Below, piece by piece: positions 1 through 64,000 of a DNA stretch of 64,000 nt. Made by a program: the position numbers and the translations under genes. Position 1 is the stretch's first letter. Every line of letters starts with the position of its first letter. A model generated the notes under the pieces. It saw only the letters and a program-made list of their open reading frames with translations. It had not been told where the DNA came from and ran no database searches. The DNA is from Octopus sinensis (taxonomy: Eukaryota): NCBI RefSeq assembly GCF_006345805.1, contig NC_043003.1, positions 3,100,001-3,164,000 on the forward strand, read 5' to 3'.

Positions 1-2686
1 TCCTTCACTGAGCCACTGACGAAGCTCCAACAAATTCTGGGAAACATGGCAAGTCCAATGCCAGACATTATCCTCCTTGGTGACTTCAACTTCCCTAACA
101 TCATCTGGCCACATGGACACATACTAAAACTGGGGACAAAAGCTGAACAAATACAGGCAGCCAAACTGTTGGAAGTCACAGAGAAATTATACCTCAAACA
201 AATGATGACAGAAGCAACAAGAAATAATAATACGATCGACTTGGTTTTCACCAACAACGAGGACACGCTATTTGACCTTCACTCAACCCCAACAATCCTT
301 TCAGACCACAATATTATTGAAATGCATTTACACATTGGTAATGAGCCCAATGCCACAACTCTTAAACAAAAGGACATGCCAAAGCTATGCAGGTATGATT
401 ATCACCAGGCAAATTGGGAAACTATTAACAACCAGTTACAAATCATTGACTGGGATCTCTACCTTACTGGGCCAGATAAACACAAGAAATTCTTAAACAA
501 GATCGAAGAAATATGTGAAAAAAATGTTCCTCTAAAGAAAACCAAGTCCACAAAAAAACCTGTACCACGGGAGCGAAAGATCCTGATGCGCAAAAGGTCA
601 AGACTAAGAAACAAAACATCTAAGCTGACATCAAAACATGAATTACAGAAAGTCCTTGACCAAATATACAGATTAGAAGACAATCTAAAACAACACTATG
701 ATGAAGAACGTAACAATGCAGAAAAGAAAGCCATAGAAAACATCAAGAAAAATCCAAAATGTTTCTACAGTTTTGCAAAGAAATACTCGAACACCAAGTC
801 AACAATAGGACCTCTCCAGAGACAAAATGGGGATGTAGTGAATAACCTTATTGAAATGGCAGAAATGTTGGGTCAACAGTATGAAAGTGTCTTCAGTGAG
901 CCATCTAAAACCATGAAGATCCATGACCCAGGAAAATTCTTCAAGGATATCGACCATACTAAACCTACCCTATCCGACATTGATTTCAACCCAGAAGACA
1001 TAGCAAGAGCAATAGACAAGCTCTCCATGCACTCGGCTGCGGGGCCTGACGGTTTCAATGCCATGATACTTAAAAACTGCAAGGCACAATTGTCGAAACC
1101 CCTTTACATGATATGGAGGGAATCTATGGAGAATGGCAAAATACCAAATACATATAAAGAAGCACACATAACTCCAATACATAAAGGGGATAGCAAATCA
1201 AAACCAAAGAACTACCGACCAATCTCACTGACATCACACATTATCAAGGTCTTCGAAAGAATAGTTCGTGGAAAACTGGTTGAGTTCCTGGAATCCAACA
1301 ATCTGATGAATTGCAACCAGCATGGATTCAGGTTAGGTAGATCATGCCTTTCCCAACTACTGGCACACCATGACCAAATCCTAGAAAATCTAGAGAATGG
1401 ATACAACACAGATGTTATCTACCTCGACTTTGCCAAGGCATTTGACAAGGTAGATCATGGCATCCTGGGTCACAAACTTCGAAAGCTAGGAGTAGGAGGA
1501 AAAGTTGGTACATGGATACACGAGTTCCTTACAAATAGAACTCAAACAGTCACTGTGAATGGAACCCATTCAACACCATCACCTGTGACCAGCAGTGTTC
1601 CTCAGGGTACAGTACTCGGCCCAATCCTGTTTCTCATCCTCATCTCTGACATAGATGAAGATACAACCAGCAACGTCTCATCCTTTGCTGATGACACCAG
1701 GGTCATGAGACAAATCAAAGACGAGGTGGATACAGAGGCCTTACAAAAGGACCTGACCACCATATATAAATGGCAGGAAACAAACAACATGTTGTTCAAT
1801 GATAAGAAGTTTGAACTAATTCGCTACGGAACAGATCAAGATCTGAAAAATACAACAAACTACAGAAACCCATCAGGACAACAAATAATGGAAAAACAGT
1901 ATGTGAAAGATTTAGGCATCCACATGGGAACCAGCCTAAAATTCAGAGAACACCTTGACTCAGTCTGTCTTACTGCAAGAAAGTACAGCGGGTGGATCTT
2001 GCGCACCTTCAAATCAAGAGATACCTCAACAATGAAAACCCTCTGGAACAGTATGATACTTCCGAGGATTGACTACTGTTCTCAGTTGTGGTCACCAACA
2101 ACAAAGGGCCAACTATCTAAGATAGAATCGCTCCAAAGAAATTTTACCTCATACTTCTCAGAAACGAGGGACCTGGACTATTGGCAAAGACTCAAAACCT
2201 TGAGGATGTACTCAATAGAAAGAAGATTTGAGCGATACCGAATTATATACATTTGGAAAATGATAGAGCAGAAGGTGCCAAACTTTGGTATCAAAACCTA
2301 CCACTCACTGCGCCACGGAAGACGCTGCCAGCTGCCACCAATCAACAAAAAGGCTGGCCAGGCAGCAAAAACCCTGCGAGAATCAAGTCTGTTGGTTCGA
2401 GGAGCACAACTGTTCAACTCCATTCCGGTACATGTCAGAAATCTATCAGGATGCAGTGTGGAATCATTCAAATTGCAACTGGATAGATACTTAAGCACCA
2501 TTAGAGATGAACCCCATCTCCCAGGATATACACAACGAGCACAAACTGACTCAAACTCGCTCCTACACATGTCAAATTTAAGCAGAGAATACAACCTGGC
2601 AACCACACCAGACTCTGAGGGTGGAGTCTTCGACTTGGCCTGAGCATGGACTCAAACCCAAATGAAATGAAATGAAATGAAATGAA
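1..2686 (+). mobile_element. CR1-clade LINE, 5' end outside the window, with (AAATG)n tail
   Basis: The frame is open from base 1 to the stop at 2641-2643, followed by a ~16-nt 3' UTR and (AAATG)5 at 2660-2686. Confidence 0.9.
46..2643 (+). CDS. LINE ORF2: APE endonuclease C-terminal part plus reverse transcriptase
   Basis: APE motifs GDFN, IDLVF, SDHN; RT motifs AAGPDG, KNYRPISLTS, QHGFR, DFAKAFDKV, SVPQGTVLGP, FADDT, KDLG; CR1-type C-terminus (ERYRIIYIWKM...LFNSIP). No stops or frameshifts. Confidence 0.92.
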   Translation: MASPMPDIILLGDFNFPNIIWPHGHILKLGTKAEQIQAAKLLEVTEKLYLKQMMTEATRNNNTIDLVFTNNEDTLFDLHSTPTILSDHNIIEMHLHIGNEPNATTLKQKDMPKLCRYDYHQANWETINNQLQIIDWDLYLTGPDKHKKFLNKIEEICEKNVPLKKTKSTKKPVPRERKILMRKRSRLRNKTSKLTSKHELQKVLDQIYRLEDNLKQHYDEERNNAEKKAIENIKKNPKCFYSFAKKYSNTKSTIGPLQRQNGDVVNNLIEMAEMLGQQYESVFSEPSKTMKIHDPGKFFKDIDHTKPTLSDIDFNPEDIARAIDKLSMHSAAGPDGFNAMILKNCKAQLSKPLYMIWRESMENGKIPNTYKEAHITPIHKGDSKSKPKNYRPISLTSHIIKVFERIVRGKLVEFLESNNLMNCNQHGFRLGRSCLSQLLAHHDQILENLENGYNTDVIYLDFAKAFDKVDHGILGHKLRKLGVGGKVGTWIHEFLTNRTQTVTVNGTHSTPSPVTSSVPQGTVLGPILFLILISDIDEDTTSNVSSFADDTRVMRQIKDEVDTEALQKDLTTIYKWQETNNMLFNDKKFELIRYGTDQDLKNTTNYRNPSGQQIMEKQYVKDLGIHMGTSLKFREHLDSVCLTARKYSGWILRTFKSRDTSTMKTLWNSMILPRIDYCSQLWSPTTKGQLSKIESLQRNFTSYFSETRDLDYWQRLKTLRMYSIERRFERYRIIYIWKMIEQKVPNFGIKTYHSLRHGRRCQLPPINKKAGQAAKTLRESSLLVRGAQLFNSIPVHVRNLSGCSVESFKLQLDRYLSTIRDEPHLPGYTQRAQTDSNSLLHMSNLSREYNLATTPDSEGGVFDLA

Positions 2687-4037
2687 GAACCATTGACTTA
2701 AAGGCGTCTTTGAACCACTCATCGCTCCTTTTCTCATTATGCCTCCCTCCCAGATTTCACTCTGACCATTACATCCAGAAATTTCCTTCCCAGAATACAG
2801 CTCCTCTGGAATCCCCACCCTCTAAATGCCATCGAATTGCAACAGTTTGAGGGAACGCTGGCATCATCATTCTCACAAGTCTCGTAGGGCCTGAGAGGGA
2901 CACTACTCCTTCCTTCAGGCCAAACTAAAACAAAAAAGAAAGTAAAGGTTTGCTTGTTGATGGTTTTCGATGAAAAGGGGAGACAACTCTGAGTAGTTTA
3001 GGCCGTATTATGACCTCATTAGCAAAGCATATAAACTTCACTGTATTCGCCGAAGTAGAGACTACAGTGTCAGTAAATGTCTAAGGTCGAATGTAAAAAA
3101 AAAATAATGTAGCATTTATATGCACCAGCTTAACTAATAATGGTGAATAATTAACTTCCATTATTTTGTTTTTGTTTGTTTATATAAATGAGAAAGTTTA
3201 ACAAGAGTTTGAAAGACATGTGTTGAAGATAAAGTTCTTAATATGGTAAATACTGGAATTTATCGACCGAAATCTTGATGAAGCATCACTAAGCATAAAC
3301 AGAAAACAGTGAGTTCACTGATTCTAGTTTCCCTCGCCAACATGAATTCTCCACTGTGTTCGACTTATCTCTTATCTCTTCCCCACTCCCTCCATTATCC
3401 GCAAATGTAGCATTTATGATATTTTAAACAAGGCATTTCTTTCACGAACGATATTCTCACTGACTTTATGATAATGTTGGGCACAACCTACTTTTGGAAC
3501 CCATGGCATGAGACTAATTAAGAAAGAAAGAACAGCTTAAATTAGTTATCTTTCTATGGCCTCTGTGTGTAGATTCGCTTCCCATCTGTTTCCTCGCCTT
3601 TTCTATATAAATATATTTTCCCCCTCTTATAATTCTTTCATCTGGGTAATTTGTTAAGTAATAATATATTCTTGCATTTTCATTGAACTTAAGAAATATT
3701 ATTGTGTGGGCTTGGATATTAATTTTTTTTTTGTTTTGATCATCAAGGTTAACAGGCCATACTGGAACAATTTTCTTCCCATTAAAGCAAAACTATATTT
3801 CTTTTTGTTATAAATAACGTCTTCATATCTTTTCATTTTTTCCCTCAGATGTTGTTTTAACTCATAAATTCAACCAGGATTATCAAATTTATCTTGACAA
3901 TTAATGAGTTTGTTTACTCTTTGGCATTACCGTTTTTTTCTTTTTCCTTTTTTGTCCAAAAAGTGTGAAATCTTTATATAAAAATAGCCTACAATACACT
4001 CGTGGGAGTTGGTAAACAAGAGCATGTGTGGATTTTG

Positions 4038-4152
4038 TGCGCACGCGTATCTAATTAAAGTTCCACAGAATTATTCTTCTGGCCTATTTACTTAGCACCA
4101 AGTGACAGAGCCTGACACATTCAATGAACTCTCTTCATATGTCCGCTAAAAG
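4038..4152 (+). promoter_or_regulatory. Possible promoter and non-coding first exon
   Basis: Local CpG cluster with TGCGCACGCG (NRF1-like) at 4038-4047 and a donor AAG|gttagt after 4152. Stops occur in all three frames. Confidence 0.25.
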
Positions 4153-4833
4153 GTTAGTATTTCACTTTTTCACTGTACAATTACTTTCAATGGTTTTTTT
4201 TCCGACGTATTTCCATGTATAGTCACCGTTTTACTCGATATAATTGGTAGATCCATGCGCTTTCCAGAACCTGTTTTCACACAAAATGTAAGGTGGGAAA
4301 AATACACGAAAATGGAAGATATTCTGTGACAAAAACGAAACAAATTACGATAGAATTCTTTTCATATTCCTTTTATTGACTTGATCATAAAAAAGTGAGA
4401 ATTCTTATTAGATTTATATATTGAAAAGGAGTTTGACGAACTTTTTGTTTAGAAATTTAAAACTTTTCCTAATTCTAGTTTTGGGTCGGAAAAAAATAAT
4501 ATTCTTAGAAATATCCTTCCAGTTTTTCTTAGAATTATCAATATATTTACACACGTTTTTTTTTTTTTCTGTGTTCTTGTATTTTAATGGACAAAAACAT
4601 TGAAATTGCTCAACAAGCAGTTGTAATAAAGTTTGTGGGTCATATATTACATAGGTATGCAACAAGTATCCATATACCTTAATAGGTTTTAATAATGGTT
4701 TAGATATGAATGGAAAATCTCAGAATATTCTTCTTCTGTCATTGCTACATCAAGTGTCTGTCACAGACCCAGCAAACGCCCACTTAAATAGCAACGGATG
4801 TCATCCAGTCATGTCGCAATAGAAATGAACTGC

Positions 4834-5365
<532 letters not shown>

Positions 5366-5394
5366 TATGCATATCATATCATATATATATATAT

Positions 5395-5791
5395 AACTAG
5401 CAGTATCGCCCGGCGTTGCTCGGATTTGTAAGGGAAATAACTATATAAGCATTTTTAGAGAGTTATAGCCAAAAAATAGCAAAAAAATGCAATAAAAATG
5501 GAAAAAAATGATGGTAAATTTTTTTTAAATCGTTGACTCATCGTAGACATTTTTAGAGAGTTACTTACCTTATATAATAGCGAAAAAATGCATTAAAATG
5601 GAAAAAAATGATGGTAAATTTTTTTTTAAATCGTAGACTCATCGTAGACGCGCGCTAATACCCAGAAGGGCTCGATATGAATCACGACTATAAGATACCT
5701 GGTTTTGGTTAAACTGCACCGCAAAATGTGGGAGTAGTTAGGAATCAAATCGTAGGAGACAGCCACTCAACTTCACTTTTATATATAAAGA
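5395..5791 (+). mobile_element. Non-autonomous Helitron-like element with an internal ~100-bp duplication
   Basis: Starts ACTAGC..CCCGGCGTTGCTCGG and ends CTTTTATATATAAAGAT, resembling Lep1-type ends. The same start occurs at 7172 and 8135. Confidence 0.45.
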
Positions 5792-6058
5792 TGTATGTGT
5801 GTGTAGTCAGCAGAGATTACATACGACTAATAATCGGCTAAAATGGAGTGACTCAAAGGCCAAGAGTTTCGTGAATCGGCATTTATCAAACCGTTTGATA
5901 AGCGGCAATGCACGAAACGCTCGGCCTTTGAACCACTCTGTAACATTTGCCGTTTATTATCGATCAAAATATTCAGATTTTGACTTCTATTTTCCTGTTT
6001 GCATCACCATGGGTGAACAAAAACAGCTCTGCAGATGAATGAACTCACACTGCCCATG

Positions 6059-6102
<44 letters not shown>

Positions 6103-6104
<2 letters not shown>

Positions 6105-7160
6105 GGCACATAACAAACACCATCCGATCGTGGCCGTTCGCCAGCCTCATCTGGCACCTGTGTCAGTGGCACATAAAAACACCATCCGAAGACCCGGCAA
6201 GACTAGTCAGGCCATAACCCGTGGCCCCTACCTGGGACGTAGTCAGTCCACCTGTGCATACCTTCCTTCTTGTGACACTTGTGAAGACCTGTTGAGGCAA
6301 GTGAAAATCAAATCAAATCAAATCAAATCAAAATAGATGAACATCAATGGAATTTGTATCTTTGCGGTACCAGTGCCGGTGGCACACAAGAAAACCATCC
6401 GAACGTGGCCGTAGCCAGTACCGCATCGACTGGCCTCCGTGCTGTGGGCACGTAACAAACACCATCCGATCGTGGCCGTTCGCCAGCCTCATCTGGCACC
6501 TGTGTCAGTGGCACATAAAAACACCATCCGAAGACCCGGCAAGACTAGTCAGGCCATAACCCGTGGCCCCTACCTGGGACGTAGTCAGTCCACCTGTGCA
6601 TACCTTCCTTCTTGTGACACTTGTGAAGACCTGTTGAGGCAAGTGAAAATCAAAATCAAATCAAAACAAATCAAAATAGATGAACATCAATGGAATTTGT
6701 ATCTTTGTGGTACCAGTGCCGGTGGCACACAAGAAAATCATCCGAACGTGGCCGTAGCCAGTACCGCATAGACTGGCCTCCGTGCTTTGGGGACGTGACA
6801 AACACCATCCGATCGTGGCCGTCCGCCAGCCTCATCTGGCACCTGTGTCGGTGGCACATAAAAACACCATCCGAGCGTGGCCGTCTGCCAGCCTCGTCTG
6901 GCACCTGTGTCGGTGGCACATAAAAACACCATCCGAGCGTGGCCGTTCGCCAGCCTCGTCTGGCACCTGTGTCGGTGGCACATAAAATCACCCACTACAC
7001 TCTCGGAGTGGTTGGCGTTAGGAAGGGCATCCAGCTGTAGAAACACTGCCAGATCTGACTGGCCTGGTGCAGCCTTCAGGCTCCCCAGACCCCAGTTGAA
7101 CCGTCCAACCCATGCTAGCATGGAAAACGGACGCTAAATGATGATGATGATGATGATGAT
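6103..7160 (+). mobile_element. RTE 3' UTR concatemer (342-nt unit repeated) with (GAT)n tail, inserted in (TA)n
   Basis: Matches 47275-47910. The junction ccatccga|agacccggcaagactag occurs identically at 6190 and 6532. Confidence 0.85.
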
Positions 7161-7171
7161 ATATATATATA

Positions 7172-7556
7172 TACTAGCACTATGACCCGGTGTTGCCAGG
7201 TCATAGTGCTAGTGCATGCATATACAGCTGCGTGCATGTGCACATACTCGCGAGTACTGTCCAAATCTCCAACCAATCACATACAGCTAGCAGGCATTCA
7301 ATTGGTGTATCAAGTTTCGGGCATTTTGATTGGGTTTTGGATAGAAAATTCACAAAAAAGTCACTTTTATTGATTTTTTAATGGCTTTGTGGGGTGACTG
7401 GGGAAATGAAAAGATGTGCACGACCACCCTTGGACGGTTTTGAATGACCATAGAAAGCCCTCTAACTGCGAGCCCTCTAACTGAAAAATTGTGGATTTGT
7501 ATAAAGGATACACACACACAGACAGACATTTTGCCGTTTATATATAGAGAGATATA
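7172..7556 (+). mobile_element. Non-autonomous Helitron-like element
   Basis: Starts ACTAGC..CCCGGTGTTGCCAGG and ends GTTTATATATAGAGAGAT. Confidence 0.4.
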
Positions 7557-7608
7557 GATACATTAGCCTGTTACCCTTTCAGTATTCAAGACCCGTTTAT
7601 TGTCACAG

Positions 7609-7668
7609 GAACTCCCCATGTTTATATTGCTGCCAACCAGAAAGAATTCCAGACCAAACTCATTCAAG
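7609..7668 (+). other. Candidate 60-nt exon, possibly 5' UTR of the 19518 gene
   Basis: Acceptor gtttattgtcacag, donor CAAG|gtatgc; open in all three frames (phase 1 reads TPHVYIAANQKEFQTKLIQ). Confidence 0.3.
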
Positions 7669-7694
7669 GTATGCATATGTATTATGTAACTTAC

Positions 7695-7762
7695 ATCCTT
7701 CACATAATATTCATGTCTTCCTGCATTCTCAGTGCTTCGAGTTTGAATAATTTCAGCTGCAT
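7695..7762 (-). pseudogene. KAT8: Isolated KAT8/MOF-like chromo-barrel (Tudor-knot) exon with apparent 7-nt deletion
   Basis: Acceptor ttttcacctgccaatcag, donor gtaagt. Reads xAAEIIQTRSTENAGRHEYYV, versus recalled human MOF [25 protein letters not shown]. The expected HYEG is collapsed to AAGGAT. Confidence 0.6.
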
Positions 7763-7779
7763 CTGATTGGCAGGTGAAA

Positions 7780-8075
7780 AGACATTTGAGCGAGGTCGTT
7801 GCCAGTGCCACTGGACTGGCTCCTGTGCAGGTGGCACATAAAAAGCACCATTTCGAGCATGGCTGTTGCCAGTACTGCCTGACTGGCCTTTGTGCCGGTG
7901 GCACGTAAAAGCACTCACTACACTCTCGGAGTGGTTGGCGTTAGGAAGGGCATCCAGCTGTAGAAACTCTGCCAGATCAGACTGGAGCCTGGTGCAGCCA
8001 TCTGGTTTGCTAGTCCTCAGTCAAATCGTCCAACCCATGCTAGCATGGAAAGTGGACGTTAAACGATGATGATGA
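7780..8075 (+). mobile_element. RTE 3' tail fragment
   Basis: GGTTGGCGTTAGGAAGGGCATCCAGCTGTAG ... (GAT)n, followed by (TA)n. Confidence 0.85.
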
Positions 8076-8076
8076 T

Positions 8077-8123
<47 letters not shown>

Positions 8124-8695
8124 CATACACATATACTAGCAGAGATACCCGGCATTGCCCGCATTACATGCAATTGAAGAATTAGACATTTCTGTTATAT
8201 TTTCTCTAATAAACTGGAATACCTATGATTTGAATTTCATCAAAATTGCAAATGAGGGTTCTTTCCCTCTTCACACACCCTAAAAAAATTCTAATTATGA
8301 CACATGTATCCCATACTACTGATCCAGTCTTATGGAACCTGTTAAATGGATTTTGCTCCTGAAAATTGTAGGTTATTGAGCTCTAAAATGTGGGAGTTAA
8401 GGCCCCTATTGGGGGTGGGTGTCTTAATGTCAACCAGAGAAGTTGAATTGTTGAGAATCTTTTTAACTTGGTTTGTATATCTATTGTTATGAATTTCTTC
8501 GAAATAGGAAATATATGTTCACTGGTTTTGTAAAAGAGAGCAAAGCTACAGGAAACCAAAAGACGAATGATCACAATAAGCAGTCAGTTACCCTACCCTA
8601 GTTGTTACCACTCCCAGTGTAGGATTCCTCACCATACAGGTATCAATGCAGCAAGATTGGCGCTGAGGTACATGTTGCAAACCATTTTCAAAATA

Positions 8696-8913
8696 CAGCA
8701 TTCCCTCAACTATCACGGGTGTTACGTTCCAAAACCCGCAGCAATAGGTGAAAATCCTTGAAGTAGAAACAGTACTGTCTATTTTTTTAATCATTTTTAT
8801 AATTTTTATGTATTTATTTTATTTATAAATGCAAAACCACACCACGGAGGAATCGACGTAAGCTCAAATAAGAAACTGCGATAGGTGAACCACGATATGG
8901 CGAGGGATTTCTG
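8696..8913. mobile_element. Tigger/pogo-type MITE
   Basis: TA flanks with imperfect TIRs CAGCATTCCCTCAACTATC / GATATGGCGAGGGATTTCTG. Confidence 0.65.
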
Positions 8914-10380
8914 TAAAAAGAAAATATCCAAATCTTATATGTCAGCTGGATAATGAAAATGTAAGAAATAAACAAAACAAACATTTAAAAATAAAACTAA
9001 AAGTCCACATTTAAAAAATATTAAATTTATTAAAATTTTTTTCCTTCCCACAAGTGTTCAGACTATCAGGTGTTTTTGTGTGGGGGGGGGACTCTCTTCA
9101 ATGGATTTCTCTAGAAATTCCCTAAGCTGTAACAATTCCCCAATCTAGATTTGTTTTGTGAACTCATTTGGTACCAATCATATATTTTACTGTTGTCTTA
9201 GGCATGTTCTTCAAACCCAAATGCTTGGATGAAATAAGAAAAGCTGGGATAGAAGAAGGGTGACACAGCTGCCCATTGGAAGAACAGATCCTAGAACATA
9301 AGTGGTGAATGGATAGGCCAAACTTTAAGGAAATCAGCATCCTACATTACATGTTAGGCCCTGACTGGATCCCACAAGGAAGGTTGGCAAGAGCTAAAAA
9401 TAGTTGAAAGCAGAACTGAAAAAGCAGGGATCCAACTGAAGAGAAGCAGGAAAGACATCCCAGAGTGAAGGACAACGGAGAAAAGTCGTCAATGACCTAA
9501 GCTCCATTGTGACTGATCCTGTTTGTAGGGTACAAACTTCTTGATTAAAGTTTAGTTATTTTACTAAATTGTTTGTTATTTTCAAATTTAATTGAAACTA
9601 AACCAGTGCCTCTCAACAGAACCATGGCAACAAAAGTGTTAAAAGCATTTGCTTGCATAACTTTTTACATATGAAAACTTAGGATCTGTTCCAAATAAGG
9701 AGACATTTATGCAAGATTGGACATGATCGACCAGGATAACTTTCTATTTATTTCATTCTTTCTCAAATCAAAATATGATATTACTACTTTTAGGATTAAC
9801 AACAAGGTCGATAATCTCTGAAGCAAAGTTATTTAGGTTTAATTCAGGATTGTTGTTCACTGCAATTTAATCAATGATGTCTTTATCTTTGAACATCATA
9901 ATGGATTTCCTACGGACATTGTTTGTTCTGTATTCTATTTCTTTTGTAATCTACCTTACATCAAAGCTCTCAAAATCTTTTTCATCTTCTCCACTAGGAA
10001 TTAAATCGTTAAACAAAACAATAGCTCAGAATGCTTCAATACTCTTCAAATCACCTGCAGGTTTGACATAAGATTGCGTGACAGCAACCCCAAAATGCAC
10101 ATCCTTGATTATAGATTGGGTCATAAAGTGGGGGACAGAAATTTGAATGTTGCTTATAGTTTCTCATCAGAGAGAAATGGTATTGGCTGGCAGATATAAC
10201 TAAATATATTTCCACAGTCTAAAACTCACTAAACTTTGGCCTTCAGGCTAAACTTGAGTAGACTTTTGTCTCTGATATAAAAAAAAGCAAACACAGACTC
10301 CTGAAGACTCTCAGATCAAACATCTTGAAGATAAAAACCATACCAAAATGTGTGTCTATCCATTTTTCTATCTACTACCT

Positions 10381-12104
<1,724 letters not shown>

Positions 12105-12540
12105 AAGCCTGCTGTGCTTACCTTGGATCATAGGGCGACCTGCTGTGCTTGAGGAGACCTATTGAGTCAAGTACATCAACATCTAAATAAAAATCAAATA
12201 GAAATTGTAGTTGTGATACCTGTACGGTGGCACTTAAAGAGCACCATCCGAGTGGGGCCGATGCTAGTACCTCCTTGACTGGCTTCCGTGCCGGCGGCAC
12301 GTAAAAAGAACCAACCAATCATTGTCGCTGCCAGCCTCCCATGGCACCTGTGCCAATGGCACAGAAAAAGCACCCACTACACTCACGGAGTGGTTGGCAT
12401 TAGGAAGGGCATCCAGCTGTAGAAACACTGCCAGATCAGATTGGAGCCTGGTGCAGCCTCTGGCTTCCCAGACCCTGGTCAAACCGTCCAACCCATGTTA
12501 GCATGGAAAACGGACATTAAATGATGATGATGATGATGCA
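12105..12540 (+). mobile_element. RTE 3' UTR fragment
   Basis: Family tail motifs and (GAT)n. Confidence 0.8.
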
Positions 12541-12561
12541 TATGTATGTATGTATGTATAC

Positions 12562-13440
12562 ATATATATATGTATGATGCATGTGTACGTACAGCCATGC
12601 TACATGGTAGTGAAACATGGACTGTGACTGCTGAGGATATGCGTAAGCTCGCAAGAAATGAAGCCAGTATGCTCCGATGGATGTGTAATGTCAGTACTCA
12701 TACTCGGCAGAGTGTAAGTACCTTGAAGGAAAAGTTGGACCTAAGAAGCATCAGTTGTGGTGTGCAAGAGAGACGTCTGCGCTGGTATGGGCATGTGACG
12801 AGAATAGGTGAAGATAGTTGTGTGTAAAAGTTGAGGGAACCTGTGGAAGAGGTAGACCCAGGAAAACCTGGGACGAGGTGGTGAAGCACGACCTTCGAAC
12901 TTTAGGTCTCACCAAGGAAATGACTAGAGACCGAGACCTATGGAAGTATGCTGTGCGTGAGAAGACATGGCAAGACCAGTGAGAACAGTCAAAATCAAAA
13001 TCAAACCAAATCAAATCAGATATCAGAAAGCAGAACCAAAATTGAGGCCGATCAACATCAGTGGAAATTGCAGCTGTGGTTAAGCGAATCATCCGATCAT
13101 TGTCGGCACCGCCCCGTCTGGCCTCCGTGCCGGTGGCACGTAAAAGCACCATCTGTTCGTGTCTGTTGCCAGCCTCGCCTGGCCCCCGTGCCAGTGGCAC
13201 GTAAAAGCACCATCCGTTCGTGGCCGTTTGCCAGCTCTGTCTGGCACCTGTGCAGGTGGCACGTAAAAAGCACCCACTACACTCACGGAGTTGTTGGCGT
13301 TAGGAAGGGCATCCAGCCGTAGAAACACTGCCAGATCTGACTGGGCCTGATGAAGCCTTCCGGCTTCACAGACCCCAGTTGAACCGTCCAACCCATGCTA
13401 GCATGGAAAACGGACGCTAAATGATGATGATGATGATTAT
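12562..13440 (+). mobile_element. 5'-truncated RTE (ORF C-terminus plus 3' UTR)
   Basis: YDACVRTAMLHGSETW...RRLRWYGHV...RGRPRKTW, same family as 44103-47293. Confidence 0.9.
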
Positions 13441-13464
13441 GATGATACATGCATATGTATATAT

Positions 13465-13756
13465 ATCATCATCATTCATCATCATCATTATCGTTTAATG
13501 ACCGCTTTCCATGCTGGCATGGGTTGGACAGTTCAACCGGGGTCTGGAAAGCCAGAAGGCTGCACCAGGCCCAGTCTGATCTGGCAGTGTTTCTACAGAT
13601 GGATGTCCTTCCTAACGCCAACCACTCAGAGATGGTAGTGGGTGCTTTTACGTGCCACCAGCATATACACATATACATACGCATATTTACATATATAAAT
13701 ACTTATATATATATACATATATACACATATACGTATATCTATACACATACACATGT

Positions 13757-13823
<67 letters not shown>

Positions 13824-14023
13824 TATATATACACAGATATACATATACACACACATACATATATATACACACACATATATATACACACACACATACATAT
13901 ACACACATATATATATATACAAACACACACATACATATATATACACACACATATATATATAGATACACACACATACATATATACACATATATACAGATAT
14001 ATATATGTACACACACACACTGG

Positions 14024-14078
<55 letters not shown>

Positions 14079-14079
14079 G

Positions 14080-14143
<64 letters not shown>

Positions 14144-14440
14144 GTGTTTATATATACACACACAATCATCACAATCATCGTTTAACGTTCATTTTCCATG
14201 CTAGCATGGGTTGGACGGTTCGACCGGGGTCTGGGAAGCCAGAGGCTGCACCAGGCTCCAGTCTGATCTGGCAGTGTTTCTACAGCTGGATGCCCTTCCT
14301 AACGCCATCCACTCCGTGAGTGTAGTGGGTGCTTTTTCCGTGCCAGGGGAGGCTGGCAACGCCCACGATCGGCCGGTGCTTTTTCTGTGCCGGTGGCACG
14401 GAAGCCTGCCAAGGCGGTGCCGGAATCAGCCATGTTCAGA
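13465..14440 (-). mobile_element. Two RTE 3' tails (13465-13660, 14165-14440) separated by TA/CA microsatellite
   Basis: Reverse-complement family tail with (CAT)n at the left ends. Confidence 0.8.
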
Positions 14441-14447
14441 TGGTGAT

Positions 14448-14618
<171 letters not shown>

Positions 14619-14710
14619 GCATATATATATATATATATATATATAGATGTACATATATATATGTACACATATATACACCCATACATATATACACACACAC
14701 ACATACATAG

Positions 14711-14870
14711 GGTGCAGGTGTGGCTGTGTGGTAACAAACTTGGTTCCAAAACACATGGTCCTCAGTTCAGTCCCCCTGTGTGGTTACTTGGCATGTGTCT
14801 TCTGCTAAAGCCTCAGACCAACCAAAGCCTTGTCAGTGGATTTTGTAGACAGAAACTGAATGAAATCAAT
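14711..14870 (+). mobile_element. SINE family A, head and core
   Basis: GGTGTGGCTGTGTGGTAA...CAGTTCAGTCC...GTAGACAGAAACTGA. Confidence 0.75.
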
Positions 14871-15357
14871 TGTATGTATATATGTGTGTGTGTGTGTATA
14901 TGTTAGTCTGTGTGTGTGTCTGTCTCTGTGTATTTCCCTCATCACTGCTTCACGTATGTATGTATATTCATGTATGTATATTTCATATATCAAGCCCAAG
15001 CTTGTTTATTTGCATCAATATCTCCTCCCATGCCTGCTCACCAGGATTTCTCCTATGGCCACCCTTTCCCCTATGGACTCAGTCCTCCATAAAGACTTCA
15101 CCTGTAGAAGTTCAAATCATTTGAAAATTTCTATTTCCTATATTGAGCATCTCTGGATCTCACCTCCTGACTCTGTCTGTTTGCTTGGGAATTAAACATT
15201 TTAAAAAGTCCAAGAATGTGCCATTTCATGACTCTCTGGCGAACTTTGGTCAGAGAACGATTTTATTTCCCTAGTTTGTAGCTTATGAAGGCGAATCCGG
15301 AGGTGACTGGAGCGGGGACCAAAGCGAAAAGTGGTTACAGTAGGAGAAAGAATACAG

Positions 15358-17158
15358 AATCATCATTTAACATCCGTTTTCCATGCTGGCATGGGTTGGA
15401 TGGTTCGGCCGGGGTCTGGGAAGCCAGGAAGCTGCACCAGGCTCCAGTCTGATCTGACAGTGTTTCTACAGCTGGATGCCCTTCCTAATCACTCTGTGAG
15501 TGTAGTGGGTGCTTTTTATGTGCCACTGGCACAGGGGTCAAGGGAGGCTGGCAAACAGCCACGAACGGTTGGTGCTTTTACGTGTCACCAACATGGATGC
15601 CAGTGAGGCGGCGCTGGCAACTGCCATGTTCAAACAGTGCTTTTTATGTGTCACCGGCATGGGTGTCTTAACTACAATATCAATTCGATTTTTATTTTGA
15701 TGTGATGTACTTGACACAATAGGTCTCCTCAAGTGCAGCAGGCCATCCTGCAAGCCATGATCTCATTTCATTTGTCGGGTTTTCAAAGTCACAGCATATC
15801 TCCAGAGGTCTCGGTCTTTTGTCATAGCCTCTGTGAGGCTCAACGTACGAAGGTCATGCTTGACCACCTTGTCCCATGTCTTCCTGGGTCTACCTCTACC
15901 CCAGATTCTTTCAACTGTTTGGGAGTGGCACTTCTTCACACATATCTCTTCATCCATCCGTAGTACATGACCATACCAATGCAAACGTCTCTCCTGCACA
16001 CTGCATCCGATGCTTCTTATGTCCAACATTTCTCTCAGGGTGCTTACACTCTGTCATGCATGGACACTGACATTATACATCCAGTGGATCATGCTAGCCT
16101 CATTTCTTTCGAGCCTACACATGTCCTCCGCAGTCACAAACCATGTTTCACTGCCATGAAGCATGGCAGTTCGTACACATGCGTCGTACAATCTACCTTT
16201 CACTCTGAGCGAGAGACCCTTTGTCACCAGTGGGAGAAGAAGCTTTCTAAACTTTGCCCAGGCTATTCTTATTCTAGTGGTAACACTCTCTGAGCATCCA
16301 CCCCTGCTACTAACTTGGTCACCCAGGTAGCAGAAACTATCAACTACTTCAAGTTTCTCCCCAAGGAGTGTAATGGAATCTGTTCTCTGAGTATTAATGG
16401 TGTGTATTGCACCTGTGCATCTGCCGCACACAAAAGCTATCTTCTCGGTTAATTTTCCTTTGATGTTGCTGCACCTCTTATGTGTCCATAGCTTACACTG
16501 GGTACATCTTATGGAGTTTCTACCTACACCTTTTCTACAGATCGAGCAGGGCCACCTACCTGTGTGCTGAGTTAGCCTTCCTACTTACTTGGACTTTGGT
16601 CTTTGCTACATTGACTCTAAGGCCTTTTGATTCTAAACCTAGTTCCGGTAATGATTCTGCTATGAGGGCTAAGTCATCAGCATAGAGGAGATCCCAGGGG
16701 CAACCTGTCCTGAATTTCTCTAATTTTGCCTGGAGGGCTATGATGAATAAAAGGGGACCGAGGGCCGAACTTTGCTGGACCCCTACTTATACCCGGAATT
16801 CTTCACTATACCTGTTCCCAATCCTAACTTTGCTAACAGCTTCTCTGTATAGGGCCTGTACAGCCCTAATTAACCATTCATCAATCTCCAGTTTCCGCAT
16901 CGTCCACCAGATAAGGGATCGGGGGACCCTGTCAAAGGCTTTGTCCAAGTCCACGAAAGCTATGTAGAGGGGTTTATCTTTAGCTAGGTATTTCTCCTGC
17001 TGTTGTTGAACCAGGAATATGGCATCAGTGATGCTTCTACCTGGCACAAAACCGAACTGCATCTCATCTAAGCAGACTCTCTCCCTGATGAGATGGGCTA
17101 TGACCTTCTCTGTGACCTTCATTACCTGATCCAGCAGTTTGATACCCCTGTAGTTATT
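15358..17158 (-). mobile_element. Older, internally deleted RTE copy (RT, PHD finger, C-terminus, 3' tail)
   Basis: Minus-strand pieces QFGFVPG, FVDLDKAFDRVPR, YADD, SICRKGVGRNSIRCTQCKLWTHKRC, LEVVDSFCYLG, RRLHWYGHV. Confidence 0.9.
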
Positions 17159-17324
17159 TCAGAATATCGGATAAAATTAATATCGTGCTCTACTTCATAA
17201 AAGATAAGCTTATCTTATTTTATTTTCATCTATAAATAGTTGGGTGACAGAGCTCTGGCCAAAAAACTCGTTAAAAGATAATACGAATCTACAGCAGGGA
17301 GATATATCATAATAATTCAGTGTG

Positions 17325-17697
17325 ACACCAGTGCAGAATCACCTCCCTCTGACAAGTCATCCTAGCGAGACATCTGCGTTGGCTGGGTCATGCCCTCCAT
17401 CGTCAACCAGGAGAATTCATTTACGAAGCAATTGCCCCAGCTCCCCTTCAAGGTTGGTGAAAGCGATGTGGTGGACAACGAAAAACCTGGCTGATGACAG
17501 TCCAGGCTGATCTGGAACCCAACCTAGGCCCCCATATCTACGGCGTTCACCGCTGGAATAAGGAGTGGTTGGGGATCACGCGGTCGTTAGGCTCAAATTG
17601 CCAGGCCTGGTCGGCGTTTGTGAGAGATGCAGCATTGAGGATGAATGAAGCCAGCTCAACCCACCCCGGGTGGATGCTGTCTCAAGTCAAGTCAAAA
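17325..17697 (+). mobile_element. 3' end of a second RTE family, (CAAGT)n tail
   Basis: RLRWLGHALHRQPGEF...GGQRKTWLMTVQADLEPNLGPHIYGVHRWNKEW...AWSAFVRDA, ending TCTCAAGTCAAGTCAA. Confidence 0.75.
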
Positions 17698-18231
17698 TCA
17701 TATCATAATAAACCCACATACGTCCAGTTGTGCACAAACGTAAAAGGACATCTAATAATAGACCTACTGCCACCCACGTCTAATACCTTTACACCCAATC
17801 CACCACGTGCAACACTATTCTATAAGCACAAGGGAATTATAATTCAGAGCCATTAAACAACAGATAAAGAAGAAGAAAAATCTAAAACAAAGAAAATAAA
17901 TCAATTGTGAAATGGCCTAGAATAAATATACTAATCCATATTCGTAGGTGTGGTCGATAAGTACAGTTGTGGCTGTGTAATAAGAAGTTTACTTCCCAAC
18001 TATGTGGTCTTGGGTTCAGTCCCACAGTGTGGTGCCTTGGGCAAGTGTTTTCTATAGACCTAAGTCAACCAAAGCTTTGTTGGATGTCTTTGAAGGATTG
18101 GCAGAAGGAAAGTGGTTTTAATTTATTCGTGTCAATTGTAGAAAATGTAATTTTGTCTAATTTTCTTTCAACTAAAGTATTTGGTCAAGTATTGGTCATT
18201 ATGCCCAATGTTTTTTTAAAAAGTATACATT

Positions 18232-18607
18232 AGGTGCAGGTGTGGCCATGTAGTAAGAAATTTTCTTCCCAACCACATGGCTCTGGGTTCAGTTCCATTG
18301 TGTGGCATCTTCACCAAGTGTCTTCTACTTTAACCTTGGGCCGACCAAAGCCTTGAGTAGATTGCGTAGACAGAAACTGAAGGAAACCAGTTGTGTGTGT
18401 GTTTGTCCCCAACCTCTGCTTGACATCCAGTGTTGGTGTGCTTACGTCCCCGTAACTTAGCAATTTGGCAAAAGAGACTGATAGAATAAGTATGAGGCAA
18501 AAACAAAAAAACACACACTGAGATCAATTCATTTGATTAAAAATTCTTCAAGACAATGCTCCAGCATGGCCCCAGTCTAATGACTGAAACAAGTAAAAGA
18601 TAAGAGA
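18232..18607 (+). mobile_element. SINE family A, near full length
   Basis: Head, core and GACTGAAACAAGTAAAAG 3' end. Confidence 0.8.
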
Positions 18608-18959
18608 AGAGATTGTTTATGATAAAGATTATAACATGAAGTTGGTTCCATGTTTCTCCAAGAGTCAATTCCTTTGCTGACCTTCCTGTTCATGTTATCA
18701 GGGTTCGGATGATGAAAGAGAAAGAAATATCCTTCCCCATCTCTTTGCATCTGTAATTGTGTCTTTATGAAGGTTATTAATGCACAGATAATGTACAAAT
18801 AGGTCTGTGGTCTTGTTGAAGGGCTTTGTTTTATATAACTGTGATCTGACGGACCTCCTTGGTTTCTCAACAACCTTAATGTTGAGCTTGCTGCCCCTCA
18901 GAGCCTTCCTGAACCTGCAGGTTAACTTCCCACGCGGTGTAACCTCTACAAGCATCAAC

Positions 18960-19255
18960 CAGTCGGGGGGCACTGGCAACGACCATGTTCGAATGGCGCA
19001 TTTTACATGCCACCAGCCTGGGTACCAGACAGGTGGCACTGGCAACGACCATGCTTGAATGGTGCTTTTTACGTGCTGCCGGCACAGGAGCCAGTCAGGC
19101 AGCACCGGCATTGACCGTGTTTGTATGATGCATTTTATGTGCCATTGGCACAGGAGCCAGTCCAGAGAGACTGGCATTGGCCATGCTCGAATGGTGCTAT
19201 TTATGTGCCGCCGGCACAGGTGCCAGTCATGCAGTACTGGCATCGGCCACAACAA
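18960..19255 (-). repeat. Array of RTE 3' UTR ~62-nt units
   Basis: Repeated GGTGC(T)TTTTACGTGC..CCGGCAC(A)GG units. Confidence 0.65.
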
Positions 19256-19517
19256 TGGTTTCATTGGATTCAACAGGTCTTCTCAAGCATAGTTTATTCA
19301 GAAATATTTATTACGAATGAAGAATTCAGGTGGAAATTAGGTCTAACATATCAGGAAAATTCACACAAATTGGACTAAGTGGGTATTACTTAATGATGAG
19401 CAGAAAATGTCCGAGAGGGTGGAGTTTCTGCTGATTCTAATGAACGTTTGTTGTATATCTGTTTTGTACTGTATTGTTTTTGTAGATTTCAAAATACAAA
19501 GAAGAGATATTGTCAAA

Positions 19518-19677
19518 ATGGCTGAATCTATTGGTGGCACCAATGCCTTACCGCTTGGCAAGAAAACGAGGAAACGTCCGACAACTGAACTGCTTTTAAA
19601 ATCAGATGCAAAGTTACCCCAAAAGCAAAATGTTAAAGAAAAATCTTCTGAACAGGAAATACCTGCTGAATCATCAG
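19518..19677 (+). CDS. Coding exon 1 of an uncharacterised acidic, Ser-rich, putatively nuclear protein (~188 aa)
   Basis: Exon 19486-19677 with acceptor gtattgtttttgtag, ATG in context AAAATGG, phase-1 donor CAG|gtttgt. Reads MAESIGGTNALPLGKKTRKRPTT... Confidence 0.6.
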
Positions 19678-20124
19678 GTTTGTTTGCTAGTTTGTATTTG
19701 GTCTGAGGACAAATGAAATAATTGGTCTCTTAAATAAAGATTGTATATTTGACTGGAGCTGGCAAGGCTGGAGAGCTGTGCCAGGCTTCAGCCATATGTT
19801 TTGGCTTGGTTTCTGTAGCTGGATGCCCTTCCTAATGTCACCCACTTTACAGAGTGCTCTGGGTGCTTTTTATGTGGTACCAGCATGGGTACTTTTTACA
19901 TGGCACTAGAACCAGAGGGGTCACTGAGTAACTTGCAAGACAAAGACCCCTTAGTTGAGAGAAGGAGTGAAACTGAGGGAAGTAATTGTGTGCCAGGAGA
20001 GGGGTTAGGGTATGATAGAGGGACAGGGAGAGTTGTCTTACTATAGAGGAGATACTTGGCCATCTTAGTAAGACAAAGAAGGAAGGAGGGAGAGATTTAG
20101 AGTGAAAAATAGAGAAATTGTCAA

Positions 20125-20155
<31 letters not shown>

Positions 20156-20334
20156 TGAAGTAGATGGTGCTGGAGATGTAATGGGGCCTACCTAATCCCA
20201 GTGTGTGACACTTAAAATTGTCTACTGCTCTGTTTTACTTGTGGTTGAAACTATGGCGGTCTCTAAAATGGATTGTCTGTTTTCTGTGTGGTAGACTTGA
20301 GCTTCAAGAAGTAATCAGTAATATATTAACATCT

Positions 20335-20710
20335 TTTATCTTTTCCACTTGTTTCAGCCATTAGACTGTGGCCATGCTGGGGCACTGCCTTGAATTTTTA
20401 GCTGAATAAATTGACCCCAATACTTTTTCTTTAAGCCTGGTACTTATTCTGTTAGTGTCTTTTGCCAAACTGCTAAGTTATGGGGATGCAAACACACCGA
20501 CACCATTTGTCAAGCAGCAGTGGCAGAGAAATAATGCAGACACCAAATGAACAAACACAGTTATAAATATATACAACAGGCTTCTTTCAGTTTCTGTCTT
20601 CCAAATCCATTCACTAGGCATTGCTGGCCCAAAATGCCATGCAGTAGGACTGAACCTGGAACCATGTGATTGAGAAACAAACGTCTTACCACAAAGCCAC
20701 TCCAGTGCCC
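20335..20710 (-). mobile_element. SINE family A
   Basis: Reverse-complement match to the family. Confidence 0.75.
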
Positions 20711-20741
20711 ATATAATATATATTATGAATATATTCCGATA

Positions 20742-20955
20742 CATTTGAGGGAGTTGCTGAAAAGTTCTTGGCTTTAGGTAAAAGAAAATAGAGGAGGATC
20801 AGTTAATTATGATTTTGTTGAACATATTTCCTTTCCAGATCCACACAGTCCTTCAGTTTTTCAAAGTCCTGTAAAGAAATTCAGAAGATTGGGTCTCCGA
20901 CAAGGCCTTTCGCGATACCCTTAAAGCCTGGAACTTTTCAGTACTCCCACATGTA
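20742..20955. mobile_element. Mariner-type MITE
   Basis: TIR-like GAGGGAGTTGCTGAAAAGTTCTTGGCTTT / AAAGCCTGGAACTTTTCAGTACTCCC. Confidence 0.6.
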
Positions 20956-21033
20956 TTATTATATATAGATGATAAATGATAAAGTCTGAAATTATTTACA
21001 GTGTTCTTTTTTTTTATTATTTTTATTATCTAG

Positions 21034-21440
21034 ACAGTTCCATTTCTGATGAAGATGGACTGGATTACCATAGTTCAGAAAGTTCTGAGAGTTCTGAATC
21101 TTCAGCCTCTTCAAAACATTTGCCTGGTCCTGAAGCTGGTTCAGAAACATCAGAAGAAACAGACAGTTCAGATTGTTCTGACAGCTCAGACGATTCCAAC
21201 AGTTCATCTGAATCGGATATCGAGGAATTAATTAAAAGGATAAAGTCAAATCGTACACATATTGAAGAATTCAATAAAGGCTTTTTAAACAAAAATAGTC
21301 TGGATACGACCAAGAATCTTCCTCTATTTAGTCACACAATATGTAACCCCTTATTTCATAAAAAGGTACCAAGTAGTTTAAGTGAAACCAAAAAGAAAAG
21401 AAGAAGCAGAAGTCAAATGGAAAAATTGGCTGAATCTTAA
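21034..21440 (+). CDS. Terminal coding exon of the same protein
   Basis: Long pyrimidine tract ending tag; phase 1 joins to give GAC. Reads DSSISDEDGLDYHSSESSESS...KKKRRSRSQMEKLAES*; the spliced CDS is 567 nt. Confidence 0.65.
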
Positions 21441-22231
21441 TTTTTTTTGTTTTAATCATGACTTCTAGGCTTAATTCAAAGCAGTTAAGTTTGGTTTTTT
21501 TTTTACCAAATTTCTTATTTACGTGCCTTTGTAAGCTAAGATTACAATGAGTTAATCATATTTTTTTGCTACAAAATTCATAGAGAATAATGTTAAAACT
21601 CTAGCTAAACAGACATTCCTGTAATATCTCTTGAGTAGGGAACTAAAGCTGAAAATCAGGATTGTTGTCATGGAAATATGAATTAAAAGCCTTCCCATAT
21701 AAAACGACACATTCATAGCAATGCAACATTTATAGAACAGTTTCAACAACGAACATATTGCAGCCCAAAGACCATCCAATGAAGAATTACCCCTTTGGGG
21801 GTACAAGACATTTTGGCACAACTGTATTGGCAGCGCCTGTTTGGCATCCCTGATTTGATGCTGGCTTATTTAACATCACACGTTTCAATTTCTCTCCTTC
21901 CTCTTCTGCTATCTCTCTCCTTCCTCTTCTGCTCTCTCTTTCTCTCTCTCTTTATGTGTGTATCTTTCTTTATCTTTTCTTTTTTATTTGTTTCAATCCT
22001 TAGACTGTGGCCATACTGGGGCATCACCTTGAACAATTTTAACTAAAACAAACTGAATCCGGTACTTTTTTGTTTTTTTGAAGTCTGGTACTTATTCTAT
22101 CAGTCTCTTTTGCCAAATTGCTAAGTTATGGGGATGTAGACATGCCAGCACTGGTTGTCAAACAGTGGTGGAGAAGAAGCAGATGCAAAGACATACGTGC
22201 ATATATCTACCTTGATAATCCTTTCTGTTAT

Positions 22232-22440
22232 AGGCACAAGGCCTGTAATTTTTTGGGGGAGGGGGTCCAGTCAATTAGATCGACCCCAGTACACAACTGG
22301 TACTTAATTTATCAACCCCCAAAAAGATGAAAGGCAAAGTCAACCTTGGCGGAATTTGAACTCAGAACGTAAAGACAGACGAAATACTGCTAAGCATTTC
22401 GCCTGGCGTGCTAACGATTCTGCCAGCTTGTCACCTTATA
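22232..22440 (-). mobile_element. tRNA-derived SINE family B (Meta-domain-like)
   Basis: The sense strand has an A-box-like TGGCAGAATCGTTAG, a B-box GAGTTCAAATTCC and GACTTTGCCTTTCATC...GATAAATTAAGTACCAG. Confidence 0.8.
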
Positions 22441-23451
22441 TATATCTTGATAATACTAAAACTTAAGGGATGTTTGTGTGTAACTGAAATATCTCAGAAA
22501 TAGCATATTTTATCTTAATTCTTTTACATATTTATTTTCATACTTACCTTTGGCAGCGCAGTACAAATTTTTGTGATATTTGAACCTCTATTTAAACAAT
22601 TAAACACAATATTTATTATTTCTTGATGATAAAGATACCTGGCTTCCATGACGTCAACACACAGACAGAATACACACACATATAATGAATGTCAAGGTAT
22701 GTCAATCAACACAAACACCTGTTCACTATCTGTGACATATACACACACATTGTCTTCGCACTATCTAAGAAGAAAAAATAACCGTCGACTTTTTGATGTA
22801 GGCAATATTTTAATCATTTGGAAATATTTTTAACTGAATGAGATTTCATCCTCCGGAATTCATTAATTTCCTTAAAGAGTTTTTTTTTTTTTATTTACTT
22901 TTGTTTTGAAGTAAAAGAGAGGAGAAAGTGAAAGATGTATTAGAAATGGACATGCGTGTGTGTGTGTGTGAAAGAGAGAGAGAGACAGACAGAGAGAGAG
23001 AGGAAGAGAGAGAGAGAGACAGTGAGGAGGAAAGGAGTGTGTTGTCATGTATACGTACATACATCAATACATATGCGTACATCTTGTATATACGTGAGCA
23101 TGTGTGTGTGAGTGAACGTGTGTGTTCTCATGTATGTGTAAGTGACACACACACACATTTTCTCTCTCTCTCACATCCACGTCTATGTCATATACACGTT
23201 CATACACCTTTCACTTTCTCTTCTCTTTCACTTTGAAATAAAATTAAGGTAATTTTTCAGGATAAAAACTGTTTCAAATAACCTTCTACCCGTGTAAATA
23301 GATTACCATTCCTTGGATAGTTCCAATGAAATAAGTCCAGAAGTTAGGTTAAATATAAAAAAACATGCTTAAGTACCGTGAATTCCTATTTTACAAACTG
23401 GCAAACATTTCTGTGAATACTTTCCTGGGCAAGGCTGGGTACTAATTCTAG

Positions 23452-23485
<34 letters not shown>

Positions 23486-23841
23486 TGCAAAGACATACGT
23501 GCATATATATGGTTTTGGTATCCAGAAGACCCAAAAGGCAGGTACGGCTATGTAAGTGCTACAGAAGGACCACTGTTAAACTCCTGGTTCAATAACAGCA
23601 TGAGCAAGGAGTCTAAGGCAAGTCATGTATGAGCATCTATATGTTACATAAAATGAGACAACAAAGCCAAGATGCTTTGCTAGTCACCAAGGGTGTTAAT
23701 AAATCCTCTTTAGAATGAATTAGGAAAGATCTGCACAAATTCTTCTCTAATCTCAACCTATCCATTACCTTGGAAAATTCCCATAAAACCACTAATTTTT
23801 AGATGTTACTTTAAACTTAAAAACATCCCAATACTCCCCGT

Positions 23842-24104
23842 CAGTGGCAGACTGGCCAAGTTGCCAGCTTGCCCGATGGCAAGTGGCCCCTGTGCCATTA
23901 TAATCCATATATGGGGGCTCATGTTAGTATCTAAGGGGCCCATCCCCTCAAGTTTGAGAATTTTTTATTCACTCCTGGAAGAATGCATTATTTCCGCCTG
24001 GCTGTGTTTGTAGACAGTTGAAGAGAATACTTAAAAAAAATAAATGATAGCATTGTAATTGTAGTCTCCGGGCAACTAATATTTTTAGACCCAGTCCGCC
24101 ACTG
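23842..24104. mobile_element. hAT-type MITE
   Basis: TIR CAGTGGCAGACTGG / CCAGTCCGCCACTG; 8-bp flanks ctccccgt and ctccccaa. Confidence 0.7.
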
Positions 24105-24904
24105 CTCCCCAAATCATAAAACCACCCAGTGCCTTAAGTACTGAAACATTTATTCCCATCACCACAAATCCACTTTGACAAATTTGACCATATACCTGGC
24201 ACTCCACTGGTAGAGCGGTGCCATGCTATAGAGAAAAATAAGCCCAAGGCTATAGACGCTTACCCAAGGTGCCACACAGTGGAACTGAACTCAGAACCAC
24301 ACAGCTACGCTGTGCACGAAGAGAGGGAAAGTGTTTGTGCCAGCCATTTTCAATTAATAAATTGTTAAGACTCTCTCTCTCTCTCACTCTTTCTTCTTGT
24401 ATATTTCTACATATATGTGTGTGTGTGTGTTTGCCTCCAGTGCTAAAAACTACTGTTGCCAAAACAGACTGAATGTGCTGACTGCCAGGCCAAACCGTTT
24501 CCATGCCAACAGCTGTGCCGCATAATCTCATTCCAACAAAATGTATCCATACATCACCAAATTGCTGAATGAAAAGACTATAGAACATAAACCATTCTTT
24601 TCTCTTAGAAATGGGAAACCTGCTTTTGTAGTGAATTGATTAGGGGCCAGAACAAAAGAACATTCTCCAGAGAAGTTATAGGCTACTGTACAACATTTCA
24701 ACTGTTTATTATGAAATATCAACTAATATTATAAAATGTGAACATATATTATATTTAAAGACCATGTGAAATATATGTAATCACTACATGTAAGCACCAC
24801 ATGAAAGATTATGAATATTTGATATAAATGACAAATTGTATTTATTTATATTAAAAATTATATTTCAACATTATATTTGAGTTAATTATATTCTTTTTTA
24901 CTCT

Positions 24905-25240
24905 AGGCACAAGGCCTGAAGTTTTTGGGGAGGGGTGCCGTCGATTAGATCGACTCCAGTACGCAACTGGTATTTAATTTATCAACCCTGAAAAGATGAA
25001 AGGCAAAGTCAACCTTGGCAGAATTTGAACTCAGAATGTCGTAACAGGTGAAATATAGCTAAGCATTTTGCCCGGCATGCTAACATTTCTGCCAGCTTGC
25101 CGCTTTTAAATATTCTTTTCTATTCTGGGTACAATGCTCGAAATTTTTGAGAAGTGGGTGGGGGGGAGGGCAGTCGATTAGATCGACCCCAGTATACAAC
25201 TGGTACTTAAATTATTGACCTTGAAATGATGAAAGGCACC
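24905..25240 (-). mobile_element. SINE family B, two copies
   Basis: Same motifs as 22232-22440. Confidence 0.75.
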
Positions 25241-25541
25241 AGACTATCACTCTTTGGTGCCACGAAAGAGGGTTTGAGAGGCAAGCATTATTCCAGTGAT
25301 GAGGAAGTGAAAACTGTAGTGAAGAAGTGGCCCAAAGAACAGTCAACAGAATTTTACAGGACAGGGATACATGCTCTCATTCGAAGGTGGAACATTATTA
25401 TTGAGAGAAATGGTGACTATGTTGAGAAGTAGGGATGTGATCCACAGAGGACCAGCTTCATTTTGATGTATGATACATGTTCCTGTGTTGGTAATTATAC
25501 CTGTCCTAAAGAAAATGGCATTATTTTTTGACTCACCCTCG
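25241..25541 (+). mobile_element. Mariner 3' fragment
   Basis: LFGATKEGLRGKHYSSDEEVK...GIHALIRRWNIIIERNGDYVEK*; ends TTTTGACTCACCCTCG|TA. Confidence 0.8.
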
Positions 25542-28280
25542 TAGAATTCCTTGTGCTACATTTTTGGTTTTATACTCTGAATTGAAACCCTGCCCAGGCA
25601 AAATTTGCCTTTCATACATTCAGAGATAACAAAATTACCAGGATGAAGGGGGATGGGTTAGGCTGAGGTAGGTTTTAAAAAAATTCATGTGCTGGTTCCA
25701 CAAAAAAGCGCCCAGGACACTCTGCGAAATGATTTACATTAGGAAGGGCATCCAGCCTTAGAAATCATGCCAACATATCTGAAGATACGGAAGGCTTTTA
25801 AACAGTGTTAGCATTAGTCAACATCAAGAGAAAGGTTTCATCTTTGAGCATCTCCTGCAGTTTATACATAAGAGTGAAATAAACGTCTGATATCAACACA
25901 CACAAATATATACTCACAAATATACACATACATGCATGTAGGTATATATTACACGTACGTGTATTCTTTAGCGTTACTAGAACTGCCTAATCCATTGTCA
26001 AGACTGAAATTTATAGAAGTTAATTTTTTTTCTGGGGTCATCCTAATGTGGGTAAACTGATAATGTTGAACATCACTATATTGTCCAATGGACCCAAGCC
26101 CATGTCGAAGACTGTCCGGGTCGGGTGTTTTTACCCAGGCCTTATTGCTTTCAAAAAGAAATGCTTGTTTTTTGCGTAGAGTATTATTTCAGGCTACACA
26201 ATTTATAAAACTTAGAAAACATAATGGTAATGGCAAATTGCAAAATATTTTTCCTGATGCTTGAATGAATCTTTCCTTCAACTGCCTTTCTGAATTAACG
26301 ATTTAAAAAAAAAATATGAACAATTGCAGCGTGGAAGGTGCTGCACGGAATTTTGTCAGTGAACAGGTCGAGGTCTCAAAGCGACGAAAATATTTTGACA
26401 AATTAAATTTAAATGTTGAAGTGAATCGAACGGCTTTTTGTGTGTTTCTTAAATGGCTTCCATGCTGCAATTGCTTTTGTTTCAGCACACAATCTCAGAT
26501 CAGGTCACTTGCTATGATTTTATCCTAAACAAGGCTTGAAACTACTCTAGCATAAAGAACTACAGAAGGGGAAAAGAATGGGTCAACAAATTCAAGGGAT
26601 ACCAATTGACAGAGAGCTTAAAGGATTGAATATCACTGACCAGAAGAAAACAAGACAACGTTTGTGAGTTCTAGGGAGAAGCAGTTGGAGGAAAGAAGTT
26701 GTTAGAATAAAAAGACTTATGACTTACAGGAAGCTCAACAAAGAAACTACGAACCTGGTGGTACGTTTAAAGGTTTTCACAGAGGATACAAGTCCAGAGA
26801 GTTCGTCAGAGCAATGACCATGGAAATAGTTGTAGAAAAGACAACGAAAATACATTCTGACGACGAGCCAAAGAAACAGCTTTGTACAGCTCTCACGATT
26901 TGTAGACGTGGGCTTCCTTCACATCAATTTAAGCAACCTCCTCTTAAACATATTGAATTGGGAACTTCGGTCATTTAAGTTTCACCGGAAACAAAACACA
27001 GACACCATGAATTTTATGGAAACTGAGCTACAACCATAATATGATTGAGGAAATTCAATAATAAGTGCCTATAGCAAAGCTTAAGGTTGGGGGCAAAGGG
27101 TCACACTTTTATAAAGGCATTACTTTTGCAGTCTGGTGGATAATCCTGCACAGGCGACAAACTTAGGGGTTATCTCAGGCAGCACATGTCCAAGCAACGC
27201 CACTGGACAGCCCAGAATATATTGGGAACATTTCACCATCTTTCATTTCGGTCGTATTATTGTAGAATAGCCAAAAAGAATCTACCACCAGTGAAATAAT
27301 TGTATGAAAAGTAGCGAAAATCTAAGATTATATCAACATGAATCATATTGGTTTTGGAAGTGAAAGCGGGGGAAATAGTAGACCAGAATTTTGTCTAAAA
27401 ATAGAGGATGGTAAGAAAAATGTATGAGCCTCGAAGGAAAAAAAAATGATAAACATCTTCAGTTAATAGCAATACCTATACGAGACCAGTTTAATTAATT
27501 AAATTAAATAGTTACCGCTTATCAATATTTTACAGTCTGCATTGAACAAGTATAAATTTGTCTGAAACATTTGTGTTATTTTATAACTAATCTTTAAAGA
27601 ACTGCTGCGAAAACATAGGCAAGTGCAGCAAAACCGTAGACACGTAGAAATATATTTAATTTTTCTGAATTATCAAAACTATTTTGATGTTCCTATGTAT
27701 CTCACAGAACAGACTTTCAGCTCTATAAATCGTTGCTGTTGTTCAGACCGAAGTTAACCTCAATCGACCAAACCTATTTTTAAAGACATTCAAATGGTGA
27801 CCATTCTTGTCTTATCGTAAAAAGGACTAACATTTCCTTTGTGTTCTTGTTTATTTCTGTCTGTCGGTGGTGTGAAATACGAGGAAGAGAAAGAATTCGG
27901 CTGTTTTCCTTCGCTGGTTATTAGTTTGGCTCGATTACGTAAAATTTAATGGATGAAAATAAACAACCATGTTAGTACAGATTAGTAAAAAGAGAAATAA
28001 ACTCTTATTTGTTTGCAGTCAAAGAAGTTATCTTTTAAAGATATATAGGTCTTGACGTGCTTATCATAGAGAAACAGTAAATTCTTTGTTATCTCCCGAA
28101 GTTATGTACCGCCTTGGTTCTAGTGGTTTTCTATACTGTAAACCTAGTTCCTACGAAATCTGTCACCGCAATTTAGTGAAAAGAGCTCGTTAATTATTGA
28201 GAAAATTAGTAATAAAAATGTTTTGAACATTTTTTAAAAAGGAAACTATTTAAGGAAAGTAAACAAATTAACATTTACCA

Positions 28281-28350
28281 CCCTAACCGTGAGCTTTATC
28301 CTCATCCTAAACCTTAACCTTAACTCTAACCCTAAGCTTTAACCTGACCC
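28281..28350. repeat. Degenerate (CCCTAA)n telomere-like tract
   Basis: ccctaa, cctaaa, ccttaa and ctctaa units. Confidence 0.55.
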
Positions 28351-29245
28351 GAAATGGTATCTATTAGTTACTATTGGAACATATACGAATTATAAATTAT
28401 GATTTTCCATAATCTATGATGGGTTTTATCAGCCAAAATTACCGAAAAACAAACGGAATCTTTAAAGGTTCACAACATTTTGCTATCAATTTCTCAATAA
28501 AACAAATGACTGTGGTTTTCTCAATTGGCACGAAAACCACAACCATTTCTTTGCGGAGCTTTTCAATAAAATCGAACAATAAGCACCAAACTGAAAAGTT
28601 CCAACATCAGTCTGTCGAGAAACAAGGTACTGAAAGGGCTCTGAATTATGAAGAGTTCTACTTTTATATACAGTTTTTACATTAATGATACTCAAATGGT
28701 GCGCTGTGGGGAAGAGACGCCCCATAAGGGGAACTTTTTGAGGCGACCGCCCGGAGCAGCACTTCCGTTTGTCGCCCCCGGATCCCACAAAAACCACATG
28801 TTGTCTACAACAATAGCCTACAACAGGATGAAAAATGCCATCCCTTTAAAAGTGCTGCCCCTATAGCCCCCCCCCCCCGCTAGTGTGAGGTGGGCCACGG
28901 ATTTTAAAAAAATATAATTTTAACATGGATTTTAGAAACTCCGTACCCATGCTCGAACGCCGGAAAAAAACAAACATCCAAAGATGATGTAACATTACAA
29001 AAGGATGATAATGCAACACTTGCAAATGTAAGAGGAAGAAAACGAAAAATCAGAAATTATACATTAGCCCCTCCCCTGATTGAATTTTACCTGTACAGAT
29101 CTCACCTGGTCTGCGATGGCTAGTTCTTTTCGTTGTCGCTCGCAATTTCAAATTTTAGATGACAAAAGCCTTACTCTTCCGTCTTCTGTTAAAAATAGTA
29201 AAATGTCCAACCAGAATTCCTGTCGGATAAGAAGATCGTTTAGCA

Positions 29246-29880
29246 GAGGTTCTCGACCATTTTTTTTTTCTTTTTACTATGGACCCCTTTGATTACTATT
29301 TCATTCTGGTGGACCCTATATTCATTCGATGCTTAAAAACTGCTTTTACAGAAACTTCTATTTTGTTTTTCTCACACTTGTGTAGGTTCAACTCTGTAAA
29401 ATGTTAGAGAAAGAAACCCAGCTGTTTCTTGCAATACATCCCAATTATGTACATCGAAAGCAAAATATTTTCAGGGGCCCCTAAAAAAATACTATTGTGG
29501 ATCCCCAATTTACTAATTTGTTATGTGGCCCTCTCCAAATCCTATATAGACCCTCAGAGGCTATATGGAACCCAGTTGAGAAACCCTTGGTCTCAGTGGT
29601 TCCCAAAGAGCGGGCAGTACTGTCCCCTTAAGGGCGGTGGAAAGATCCGACTCTGAAGAAAAGTGGGATGATGATGGGGTGGCCAAAATGGGATGTTAGA
29701 TGTAAAAACAAAAATATCAACAGGTTAATTAGGTTTAGGTTTTATTTGTGAAATACGGTTGTTTTGAATTTGCTGCAGAAAATGGTCTATATTTGTGGTG
29801 GGGGAAGGTGAAGTGGGGCGTTAGGAATGTGTCCCGGGTGTCAAAGGCGCGGCAGCTTGAAAAAATTTGGGAACCACTTC
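29246..29880. mobile_element. Two adjacent hAT-type MITEs
   Basis: CAGAGGTTCTCGACC / GTTGAGAAACCCTTG, and CAGTGGTTCCCAAA / TTTGGGAACCACT. Confidence 0.55.
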
Positions 29881-30379
29881 GTTAAATAGTGGCAAATGAA
29901 TTTTGAACTAAATTGATGTATTGCAATGACCTACGTTTAGCAGATGATCAAAGGCAGTCAATCCGTGACCATCCAGAATGTTATTGTTTAATAACTTTAT
30001 TGATTCGTGTTGGATCGAAGTGGTGTGGCTGGTAACGATAGCGACATTGTTTGTTGAGCGCAGATCTTCTCCAACAAAACTGGTTTCGAATTAAACACAG
30101 GTACAACAACATCAAAACACTGGAAAGAGCAGAAATGTTCAAATATTCACGTTCAAGCATTTAAATTTCCATCAGCGTCAGTTAAAACGATCAAAGATTG
30201 CAGGTTTTATGGCTGCGTATTTCAGAAGTTCATTAAGTGCATCGTCTGGAATTCAGGGCCACAAACAAACACGCGTGCGCGCGCCTTGAGCAACCGTTAG
30301 AATTTTTTTTATGTCCGTAATTACAATTTAACAAGTGGCAACATGTTGCATGCCAAATTAAGGTAAAAACAATATATTT

Positions 30380-31130
30380 TCAAGGGGAATAAATTATTTA
30401 CATTTGACGGATATTTGTCCTGATCTTGTTTGCTAACACAACAAACAAGCTGATATACCCTTCGGCCTTCATCGGGTGTCTTGGGAAAACTTCGAACCTG
30501 GGTTCTCATTCCTAAGGTATTTTTCAATGTTATTATAATCATTCAGCTCACTGCCTGGAACCTTGGGGTTAGTAGCCTGCGCTCTTAACCACTACGCCAT
30601 ATGCCCATGAGCAATTATGGAGTGAATTTTTAGGGATTATAAATCTAATATTCTCCTATCCTTCCTTAATACCGGTTCCCATATGCTATTCATATCTGCA
30701 CTCGGTCTGCTTAGGAGGTTGTTGTGTCCAAGCATATGTGCTGCTTCTTTGAGTTTTCGTATTTTCCAGTGGTGTTCCCTGTCTATTATTTAAACTTCAT
30801 CCCACAGGGAGAGGTGGTCTCCATTTTTCCATACATGATCAGCTATACCCGATTTATCAATATCTCCCCATGTCACAGCTTTGCGATGTTCCTCTACCCT
30901 TATTTTGAGGGGACGGCATGTTTCGCCTTTGTATAACTTACCACAGATGCATGGGATGGAGTACACCCAGTTTTTGGTCATGTTCTCTTCTGTTGGTGGT
31001 TTTACTCTAAGGAGATATTTGCAAAGTGTCGTATTACTCTTGAATACTCTCCTGACATTCATATGGGCCGCAGATCTTTTGTATCTTTTCGGAGGGGCCT
31101 TGCACATTGGGTAGACAGACTGTAGACACT
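30380..31130 (-). mobile_element. Penelope-like element 3' remnant: GIY-YIG endonuclease plus pLTR with decayed hammerhead
   Basis: VYSIPCICGKLYKGETCRPLKIRVEEHRK...SGIADHVWKNGDH (30790-31107). Downstream on the minus strand: GACAC-CCGATGA-AGGC...CAGC (30435-30480). Confidence 0.85.
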
Positions 31131-31299
31131 TTATTGGCTTCTTCCTCTCTTTTCTTCATAGTTGGAGTAGAAAAGAAAAACATGCCGTCCCCTCAAAATA
31201 AGGGTTGAGGAACATTGCAAAGCTGTGACACAGCAGTAAGAAGCGAAGATGACCAATTTGTTAATAATAAATGTTCTTTCTAATCTCCATTAGAAAGAC

Positions 31300-32530
<1,231 letters not shown>

Positions 32531-34244
32531 TTTATTGTAAGTTTTCTTCAGCTGCTGTTTCCATCCCATTCTGAATTCCTACGCTGCCCATGTTTTTTCA
32601 CTCTACAGTAGTGGTCAACTTGAACGTGCTCAAGAGGGACATTGTTTTCCCCGTCTCCGTCATCGATCACAGCCTCTTACGCCACATAAAAACCAATACA
32701 AAAACAACATACGAAAAGAAAAATATTTTAAAGAGATGATATTGATTTTGCTAAAAAAAAAAGAAGAAAATCACAAGGAGATATTTCTCGCAAAGCTGTT
32801 CATCTCTGTTTACTGAAATGGATAAGACACGATCAAGTAGGTCCTATTGATCTATTGAGCTATTGAGCTATTGATCTATTGGCTACTTGTCCTAGCTTGA
32901 ATATTTTTTGCTTGCTTTTAAACCGTCTCTAACATCTTCATCGATGAAATGTCTTTTTTCCCCTCCTTAACCATATTCAAACATCCTACATGATTAGCAT
33001 AATTGGCTGAGGAGTATGCACAGATTGGCAAAAAAGTATGTTAAAATATAGCCGAATCATGTATCTGGTATGAAATTCCTGATCTACCATAAATGATCAG
33101 ATGAGGGTGAGGGCCAAGGGAAAGGCAGCTTCAGCAAGAAGTGGTAGGTAACTTTGCTGGTGTCAGTTGTAAGGATGTTACTGTCACTGTAGTTCTCAAG
33201 TTCAATATGCATGAAGTTTGTTTTATGGGGGAAAAGAGCAAATATGCAAAGGAACTGTTTCTGTACAAAGGATGAGAATTATTGAGATGATTATTATCGA
33301 TCGGGAGATGTGAGAAACGAGAACGGGTGGTCGATAACTGACAAAGAAAAGTTTCCATGTTTAGCCATAAGTCTTGGTTGTGCGTGTTTTCAGAGGAAAG
33401 TGATCCATTGAAACGGATACTTAAAGAGAGAGAATTTGTAGAGCTTGGCAAAGACATGCGATGGCTCTGGAGTGCTTCTTCTAGAAAAGTTGAAGGGCGT
33501 CCGGTAGGTCAAAGTCTTTGCTGCATGGAGTGATAAGGGAGACTGTGGGTGAACCTTTTTAAAGACAATTATTGAGGAAATGGATAGCTTGAAAGGAATA
33601 TAGAATCAGAAGCTGTATAAAGTCAGAAACCAACCAGGCAGCAAATGCAGAAGCTCATTTTGATAGGAACTTTATTTAAAGCAACACTTTGATGAAAGGT
33701 GACGTGGTAGAAAGTTGGCAGAGAATCTCTTCTAATGCAATGTGAATGCCAGGGAAAGCTTGAGGACTGCGCCATGTTTGAAGCATTCCTTCTTTCTTTT
33801 TTGTTAATCCAGAAGACGTAAGCAATAGTTTTTAGTCGGTACTGCTGAAGCGTAACTAGGTTTAAACATCTGTGAGGTTTTAGGTTACGGATTTTGCTTG
33901 TGTCATGGCTGTAAAGAGGCAGGCCAAGGAAGACAGTCTTGGTAATTTGCCAGAATTTTGGTCAGATCAGTTACTAATTAGTAAAATATAAGGTGTACTT
34001 TCTTGGTTAGACAGTGGTTAGTCAATACAGTGACCAGAAAGACACAGTGATGGCTGAGTGTAAAGACTGGTGTTAGACATAGGAAAGAATTCCAGAGTGT
34101 TTGAAATACCTAGGTGTCTGTCAAATTTATTGATAGATTTAGCAGACTAATGTATCGTTTTCCTTTCCTGCAAGGAATGGAACTTGAAGGGTCGGCTATT
34201 CCAAAACACTATCAATATTCCTATATAATTGTTTCTAACAAGAT

Positions 34245-34560
34245 TCATTCATTCGTTCATTTGGTTCTCATTGTGCCTCGTGGCACATGTGGTGACAACA
34301 AGATCCTTCCACCTTCGAACAATGAAAGCATCTTTGACATCTAGTTCCATTGTTAAAACTCTGCTTTTAAGATCTTTTGCTCTCTGCCAAGTTTCCTTTG
34401 GTCGGCCCTGTCTTCTTTTACTTTTTGGAATCCATTGCAAAGCGATCCTGACAACTGGGTTTGGTTTATAGGGTCAAACTCAACCCAGCCATTTCCATCT
34501 CCTTGCTTCAATAGTTTCCCTTATTAGTTTCTAACAACAGATATTTCAAAACAGCTCCTG
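34245..34560 (-). mobile_element. RTE 3' fragment (third family)
   Basis: MQWIPKSKRRQGRPKETWQR...RRWKDLVVTTCATRH. Confidence 0.7.
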
Positions 34561-35859
34561 ATCCAGATATGAGGCTAGCAATTACGATGGGAACGGCTGG
34601 TCAATAGCATTGATTTCAGTACTTCACGGGTACTTATTTCATTAATTTCGATCGCATGAAAAGCACAACTGACTTCAGCAGAATTTTAAACCAAAACGTA
34701 AACATCGGTAACAGAAACAATGGATCGCTTTCCTCTATTCTAATGAATATTTTAAAGAAGAATTCATTTATTAGTTAAAATGTTCCACAGGGTTCAGTTA
34801 ACAATCTTGACATTCTGAATTTAAATCTCAGAGAAGCCAGTTTGATCCTTCTTTTGGAGTCGATAAAGGAAAGTCCTAACCAAACAGAGGAGTCGTGTTA
34901 ATCATCCAATATCCTTTGCAAAAAAGCGGTTTTACGTCAATATTAGAAATCGATATGAGTAGGATATAATCTCTTGTACCATGAACATATTTTCAAGTTG
35001 CATCTATCACTTTTTTTTTCTAACGCTTTGAAGACATATATAAGTTGCTGGTATATCAGTTCTTCCTTGTAAAACGTCAATGCCAAGAGTTTCGTAAATA
35101 GGCAGGTGAGGTGGGGATGGAGATTTGCAAGGGATGACGTTTATTTGTTTGCATCAACATTGATTTGTGGAGAGAGGAGATTAAATCCTTGAATAAATCT
35201 GAGTGATGGCTCTCTCTCCGTTACGTTTTGATGTTCGTTAACTCCTCCTAGGCCATTGGTGCAACGACAATGAAACTCAAACCAGCAACTCCCCTAATCC
35301 CAGGGAATGTCCTAAGGGGTGGTATATTTTTTTAAGGGCCGCCTAATTGGGGCCCCACTGACCTCTTATTTTTACTGCCTTTTAAACTAAATACATGGCA
35401 TTGGCGAGCAAATTGGGGCAATGTCAATGAATTTCATACCATGAACTCCCAGGGAGTATCGTAAAGAGGTTCAGTTTCCGAAGGGCCGCTTAAATGGGGC
35501 CCACTGACCCTGCCTATTTTTATTGCATTTACCTCGCCCCTACGCTTATTAATTAAACTATGATCATCATCAGTGCTTAGCACATTTGCAGAAATAAGTT
35601 TGGACATTTCTAAATACCTCCACATACATTCAAATCGAGATAAAGAGTTATAACAGGTACGTTTCAGGTGTGGTAGTGTGGACATTTATATTTTGTAGTT
35701 TATGAAACTTATGTCTGAGTATATACATAAATATATATTTGAAAGATATTGTTATAGGTATAAAAAAAAAAATAGGGGAGAAAAAGTTGTTGAATAAAAA
35801 ATTAGATTTAATAGAAAATTGGATTCAATTTTGTATTGAACCTAATTCTCCATTTTTTA

Positions 35860-36700
35860 ATACCTGTTCATGGTATCTTTATACCTTTAACGATATTTTT
35901 CAACTATTAATTTCATATTCTTATTACTTACTCCGGCTGTTTTTTTATGAATATGATGAATCTTTATCAGAAATCATTCTCTCTTTTTGGATCTGTCAAA
36001 AAGTTTGAATTGCTCTTTTTGAACTTATTTTTTCTCACATATATAAATATTTTTAATTCTATGAGTTTTTCAGTTCAAAGCTGGTCAAACTTACAGTTCT
36101 TTTCTGAATTTAAGATTCCTTCTACACTGACCTAGATTTTCTGTCATCACGGATATAGACTGACCTTTGTCTGTGGTATCTTTATTCCTTCTTACATCCC
36201 CATTTCTTTCCTCCTGATGTCCTTTGCTTTAGCCAAACCTACCCACCGTTGTCTTTCTTGCTACTATAGAATTTTGCCTGCAACAGTTAGATGCAAACTT
36301 AACCATGGTATGACCAGCATCTTTCCTCATGTCTCTTGGAACTTATATCCACACTTTTATGAGTAGATTTATCTTCTCTGGGATGTTAATAATCATTTTA
36401 AAAACTTTGTATTGTTGGAAAACATATATGGTCTGCTTGGAATCTTACTTCAGATTCATGGAACTCACTTCTATAACTTCATAAGGATATTTACACTCTA
36501 AGATGTTTGGAAAACCTATATGTGATTTAGCTGATGAATACTTAACGTTATATTTGCTGTAATATTTGCAGCTTGAAATAAAATGTTTATAGTATGAAAC
36601 AATTGTACTAAACTACCGATCCATTCTTGTTGCTTTTTTCTTGGTTATAATCACCCCACACAATTTTATGGTTAATACCATAAAGAATCCTAGTGTATCT
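35860..36700 (-). mobile_element. Highly degenerate LINE endonuclease region
   Basis: Fragments IVWGDYN...KNG, SVDISS and LKQRTSGGKKWDV in broken frames. Confidence 0.35.
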
Positions 36701-36971
36701 AAGTTAAGTACCGCATTCATTTGAATTCATTTGAATCTTAATTGTTTTTGCTAAATATATATATATATGTATATGAGAGGTAATGGTGTCAAAAAGACCC
36801 AAAGGTGTCAGGTAATGCTGAGTAAGTACTATGGACAGACTATAGCTAAGCTCCAGGTTCTGTGATTATGCAAATAGGAGTCTAACGTAGGTCATATACA
36901 AAAAAATTCTTTTTTCAGAATGAGATAAAAAACCAAGGCCGTGAAGATTTTAGAACATTTATAGATAGAAG

Positions 36972-37020
36972 GTCTTACAGCTGTTTCCAGGATATTTATT
37001 ATATCCTTTCATTGGAGATG
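36972..37020 (-). ncRNA. Decayed type I hammerhead motif
   Basis: TCT-CCAATGA-A-AGGATAT-aataa-ATATCCT-G-GAAA-CAGCTG-T-A-AGA: 7-bp stem II, palindromic stem III, two core substitutions. Confidence 0.6.
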
Positions 37021-37784
37021 GTGTGAGAAAGTGGTTAAGCAATGGTTAATTTAGATAAGATAAGATACACTTCACTCTCTATTTCGTATCTTATCTAAAT
37101 TAACTATTGCTTAACCATTTTCTCATTAGACTATTTTCCTTAATTATTGCATGGTAATCGCCATAAGCTTTAAGTTTATATAAATACCATTATTATTATT
37201 TACAGGATTATAAAACTCGACATGGCATAACAAAACCATTTGCACCAAAATACATATATATATATGACCGGCTTCTTTCAGTTTCCGTCTACCAAATCCA
37301 CTCACAAGGCTTTTGTCAGCCCGAGGCTATAGTAGAAGACACTTGCCCAAGGTGTCACGCAGTGGGACTGAACCTGGAACCATGTGGTTCGGAAGCAAGC
37401 TTCTTACCACGCAGCCACCCCTAGAACAAAAAGTCTGGTGCTCCACTTCTTTATGCATTACAAAACTTGCATAAATTTTCGTTCATTAGCAGATAATTAA
37501 TAATTACAAAATATATAAGGCATAGGCGTGGTTCTGTGCTGAAGAACTTGGTTCTCAATCATGTGGTTTCTAGTCCAGTACCACTGCAGGGCACCTTAGG
37601 TAGGTGTCTGGCACTATAGCCCAGGGCAAATCAGTGCCTTGTGAAGGAATTTGGCTGACAGAAACTGTGTGGAATCACAAACATCACATACATACATTAA
37701 ATAAATACATACATTACATAAATACATACATTACATAAATACATACATACATTACATAAATACATACATACATAGATACATTAT

Positions 37785-38290
37785 TATGGCTGCCCCCTCG
37801 TTATCAAGTATGGCCATTGCACGAAGTTTAACTGTTACTGGTGCTGTGATCGAATGTGACTTTTTAGCCCAGCTAAAGATCTACAATGTCTTGTACAGAA
37901 TTAGCAACTAAAACCTTTACCGGTAATAGCCGGCTGTAGTTGTAACTGGGCTTCATGTACCTTTGCATGTCGTTTAAGTCCTCCTGCTGAATTACACTCT
38001 CTTCCACATGCCTGACAGATATGATTAGTATGGTGTGTTACACCACCACCAGTGGCCAGGTTGTCACTCATCTGTCTCGTTTTATGACTACGAAGATGAC
38101 TCATGAGTCCAGCTTTACTGAGGCAGGGTCTTGCACAGACACTGCATGTCAGCATCATAGGAAGACCCTTCCCATCTGGAAGTGTAACAGCGATGCCCTT
38201 CCTGACATCCCTCCTTACTTTCTCATGTGCAACTCGAGATTTCTCAAAAGTGGCTGTCCCCTCATGCACAATCCTTCTCCACCTGCATAC
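37785..38290 (-). mobile_element. RTE-type LINE 3' end with three C2H2 zinc fingers
   Basis: WRRIVHEGTATFEKSR...CSVCARPCLSKAGLMSHLRSH...CQACGRECNSAGGLKRHAKVH...C*FCTRHCRSLAGLKSHIRSQH; tail GGCCATACTTGATAACGAGGGGCAGCC. Confidence 0.75.
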
Positions 38291-39421
38291 ATACATACAC
38301 AGACAGGAAAATTTGAACTCACGGACAGGCAAAATACCGCTAAGCATTTTGCCTGGTGTGCGACCGATGCTGCCAGCTCGCCACCTTAAAATGAGAGTTA
38401 ATAATGATGTTATACGTGAGTTCAATACCTCACGTTGAAAAGAGATCACAAATGAACTGTGTACAGTTTAAGATGATTTAGTCAATGAATTAGTTAACAA
38501 CAACAACGGTTATAGTTTCAAACCACTTTAATTGCAATATCTTGTGAACATCCTACACATATATCCATATCTATATATATATTTACACATACATATACAT
38601 TACACTAATTAATAATATATCTTACAATAATTAATACTACTAATATATATATATATTGTCAGAACAGAGACAATATGACAAGATTGGAAGTTGGTAAACA
38701 TTTTGGTGTGTGTGTGTGTGTACAAGCAAATCACCAAAACTGTTAGTCTTCTCATTTTATTATTCTGATTAAATCAGCAAATAAAATACGGATAGGAACT
38801 ACGTGGACAGAAAAAGAAATGAAAGTAACCAAGTGTAACATCAAGCAGGTTTTGATATTTAGCTTTCTTATCAACAGCTGCCACTGCCAAATATGAAGAA
38901 CTGGGACATGAAATTTCTGTTAAACATCCACTAAAAACTTGGAATCTAGACAAATAAACACCTGAATTTTCTATCCTACCCTAATCTTTTTCAAAATCGT
39001 TAAGTTGTGAAACTGGTTAAGTAACTGTAATTTATATTTTCTTAATGACTTCAAGTGCATTTTCAACTTCCTTTTGAACACACACACATCTTTTGTGTGT
39101 GTTTATGTGTGTGTGTGGTTGTGTGTCTATGTGTGTCTCTGTGTGTGTGCGTGTATATGTATGTATACATATAATAAATTTATTGTACTACAAATATGTT
39201 ACAAATTTATTATATATGTACGTATACATATATGTATACATACATATATTTTTATATATGTAAATATGCGTGTGTGTGAGTGTATATATATATATATATA
39301 CACACTTACATACATGTATATATCCATATATATATATATATATATACATGCACTCACTTTTGTGCCCCCCACCCACAGATATATAAATTTATTGTACTAC
39401 AAATATGTTACAAATTTATTA

Positions 39422-39488
<67 letters not shown>

Positions 39489-39564
39489 TACATATATACA
39501 TGTGTAAACCAGGGAAAAGATGAACTTGTATATCTGTCAGTAGATTGGGTAGATTATTCGAAAC

Positions 39565-39846
39565 GTATGCATTAAATATCCACCATGGCTGATCTTACCA
39601 ATTGGTTTCGTGAAATGAATATAATGGAGTGTCAGGTGACAAACTGATTATATAACTTTATGCTCATCAGAGTTAGACGATATGGAAAGGAATATGGTGA
39701 CTGTCCTAGTTGCCTTTTTCCTTTCCATATCATTTAACTCTGATGAGCGTAAAGTTATATAATCGGTTTGTTGCCTGACATTCCATTGTATTCTTGATGC
39801 GAAACCAACCAGTAAGGTCAGCCATGGTGGACATTTAATACTATAC
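39565..39846. repeat. ~128-bp inverted repeat, each arm containing a hammerhead core
   Basis: Arms 39565-39692 and 39718-39846 with a 25-nt spacer. CTGATGA 39740-39746 and GAAA 39801-39804 on +; mirrored on -. Confidence 0.9.
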
Positions 39847-40348
39847 ATTTTGGATAATATATATATATATATATGTGTGAGTATGTGTGTGTTTGTGGAG
39901 GGTGGGGGTGCATGCATGCACAATAATCATATTATTAAGCTGTAATTCTTCAAACAATAAGCTTATTAAATTATAAATATATGAGTTAGATAAAATATAA
40001 ATCAATAAACTAAATGGATAACGCAAAAGCGACCTGATGCTTGTTTCTCTTCTTTTCCATTTTCTGGTTCACGTCCATCATAATTCCCCAGTATCCAAGT
40101 GTATCCTCAGTTGAATGAACCGTTAAGCAAAACAAGCTGGGTTTAGCGTGGGCATTGGGTCACCTTTTCCAAGAAGTGGGCCGCATGCAACATGGTTCGT
40201 AGAACTAAAAAATTTCAAGGCAATTTTTCACTTGTCTGCCATTCAGAAAGTCCTGCAGGCTGCAGTTTGACCACAACAGCGTGGCCATTTGTCTTTTCCT
40301 AACCAGTTCTTATTTCTTGCTTTGTCAGCTAAAGAACGGAAAGTTTAA

Positions 40349-40567
40349 CCCTTTAGTATTTAAACCGGCCATATCCGGCCAAAATATTTAATCTGTTTTA
40401 TGCTCAAACTGACCAGATCCAGGCTCTCACACCTACCCTACAATGTTATTCTACATTAAGTAATTACACCATCAAGATCTTGAAGATATGAGATAATGCA
40501 TGATTAATTCAAATCAATGTGAATCAATAGGCATTATGTTTGATAGAATAATCTGAACACTAAAGGG
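40349..40567. mobile_element. piggyBac-type MITE
   Basis: TTAA|CCCTTTAG ... CTAAAGGG|TTAA. Confidence 0.75.
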
Positions 40568-40831
40568 TTAAGGAGGAACCATTCTGAGGTCAGTGTTTAT
40601 GGCATTCTTTGCCTAAACACTATGCATTATCCATGTATACTAAATATCCATGATTTCATTTTTATACATCGAGATATCATTTACAAGCCATTTCATTTAA
40701 AAACTAAAGCATATTTCACAGAAGCATTATGTAACACAACAAAAAAAAAAACAAAGTAGGTGAAACATGGAATCTAAATCAAAAAATCTTGTTGTTCAAT
40801 AGCTGAGATATTATTATGATTGCAATTATAC

Positions 40832-40876
40832 TTGAAGCTTGGGAAAAGTTTGGTGTTATCCATGAAGCAGCATTTT
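40832..40876 (-). CDS. Candidate 45-nt phase-1 exon (xNAASWITPNFSQAS)
   Basis: Acceptor ttttatttcattacag, donor gtataa. Confidence 0.4.
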
Positions 40877-41499
40877 CTGTAATGAAATAAAATTGATCTT
40901 AAAAATCCAGTATACACAACTGAGGCAATATTAAACAAAATAGACATCTGCATATCACACTTAATGTAGGCGCAAGCGTGACTCTGTGGTTCAGTCCTAC
41001 TTCCTGGGTTCAGTCCTACTTCATGGTACCTTGAGCAAGTGCCTTCTACTATAAGGTTGGTGAGTGGATTCCGACAGAACCTGAAGGAAGCCGGTCGTTT
41101 ATTCATCTGTGGTTGTTCCATTTCTGTTTAGGATCTGATCAATTTAATCCCAGTTCTTGATCAATTCTTCATTGATCCCAGTAAGATGAAAAGCAAGGGT
41201 TGATCTCATCGTGATTTCAACTAAAACCGAAAGTATTTAGTCCAACACTGTACCGTTTCTGCTTTCACATTCATTATCTTCATCAACATCAACATCATTA
41301 TAAATGTCGTCGTTGTCATCATTTAATGTCTGTTTTCCATGCTACCATCGATTTGATGGTTTGACAGGATCCAGCAGGAAGCTGTGCTGTGCCGAGCTCC
41401 GATGTTTGCCTTGATGTGTTTTTTTCTGTTTCTTTAATATGGCTGGATGTCTTTTCATGTCCTTCCTAATGCCAGATATTGATTTCAAATTTTGGCACA

Positions 41500-42705
41500 A
41501 TGCCAGCAATTTTGAGGGAGAGGATAAGTCGACAACATCGACACCAGTGTTCAACTGCTACTTTGTTTTATTGAACCCCAAATGGATGAAAGGTGAAGTT
41601 GACCCTCAGAGCATTTGAACTCAGAATGCAAAGTTGGAATAAATGTTGCTGAGCATTTTTCCCGGTGCAGTAACGATTCTGCCAGCTCGCTACCTTCTAA
41701 TGTTATATAAGAGTTTCAAATTTTGGTACAAGGCCAGCAAATTTGGGGGAAAGAGTAAATCGGTTACATTGACCCCAATGAGCAACTGGTATTTTAATTT
41801 ATCGACCCTGAACGGATGAAAGGCAAAGTCAACCCCGGCAGCATTTGAACTCAGAAGGTAAGAACAGATGAAATACCTGTTTCTTTATGACCCACAAGGG
41901 GCTAAACACAGAGGGGACAAACAAGGACAGACAAACGGATTAAGTTGATTATATCAACCCCAGTGTGTAACTGGTACTTATTTAATCGGCCCCGAAAGCA
42001 TGAAAGGCAAAGTCAACCTCGGCGGAATTTGATCTCAGAACGTAAAGATGGACTGAATACCTATTTCTTTACTACCCACAAGGGGCTAAACACAGTGGGG
42101 ACAAACAAGGACAGACAAACGGATTAAGTCGATTATATCGACCCCAGTGTGTAACTGGTACTAATTTAATCGGCCCCGAAAGCATGAAAGGCAAAGTCAA
42201 CCTTGGCGGAATTTGAATTCAGAATGTAACGGAAGATGAAATACCGCTAGGCATTTCGCCCAGTGTGCTAACGTTTCTGCCAGCTCGCCGCAGATGAAAT
42301 ACCATTGAGCATTTTGCTCGGTGCAGCAACAAGTCTGCCGGCTTTCCGCTTTCTTACGCCAAATATCAAAAGTCAAATCTGAAAGCTGAAGACTCTGAAA
42401 AGATTAATGCAATTAGATATTCAAAACCATCGTCTACCAATTCCATACTCACTTGAAGACTTCTCAGTTGTCGGTATAACTTCAGGTGTAGGAGAAGCCG
42501 GTGCTTCTGTAATAATAAACAAAAATATTTTCCAATGTTATCAAAAATATTTATTTCTTTATTGCCCGCAGGGGGCTAAACATAGAGGGGACAAACAAGG
42601 ACAGACAAAGCGATTAAGTCGATTACATCGACCCCAGTGCGTAACTGGTACTTATTTAATTGATCCCGAAAAGATGAAAGGCAAAGCCGACCTCGGCGGA
42701 ATTAA
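41500..42705 (-). mobile_element. Cluster of about five co-oriented SINE family B copies, including a local ~180-bp tandem duplication
   Basis: Repeated GAAAGGCAAAGTCAACC...GAATTTGAACTCAG; two copies share the variant GGCCCCGAAAGCATG. Confidence 0.8.
42453..42506 (-). CDS. Candidate 54-nt phase-1 exon (xAPASPTPEVIPTTEKSS)
   Basis: Acceptor tttgtttattattacag, donor gtgagt; Pro/Thr/Ser linker-like. Confidence 0.5.
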
Positions 42706-42744
42706 ATGTTATCCAAAATATTAGAAACATTAGGAATTATATCA

Positions 42745-42937
42745 AATTTGAGTTCTTTTATTCTTTTAATTGTTTCAGTCATTTGACTGCAGGAGCAGTG
42801 CCTTTAGTCGAACAAATCGACCCTCAAGACTTATTCTTTGTATGCCTAGTACTTATTCTATCGGTCTCTTTTACCGAACCATTAAGTTACGGGAACATAA
42901 ACACACCAGCATCAGTTGTCAAGCGATGCTGAGGAGA

Positions 42938-42981
<44 letters not shown>

Positions 42982-43575
42982 CACACACGATGGGCTTCTT
43001 TCAGTGTTCGCCTACTAAATCCACTGACAAGGCTTTGGTTGGCCTGAGGCTAGAGTAGAAGATACTTTCCCAAAATTCCACGCAGTGGGACTGAACCTGG
43101 AACCATGTGGTTGGTGAGCAAGGTACTTACCACACAGCCACTCCTGCTCCTACAAAATATTTATTTTGGTAATTGTTGTAGAAAATCTGGTTCCTATAAA
43201 TTCGATGGAAATAACAATTTCATTACGGTTCTTTTGTCTTTTGTTTGTTTTCATCATTGGACGGTGGCCAGGCTGGGGCACCACCTTGAGGGTTTAGTCA
43301 AACAAATTGATCCTATTACTTATTATTTTTAAAAGTCTAATACTTATTCGGTTGGTCTCGTTTGCTGAACATCTAAGTTACTGAGACAGACATAAAGAGA
43401 AACACACACACACATGCACACAACATATATATACGATGGGCTTCTTTCAGTTTCTGTCTACTCACAAGGCTTTGTGGTAAGCTTGGGGCTATAGTAGAAG
43501 ACACTTGCCCAAGGTGCCATACAGTGGGACTGAACCCGGATCCATGTGGTTGGGAAGCAACCACTCTTGCACCTA
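42745..43575 (-). mobile_element. Two SINE family A copies
   Basis: Reverse-complement matches at about 42745-43150 and 43225-43575. Confidence 0.75.
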
Positions 43576-43599
43576 CATCATCATCATCATCATCATCAT

Positions 43600-43661
<62 letters not shown>

Positions 43662-43716
43662 ATATGTATATATATATATGTATATATGTATATATATATA
43701 CATATATATATATATA

Positions 43717-46700
43717 CATTTGGATAGCTTGATCTGTTCTCCCTTCGTTTCTCTTCTCTAAACATGGCGACTACATGCATTGCATTTTTAAAGTTTATTT
43801 TCCTTCAGAGCCATCTTCGATGTTTATCCCATTCTCCTCCGAAAATATGCCCCCTCGTTTCCTACCGTATTTTTTTCATTATTTATCTATTTTCTTTCTC
43901 TACCGTATTTTTTATTATTTATCTATTTTCACTCATTCTCTCTCTGGCTTTCATTCAGTTTTTATCTAATTAATTATTTCTCCCCCTCAAATATAGTATT
44001 CAAACTAGTTGCTTCGATTTTGTCGCCCACCCTCCCACCCCCACCACCAATACCGGAAGTTTCTACCCAAATACCGGAAACTGCCCCCCCCCACTAGCAC
44101 CTATGAAGGGTTTATCTGAACATATAGCGCAAAAAATTGTGAAAAGTATGCAGGTTGTAGTCGAGAGTTTCCATATGAAATCTGCCAAATGCAAGCTTTC
44201 TTTTCAGGTACATGACACGGCTGTCCCTCGTCCCAGGGTCTCTGATGCCCACACCTCCCAAACCCTCAGAGTTGGCACGCTCAATGTTGGCACATTGAAA
44301 GGTAGGTCTGGAGAGATTGTAGAGCTGCTTGAACGGAGACGTGTGGATGTATGCTGTGTCCAGGAAGTAAGGTGGAGAGGAGGTTCTGCTAGGCTCCTCA
44401 CAGGCAAGGAACACAGGTACAAGATTTTCTGGGCAGGGAACACTGACGGAGTCGGGGGCGTGGGTATACTTCTTGCGGAGAAATGGGTAGATAAGGTAAT
44501 CGAGGTAGTCAGAGTAAGTGACAGAGTAATTAAAATTAGATTAGTTCTTCACCATAGGACAGCTACCATCATCTCAGCATATGCCCCTCAACCAGGGCTA
44601 CCGGAAGGACAAAAAGACCAATTCTATGACACCCTATTGTGGACTACCTCATTGACAAATGACAGTGACCTTCTCTTCGTGGCAGGTGATTTCAATGGAC
44701 ATGTTGGACGACATGTCGGGGGCTTCCATGGCGTCCATGGAGGCTACGGTTTTGGCTCTCGAAATGAGGAGGAAGGAACCAGCTGCTGGAGTTCTGCGAT
44801 GCAAATGACCTTATGGTCTGCAATACCCACTTCAGAAACCCACCTCTCACCTAGTCACCTACCGTTCTGGCAGACACACCAGCCAGATTGACTACATCCT
44901 TGCCAGAAAAAGGGAAAGAGGGCTGATTATAAATGCCAAAACTTCCCAGGCGAAGAATGTACTCCCCAACATAGATTAGTAGTTAGCGACTTCAGGATCA
45001 GAGCTAAATGGTTGCCCAGAAGAAGACCAGCTTGGAGGAGAAGGGTCTGGAAGCTTAAAGATCCTGCAAATGGACAGAGATTTAGAGACATACTACTCGA
45101 AGCCTCTGACGAAATAGAAGGGGATATAGCTTCACTTAATGTGGAAGACAACTGGAGATTCCTACGGGACAATCTGCTGACAGCCACTGACCAGATCTGT
45201 GGATGGAGCAAAGTACCATCTCGACCCAGAGTAACATGGTGGTGGAACACTGTGGTTGACAGGGCTATTAGACAAAAGAGACAGGCTTGGAAGGACTGGA
45301 AGAACGGTGGTAGCAGGGAATTGTATCAGACAGCCAAAAGGGAAGCTAGGAGACAGGTTTATTTAGCCAGAGGGGAAGCGGATAAGAAAAAATTTGCCAA
45401 TGTTCTGAGCCGTGAGGATGAAAGACTTGAGGTATTTCGTGTTGCAAGACAGTGTGTGAGAGAGAATCGTGATGTGGTAGGAGAGAAGTGTGTTCGCATG
45501 GATGATGGTTCACTTGCGCTAAATGAGGATGCAAAGAGAGAGGTTTGGAGATGCCACTATGAAAGGTTGCTGAATAAAGAAAATGAATGGGATAAAGAGA
45601 GTCTGCCGAATGTTGACCCAACAGAGGGACCAGCTATCCGAGTTGATAGTTCCGTGGTAGCTAAGGCAATTAGAAGCATGAAGACAGGGAAAGCCCCAGG
45701 CCCATCAGGAATTACTGCAGAGATGCTCAAAATATCTGGCAGTGTCGGCTATAACCTAGTCACCCGTATAGTCAACCAGGTGATACACGAAGGAGTCATA
45801 CCCAATGACTGGTGTAGCAGCATACTAGTCAACTGCTACAAAGGTAAAGGTGATGCCCTGGATACAAATAATTACAGAGGTATCAAGCTGTTGGATCAGG
45901 TAATGAAGGTTACGGAGAGGGTCATAGCCCAACTAATTAGAGAGAGAGTTAGTTTAGATGAGATGCAGTTTGGGTTTGTCCCAGGGAAAAGCACCACTGA
46001 TGCTATATTCCTGGTAAGGCAGCTGCAGGAGAAATACATAGCCAAAGATAAGCCCCTGTACTGGCTTTCGTTGACATGGAGAAAGCCTTTGATAGGGTCC
46101 CCCGATCCCTCATCTGGTGGTCAATGAGGAAACTAGGGATAGATGAATGGCTGGTGAGGGCTGTGCAAGCCATGTACAGAGATGCCGTAAGTAAGGTTAG
46201 AGTTGGCAGCATGTACACAGAAGAATTCAAGGTAGAGGTTGGGGTCCACCAGGGTTCAGTACTCAGCCCCCTCCTATTTATCATAGTCCTCCAGGCAATT
46301 GTGGAGGAATTCAAGACAGGTTGCCCCTGGGAGCTCCTCTATGCTGACGATCTCGCTCTAATCGCTGAGTCACTATCAGAACTGGAGGAGAAGTTCCAGG
46401 TGTGGAAGGAGGGTTTAGAATCGAGGGGCCTTAGAGTCAACCTAGCTAAAACTAAAGTACTAATAAGTAGAAAGTTAGAAAATCCACAAATATCCTCAGG
46501 AAGATGGCCCTGCTCGATCTGTAGAAAAGGTGTAGGTAGAAACTCTATAAGATGTACCCAGTGTAAGCTATGGACACATAAGAGGTGCAGCAATGTCAAA
46601 GGTAGGCTAACTGGGAAGATAGTTTTTGTATGTGGCAGATGCTCTGGAGCATTGACCTCCGAAAATCTGCAGAAAACAACTTCCGTCACTTTCCGGGGGG

Positions 46701-47910
46701 AAAAACTAGAAGTAGTTGATAGCTTCCGCTATCTAGGTGACCAAGTCAGTAGTGGGGGCGGGTGCGCTGAAAGTGTAACTGCTAGAATAAGAATAGCCTG
46801 GGCAAAGTTTAGGGAGCTCTTACCTCTGCTGGTGACTAAAGGCCTCTCGCTCAGAGTAAAAGGCAGACTGTATGATGCATGTGTACGAACAGCTATGCTA
46901 CATGGCAGTGAAACATGGGCCGTGACTGCTGAGGACATGCGTAAGCTCGTGAGGAACGAAGCCAGTATGCTCCGATGGATGTGTAATGTCAGTGTACTTA
47001 CTCGACAGAGCGTTAGTACCTTGAGAGAAATGTTGTACCTAAGAAGCATCAGTTGTTGTGTGCAAGAGAGACGATTGCGCTGGTATGGTCATGTGGCGAG
47101 AATGGATGAAGATAGGTGTGTGAGAAAGTGCCAATCCCTAGCAGTTGAGGGAACCCGAGGAAGAGGTAGACCCAGGAAAACCTGGGACGAAGTGGTGAAG
47201 CACGACCTTCGGACGTTAGGTCTCACCATGGAAATGACTAGAGACCGAGACCTATGGAAGTATGCTGTGCGTGAGAAGACCCGGCAAGACTAGTGAAGCC
47301 ATAATCCGTGGCCCCTACCTGGGATGTAGTCAGTCCACCTGTGCATACCTTCCTTCTTGTGACACTTGTGAAGACCTGTTGAGGCAAGTGAGAATCGAAT
47401 CAAATCAAATCAAATCGAACCAAATCAAAATAGATGAACATCAATGGAATTTGTATCCTTGTGGTACCAGTGCCGGTGGCACATAAGAAAACCATCCGAA
47501 CGTGATCGTAGCCAGTACCACAACGACTGGCCATGTGCTGAAGGCACGTAACAAACACCATCCGAGCATGGCCGTCCGCCAGCCCCGTCTGGCACCTGTG
47601 TCGGTGACACATAAGAAAACACCATCCGAGCGTGGCCGTCAGCCAGCCTCGTCTGGCACCTGTGTCGGTGGCACATAAAAAACACCATCCGAGCGTGGCC
47701 GTCTGCCAGCCTCGTCTGGCACCTGTGTCGGTGGCACATAAAATCACCCACTACACTCTCGGAGTGGTTGGCGTTAGGAAGGGCATCCAGCTGTAGAAAC
47801 ACTGCCAGATCTGACTGGCCTGGTGCAGCCTTCGGGCTTGCCAGACCCCAGTTGAACCGTCCAACCCATGCTAGCATGGAAAGCGGACGTTAAACGATGA
47901 TGATGATGAT
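43717..47910 (+). mobile_element. Near-full-length RTE-clade LINE (~4.2 kb) with long repeat-containing 3' UTR and (GAT)n tail, flanked by (TA)n
   Basis: Pyrimidine-rich 5' region, single long ORF in pieces, 3' UTR 47294-47910. Confidence 0.92.
44103..47293 (+). pseudogene. RTE ORF (APE endonuclease, RT, internal PHD finger) with four single-base frameshifts
   Basis: APE: GTLNVGTL, VQEVRW, AYAPQ, GDFNGH, QIDYIL. RT: KAPGPSG, NYRGIKL, QFGF, DMEKAFD, GVHQGSVLSP, YADD, FRYLG. Single-base losses near 44782, 44837, 44942 and 46061. Confidence 0.9.
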
Positions 47911-47965
47911 ATATATACATATATATATTATATAATATATATATATATATATTATATATATATAT

Positions 47966-48008
<43 letters not shown>

Positions 48009-48010
<2 letters not shown>

Positions 48011-48118
48011 TTATTTTATAGAAGGAGCTTCTACAGGACTAGAACTGTTTCATTCAAATATGATTTCTCTTGAATGAAACAGTTCTAGTCCTGTAGAAGT
48101 TCCTTCTATAAAATAAAT
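48009..48118. repeat. 49-bp near-perfect hairpin (12-nt loop)
   Basis: 48009-48057 pairs with 48070-48118, with one G-T pair. Confidence 0.95.
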
Positions 48119-48183
48119 TAATTTACTCTGCTATGTATTGAGTACCTTATTTACTGTGGTTAACCCCGACTCAACCCGGGATC

Positions 48184-48228
<45 letters not shown>

Positions 48229-48248
48229 ATTTATGTGCTATCTGAGTA

Positions 48249-48309
48249 TATTCCACTGAAGACGGCAGAGCGTCTCTTATGCAAAGCCAGAAATCCAGGA
48301 TCTGGAATA
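48249..48309 (+). ncRNA. Type I hammerhead ribozyme, core intact
   Basis: Stem I TATTCCA/TGGAATA; CTGAAGA; stem II GGC/GCC; GAAA; stem III ATCC-A-GGAT; cleavage triplet ATC ending at C48302. Confidence 0.85.
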
Positions 48310-48544
48310 ATCCAGTAAAAATTTTTTGCTACTTTATTTTGTCTCTCTGTCTACTCTCCTGGTGCTATATGAACATTTAAGGTGGCTTTAGAGTCAGGTT
48401 TTGACTGCTATTTCAGCAGGGTGGTACCTCTCAGATAACCTAATTTATAATTTTAAATAATTATTAACTTTGTAAGGTTTTTATTCCCATGTTGGCCACT
48501 TGATAAGATCAATATTCAATTATCGATCTTATCCTTATTTATAA

Positions 48545-48589
<45 letters not shown>

Positions 48590-48761
48590 TGTTTTTTATA
48601 TAAATTTTCATCTGTCCTGCCCGCCAAATTTGGTTCTGGTGTTCGCTGAATTTTTCCTCTAGAGAATTCCTTTGTAGTTTGATGATCTATTTCTAGCATG
48701 CAGCAGACTACCAAGCTGTCTTGCTCTGTCAATATACATATATATACAAATATGAGGGCCA

Positions 48762-49035
48762 GCCTCGCCTGGCCCTCGTGCCGGTGGCACATAAAAAGCA
48801 CCATCCGTTCGTGGCCGTTTGCCAGCTCTGTCTGGCACCTGTGCGGGTGGCACGTAAAAAGCACCCACTACACTCTCGGAGTGGTTGGCGTTAGGAAGGG
48901 CATCCAGCCGTAGAAACACTGCCAGATTTGACTGGGCCTGATGAAGCCTTCTGGCTTCACAGACCCCAGTAGAACCGTCCAACCCATGCTAGCATGGAAA
49001 ACGGATGCTAAACGATGATGATGATGATGATGATG
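48762..49035 (+). mobile_element. RTE 3' tail fragment
   Basis: Family repeats and (GAT)n, followed by (TA)n. Confidence 0.85.
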
Positions 49036-49076
49036 ATATATATATATATATATATACATATATAATTATACATACA

Positions 49077-49145
<69 letters not shown>

Positions 49146-49519
49146 CACACACACATACACATATACATATATAAGCAATGCTTTTGCAGGTGGCAGCACT
49201 TTTGCAGGGGTGTCACTTTTGGGTCTGCTGTATAAGCCTCTATAGGAGTCAGCAAAAATAGGGGCTTCCTCAGGCGTTACACACTCTAGCTATACCAGTG
49301 CACTATAAACGAATCCCTCATCAGTATATGAAAGGTATGGTTATTTTAATTTCCAACTACTGCAGGAAAAGTTGCAGCAGGCGCCCCCTATAAATAGCAT
49401 TCACAACCTGCGCCTTAGAAGTCACAGGAAAGAAAGCGAAAACTTTATGATTTTAAATTTAGCAGAAAAATGATAAACATCCATCTAAAAACGGTCAGTT
49501 TCATACACACCATTATTCT

Positions 49520-49900
49520 TTTCTTGTTTAAGTCATTTGACTGTGGCCATGCTGGAGCACCACCTTTAGTCGAGCAAATCGACCCTAGGACTTATTCTTT
49601 GTAAGCCTAGTACTTAATCTATTGGATCTCTTTTGCTGAACTGCTAAGTTATGGGGGAAATAAACACACCAGCATTGGTTATCAAGCGATGTTGGGGAGG
49701 GACAAACACAGACACCCAAACTTATACACACACACACATACATTCATACATACAGTTTCTGTCTACCAAATCCACTCATAAGGCTTTGGTCAGTCCGAGG
49801 CTATAGTAGAAGACACTTGCCCAAGGTGCCATGCTGTGCTACTGAACCTGGGACTATGTGGTTGGTAAGCAAGCTACTTACCACACAAACACTCCTGCGC
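49520..49900 (-). mobile_element. SINE family A
   Basis: Reverse-complement match to the family. Confidence 0.8.
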
Positions 49901-50479
49901 CATTGTCCATGAATAGAATTAAACGAATATATCAAAAATGAAAGCCCATTTGAATATAAGACAGGAGTTCAGTTCTCTGTTCATTGCAATCCTCATCTTT
50001 ATACGCATTCATATTTAAAATATTTCCATGGTTTTCATGTAATATCAAATACACATGTGTTCTATACATTGGTTATGTCACATACGTTACTTGCATGAAA
50101 TTATGGGACATCACTTCCGGTTTCTGTCGCAATTTACTCTCATTGATTTTAGGACAATTTACTTTCACTTTTTCCAACATTTAAACTGCATGTCACCCAT
50201 TACAACATCGACCTAAGAACACTATTCCCTCAATCAGTTCACACACACACACACACACATGCACGCACACACACACGCACGCACACACACACACACACGC
50301 ACGCACACACACACACACAGGCAAGCAGCTTTAAAATAAACTGCTTTGGCATGCATATAGTCAAAGTTATCTGTTGTTCTTTGAGTCACTTTTTACTGTG
50401 GCCACTGGCTTGCAAAACAAATAGCTAAATAAACAATACGAATTTGACGGAGGAAAACTAACCAATGTACTCAGAGTTC

Positions 50480-50838
50480 GGATCTCTTTGCTTTGACCGG
50501 CAGATTTTAAAAATAATTTCCACGTAGCTAAACACTTTTAAACTTCGTATTCTGGTAGAATGTGTTTATAAAACATATTTTTCTCTTGGCTTTCTTGAGA
50601 AAATTCTGTAGTGTTTACGGCAGAAATTGTATTCACTTCAATAGACGTCATTGATTGGTTGAAATTGCAGAAATGCAAGAAAATAAACAAGAAATAGCTT
50701 ACAAACTACAGAATTTTCTCAAGAAAGCCAAGAGAAAAAGATGTTTTATGTAACACATTCTACCAGTATACGAAGTTTGAAAGTGTTTAGTTACAAAGAA
50801 ATTATTTTAAAACTCTGCCGGTCAAAGCAAAAAGATCC
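50480..50838. mobile_element. Palindromic MITE with ~130-bp TIRs
   Basis: 50480-50612 versus 50705-50838 (GGATCTCTTTGCTTTGACCGGCAG...). Confidence 0.8.
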
Positions 50839-51089
50839 CAGAGTTCCACACAGCAACCTTTGGACGTCCAAGCACCATCAGAGCAGCACAGAACAACCAC
50901 AACTAAGTGCCATGTTTATTTCTTTTCATTTGTTTTGCTTGTAAACATCCAGCGTCTGACTAAGTTGGGAACACAGATTTAGTGGCAATACGGTTTGACT
51001 TCTATTTTTAGCATACAAGGGATCCATACAGTGGTTTCTCATATTGTTTATGTTTAAATAAATCTCAAAAACGAAATGAAAAACCATTT

Positions 51090-51298
51090 TTGCATAATTA
51101 TTGTGCCATTTTTTCAACAAATTTAAATGATTATTCTGGAGCATATTCACCATCCACTTCAATTACTGCTTCCCATTTGCTTGGCAGACGGTCAGACCAT
51201 CATTTAAAGATGTTTTTGTTGAATATTGTTATTGTTTTTGTTGAATAAAATTTGTTGAAAATAAAAAAAGCCGCAATAGTTATGCACCAACCCAACAT
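51090..51298. mobile_element. Mariner-derived remnant
   Basis: Minus-strand DRLPSKWEAVIEVDGEYAPE* and a TIR-like TTATGCACCAACCCAA. Confidence 0.5.
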
Positions 51299-51327
51299 AT
51301 ACATATTTGAAAGTGAATTCTATTTAC

Positions 51328-51417
51328 GTACGACAGCTGACGCTAGACAGGAATATTTCAAAGTAACTTTCACATCCATATTGCAAGCTGCAGTCGTATC
51401 CAGGCTGGTAAACCGAC
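51328..51417 (-). CDS. Candidate 90-nt exon; open in phase 1 (RFTSLDTTAACNMDVKVTLKYSCLASAVV) and phase 2 (SVYQPGYDCSLQYGCESYFEIFLSSVSCR)
   Basis: Acceptor ttctattttatttcag, donor gtaaat; length divisible by 3. Confidence 0.5.
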
Positions 51418-51689
51418 CTGAAATAAAATAGAACAAACGAATCTGAACCATCAGTCGCAAGAACACTGCTAGTATATACTCACCATTATGTGTGTTTCCT
51501 TTGTTAATAGGAATTACAAAATTGTACGATATGTAAGATATCTCCTATTAGAAACATATGTAATGGGGAAAAAATAATGTCAAAAAATTTCTTCCAATCT
51601 CCTGTTTCGCTATGTAATTAATCTGCAGGCAATGTTTTCCAGTATTCTTCATTTCTTATGTATGCCTCACACAATTACAACATCTATGA

Positions 51690-52755
51690 GGTCGTTGCTA
51701 TTCGAGCGAGGTCATTGCCAGTACCACCTGACTGGGCCCCATGCCGGTGGCACATAAAAAGCACCCACGACACTCTCAGAGTGGTTGGCATTAGGAAGGG
51801 CATCCAGCTGTAGAAGCTCTGCCAAATCAAGATTGGAGCCTGGTGCAGCCATCTGGTTCGCCAGCCCTCAGTCAAAATCGCCCAACCCATGCTAGCATGG
51901 AAAGCGGACGTTAAACGATGATGATGATGATGTTGTTGATGTACAGTACAACTTTGGAACTTTGGAGTACCGGAATAAGCAGATGTACTTCGTGAGAGCA
52001 CAGCCTGGATTAGAACTCTATCTACATAATATGTGCATACATACATAGCTAGATCGCTAGCCACTACACATTCTTTATTTTCTCTCCTTGTTTCTTTCTG
52101 TGGAAGAGCATAGGCTCGAAACGTTAAAGACTTTTTCACTTCCCGAGCGTTAAACTAATACATCTGTTTGTTGTCTACACCACCTGTCTTTGTCTTTTGT
52201 TTTTTTTTTTGTTAATTTGCCCCCTGTATATATATGAATACATATGTAGATCAAATTGGAGCCTAGTGCAGCCATCTGGTTTTCCAGTCCTCAGTCAAAT
52301 CGTCCAACCCATGCTAGCATGGAAAGCGGATGTTAAACGATTATGATGATGATGATGATATATATATATATGTGTGTATGTATAATTGTTGTCATGGCTG
52401 ATGACAGTACCGCCTGATTGGCACCTATGCCACAGGAATGTTAAAAGCACCTTTTAAGTGTGATCGTTGCCAGGGCCATTGACTGGCTCCTGCGCTGGTG
52501 GCACATAAAAAGCACCATTCAAGTGTGATTGTTGCCAGCATCACCTGAATGGCTCCTGTACCGGTGGCACATAAAAAACACCATTCAAGTATGGTTGATG
52601 CCAGTACGCCTGACTGCTCTCATGCTGGTGGCACGCAAAAGTACCCACTGGACTCTTGGAGTGGTTGGCGTTAGGAAGGGCATCCAGCTCAGTCAAACCG
52701 TCCAACCCATGCCAGCACGGGAAGCGGTCATTAAACGACAATGATGATGATGATG
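51690..52755 (+). mobile_element. Three RTE 3' tail fragments with an intervening Penelope-type pLTR piece
   Basis: Family tails at about 51690-51935, 52250-52360 and 52395-52755. Confidence 0.75.
52094..52129 (+). ncRNA. Minimal type I hammerhead with variant core CUGUGGA
   Basis: CTTT-CTGTGGA-A-GAGC-atag-GCTC-GAAA-CG-T-T-AAAG; stem III is the palindrome ACGT. Confidence 0.6.
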
Positions 52756-52757
52756 GT

Positions 52758-53142
52758 TTGCTCTTTTACTTGTTTCAGTCATTTGACTGAGGCCAAGCTG
52801 GAGTACCGCCTTTTAGTCAAAGAAATTGACCCCAGGACTTACTCTTTGCAAGCTTGGTACTTATTCTACTGGCTCTTTTCCCGAACCAGCATCAGTTGTC
52901 AAGCAAAGGTGGGCGGACAAACACAGACACAAATAAATATACACATACATACATATATACATACACACACACATACATATATATATATGACAGGCTTCTT
53001 TCAGTTTCTGTCTAGCAAATGCACTCACAAGGCTTTGGTCAGCCTGTGTAGAAGACACTTGCCCAAGTTGCCACGCAGCGAGACTGAACCCGGAATCATG
53101 TGGTTGGTAAGCAAGCTTCTTACCACACAGCCACTCCTGCAC
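52758..53142 (-). mobile_element. SINE family A
   Basis: Reverse-complement match to the family. Confidence 0.8.
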
Positions 53143-53173
53143 CTATATATATATATATATATATATATATAAT

Positions 53174-53213
53174 GGGGATGTAGCTCAGTGGTAGAGCGTT
53201 CGCTTTGCATGTG
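53174..53213 (+). pseudogene. 5' half of tRNA-Ala(UGC), truncated 3' of the anticodon and fused to an RTE tail
   Basis: GGGGATG-TA-GCTC-AGTGGTA-GAGC-G-TTCGC-TTTGCAT-GTG; anticodon TGC at 53206-53208; no T arm. Confidence 0.85.
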
Positions 53214-53403
53214 GCACCTGTGCTGGTGGCACGTAAAAAGCACCCACTACACTCGTGGAGTGGTTGGCGTTACGAAGGGCATCCAGCTGTAGAAACACTG
53301 CCAGACCAGACTGGAGCCTGGTGCAGCCCCAGGCTTCCCAGACCCCGGTCAAACCGTCCAACCCGTGCTAGCGCGGAAAACAGACATTAAACGATGATGA
53401 TGA
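53212..53403 (+). mobile_element. RTE 3' tail joined to the tRNA half
   Basis: TGGCACCTGTGCTGGTGGCACGTAAAAAGCACCCACTACAC...(GAT)n then (AT)n. Confidence 0.85.
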
Positions 53404-53716
53404 TATATATATAGATTACACACACACACATGTAAACATCATGCACATACACACATATAGATATGCACATTCATATTTTGATTCTATAATTAAGCTTCTT
53501 TTTTCTGCAGGATCCTACATTGTAAGGATATATTTTCTGTTAATATTTTTCTATGCAGCCTTATTTTATGGTGTACAGTGTTGTGTATCAAAATTGTTTT
53601 TGTCATAAATGCATGTTTTGTCTCATACGACAGAGTGTTGTGCTCGTCTGGCAAATTTAACAGAAGTGTCTTGTTTGTAACTTCCATTTTTGCAATCCAT
53701 TTATGGATTAAATCTG

Positions 53717-54132
53717 CAGGAGTGGCTGTGTGGTAAGTAGCTTGCTAACCAACCACATGGTTCCGGGTTCAGTCCCACTGCGTGGCATCTTGGGCAAGTG
53801 TCTTCTGCTATAGCCCCGGGCCGACCAATGCCTTGTGAGTGGATTTGGTAGACGGAAACTGAAAGAAGCCTGTCGTATATATGTATATATATATATATAT
53901 AAGTGTGTGTGTGTATATGTTTGTGTGTCTGTGTTTGTCCCCCTAGCATTGCTTGACAACCGATGCTGGTGTGTTTACGTCCCCGCCGCTTAGCGGTTCG
54001 GCAAAAGAGACCGATAGAATAAGTACTGGGCTTACAAAGAATAAGTCCCGGGGTCGATTTGCTCGACTAAAGGCGGTGCTCCAGCATGGCCGCAGTCAAA
54101 TGACTGAAACAAGTAAAAGAGTAAAGAGAGTA
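53717..54132 (+). mobile_element. SINE family A, full-length young copy (tRNA-like head, CORE-like CTTGGGCAAG segment)
   Basis: GGAGTGGCTGTGTGGTAAG..GGTTCAGTCCC head, core, TA/TG spacer and 3' GAAACAAGTAAAAGAGTAAAG tail. Confidence 0.85.
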
Positions 54133-55884
54133 AAAGAGTAACTCCCGAGTGTGGAAGGCAAACCTCTCTCACTCTGCAATCTATTTATACTATGTTGTTT
54201 AGTGCTCCACGGGTTTCTGACCCCACTTTGCATTCTGCCCTAATTGAGTATAAATCATGTGAAAAAAATACAGATAAATATTTTTCACATTGATGCATCA
54301 AATATGCATAATGGAGCAAGCGAATCGACTTTGATTGCAAAAAAACAAAAAAACTCGTTAAGACTAATCATACATGAAAATGTGGCGGACACCGAGTTCT
54401 GTTTTTGAAAATTATTCAGAGCAAAATCTCTCGGTTTTAAAAGAATGGTGGAGAAGTGAAAAGTGAGTATGTATACATGTTTTTTTAAAGCTTCTGAAAT
54501 TAGTTTAGCTGTCACCATCATCATCATCATCATCATCATTTAACGTTCAATCTCCATGTTGGCATGAGTTTCACGGTTTGACAGGACTTGGTAAGGCTGG
54601 GAACTGCACCAGGCTCCATTGACTGTTTTGGCAATGTTTCTACAGCTGGATGCCCTTCCTAATGCCAACCATTTTACAGAGTGTACTGGGTGCTTTTTAC
54701 ATGGAAACTTTTTCCGTAGTCACAACACGTGTGCTTTTTCTGTGAAGCCAGCATGTGTGCTTTTTTACATGGCATCAGCTCCTGCGGGGGTCACCATTTC
54801 CGAAAAAGAAAACCCCATTTAAATTGCTGATGACCATCAAAGTGTTTTACCTCATAATTAAGTGATTTAGTAGTTTAAAACTAATATTTACATCTCAAAG
54901 ATTATATCCAAAAACAGCTTTTGTGAATTTTTGGTTAGAACTGAAATTTTTGGCTTCTTTCATAGAGACACTTTCATAAAGTAGAATTCTTTGGAAATAC
55001 TTATAATCTTGTATGTTAACACCAAAGTCTTCCACGCTTTTACCTCAATTACTTAACTGATATTCTATTAAAAAACAAAACATGTTATGAATTTCCTGCA
55101 GGTTGTAATTATTCTCGTCTCTAATAGAATGTCTCATTTCATAAAACATTTAATTTAATAAGTCAAGGTTTATCATACTGAAGATTTCTAAACAGAATGA
55201 AATGGTGCTACATGACTTGAAATAGATAAATGAATATGTGAATTCTATGCATTTTTTTCTTTTAGAATTCTTTGATAACAAATTCAAATTTCTAATCCCG
55301 ACAAGTTTTATGAAGAAAAGATGAACTCCCTTCTAATAGCTTAAACCACAAAAGGAAACATGTTTATTATTAGTTCATATAAAAATGCACATTCACATTA
55401 TAAATTTCTTTGTTCCTTTCGCAAATCATAGAAGTTACCGAATTGCATGGATATAAAAATATTTATTGCTTGTAGGAGGAAGTGAAAAATTGAAAATATC
55501 TTGAAATATAATTGAAAATTTATTGAAATAGAATCCAAATTTGAAGAACATGCATCAAAGAGGAAGATAATGGCAAGTTTAAGGAAATGAGTTTACCAAA
55601 AGTAAGAGCAGTTGTAACTTCTTTTAACCAATTCATCCAGCGTATTCATTGAGTAACGCATAATGGAAAAACAGTCTGAAAAGATATGGATGCAAATTTC
55701 ATTAAATAACAGCTTCTGTTTTTGATAGGCATTGCCCAGGACTTAGTTTTTATGTAGCAAAAAACTGAAATAAAATAATAAATAAACAAAAATAGTTAAC
55801 TGAAAATTTATAATTAAACTAAATTAGTTATAACTGAACATGTATAAAATTAGAAACTCACAGAAGCACATGCATACATATGTA

Positions 55885-56755
55885 CAAGGGGCGTTCAATA
55901 AGTAATGCCCCTGACCCACTTCCCATAGCAGTAGAGCAACGAAACTTGGCACAGTTATTAGTCTTTTTCTACATAGGAACCACTCAGAGTTACACATTTC
56001 TCCCATCGTTTGATGCAACTCCGGAGACCATTTTTGTAGAAGACTCCAGCTTGGTCCTCCAACCTCAACGTGACTTCAGAAATCAAGGCTGCATCATCTG
56101 GGAAATGCTTTCCTTTCAAAAACAACTTCATGGCTGGGAAGAGGTGAAAATCAGAGGGTGCAAGGTCGGGAGAGTAGGGGGATGGGGGAGGAGTTAATAG
56201 CCGCACGCCTGTGCTTCTGATCTGGCGACACACGAGTTGTAGACCGGAGCGTTGTCCTGCAGGAGGAGGATGCTTTGCTGATCTTGCCCCGCCTCTTGAT
56301 TTTGATAGCTTCTCTTAATTTCCTCAAAAGTGAAGCATAATAGGCTCCTGTAATTGTGGTACCCTTTGCCAGGAAATCTGTCATCACTACTCCGTCCTGG
56401 TCCCAGAAGACTGTGAGCATGACCTTGCCAGCGGAGGGCTGCACCCTTGCCTTCTTTGGAGGAGGTGAGTCACGGTGCTTCCACTGCATTGACTGGGCTT
56501 TGGTCTCTGGATCATAGTGATGGACCCAGGTTTCATCCTGTGTAATCAGTCTTTTGAAAAATTTTGACTCATCTTCTTAGCATATCTCCAAATTCATCCT
56601 CGAGCACTCGACGCGTTCTTGCTTCTGGAAAGGTGTGATCAACCTGGGAATTTGCCACTTAATCTATAGAGATATAAATAATTGCACATGTAAATTTTCA
56701 GCTACATCAAACAACTGCAAGTGGGTCAGAGGCATTACTTATTGAACGCCGCTCG
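55885..56755 (-). mobile_element. Mariner (DD34D type), internally deleted and frameshifted, both TIRs and TA flanks present
   Basis: LITQDETWVHHYDP, LLQDNAPV, YSPDLAPSDFHLF; TIRs CAAGGGGCGTTCAATAAGTAATGCC / GGCATTACTTATTGAACGCCGCTCG. Confidence 0.92.
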
Positions 56756-57097
56756 TAGGTTTGTATAAATACATTAACACACGCATAATAAAGCACACAC
56801 TTACATATACACAGCAAACATAAGAAGAATAGGATAAACCTGAAATGCAGTTTATACCATTCTACGTTTGGTTTGCCATTATGTATAGCAATTTGCATCT
56901 TCTTCAGTAGTGTTCATACCGACAAAGACATGAGTGTTGTGCTTCACTCTTGAGAAAATATGTTGAATGTTCGTAACTCAGTTACTCAGCTCACTTCTGA
57001 GGGCCACACTGTACAATGCCTAGGCCTCCTTGTGTGTAGCTGCCAGCTCATGATTTCCACGTGGTTGCATGGGACTTCCTTTGAGAGTTAGTTATAT

Positions 57098-57245
57098 TAT
57101 CATCATCATCATCATCGTTTAACGTCCACTTTCCATGCTAGCATGGGTTGGACGGTTCAACTGGGGTCTGGCAAGCCCAAAGGCTGCACCAGGCCAGTCA
57201 CATCTGGCAGTGTTTCTACAGCTGGATGCCCTTCCTAACGCCAAG
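57098..57245 (-). mobile_element. RTE 3' tail fragment
   Basis: (CAT)n plus reverse-complement family tail, abutting (TA)n. Confidence 0.8.
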
Positions 57246-57282
57246 AACTATATATATATATATATATATTAATATATATATA

Positions 57283-57328
<46 letters not shown>

Positions 57329-57584
57329 TATATATACACATACATACATTCAAAAGAGATGTCTCAAGAATTGAATCACTACTACCATCCACAACGGGTC
57401 ACTTTCAGGGCACTTGACCATTTAACATACTACTGTCATGGCACTCCCGCATTCTTCTTCTCCTCCTCCCTCTCCTTCTCTTCTTCTTCCCTACCAAGAA
57501 TTCACAATGACCTCGAACCCACAAGAGTAAACAAGGGAGACAGAGACAGGCAGAAATAAGCAAAATGCCCATTGTATTTGAATA

Positions 57585-59030
57585 CTATGCATTGTCAAAA
57601 ACAGGCTGCTCCATGCCTTCTATAACTCTGGTGTTGGTATCACACCTAGCCTGGGGACTTGGTATGGCCACACCATCACTGTTAGGCATCTTTGCAGACT
57701 CAGCATGAACCATTGTGTCAGGTGTGGTATTCAATTCTGGTTCTGGTTCACGTGTGTTCAGTGGGGCCATCTGCTCAACCATCCCTACCTGCAGTGGGTG
57801 ACCTTCCTGAATCCATGGAGTATTCTTTCCGGCATGTATCACATATTTTGCCTTGGATGCGACTTTTTCGAGCGTGTGTATTACATTCTCACCTATTTCA
57901 AAGAATGGGTTTACAGCAATCCTCAATGGTCTTTGCATTAACTTTTTGCCCGGTGATAATTTACAACCACCCGAAGCACTCCAATGGTTAAACAATATTT
58001 TTTTCAAGTAGTTGCTGAAATTCCCTGTCTTTGGATCAAAATGCTTCAGTGCAGCTTTCACAGTTTGTATGGCCCTCTCATTGGTGCCGTTAGATGCCAA
58101 ACTGTAAACGGGTGTCTCAATTTTTCTGCGACTCATTGATGACAACATGTTCTTTAACGCAACAAATTCAAGCCCATTGTCTGATACTAAAGCTGTATGG
58201 GCAAAGACCTCATTTTACCACCTTTTTGCCACCTCAGTTGAGCGATTAGGACACAAGAATGCCTCAATCCATGTTGAATAGGCATCTACAATTACAAGTA
58301 TGTTACCAATGTTTGGAACATATGCCCAATCCATATGCACACATTCCCAGGGCCCAGAAATAGGTTATGAATCATTTTCCTTAACTAAATTTGGCCTAAC
58401 TCTCTGCTAACTATTGCAAGATCTGACAAACCTCTCCACTGAGTAAGCCTACCCAGGCCACCAAACACAGAATCATGCCTTCGTAATTGCTTGTTGAATG
58501 CCTATGTGTGCAGCTCTATAAAGTGCTGGAATAAACCGATGGTTTCTATGATATATTAAACCATTTTGTGATGTTAGAAAATCCTTCCCTTCATTCGAGA
58601 CCGATCTCTGATTTTGCAGTAAATTTCTTTCCTTTATTTTGTTACATAATGCATTTGCATTTAGTTATTTTCGGATACCTTCCATCATTACGGGATCGAT
58701 GTCCTGCCACGCACTGTCATATTTATCTAAATGCGAAGCAAAAACAATTATATCACCATTGTTATTCTCATCATACCTCAATCGAGAGAGGACCTGAATG
58801 AGCGGAATACTTTTATCCAGAACATGCTTAAATTCTACTGTGACAGGATCCAACTCCACCTGGCTATTTTTTGTGAAGCAGATCGAGATACATTTAATTC
58901 CTTCACGAATAGGGTTTTCAAAGACTGTTGATCTGTTTCCAGATAAAACTGCTTTCCTAGAAGGAAATTCCGCGGTCTGTCCTCGCACCATACCACTGCA
59001 TAAGCCTCTCTCTCTATGTTCGACCAATTT
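57585..59030 (-). mobile_element. Decayed Ty3/Gypsy pol remnant (RNase H end plus integrase)
   Basis: ...IQVLSRLRY; AHIGIQQ...VWWPG...VRSCNS; PWECVHMDWA; LVIVDAYSTWIEA; VSDNG; SNGTNERAIQTVK; multiple stops. Confidence 0.85.
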
Positions 59031-59295
59031 CGTTGTGCTTAGCTAAAGGTGTGGCTTATGAATGCTACTGGGTGTCCTCCCTGGGGTAACACCCCAGCTA
59101 TTGCAATCAAGGATTTATAATTTTAGTAATTATTACCTTTGAAGGTTATTTTTTCCATGCTGACCACTTGATAAGTTCGTTTTTTATTTTTAAATTAACG
59201 ATTGTATCCTTATTTATATAAATACACACACACACACACATATATATACGAAAATCAACAACACAATGCAACTGTGTCAACAGAATGTTATAATG

Positions 59296-59388
59296 TGTTT
59301 CCCTGAAGAATTGTTGTGGACCGGCATCCAATTGCGCCCTCAACAGAGAATGCAAATAGCCACAATACCGAAACGTTCGTCGGGAATA
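59296..59388 (+). ncRNA. Type I hammerhead ribozyme candidate, core intact, long stem II insert
   Basis: Stem I TGTTTCC/GGGAATA; CTGAAGA; stem II TGTTGTGG/CCACAATA; GAAA; stem III ACG-TT-CGT; GTC triplet ending at C59381. Confidence 0.7.
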
Positions 59389-59707
59389 AAGAGTGTACAC
59401 ACACACACACACATTAATAAAATGAATGCAGATTTCTGTGTGTGTCCCCATGGTTTTCTGGCTTAGAGACCCAGCTGACTTTGATCTACCCACAAACATC
59501 ACATATTTGGAATCAGGGGACACTGCTTGATAGAAGTATGGTTAGGTCATTTAGAGTAAAAAATAAAAACTGTTTGTCTTTTTGACCGAATTAATAAAAA
59601 AAGAAAAAAAAAAGTATCTTTCTTGTTTGGCTGGCACTTCTCAATTTCTTTGGTTTTTGGTCCAATTGATTTCAAAGTTGGTCTATTGATGTTTTCTATG
59701 CTAATTA

Positions 59708-59932
59708 TTGGGTTGTCCGTAAAGTTTGTGCCGATTTTTAAAGGAAAGGAAAAGGTCAATAAACACTTGCCATTACATTTTTAATCAACCAAATATGAAC
59801 GATTTTGTTGCACAATGCGTCTCCATCTTTCCTTTAACTTGAAAATACCCTCTTCCCAGAATTGAGGTGCCTGGGAGGGTAAGTCGAAAGGTAAGTAACT
59901 ATAAATCGGCACGAACTTTCCGGACAACCCAA
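59708..59932 (-). mobile_element. Mariner-derived MITE
   Basis: 30-bp TIRs TTGGGTTGTCCGTAAAGTTTGTGCCGATTT / AAATCGGCACGAACTTTCCGGACAACCCAA; internal FWEEGIFKLKERWRRIVQQNRSYLVD*. Confidence 0.8.
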
Positions 59933-60665
59933 TGTTAAAATGCAATTCCTTTTCGTCCAAATTCAATCAATAAACAGTCATTAGCTTTTAAAGTTTGCAA
60001 ATTTTGGGTAATTTTAGCCAATCGAAAGCTACAGACGTATTGGTGCCCGTTTCCATAGTAAAAAGCCAAGCTGTTGTGTATCTTGTCACTCGTCTGTTGC
60101 TGTCCTGTCCAACCACCTCTAGTTTATATTGTTTACGGATATTTCACACTGTTTTCCTGTGACACACTGGATGCGGGAATCGATTCTTCCAGGATTATAA
60201 ATGTCTTGTTTACTCCGTTTTTCGCATTAAATGCATATTAGATGCTTAAAACTAAAAAATATGTGTTGTTTATTCGTTATTTTTAGCCATTTAAATGCTT
60301 AAAACACGTGCTACCATGTTATGTTGACATTATTGGTTTGTCGTCCTATGATTGCTGTCACGTACAAAATAACAGCTTCAGAACCTTGTCTGACTGAGTA
60401 AAAATGATCAAGCCATAAACCTCTGTAACTTTTTTTTCCTAATTTTCTGAAACAAGTGAATTATCCCCTGAGATTCAGTGTGAAAACTTACATTAATATA
60501 TCAAATTTGAACATTTTTTACTTAATTTTTAAAATTTCAAAGAGTGCAGCCAAACAAAAGGATCCGATTTTTAAAAAAAATTCTTTAATTTTCGCTAAAT
60601 CATCTTTATTTACATTTAATGAGCTAAAACTTTAATGAATGAAATAATTAAAGGTTATTCCTTAC

Positions 60666-60700
60666 CTCCGCCGCCTGTTTCGCTACTATTTCTTTCCTGC
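60666..60700 (-). CDS. Candidate 35-nt exon (phase 2 to 1 QERNSSETGGG, or phase 1 to 0 RKEIVAKQAAE)
   Basis: Acceptor atatttcatttaacag, donor GAG|gtaagg. Confidence 0.4.
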
Positions 60701-61329
60701 CTGTTAAATGAAATATAGCAATAAACGTTTTGAATATTTTCTTTATAATTTTGGCCAACAATTTTAGGGAAAGGGCTAAGTCGATTATATTGACCCCCCA
60801 GTACTTTATTTTATCAACATCAGAGGGATTAACGAAAAGTTGACCTCAGGAAAATTTGAACCCAGACGTAAAAAAACCGGATGAAATGCGGTGTCCAGTG
60901 CAGCAAGGATTCTGCTAGCGCATCGCCTGTTTTAAATATTGGGAATCATTAATGGTCAGACAGGGAAATCATAAGCGAAATTAATTGAAGGATTGGACAG
61001 GTCAAGGCTGTTTATGGTGCAATCAAATATATAGCGTCAGATGAACAGCTATCAATAAAAGTGAGGGTAAGAAGCCAATAGGCCCTCATAGAACCTATCC
61101 TTACATATCGCTGGAACATACAAAACAGGTCAAACCCTCCAGAGGTTTGGTTCCTTAACCTTTTGCCTGTCTTAACGCAAGACGTATTAACCTGGCATTT
61201 ATGCATCATATATTTCCGATTTTTTCAACCATTAGAATAAGTTGGGACTTATGAAAAGAAGGTTTTATATTACTGAGAACATACGAAACAAATTCTGTTG
61301 TCTGGGGAGAGTCATTTTCTTTTCGTGCC

Positions 61330-61730
61330 TTTGGCAGCTGACTTGGCAGACACCCATAAAATTATCAACCATCGTACAAACAATAACTCTGAGCACCTTT
61401 TCAAACTCCACCCATCTAACATCTGTGGACATATTTACAAAGTAAGAAAACAGCACAGCTCCCATGACTTCAGGAAACATTTTTTCACGCTGAGAGTTGC
61501 TGAAGCATGGAACAAACTGCCGGCATCAGTTGTTAGTTGTCGGAGCACTGCATCCTTCAAGACTTCCATGCTTCCTGAGATTCGCCAACACTACACTTGA
61601 TACACACACAAGCATGTTCACTTTCCAGACATTTCTACATTACTGCATGTACTTTATATGCACTTTCTGACAAGTTGTGGTGCACCTGAGCACTGTATAC
61701 AATAATTTCATTATTATATTATTATTATTA
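61330..61730 (+). mobile_element. CR1 3' fragment with (ATT)n tail
   Basis: GHIYKVRKQHSSHDFRKHFFTLRVAEAWNKLPASVV. Confidence 0.85.
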
Positions 61731-61751
61731 TAATCTAACACACTCACCGGT

Positions 61752-61831
61752 AATTTTCGTTGCGTCTTGCAACCTTTTCAATAGTTTTGACTCAAAAACT
61801 ATTGAAAAGGTTGCAAGACGCAACGAAAATT
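61752..61831. repeat. Perfect 37-bp hairpin nested in a 17-bp outer inverted repeat (61737-61753 / 61865-61881)
   Basis: 61752-61788 is the exact reverse complement of 61795-61831; loop GACTCA. Confidence 0.95.
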
Positions 61832-62044
61832 TTAGGAAAATAAAAATAAGAAAAAAGTGGAAATTTACCGGTGAGTGTGTTATATTAAAAGGCACAAAAA
61901 GAGAATGACTCTCCCCAGACACAACAGAATATGCTTCAACAGACGAACTCATATAAAGAACCTTGCAAACCAAATCCAAAAACGAAATACGAAACAAAGA
62001 CTAACTAAAAGTTTGAAAACAATCATGGACGTTTATGAAACTGC

Positions 62045-62380
62045 TTTGGACAAGCAAAAGGTTAAAAGTATGTTGAAGGTGTCCTTTGCAGATAGAGTGA
62101 CAGACATGGAGGTCTTCAAGGGGGGGAGGCCACTAGAATGCTTCTCCACAACAGACTCAGTTTATTGGACAGCATACAACAAGAAAAACCTTGAGAAATT
62201 TGGGGACAACTAGGAAACCGAAAGGAAGAAACTGGAAAAGACACTGAGAGAAGTTACTGGACATTTTTACTAGCTGGCTTTAGAAAGATCGACCATTAAC
62301 ATGTGTGGAACAAAAGGGCGTGCAGGTCCGTGAAGACTGACCACTGAAGGGCATGGCAGATGAAGAAGAGAAAATGGTAA
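62045..62380 (+). mobile_element. Degenerate RTE-BovB-like 3' fragment
   Basis: MLKVSFADRVTDMEVF...; tail GGCATGGCAGATGAAGAAGAG. Confidence 0.55.
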
Positions 62381-62526
62381 GCTTTGCATGCTAACTGGAC
62401 TATTATTTATGCGTTTTATGTAATATTATTTCAAGAATCTTGCTTTCAAGTTTATTAAAATAAAAACTATTAGCAAGTTAGATTGTAAGGTATTTTTTAA
62501 TGAGAATTGCGTCAAATAACTTTGTT

Positions 62527-62662
62527 GTCAATATTTTCCTAAAATAAATTTCGCCGAGGTCGACTTTGCCTTTCATCCTTTCGGTGTTGATAAATTAAGT
62601 ACCAGTTGTGTACTGGAGTCGATCTAATCGACTAGCACCCTTCCCAAAAATTTCGGGCCTTA
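62527..62662 (+). mobile_element. SINE family B, 3' part
   Basis: CGCCGAGGTCGACTTTGCCTTTCATCCTTTCGG..GATAAATTAAGTACCAG. Confidence 0.8.
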
Positions 62663-62830
62663 TTTTCTTAAGATTTCTATATATTTATTATACATAATTA
62701 ATTAATAAGGGTGAGAGAATTAGATACTAATTTAATAGTATATCTATTCAACACCAAGAGTGAGCCATATAGTGACCACTCTCTTATATTTATTTTATTA
62801 TACATACATACCCAAGTATATTTGCATATA

Positions 62831-63917
62831 AGAGATGCGTTTAAAAAGTAAACTAATGCCGCATGGACAAAATAGTTTGGGTGGGAGGTGATGTCGCCCT
62901 TTCCGTGCCGGTGGGTCGCATCAGTTCCCAGCCGTTTCGTCTTAAGACGTTCGTCGGATTTTCATTTTCACGCAACACGACCGACCTTACGCATCGGGCA
63001 GAAACCAATAAACCCATGTCTCATCTGCAGTGATGATGGTCTTCCTGAAGTCTGGGTTGTGGTTTTGCACAGATCAGCATATCCTGAGCGATTCTCATGC
63101 AGAGATGCTTTTGATGCTCCGCCGGAACCTTGAGGGCGAATTTCGCCGACTCTCTCCCAATGCACAAATCCTCCGGTACTACTAGCGAACAGTGGTCCCG
63201 GTGCGCGCATCCGCACTAGCTAGTCATGACTAGTCGATCCTTACTTTGTGTTTTTGTGTTTTATTTACTTTGTTTAACAAAAAATATTTACTTAGTGTTT
63301 TATTTACTTTGCTAGATAGTCGTTTTAGAGTCGACTAGTAACGACTAGCTAGCGCGTGTGCGTTAGTAGTACCAAATCCTCCGTTAAAATGGAATGCACT
63401 GATCCTGTGCTTTTCCCCCCTTCGTGAGTAATTTCCTGGGTTATTACTCACGACAGTCTTCCACAACTATTCACCGAACCTTCTCAACCGGCCTCTCTTC
63501 GTTTCAACTTGTGGATGGCCCCGCCTGAGCATGCCTCGTTCTCCACTGAGGTGCAGCTATGTTTGAAGCGGTTGTACCACTCGTTGATCTGGGTGTTGTC
63601 CATGGCATCATCACCGAAAAACCTGCTGAATCTTTGGGATGGTTTGAACTTGAGTATCACCAAGTTTTTTTTTTTTTTTGCAAAACTTGATGCAATGTCT
63701 CTACTTAAAGCGTTCGGTGAAAACGAAAATCTGACGAGGACTCACTACACGCCTGTACTCTTGGCCTAACACCCGAGAACTGAGGCGGTTTACCAGCGTG
63801 GAAATTTTCAAGCTTCTGCAAGAAGAGTGGCGTCACCTCCCACCCAAAGGATTTAACCCACGCGGCATTAGTTTTGGTGAGAAAAAATAAAGTTAGATAT
63901 TTTTTGAACGCACCCCG
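62831..63917 (-). mobile_element. Mariner with the 3' half of the transposase deleted, interrupted by a MITE
   Basis: HTH QVFGDDAMDNTQINEWYNRFK and RKTIITADETWVY; TA flanks; shared sub-terminal TCACCTCCCACCCAAA in inverted orientation. Confidence 0.75.
63175..63373. mobile_element. 199-bp Mutator-type MITE
   Basis: TIR GGTACTACTA / TAGTAGTACC; perfect 9-bp TSD AAATCCTCC (63166-63174 and 63374-63382). Confidence 0.85.
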
Positions 63918-64000
63918 TATGAATGTATGCATGCGTTATGTATGTGCGTATGTATGCAGGGATGGATGGATGGATATATCTTAGTATAAAACAGTAATTG

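What the first reader, a model, noticed from the sequence alone, without database searches (positions are those of the whole stretch)
53174..53403. tRNA-Ala(UGC) 5' half fused to an RTE 3' tail: a proto-SINE or template-switch chimera
Seen: 40 nt of tRNA starting exactly at mature position 1 and ending just past the anticodon loop, joined through a TG microhomology to the RTE tail, (GAT)n, with (TA)n on both flanks. Known: LINE RTs form U6-L1-type chimeras by template switching; SINEs are often tRNA head plus LINE tail; 5' tRNA halves arise by anticodon-region cleavage. Inference: a snapshot of SINE birth. It has an A box but no B box, so it is probably a dead end unless other copies exist.
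Basis: partly seen in the sequence, partly recalled or inferred. Interest (0 to 1): 0.7.

Follow-up and report, generated by a model that had tools for sequence, protein, structure and literature searches.

The report
tRNA-Ala half fused to RTE tail
In an octopus-type genome, one of about twenty copies of an RTE jumping-gene tail carries the first ~40 bases of alanine tRNA on its front end; it was most likely made and inserted in one reverse-transcription event, a known kind of accident and the proposed first step in SINE birth.

Summary
Window 53174-53211 is a clean tRNA-Ala(UGC) 5' part: position 1 through the anticodon loop plus one to four bases. It has an A box and no B box. From 53212 it runs straight into the last ~190 nt of an RTE-type LINE 3' end, finishing in (GAT)4. 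The whole unit sits inside a (TA)n tract.

The tail is real and abundant, with about 20 copies in the window, one ending a near-full-length endonuclease/RT element. No other copy here carries a tRNA head, and neither do the tails in 20.9 kb of Octopus vulgaris. No tRNA 3' half exists anywhere in the window.

My best reading is a chimeric retrocopy made in one RTE insertion event. Reverse transcription started on the RTE tail and continued onto tRNA-Ala, or onto a 5' fragment of it, at a TG(G) overlap. RNA ligation before reverse transcription gives the same product.

I could not test whether this is a single event or one copy of a multi-copy SINE-like family. No cephalopod genome was searchable beyond 85 kb.

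tRNA-half/LINE-1 chimeras and RTE-plus-small-RNA SINE birth are already published, so this is a new example of a known kind. Interest is moderate.

The parts
53144..53171 (.). (TA)14 microsatellite, upstream flank and presumed target site
   Evidence: TRF; sequence
53172..53173 (+). AT, two bases between the (TA)n tract and tRNA position 1. They could be filler, an out-of-phase target remnant or leader bases; this is unresolved.
53174..53211 (+). tRNA-Ala(UGC) positions 1-39: acceptor 5' strand, D arm, anticodon stem 5' strand, anticodon loop and G39
   Evidence: 25/25 identity with a human tRNA-Ala 5' fragment; loop plus GT as in human tRNA-Ala-TGC
53181..53191 (+). Pol III A box TAGCTCAGTGG. 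No B box follows.
   Evidence: motif scan
53206..53208 (+). anticodon TGC inside the 7-nt loop at 53204-53210
53212..53214 (+). TGG, bases that could belong to both the tRNA (T40, G41, possibly G42) and the RTE (TGGCACC): the possible microhomology at the junction
   Evidence: Sequence. RTE copies read ...C|TGGCACC. Stem pairing is inferred, and human tRNA-Ala-TGC has G39 T40.
53212..53392 (+). 5'-truncated RTE-type LINE 3' end: the start of the last 62-66-bp 3'UTR repeat unit plus the unique tail
   Evidence: BLAST against the window; alignment; the same tail ends the near-full-length element at 44103-47906, which has Exo_endo_phos and RVT_1 domains
53363..53376 (+). 3' hairpin CCGTGCTAGCGCGG. 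It is invariant as CCATGC(T/C)AGCATGG in 14 of 15 other tails (the 15th has a T at the fifth base of the left arm); here three substitutions all keep the pairing.
   Evidence: fold_alignment
53393..53404 (+). (GAT)4 terminal microsatellite of the RTE tail
53404..53415 (.). (TA)6 downstream flank, continuing the upstream (TA)n; a possible target-site duplication that cannot be delimited

Best explanation
This is a chimeric retrocopy that entered a (TA)n microsatellite as one unit in a single RTE-driven, target-primed reverse transcription event.

Proposed sequence of events:
1. The RTE reverse transcriptase started, as usual, on the (GAT)n/3' hairpin end of an RTE RNA and copied about 190 nt.
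2. At the start of the last 3'UTR repeat unit (TGGCACC...) it left that template. It continued on tRNA-Ala(UGC), or on a 5' fragment of it ending just past the anticodon loop, helped by a 2-3 nt overlap, TG(G).
3. It ran to the tRNA's 5' end, and the cDNA was joined to the target.

The product is neither a tRNA gene nor, most likely, an active SINE: it has an A box, no B box and no tRNA 3' half. I take it to be a single or very low-copy event.

Shown: the anatomy, the identity of both parts, the flanks, and the absence of other copies in 85 kb. Inferred: the single event, the template switch, and the low copy number.
For: - The tRNA part starts at +1, is in sense orientation and abuts the RTE tail with no intervening sequence.
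- The RTE tail is the authentic 3' end of an endonuclease/RT LINE.
- Both flanks are the same (TA)n. Six to eight of the 11 RTE tails printed are followed directly by (TA)n, so this is the usual RTE insertion context.
- 5' truncation at varied points is the rule for the other 19 tails in the window and L072. Only this one has a small-RNA sequence at its 5' edge.
- No B box or tRNA 3' half occurs anywhere in the 64-kb window, and no other small RNA reaches the Rfam gathering score. This argues against a disrupted resident tRNA gene.
- The junction and the tRNA 25-mer are unique in the window, and the head is absent from the tails seen in 20.9 kb of O. vulgaris.
- Precedent: tRNA-half/LINE-1 chimeras with target-site duplications are reported in primates (bioRxiv 10.1101/2025.02.02.635956). 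Template switching that adds a small-RNA head to an RTE derivative is proposed as SINE birth (Kojima 2018, PMC5786205).
Against: - Copy number in the genome was not measurable. A random 64-kb window is a priori more likely to hold a member of a family of 10^4-10^5 copies than a rare one-off event.
- The tail carries three pairing-preserving, CpG-creating substitutions in a hairpin that is almost invariant in 15 other tails. It therefore came from a replicating lineage not sampled here, and that lineage could be a SINE lineage.
- The target-site duplication cannot be delimited in a microsatellite.
- The break lies in the anticodon stem, not the loop.
- Reverse transcription through tRNA positions 37, 26 and 9 is normally hindered by base modifications (established knowledge).
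- Published tRNA/L1 chimeras are mostly antisense, unlike this one.
Confidence: 0.45

Rival explanations
1. It is one copy of a multi-copy SINE-like, non-autonomous family mobilised by RTE. The head would be a truncated tRNA-Ala(UGC). Alternatively, it is a full tRNA-Ala-headed SINE that lost the segment between tRNA position ~41 and the last RTE repeat unit in this copy.
For: - The architecture, a tRNA head plus a ~190-nt RTE tail ending in a short tandem repeat, is exactly that of known RTE-partnered SINEs (PMC3747384; PMC5786205).
- Octopus genomes are ~11.6% SINE, with hundreds of unclassified families (PMC13282606).
- The tail has lineage-specific compensatory changes in the otherwise nearly invariant 3' hairpin, as expected for a tail evolving apart from the sampled RTEs.
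- Base-rate argument: abundant families are what a random window usually shows (inference).
Against: - The element has no B box, so no standard type-2 Pol III promoter.
- No second copy was found in the window or in L072. This only excludes families far above ~10^5 copies.
- The octopus SINEs described in the papers read are tRNA-Core/tRNA-Deu types (PMC8967140). The SINE heads seen in the window are not Ala-like.
Confidence: 0.3
2. The chimera existed as RNA before reverse transcription. A 5' tRNA-Ala fragment with a 2',3'-cyclic phosphate end was ligated by the tRNA ligase RtcB to a 5'-OH fragment of RTE 3' RNA, and the RTE machinery then retrotransposed the fused RNA.
For: - It yields the same product: sense orientation, one insertion event and a precise 5' end.
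- RtcB ligation has been shown to precede retrotransposition of U6/L1 chimeras (PMC6789731, abstract; cited as a model).
- tRNA fragments made by anticodon nucleases carry the required end chemistry, and RtcB is the tRNA ligase (established knowledge).
Against: - The fragment would have to end at positions 39-41, in the stem rather than in the loop where such nucleases usually cut.
- Ligation needs no microhomology, yet a TG(G) overlap is possibly present.
- No data on octopus tRNA fragments were available.
Confidence: 0.15
3. It is not an RNA-level chimera. Either a 5'-truncated RTE inserted into or next to a resident tRNA-Ala gene whose 3' half was later deleted, or the junction is an assembly error in a repeat-rich, microsatellite-rich region.
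For: - RTE tails are very dense here, with three more within 1.5 kb upstream.
- Microsatellites flank the element, and such regions are prone to rearrangement and misassembly (inference).
Against: - No tRNA 3' half or B box occurs anywhere in the window.
- The sequence after (GAT)4 is the same (TA)n that precedes tRNA +1. A DNA-level origin would therefore need several exact coincidences.
- The tRNA part starts exactly at +1 after the microsatellite.
Confidence: 0.07

Closest known systems
tRNA-half/LINE-1 and U6/LINE-1 chimeric insertions of mammals (bioRxiv 10.1101/2025.02.02.635956; PMC6789731; PMC4476161)
   Same: A small Pol III RNA, or about half of a tRNA (positions 1-37 in that study), is fused to a 5'-truncated LINE 3' end and inserted as one unit by target-primed reverse transcription.
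   Different: - The LINE here is RTE-type, with a specific 3' tail and (GAT)n rather than poly(A).
- The host is a cephalopod.
- The tRNA part is in sense orientation, whereas most tRNA/L1 chimeras are antisense and attributed to twin priming.
- The break is 1-4 nt beyond the loop.
RTE-partnered tRNA-derived SINEs, such as tobacco TS, Bov-tA, AfroSINEs and SINE2-1_EC (PMC3747384; Malik and Eickbush 1998 as cited there)
   Same: A tRNA-derived 5' head joined to ~100-200 nt of the partner RTE's 3' end, finishing in a short tandem repeat.
   Different: Those SINEs keep both the A and B boxes and exist in thousands of copies. Here the B box is absent and only one copy is known.
Template-switch model of SINE birth from RTE derivatives (Kojima 2018, PMC5786205; Okada and Ohshima 1993 as cited)
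   Same: A small-RNA head is added to an RTE-derived RNA by a template switch during reverse transcription.
   Different: The model concerns bipartite (5'+3') RTE derivatives and complete promoter-bearing heads. This element has only the 3' part and a half head.
Genuine tRNA-Ala(UGC) gene
   Same: Positions 1-39 are canonical, and the first 25 nt are identical to a human tRNA-Ala fragment.
   Different: It has no variable loop, T arm or acceptor 3' strand. It falls below the Rfam threshold and ARAGORN does not call it.

Membership tests
LINE-mediated small-RNA chimeric retrocopy (U6/L1 type) | Small-RNA sequence fused directly to a 5'-truncated LINE 3' end | tested here: met
   The tRNA part at 53174-53211 abuts the RTE tail from 53212, with no spacer.
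LINE-mediated small-RNA chimeric retrocopy (U6/L1 type) | One pair of target-site duplications flanking the whole chimera, showing a single insertion | tested here: inconclusive
   Both flanks are (TA)n. This is compatible with a duplication, but one cannot be delimited inside a microsatellite.
LINE-mediated small-RNA chimeric retrocopy (U6/L1 type) | Empty orthologous or allelic site lacking both parts | not testable with these tools
   No cephalopod genome collection could be searched by DNA. The exact-protein look-ups failed.
LINE-mediated small-RNA chimeric retrocopy (U6/L1 type) | Small RNA begins at its mature 5' end | tested here: met
   G1 at 53174 aligns to tRNA model position 1.
tRNA-derived SINE (SINE2) with RTE partner | Internal Pol III promoter with both A and B boxes | tested here: not met
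   The A box is at 53181-53191. No match to GGTTCRANNCC or GTTCNANNC lies within 53174-53403.
tRNA-derived SINE (SINE2) with RTE partner | 3' tail shared with a partner LINE | tested here: met
   The tail is 83-91% identical to most full-length tail copies (range 75-91%), including the tail of the element at 44103-47906.
tRNA-derived SINE (SINE2) with RTE partner | Many dispersed copies with the same head-tail junction | tested here: inconclusive
   One copy in the 64-kb window and none in 20.9 kb of O. vulgaris. The metagenome and prokaryote-genome hits to the junction are all chance matches. The sample is far too small to decide.
Functional tRNA gene | Complete cloverleaf reaching the family threshold | tested here: not met
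   Rfam tRNA scores 18.1 bits against a gathering score of 29. ARAGORN finds nothing at default settings.
RTE clade of non-LTR retrotransposons (for the tail donor) | Single ORF with an APE-type endonuclease and RT; 3' end in a short tandem repeat rather than poly(A) | tested here: met
   Exo_endo_phos and RVT_1 lie on one strand at 44103-47293, now split by frameshifts, and the tail ends in (GAT)n. RTE elements with microsatellite 3' ends are reported in octopus (PMC9115989).
RTE clade of non-LTR retrotransposons (for the tail donor) | RT phylogeny places it with reference RTE elements | not tested
   No named reference LINE set was available. The best named relatives are unclassified Octopus bimaculoides and O. 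vulgaris RT proteins.

The most novel reading that the evidence does not exclude
The element belongs to an amplifying, so far undescribed octopus retroposon family whose head is only the 5' half of tRNA-Ala. That would be a 'half-tRNA' SINE that spreads without a B box, or that is regenerated repeatedly because 5' tRNA-Ala fragments are a preferred second template or ligation partner of the RTE machinery. The pairing-preserving changes in the tail's 3' hairpin would then mark the family's own evolving tail.
Probability: 0.2. Interest if true: 0.65.

Novelty: new member of a known kind. Interest (0 to 1): 0.4.

Why it matters
If it is a single event, it is a clean invertebrate, RTE-clade example of a process documented mainly for mammalian L1: a LINE reverse transcriptase or an RNA ligase joining a tRNA fragment to a LINE tail. 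It is in the sense orientation, the one needed to build a SINE. That gives concrete support to the template-switch model of SINE origin, in a lineage whose genome is unusually rich in SINEs and RTE elements.

If other copies exist, it would show that a half tRNA can head a mobile element, which would challenge the view that SINE heads must carry both Pol III boxes.

Either way, a genome-wide census of small-RNA::RTE junctions in Octopus assemblies is cheap. It would measure how often such raw material for new SINEs is produced.

Tried and rejected
- **Protein route to eukaryotic reads and assemblies.** I ran exact look-ups of ORFs spanning the junction (58 aa and 72 aa) and of two LINE ORFs; none is on record.
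- **Homology searches with junction-spanning frames.** The protein collection evidently does not hold octopus repeat ORFs of this kind.
- **Junction 17-mer in public collections.** It gave 37 hits in JGI metagenomes and 34 in GTDB genomes. Flank identity is random in every case, so all are chance matches. These collections probably contain no cephalopod DNA, so the negative result says nothing about copy number.
- **RTE tail core in IMG/VR.** There were 0 hits.
- **Resident tRNA gene split by an insertion.** Rejected, because no B box or 3' half exists anywhere in the window.
- **tRNA-like cloverleaf from the tRNA part plus RTE start.** The model closes the acceptor stem on CACCCAC with only 5 of 7 pairs, and the score is sub-threshold. 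The whole element folds no better than shuffles, z = -0.58.
- **B-box-like motif in the tail.** GGTCAAACC at 53346-53354 lacks one T of the consensus and lies ~155 nt from the A box, so I did not count it as a promoter.
- **A-to-I editing of the template.** Six of ~11 private differences are A>G or T>C. The numbers are too small to support this.
- **Literature.** I found no description of an octopus SINE with a tRNA-Ala head.

Full report
**What is there**

The window is a cephalopod-type genome, dense in (TA)n/(CA)n microsatellites and retroposons. The RT ORF of its main LINE is 85% identical to an Octopus bimaculoides protein and 80% identical to an O. vulgaris protein. A 20.9-kb O. vulgaris locus, L072, shares the same repeat families at 78-95% identity.

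At 53174-53211 the plus strand reads GGGGATGTAGCTCAGTGGTAGAGCGTTCGCTTTGCATG. The features of this stretch are:
- The first 25 nt are unique in the window even with 3 mismatches allowed, with 0 expected by chance.
- Those 25 nt are identical to a published human tRNA-Ala 5' fragment (PMC6237853).
- The D arm is GCTC/GAGC, and the anticodon stem 5' strand is TTCGC.
- The 7-nt loop is TTTGCAT, with anticodon TGC at 53206-53208.
- The Rfam tRNA model aligns these positions one to one with high posterior probability.

The element as a whole is not a tRNA. It scores 18.1 bits against a gathering score of 29, and ARAGORN finds nothing at default settings. The A box TAGCTCAGTGG is at 53181-53191. There is no B box in the element, and no strict B box anywhere in the 64 kb.

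**The tail**

From 53212 (TGGCACCTGTGCTGGTGGCACGTAAAAAGCACC...) to (GAT)4 at 53393-53404, the sequence matches about 20 other loci in the window at 75-91% identity (most full-length matches 83-91%). These loci are 3' ends of one LINE group:
- One copy ends a near-full-length element at 44103-47906. Its ORFs, now split in three, carry Exo_endo_phos, RVT_1 and a PHD-like finger.
- The 3'UTR contains 62-66-bp tandem repeats whose unit begins with TGGCACC.
- It is followed by a ~160-nt unique tail and (GAT)n.

This matches what is published for octopus RTE/RTE-BovB elements with microsatellite 3' ends (PMC9115989; PMC8967140). I did not run an RT phylogeny, so 'RTE' rests on architecture and the literature.

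In the other copies the base before TGGCACC belongs to the previous repeat unit (...CCTCGTC|TGG...). In this copy it is tRNA G39.

**The junction**

RTE homology starts at T53212. tRNA identity is certain to G39 (53211). By stem pairing with 27-TTCGC-31 it could continue through T40, G41 and possibly G42. Human tRNA-Ala-TGC also has G39 T40 after the same loop (PMC11185800). Either way, the break is 1-4 nt past the loop, inside the anticodon stem.

**Flanks and insertion**

Upstream lies (TA)14 at 53144-53171, followed by AT. Downstream of (GAT)4 lies (TA)6, followed by GATTA(CA)n. Joining the flanks gives one continuous (TA)n.

Six to eight of the 11 RTE tails printed are likewise followed directly by (TA)n, and several 5'-truncated copies abut (TA)n at their 5' edge. 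This is therefore the normal RTE insertion context, and the tRNA part lies inside the inserted unit. A target-site duplication cannot be delimited in a microsatellite.

**Other copies**

- The junction 17-mer and the tRNA 25-mer are unique in the window.
- None of the tails seen in L072 has the head.
- Of 20 tail-bearing loci examined, only this one has a recognisable small RNA at its 5' edge.
- No other small RNA reaches Rfam thresholds in the window.

Outside these 85 kb I could not test copy number:
- ORFs across the junction are not on record.
- Translated searches found no candidates.
- The junction hits in metagenomes and prokaryotic genomes are all chance matches, with random flanks.
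- IMG/VR lacks the tail entirely.

A family of 10^4 copies in a ~2.7-Gb genome would be expected only 0.3 times in 85 kb (my estimate). The negative result is therefore weak.

**An unexpected detail**

RNAalifold on 16 tails predicts a 3' structure with two stems: an inner hairpin (here 53363-53376) and an outer stem, CGTCC/GGACG.

The inner hairpin is invariant as CCATGC(T/C)AGCATGG in 14 of 15 other copies; the 15th (12454-12533) has a T at the fifth base of the left arm. In the chimera it reads CCGTGCTAGCGCGG. That is three substitutions, one A-U to G-C double change and one U-A to U-G, and all keep the pairing while creating CpGs.

In contrast, two G>A changes at CpGs break the outer stem, as expected for decay after insertion.

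The tail therefore seems to derive from a replicating lineage not represented among the sampled tails. That lineage could be another RTE subfamily or a SINE lineage. In total the tail has about 11 private differences in 192 nt, so the insertion is probably not very recent.

**Interpretation**

Most likely (confidence 0.45) this is a chimeric retrocopy from one RTE insertion event. cDNA synthesis began on an RTE 3' end, switched after ~190 nt to tRNA-Ala(UGC) or a 5' fragment of it at the TG(G) overlap, and ran to the tRNA 5' end.

The rivals are:
- **Multi-copy SINE-like family, or an internally deleted SINE copy (0.3).** This is favoured by base rates and by the distinct hairpin. It is disfavoured by the missing B box.
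- **Fusion at the RNA level by an RtcB-type ligase before reverse transcription (0.15).** This has been shown for U6/L1 (PMC6789731).
- **DNA-level coincidence or misassembly (0.07).** This is disfavoured by the absence of any tRNA 3' half and by the identical flanks.

**Comparison with what is known**

tRNA-half/LINE-1 chimeras were reported in 2025: 21 loci in primates, covering tRNA positions 1-37, and mostly antisense. RTE-partnered tRNA SINEs and the template-switch model of their birth are well established.

This element works like those chimeras. It has the layout of an RTE SINE, but it fails the SINE promoter criterion, and its copy number is unknown. It is a new member of a known kind. 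The sense orientation, the RTE clade and the cephalopod host are the new aspects.

Noticed in passing
window 53363-53376, and the matching hairpin in 15 other tails (e.g. 47866-47879; L072 11782-11795): A conserved 3' stem-loop in the RTE tail. The inner 5-bp hairpin is identical in 14 of 15 copies, but the chimera carries three pairing-preserving, CpG-creating substitutions. The outer stem, CGTCC/GGACG, shows compensatory variants among copies. This is probably the RT recognition element.
   Followed up: partly
window 44103-47906 (+): A near-full-length RTE-type LINE. Endonuclease, RT and a PHD-like finger lie in three ORF pieces separated by frameshifts, followed by a 3'UTR with tandem repeats and a (GAT)n tail.
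   Followed up: partly
window 46-2643 (+): An uninterrupted 865-aa ORF with endonuclease (Exo_endo_phos_2) and RT domains, from a different LINE group. It may be a recently active copy.
   Followed up: no
window 52443-52604, 6100-6960, 47560-47716: RTE 3'UTRs contain 62-66-bp tandem repeats with variable copy number between insertions.
   Followed up: partly
window 53718-53875 (+), ~52990-53139 (-), 43427-43560 (-), 37250-37422 (-); L072 1144-1533: A tRNA-like SINE (GGAGTGGCTGTGTGGTAAG...GGTTCCGGGTTCAGTCC...CTTGGGCAAGTG...) ending in GAAACTGAAAGAAGCCTGTC plus (TA)n; this is not an RTE tail. One copy lies head-to-head with the chimera, separated only by the (TA)14.
   Followed up: partly
window ~30540-30610 (-): A second tRNA-like head with A box TGGCGTAGTGG (GGGCATATGGCGTAGTGGTTAAGAGCGCAGGCTACTAACCCCAAGGTTCCAGG). 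It is not joined to an RTE tail.
   Followed up: no
window 10325-12150: A microsatellite of about 1.8 kb, (TA)/(CA)/(TATG)-type, next to RTE tails. Six to eight of the 11 RTE tails printed are followed directly by (TA)n, suggesting that RTE targets or generates these tracts.
   Followed up: partly
window 37901-38449 (-) and 57585-58148 (-): ORFs that by eye resemble a C2H2 zinc finger and a retroelement integrase fragment. Neither was scanned against any family library.
   Followed up: no
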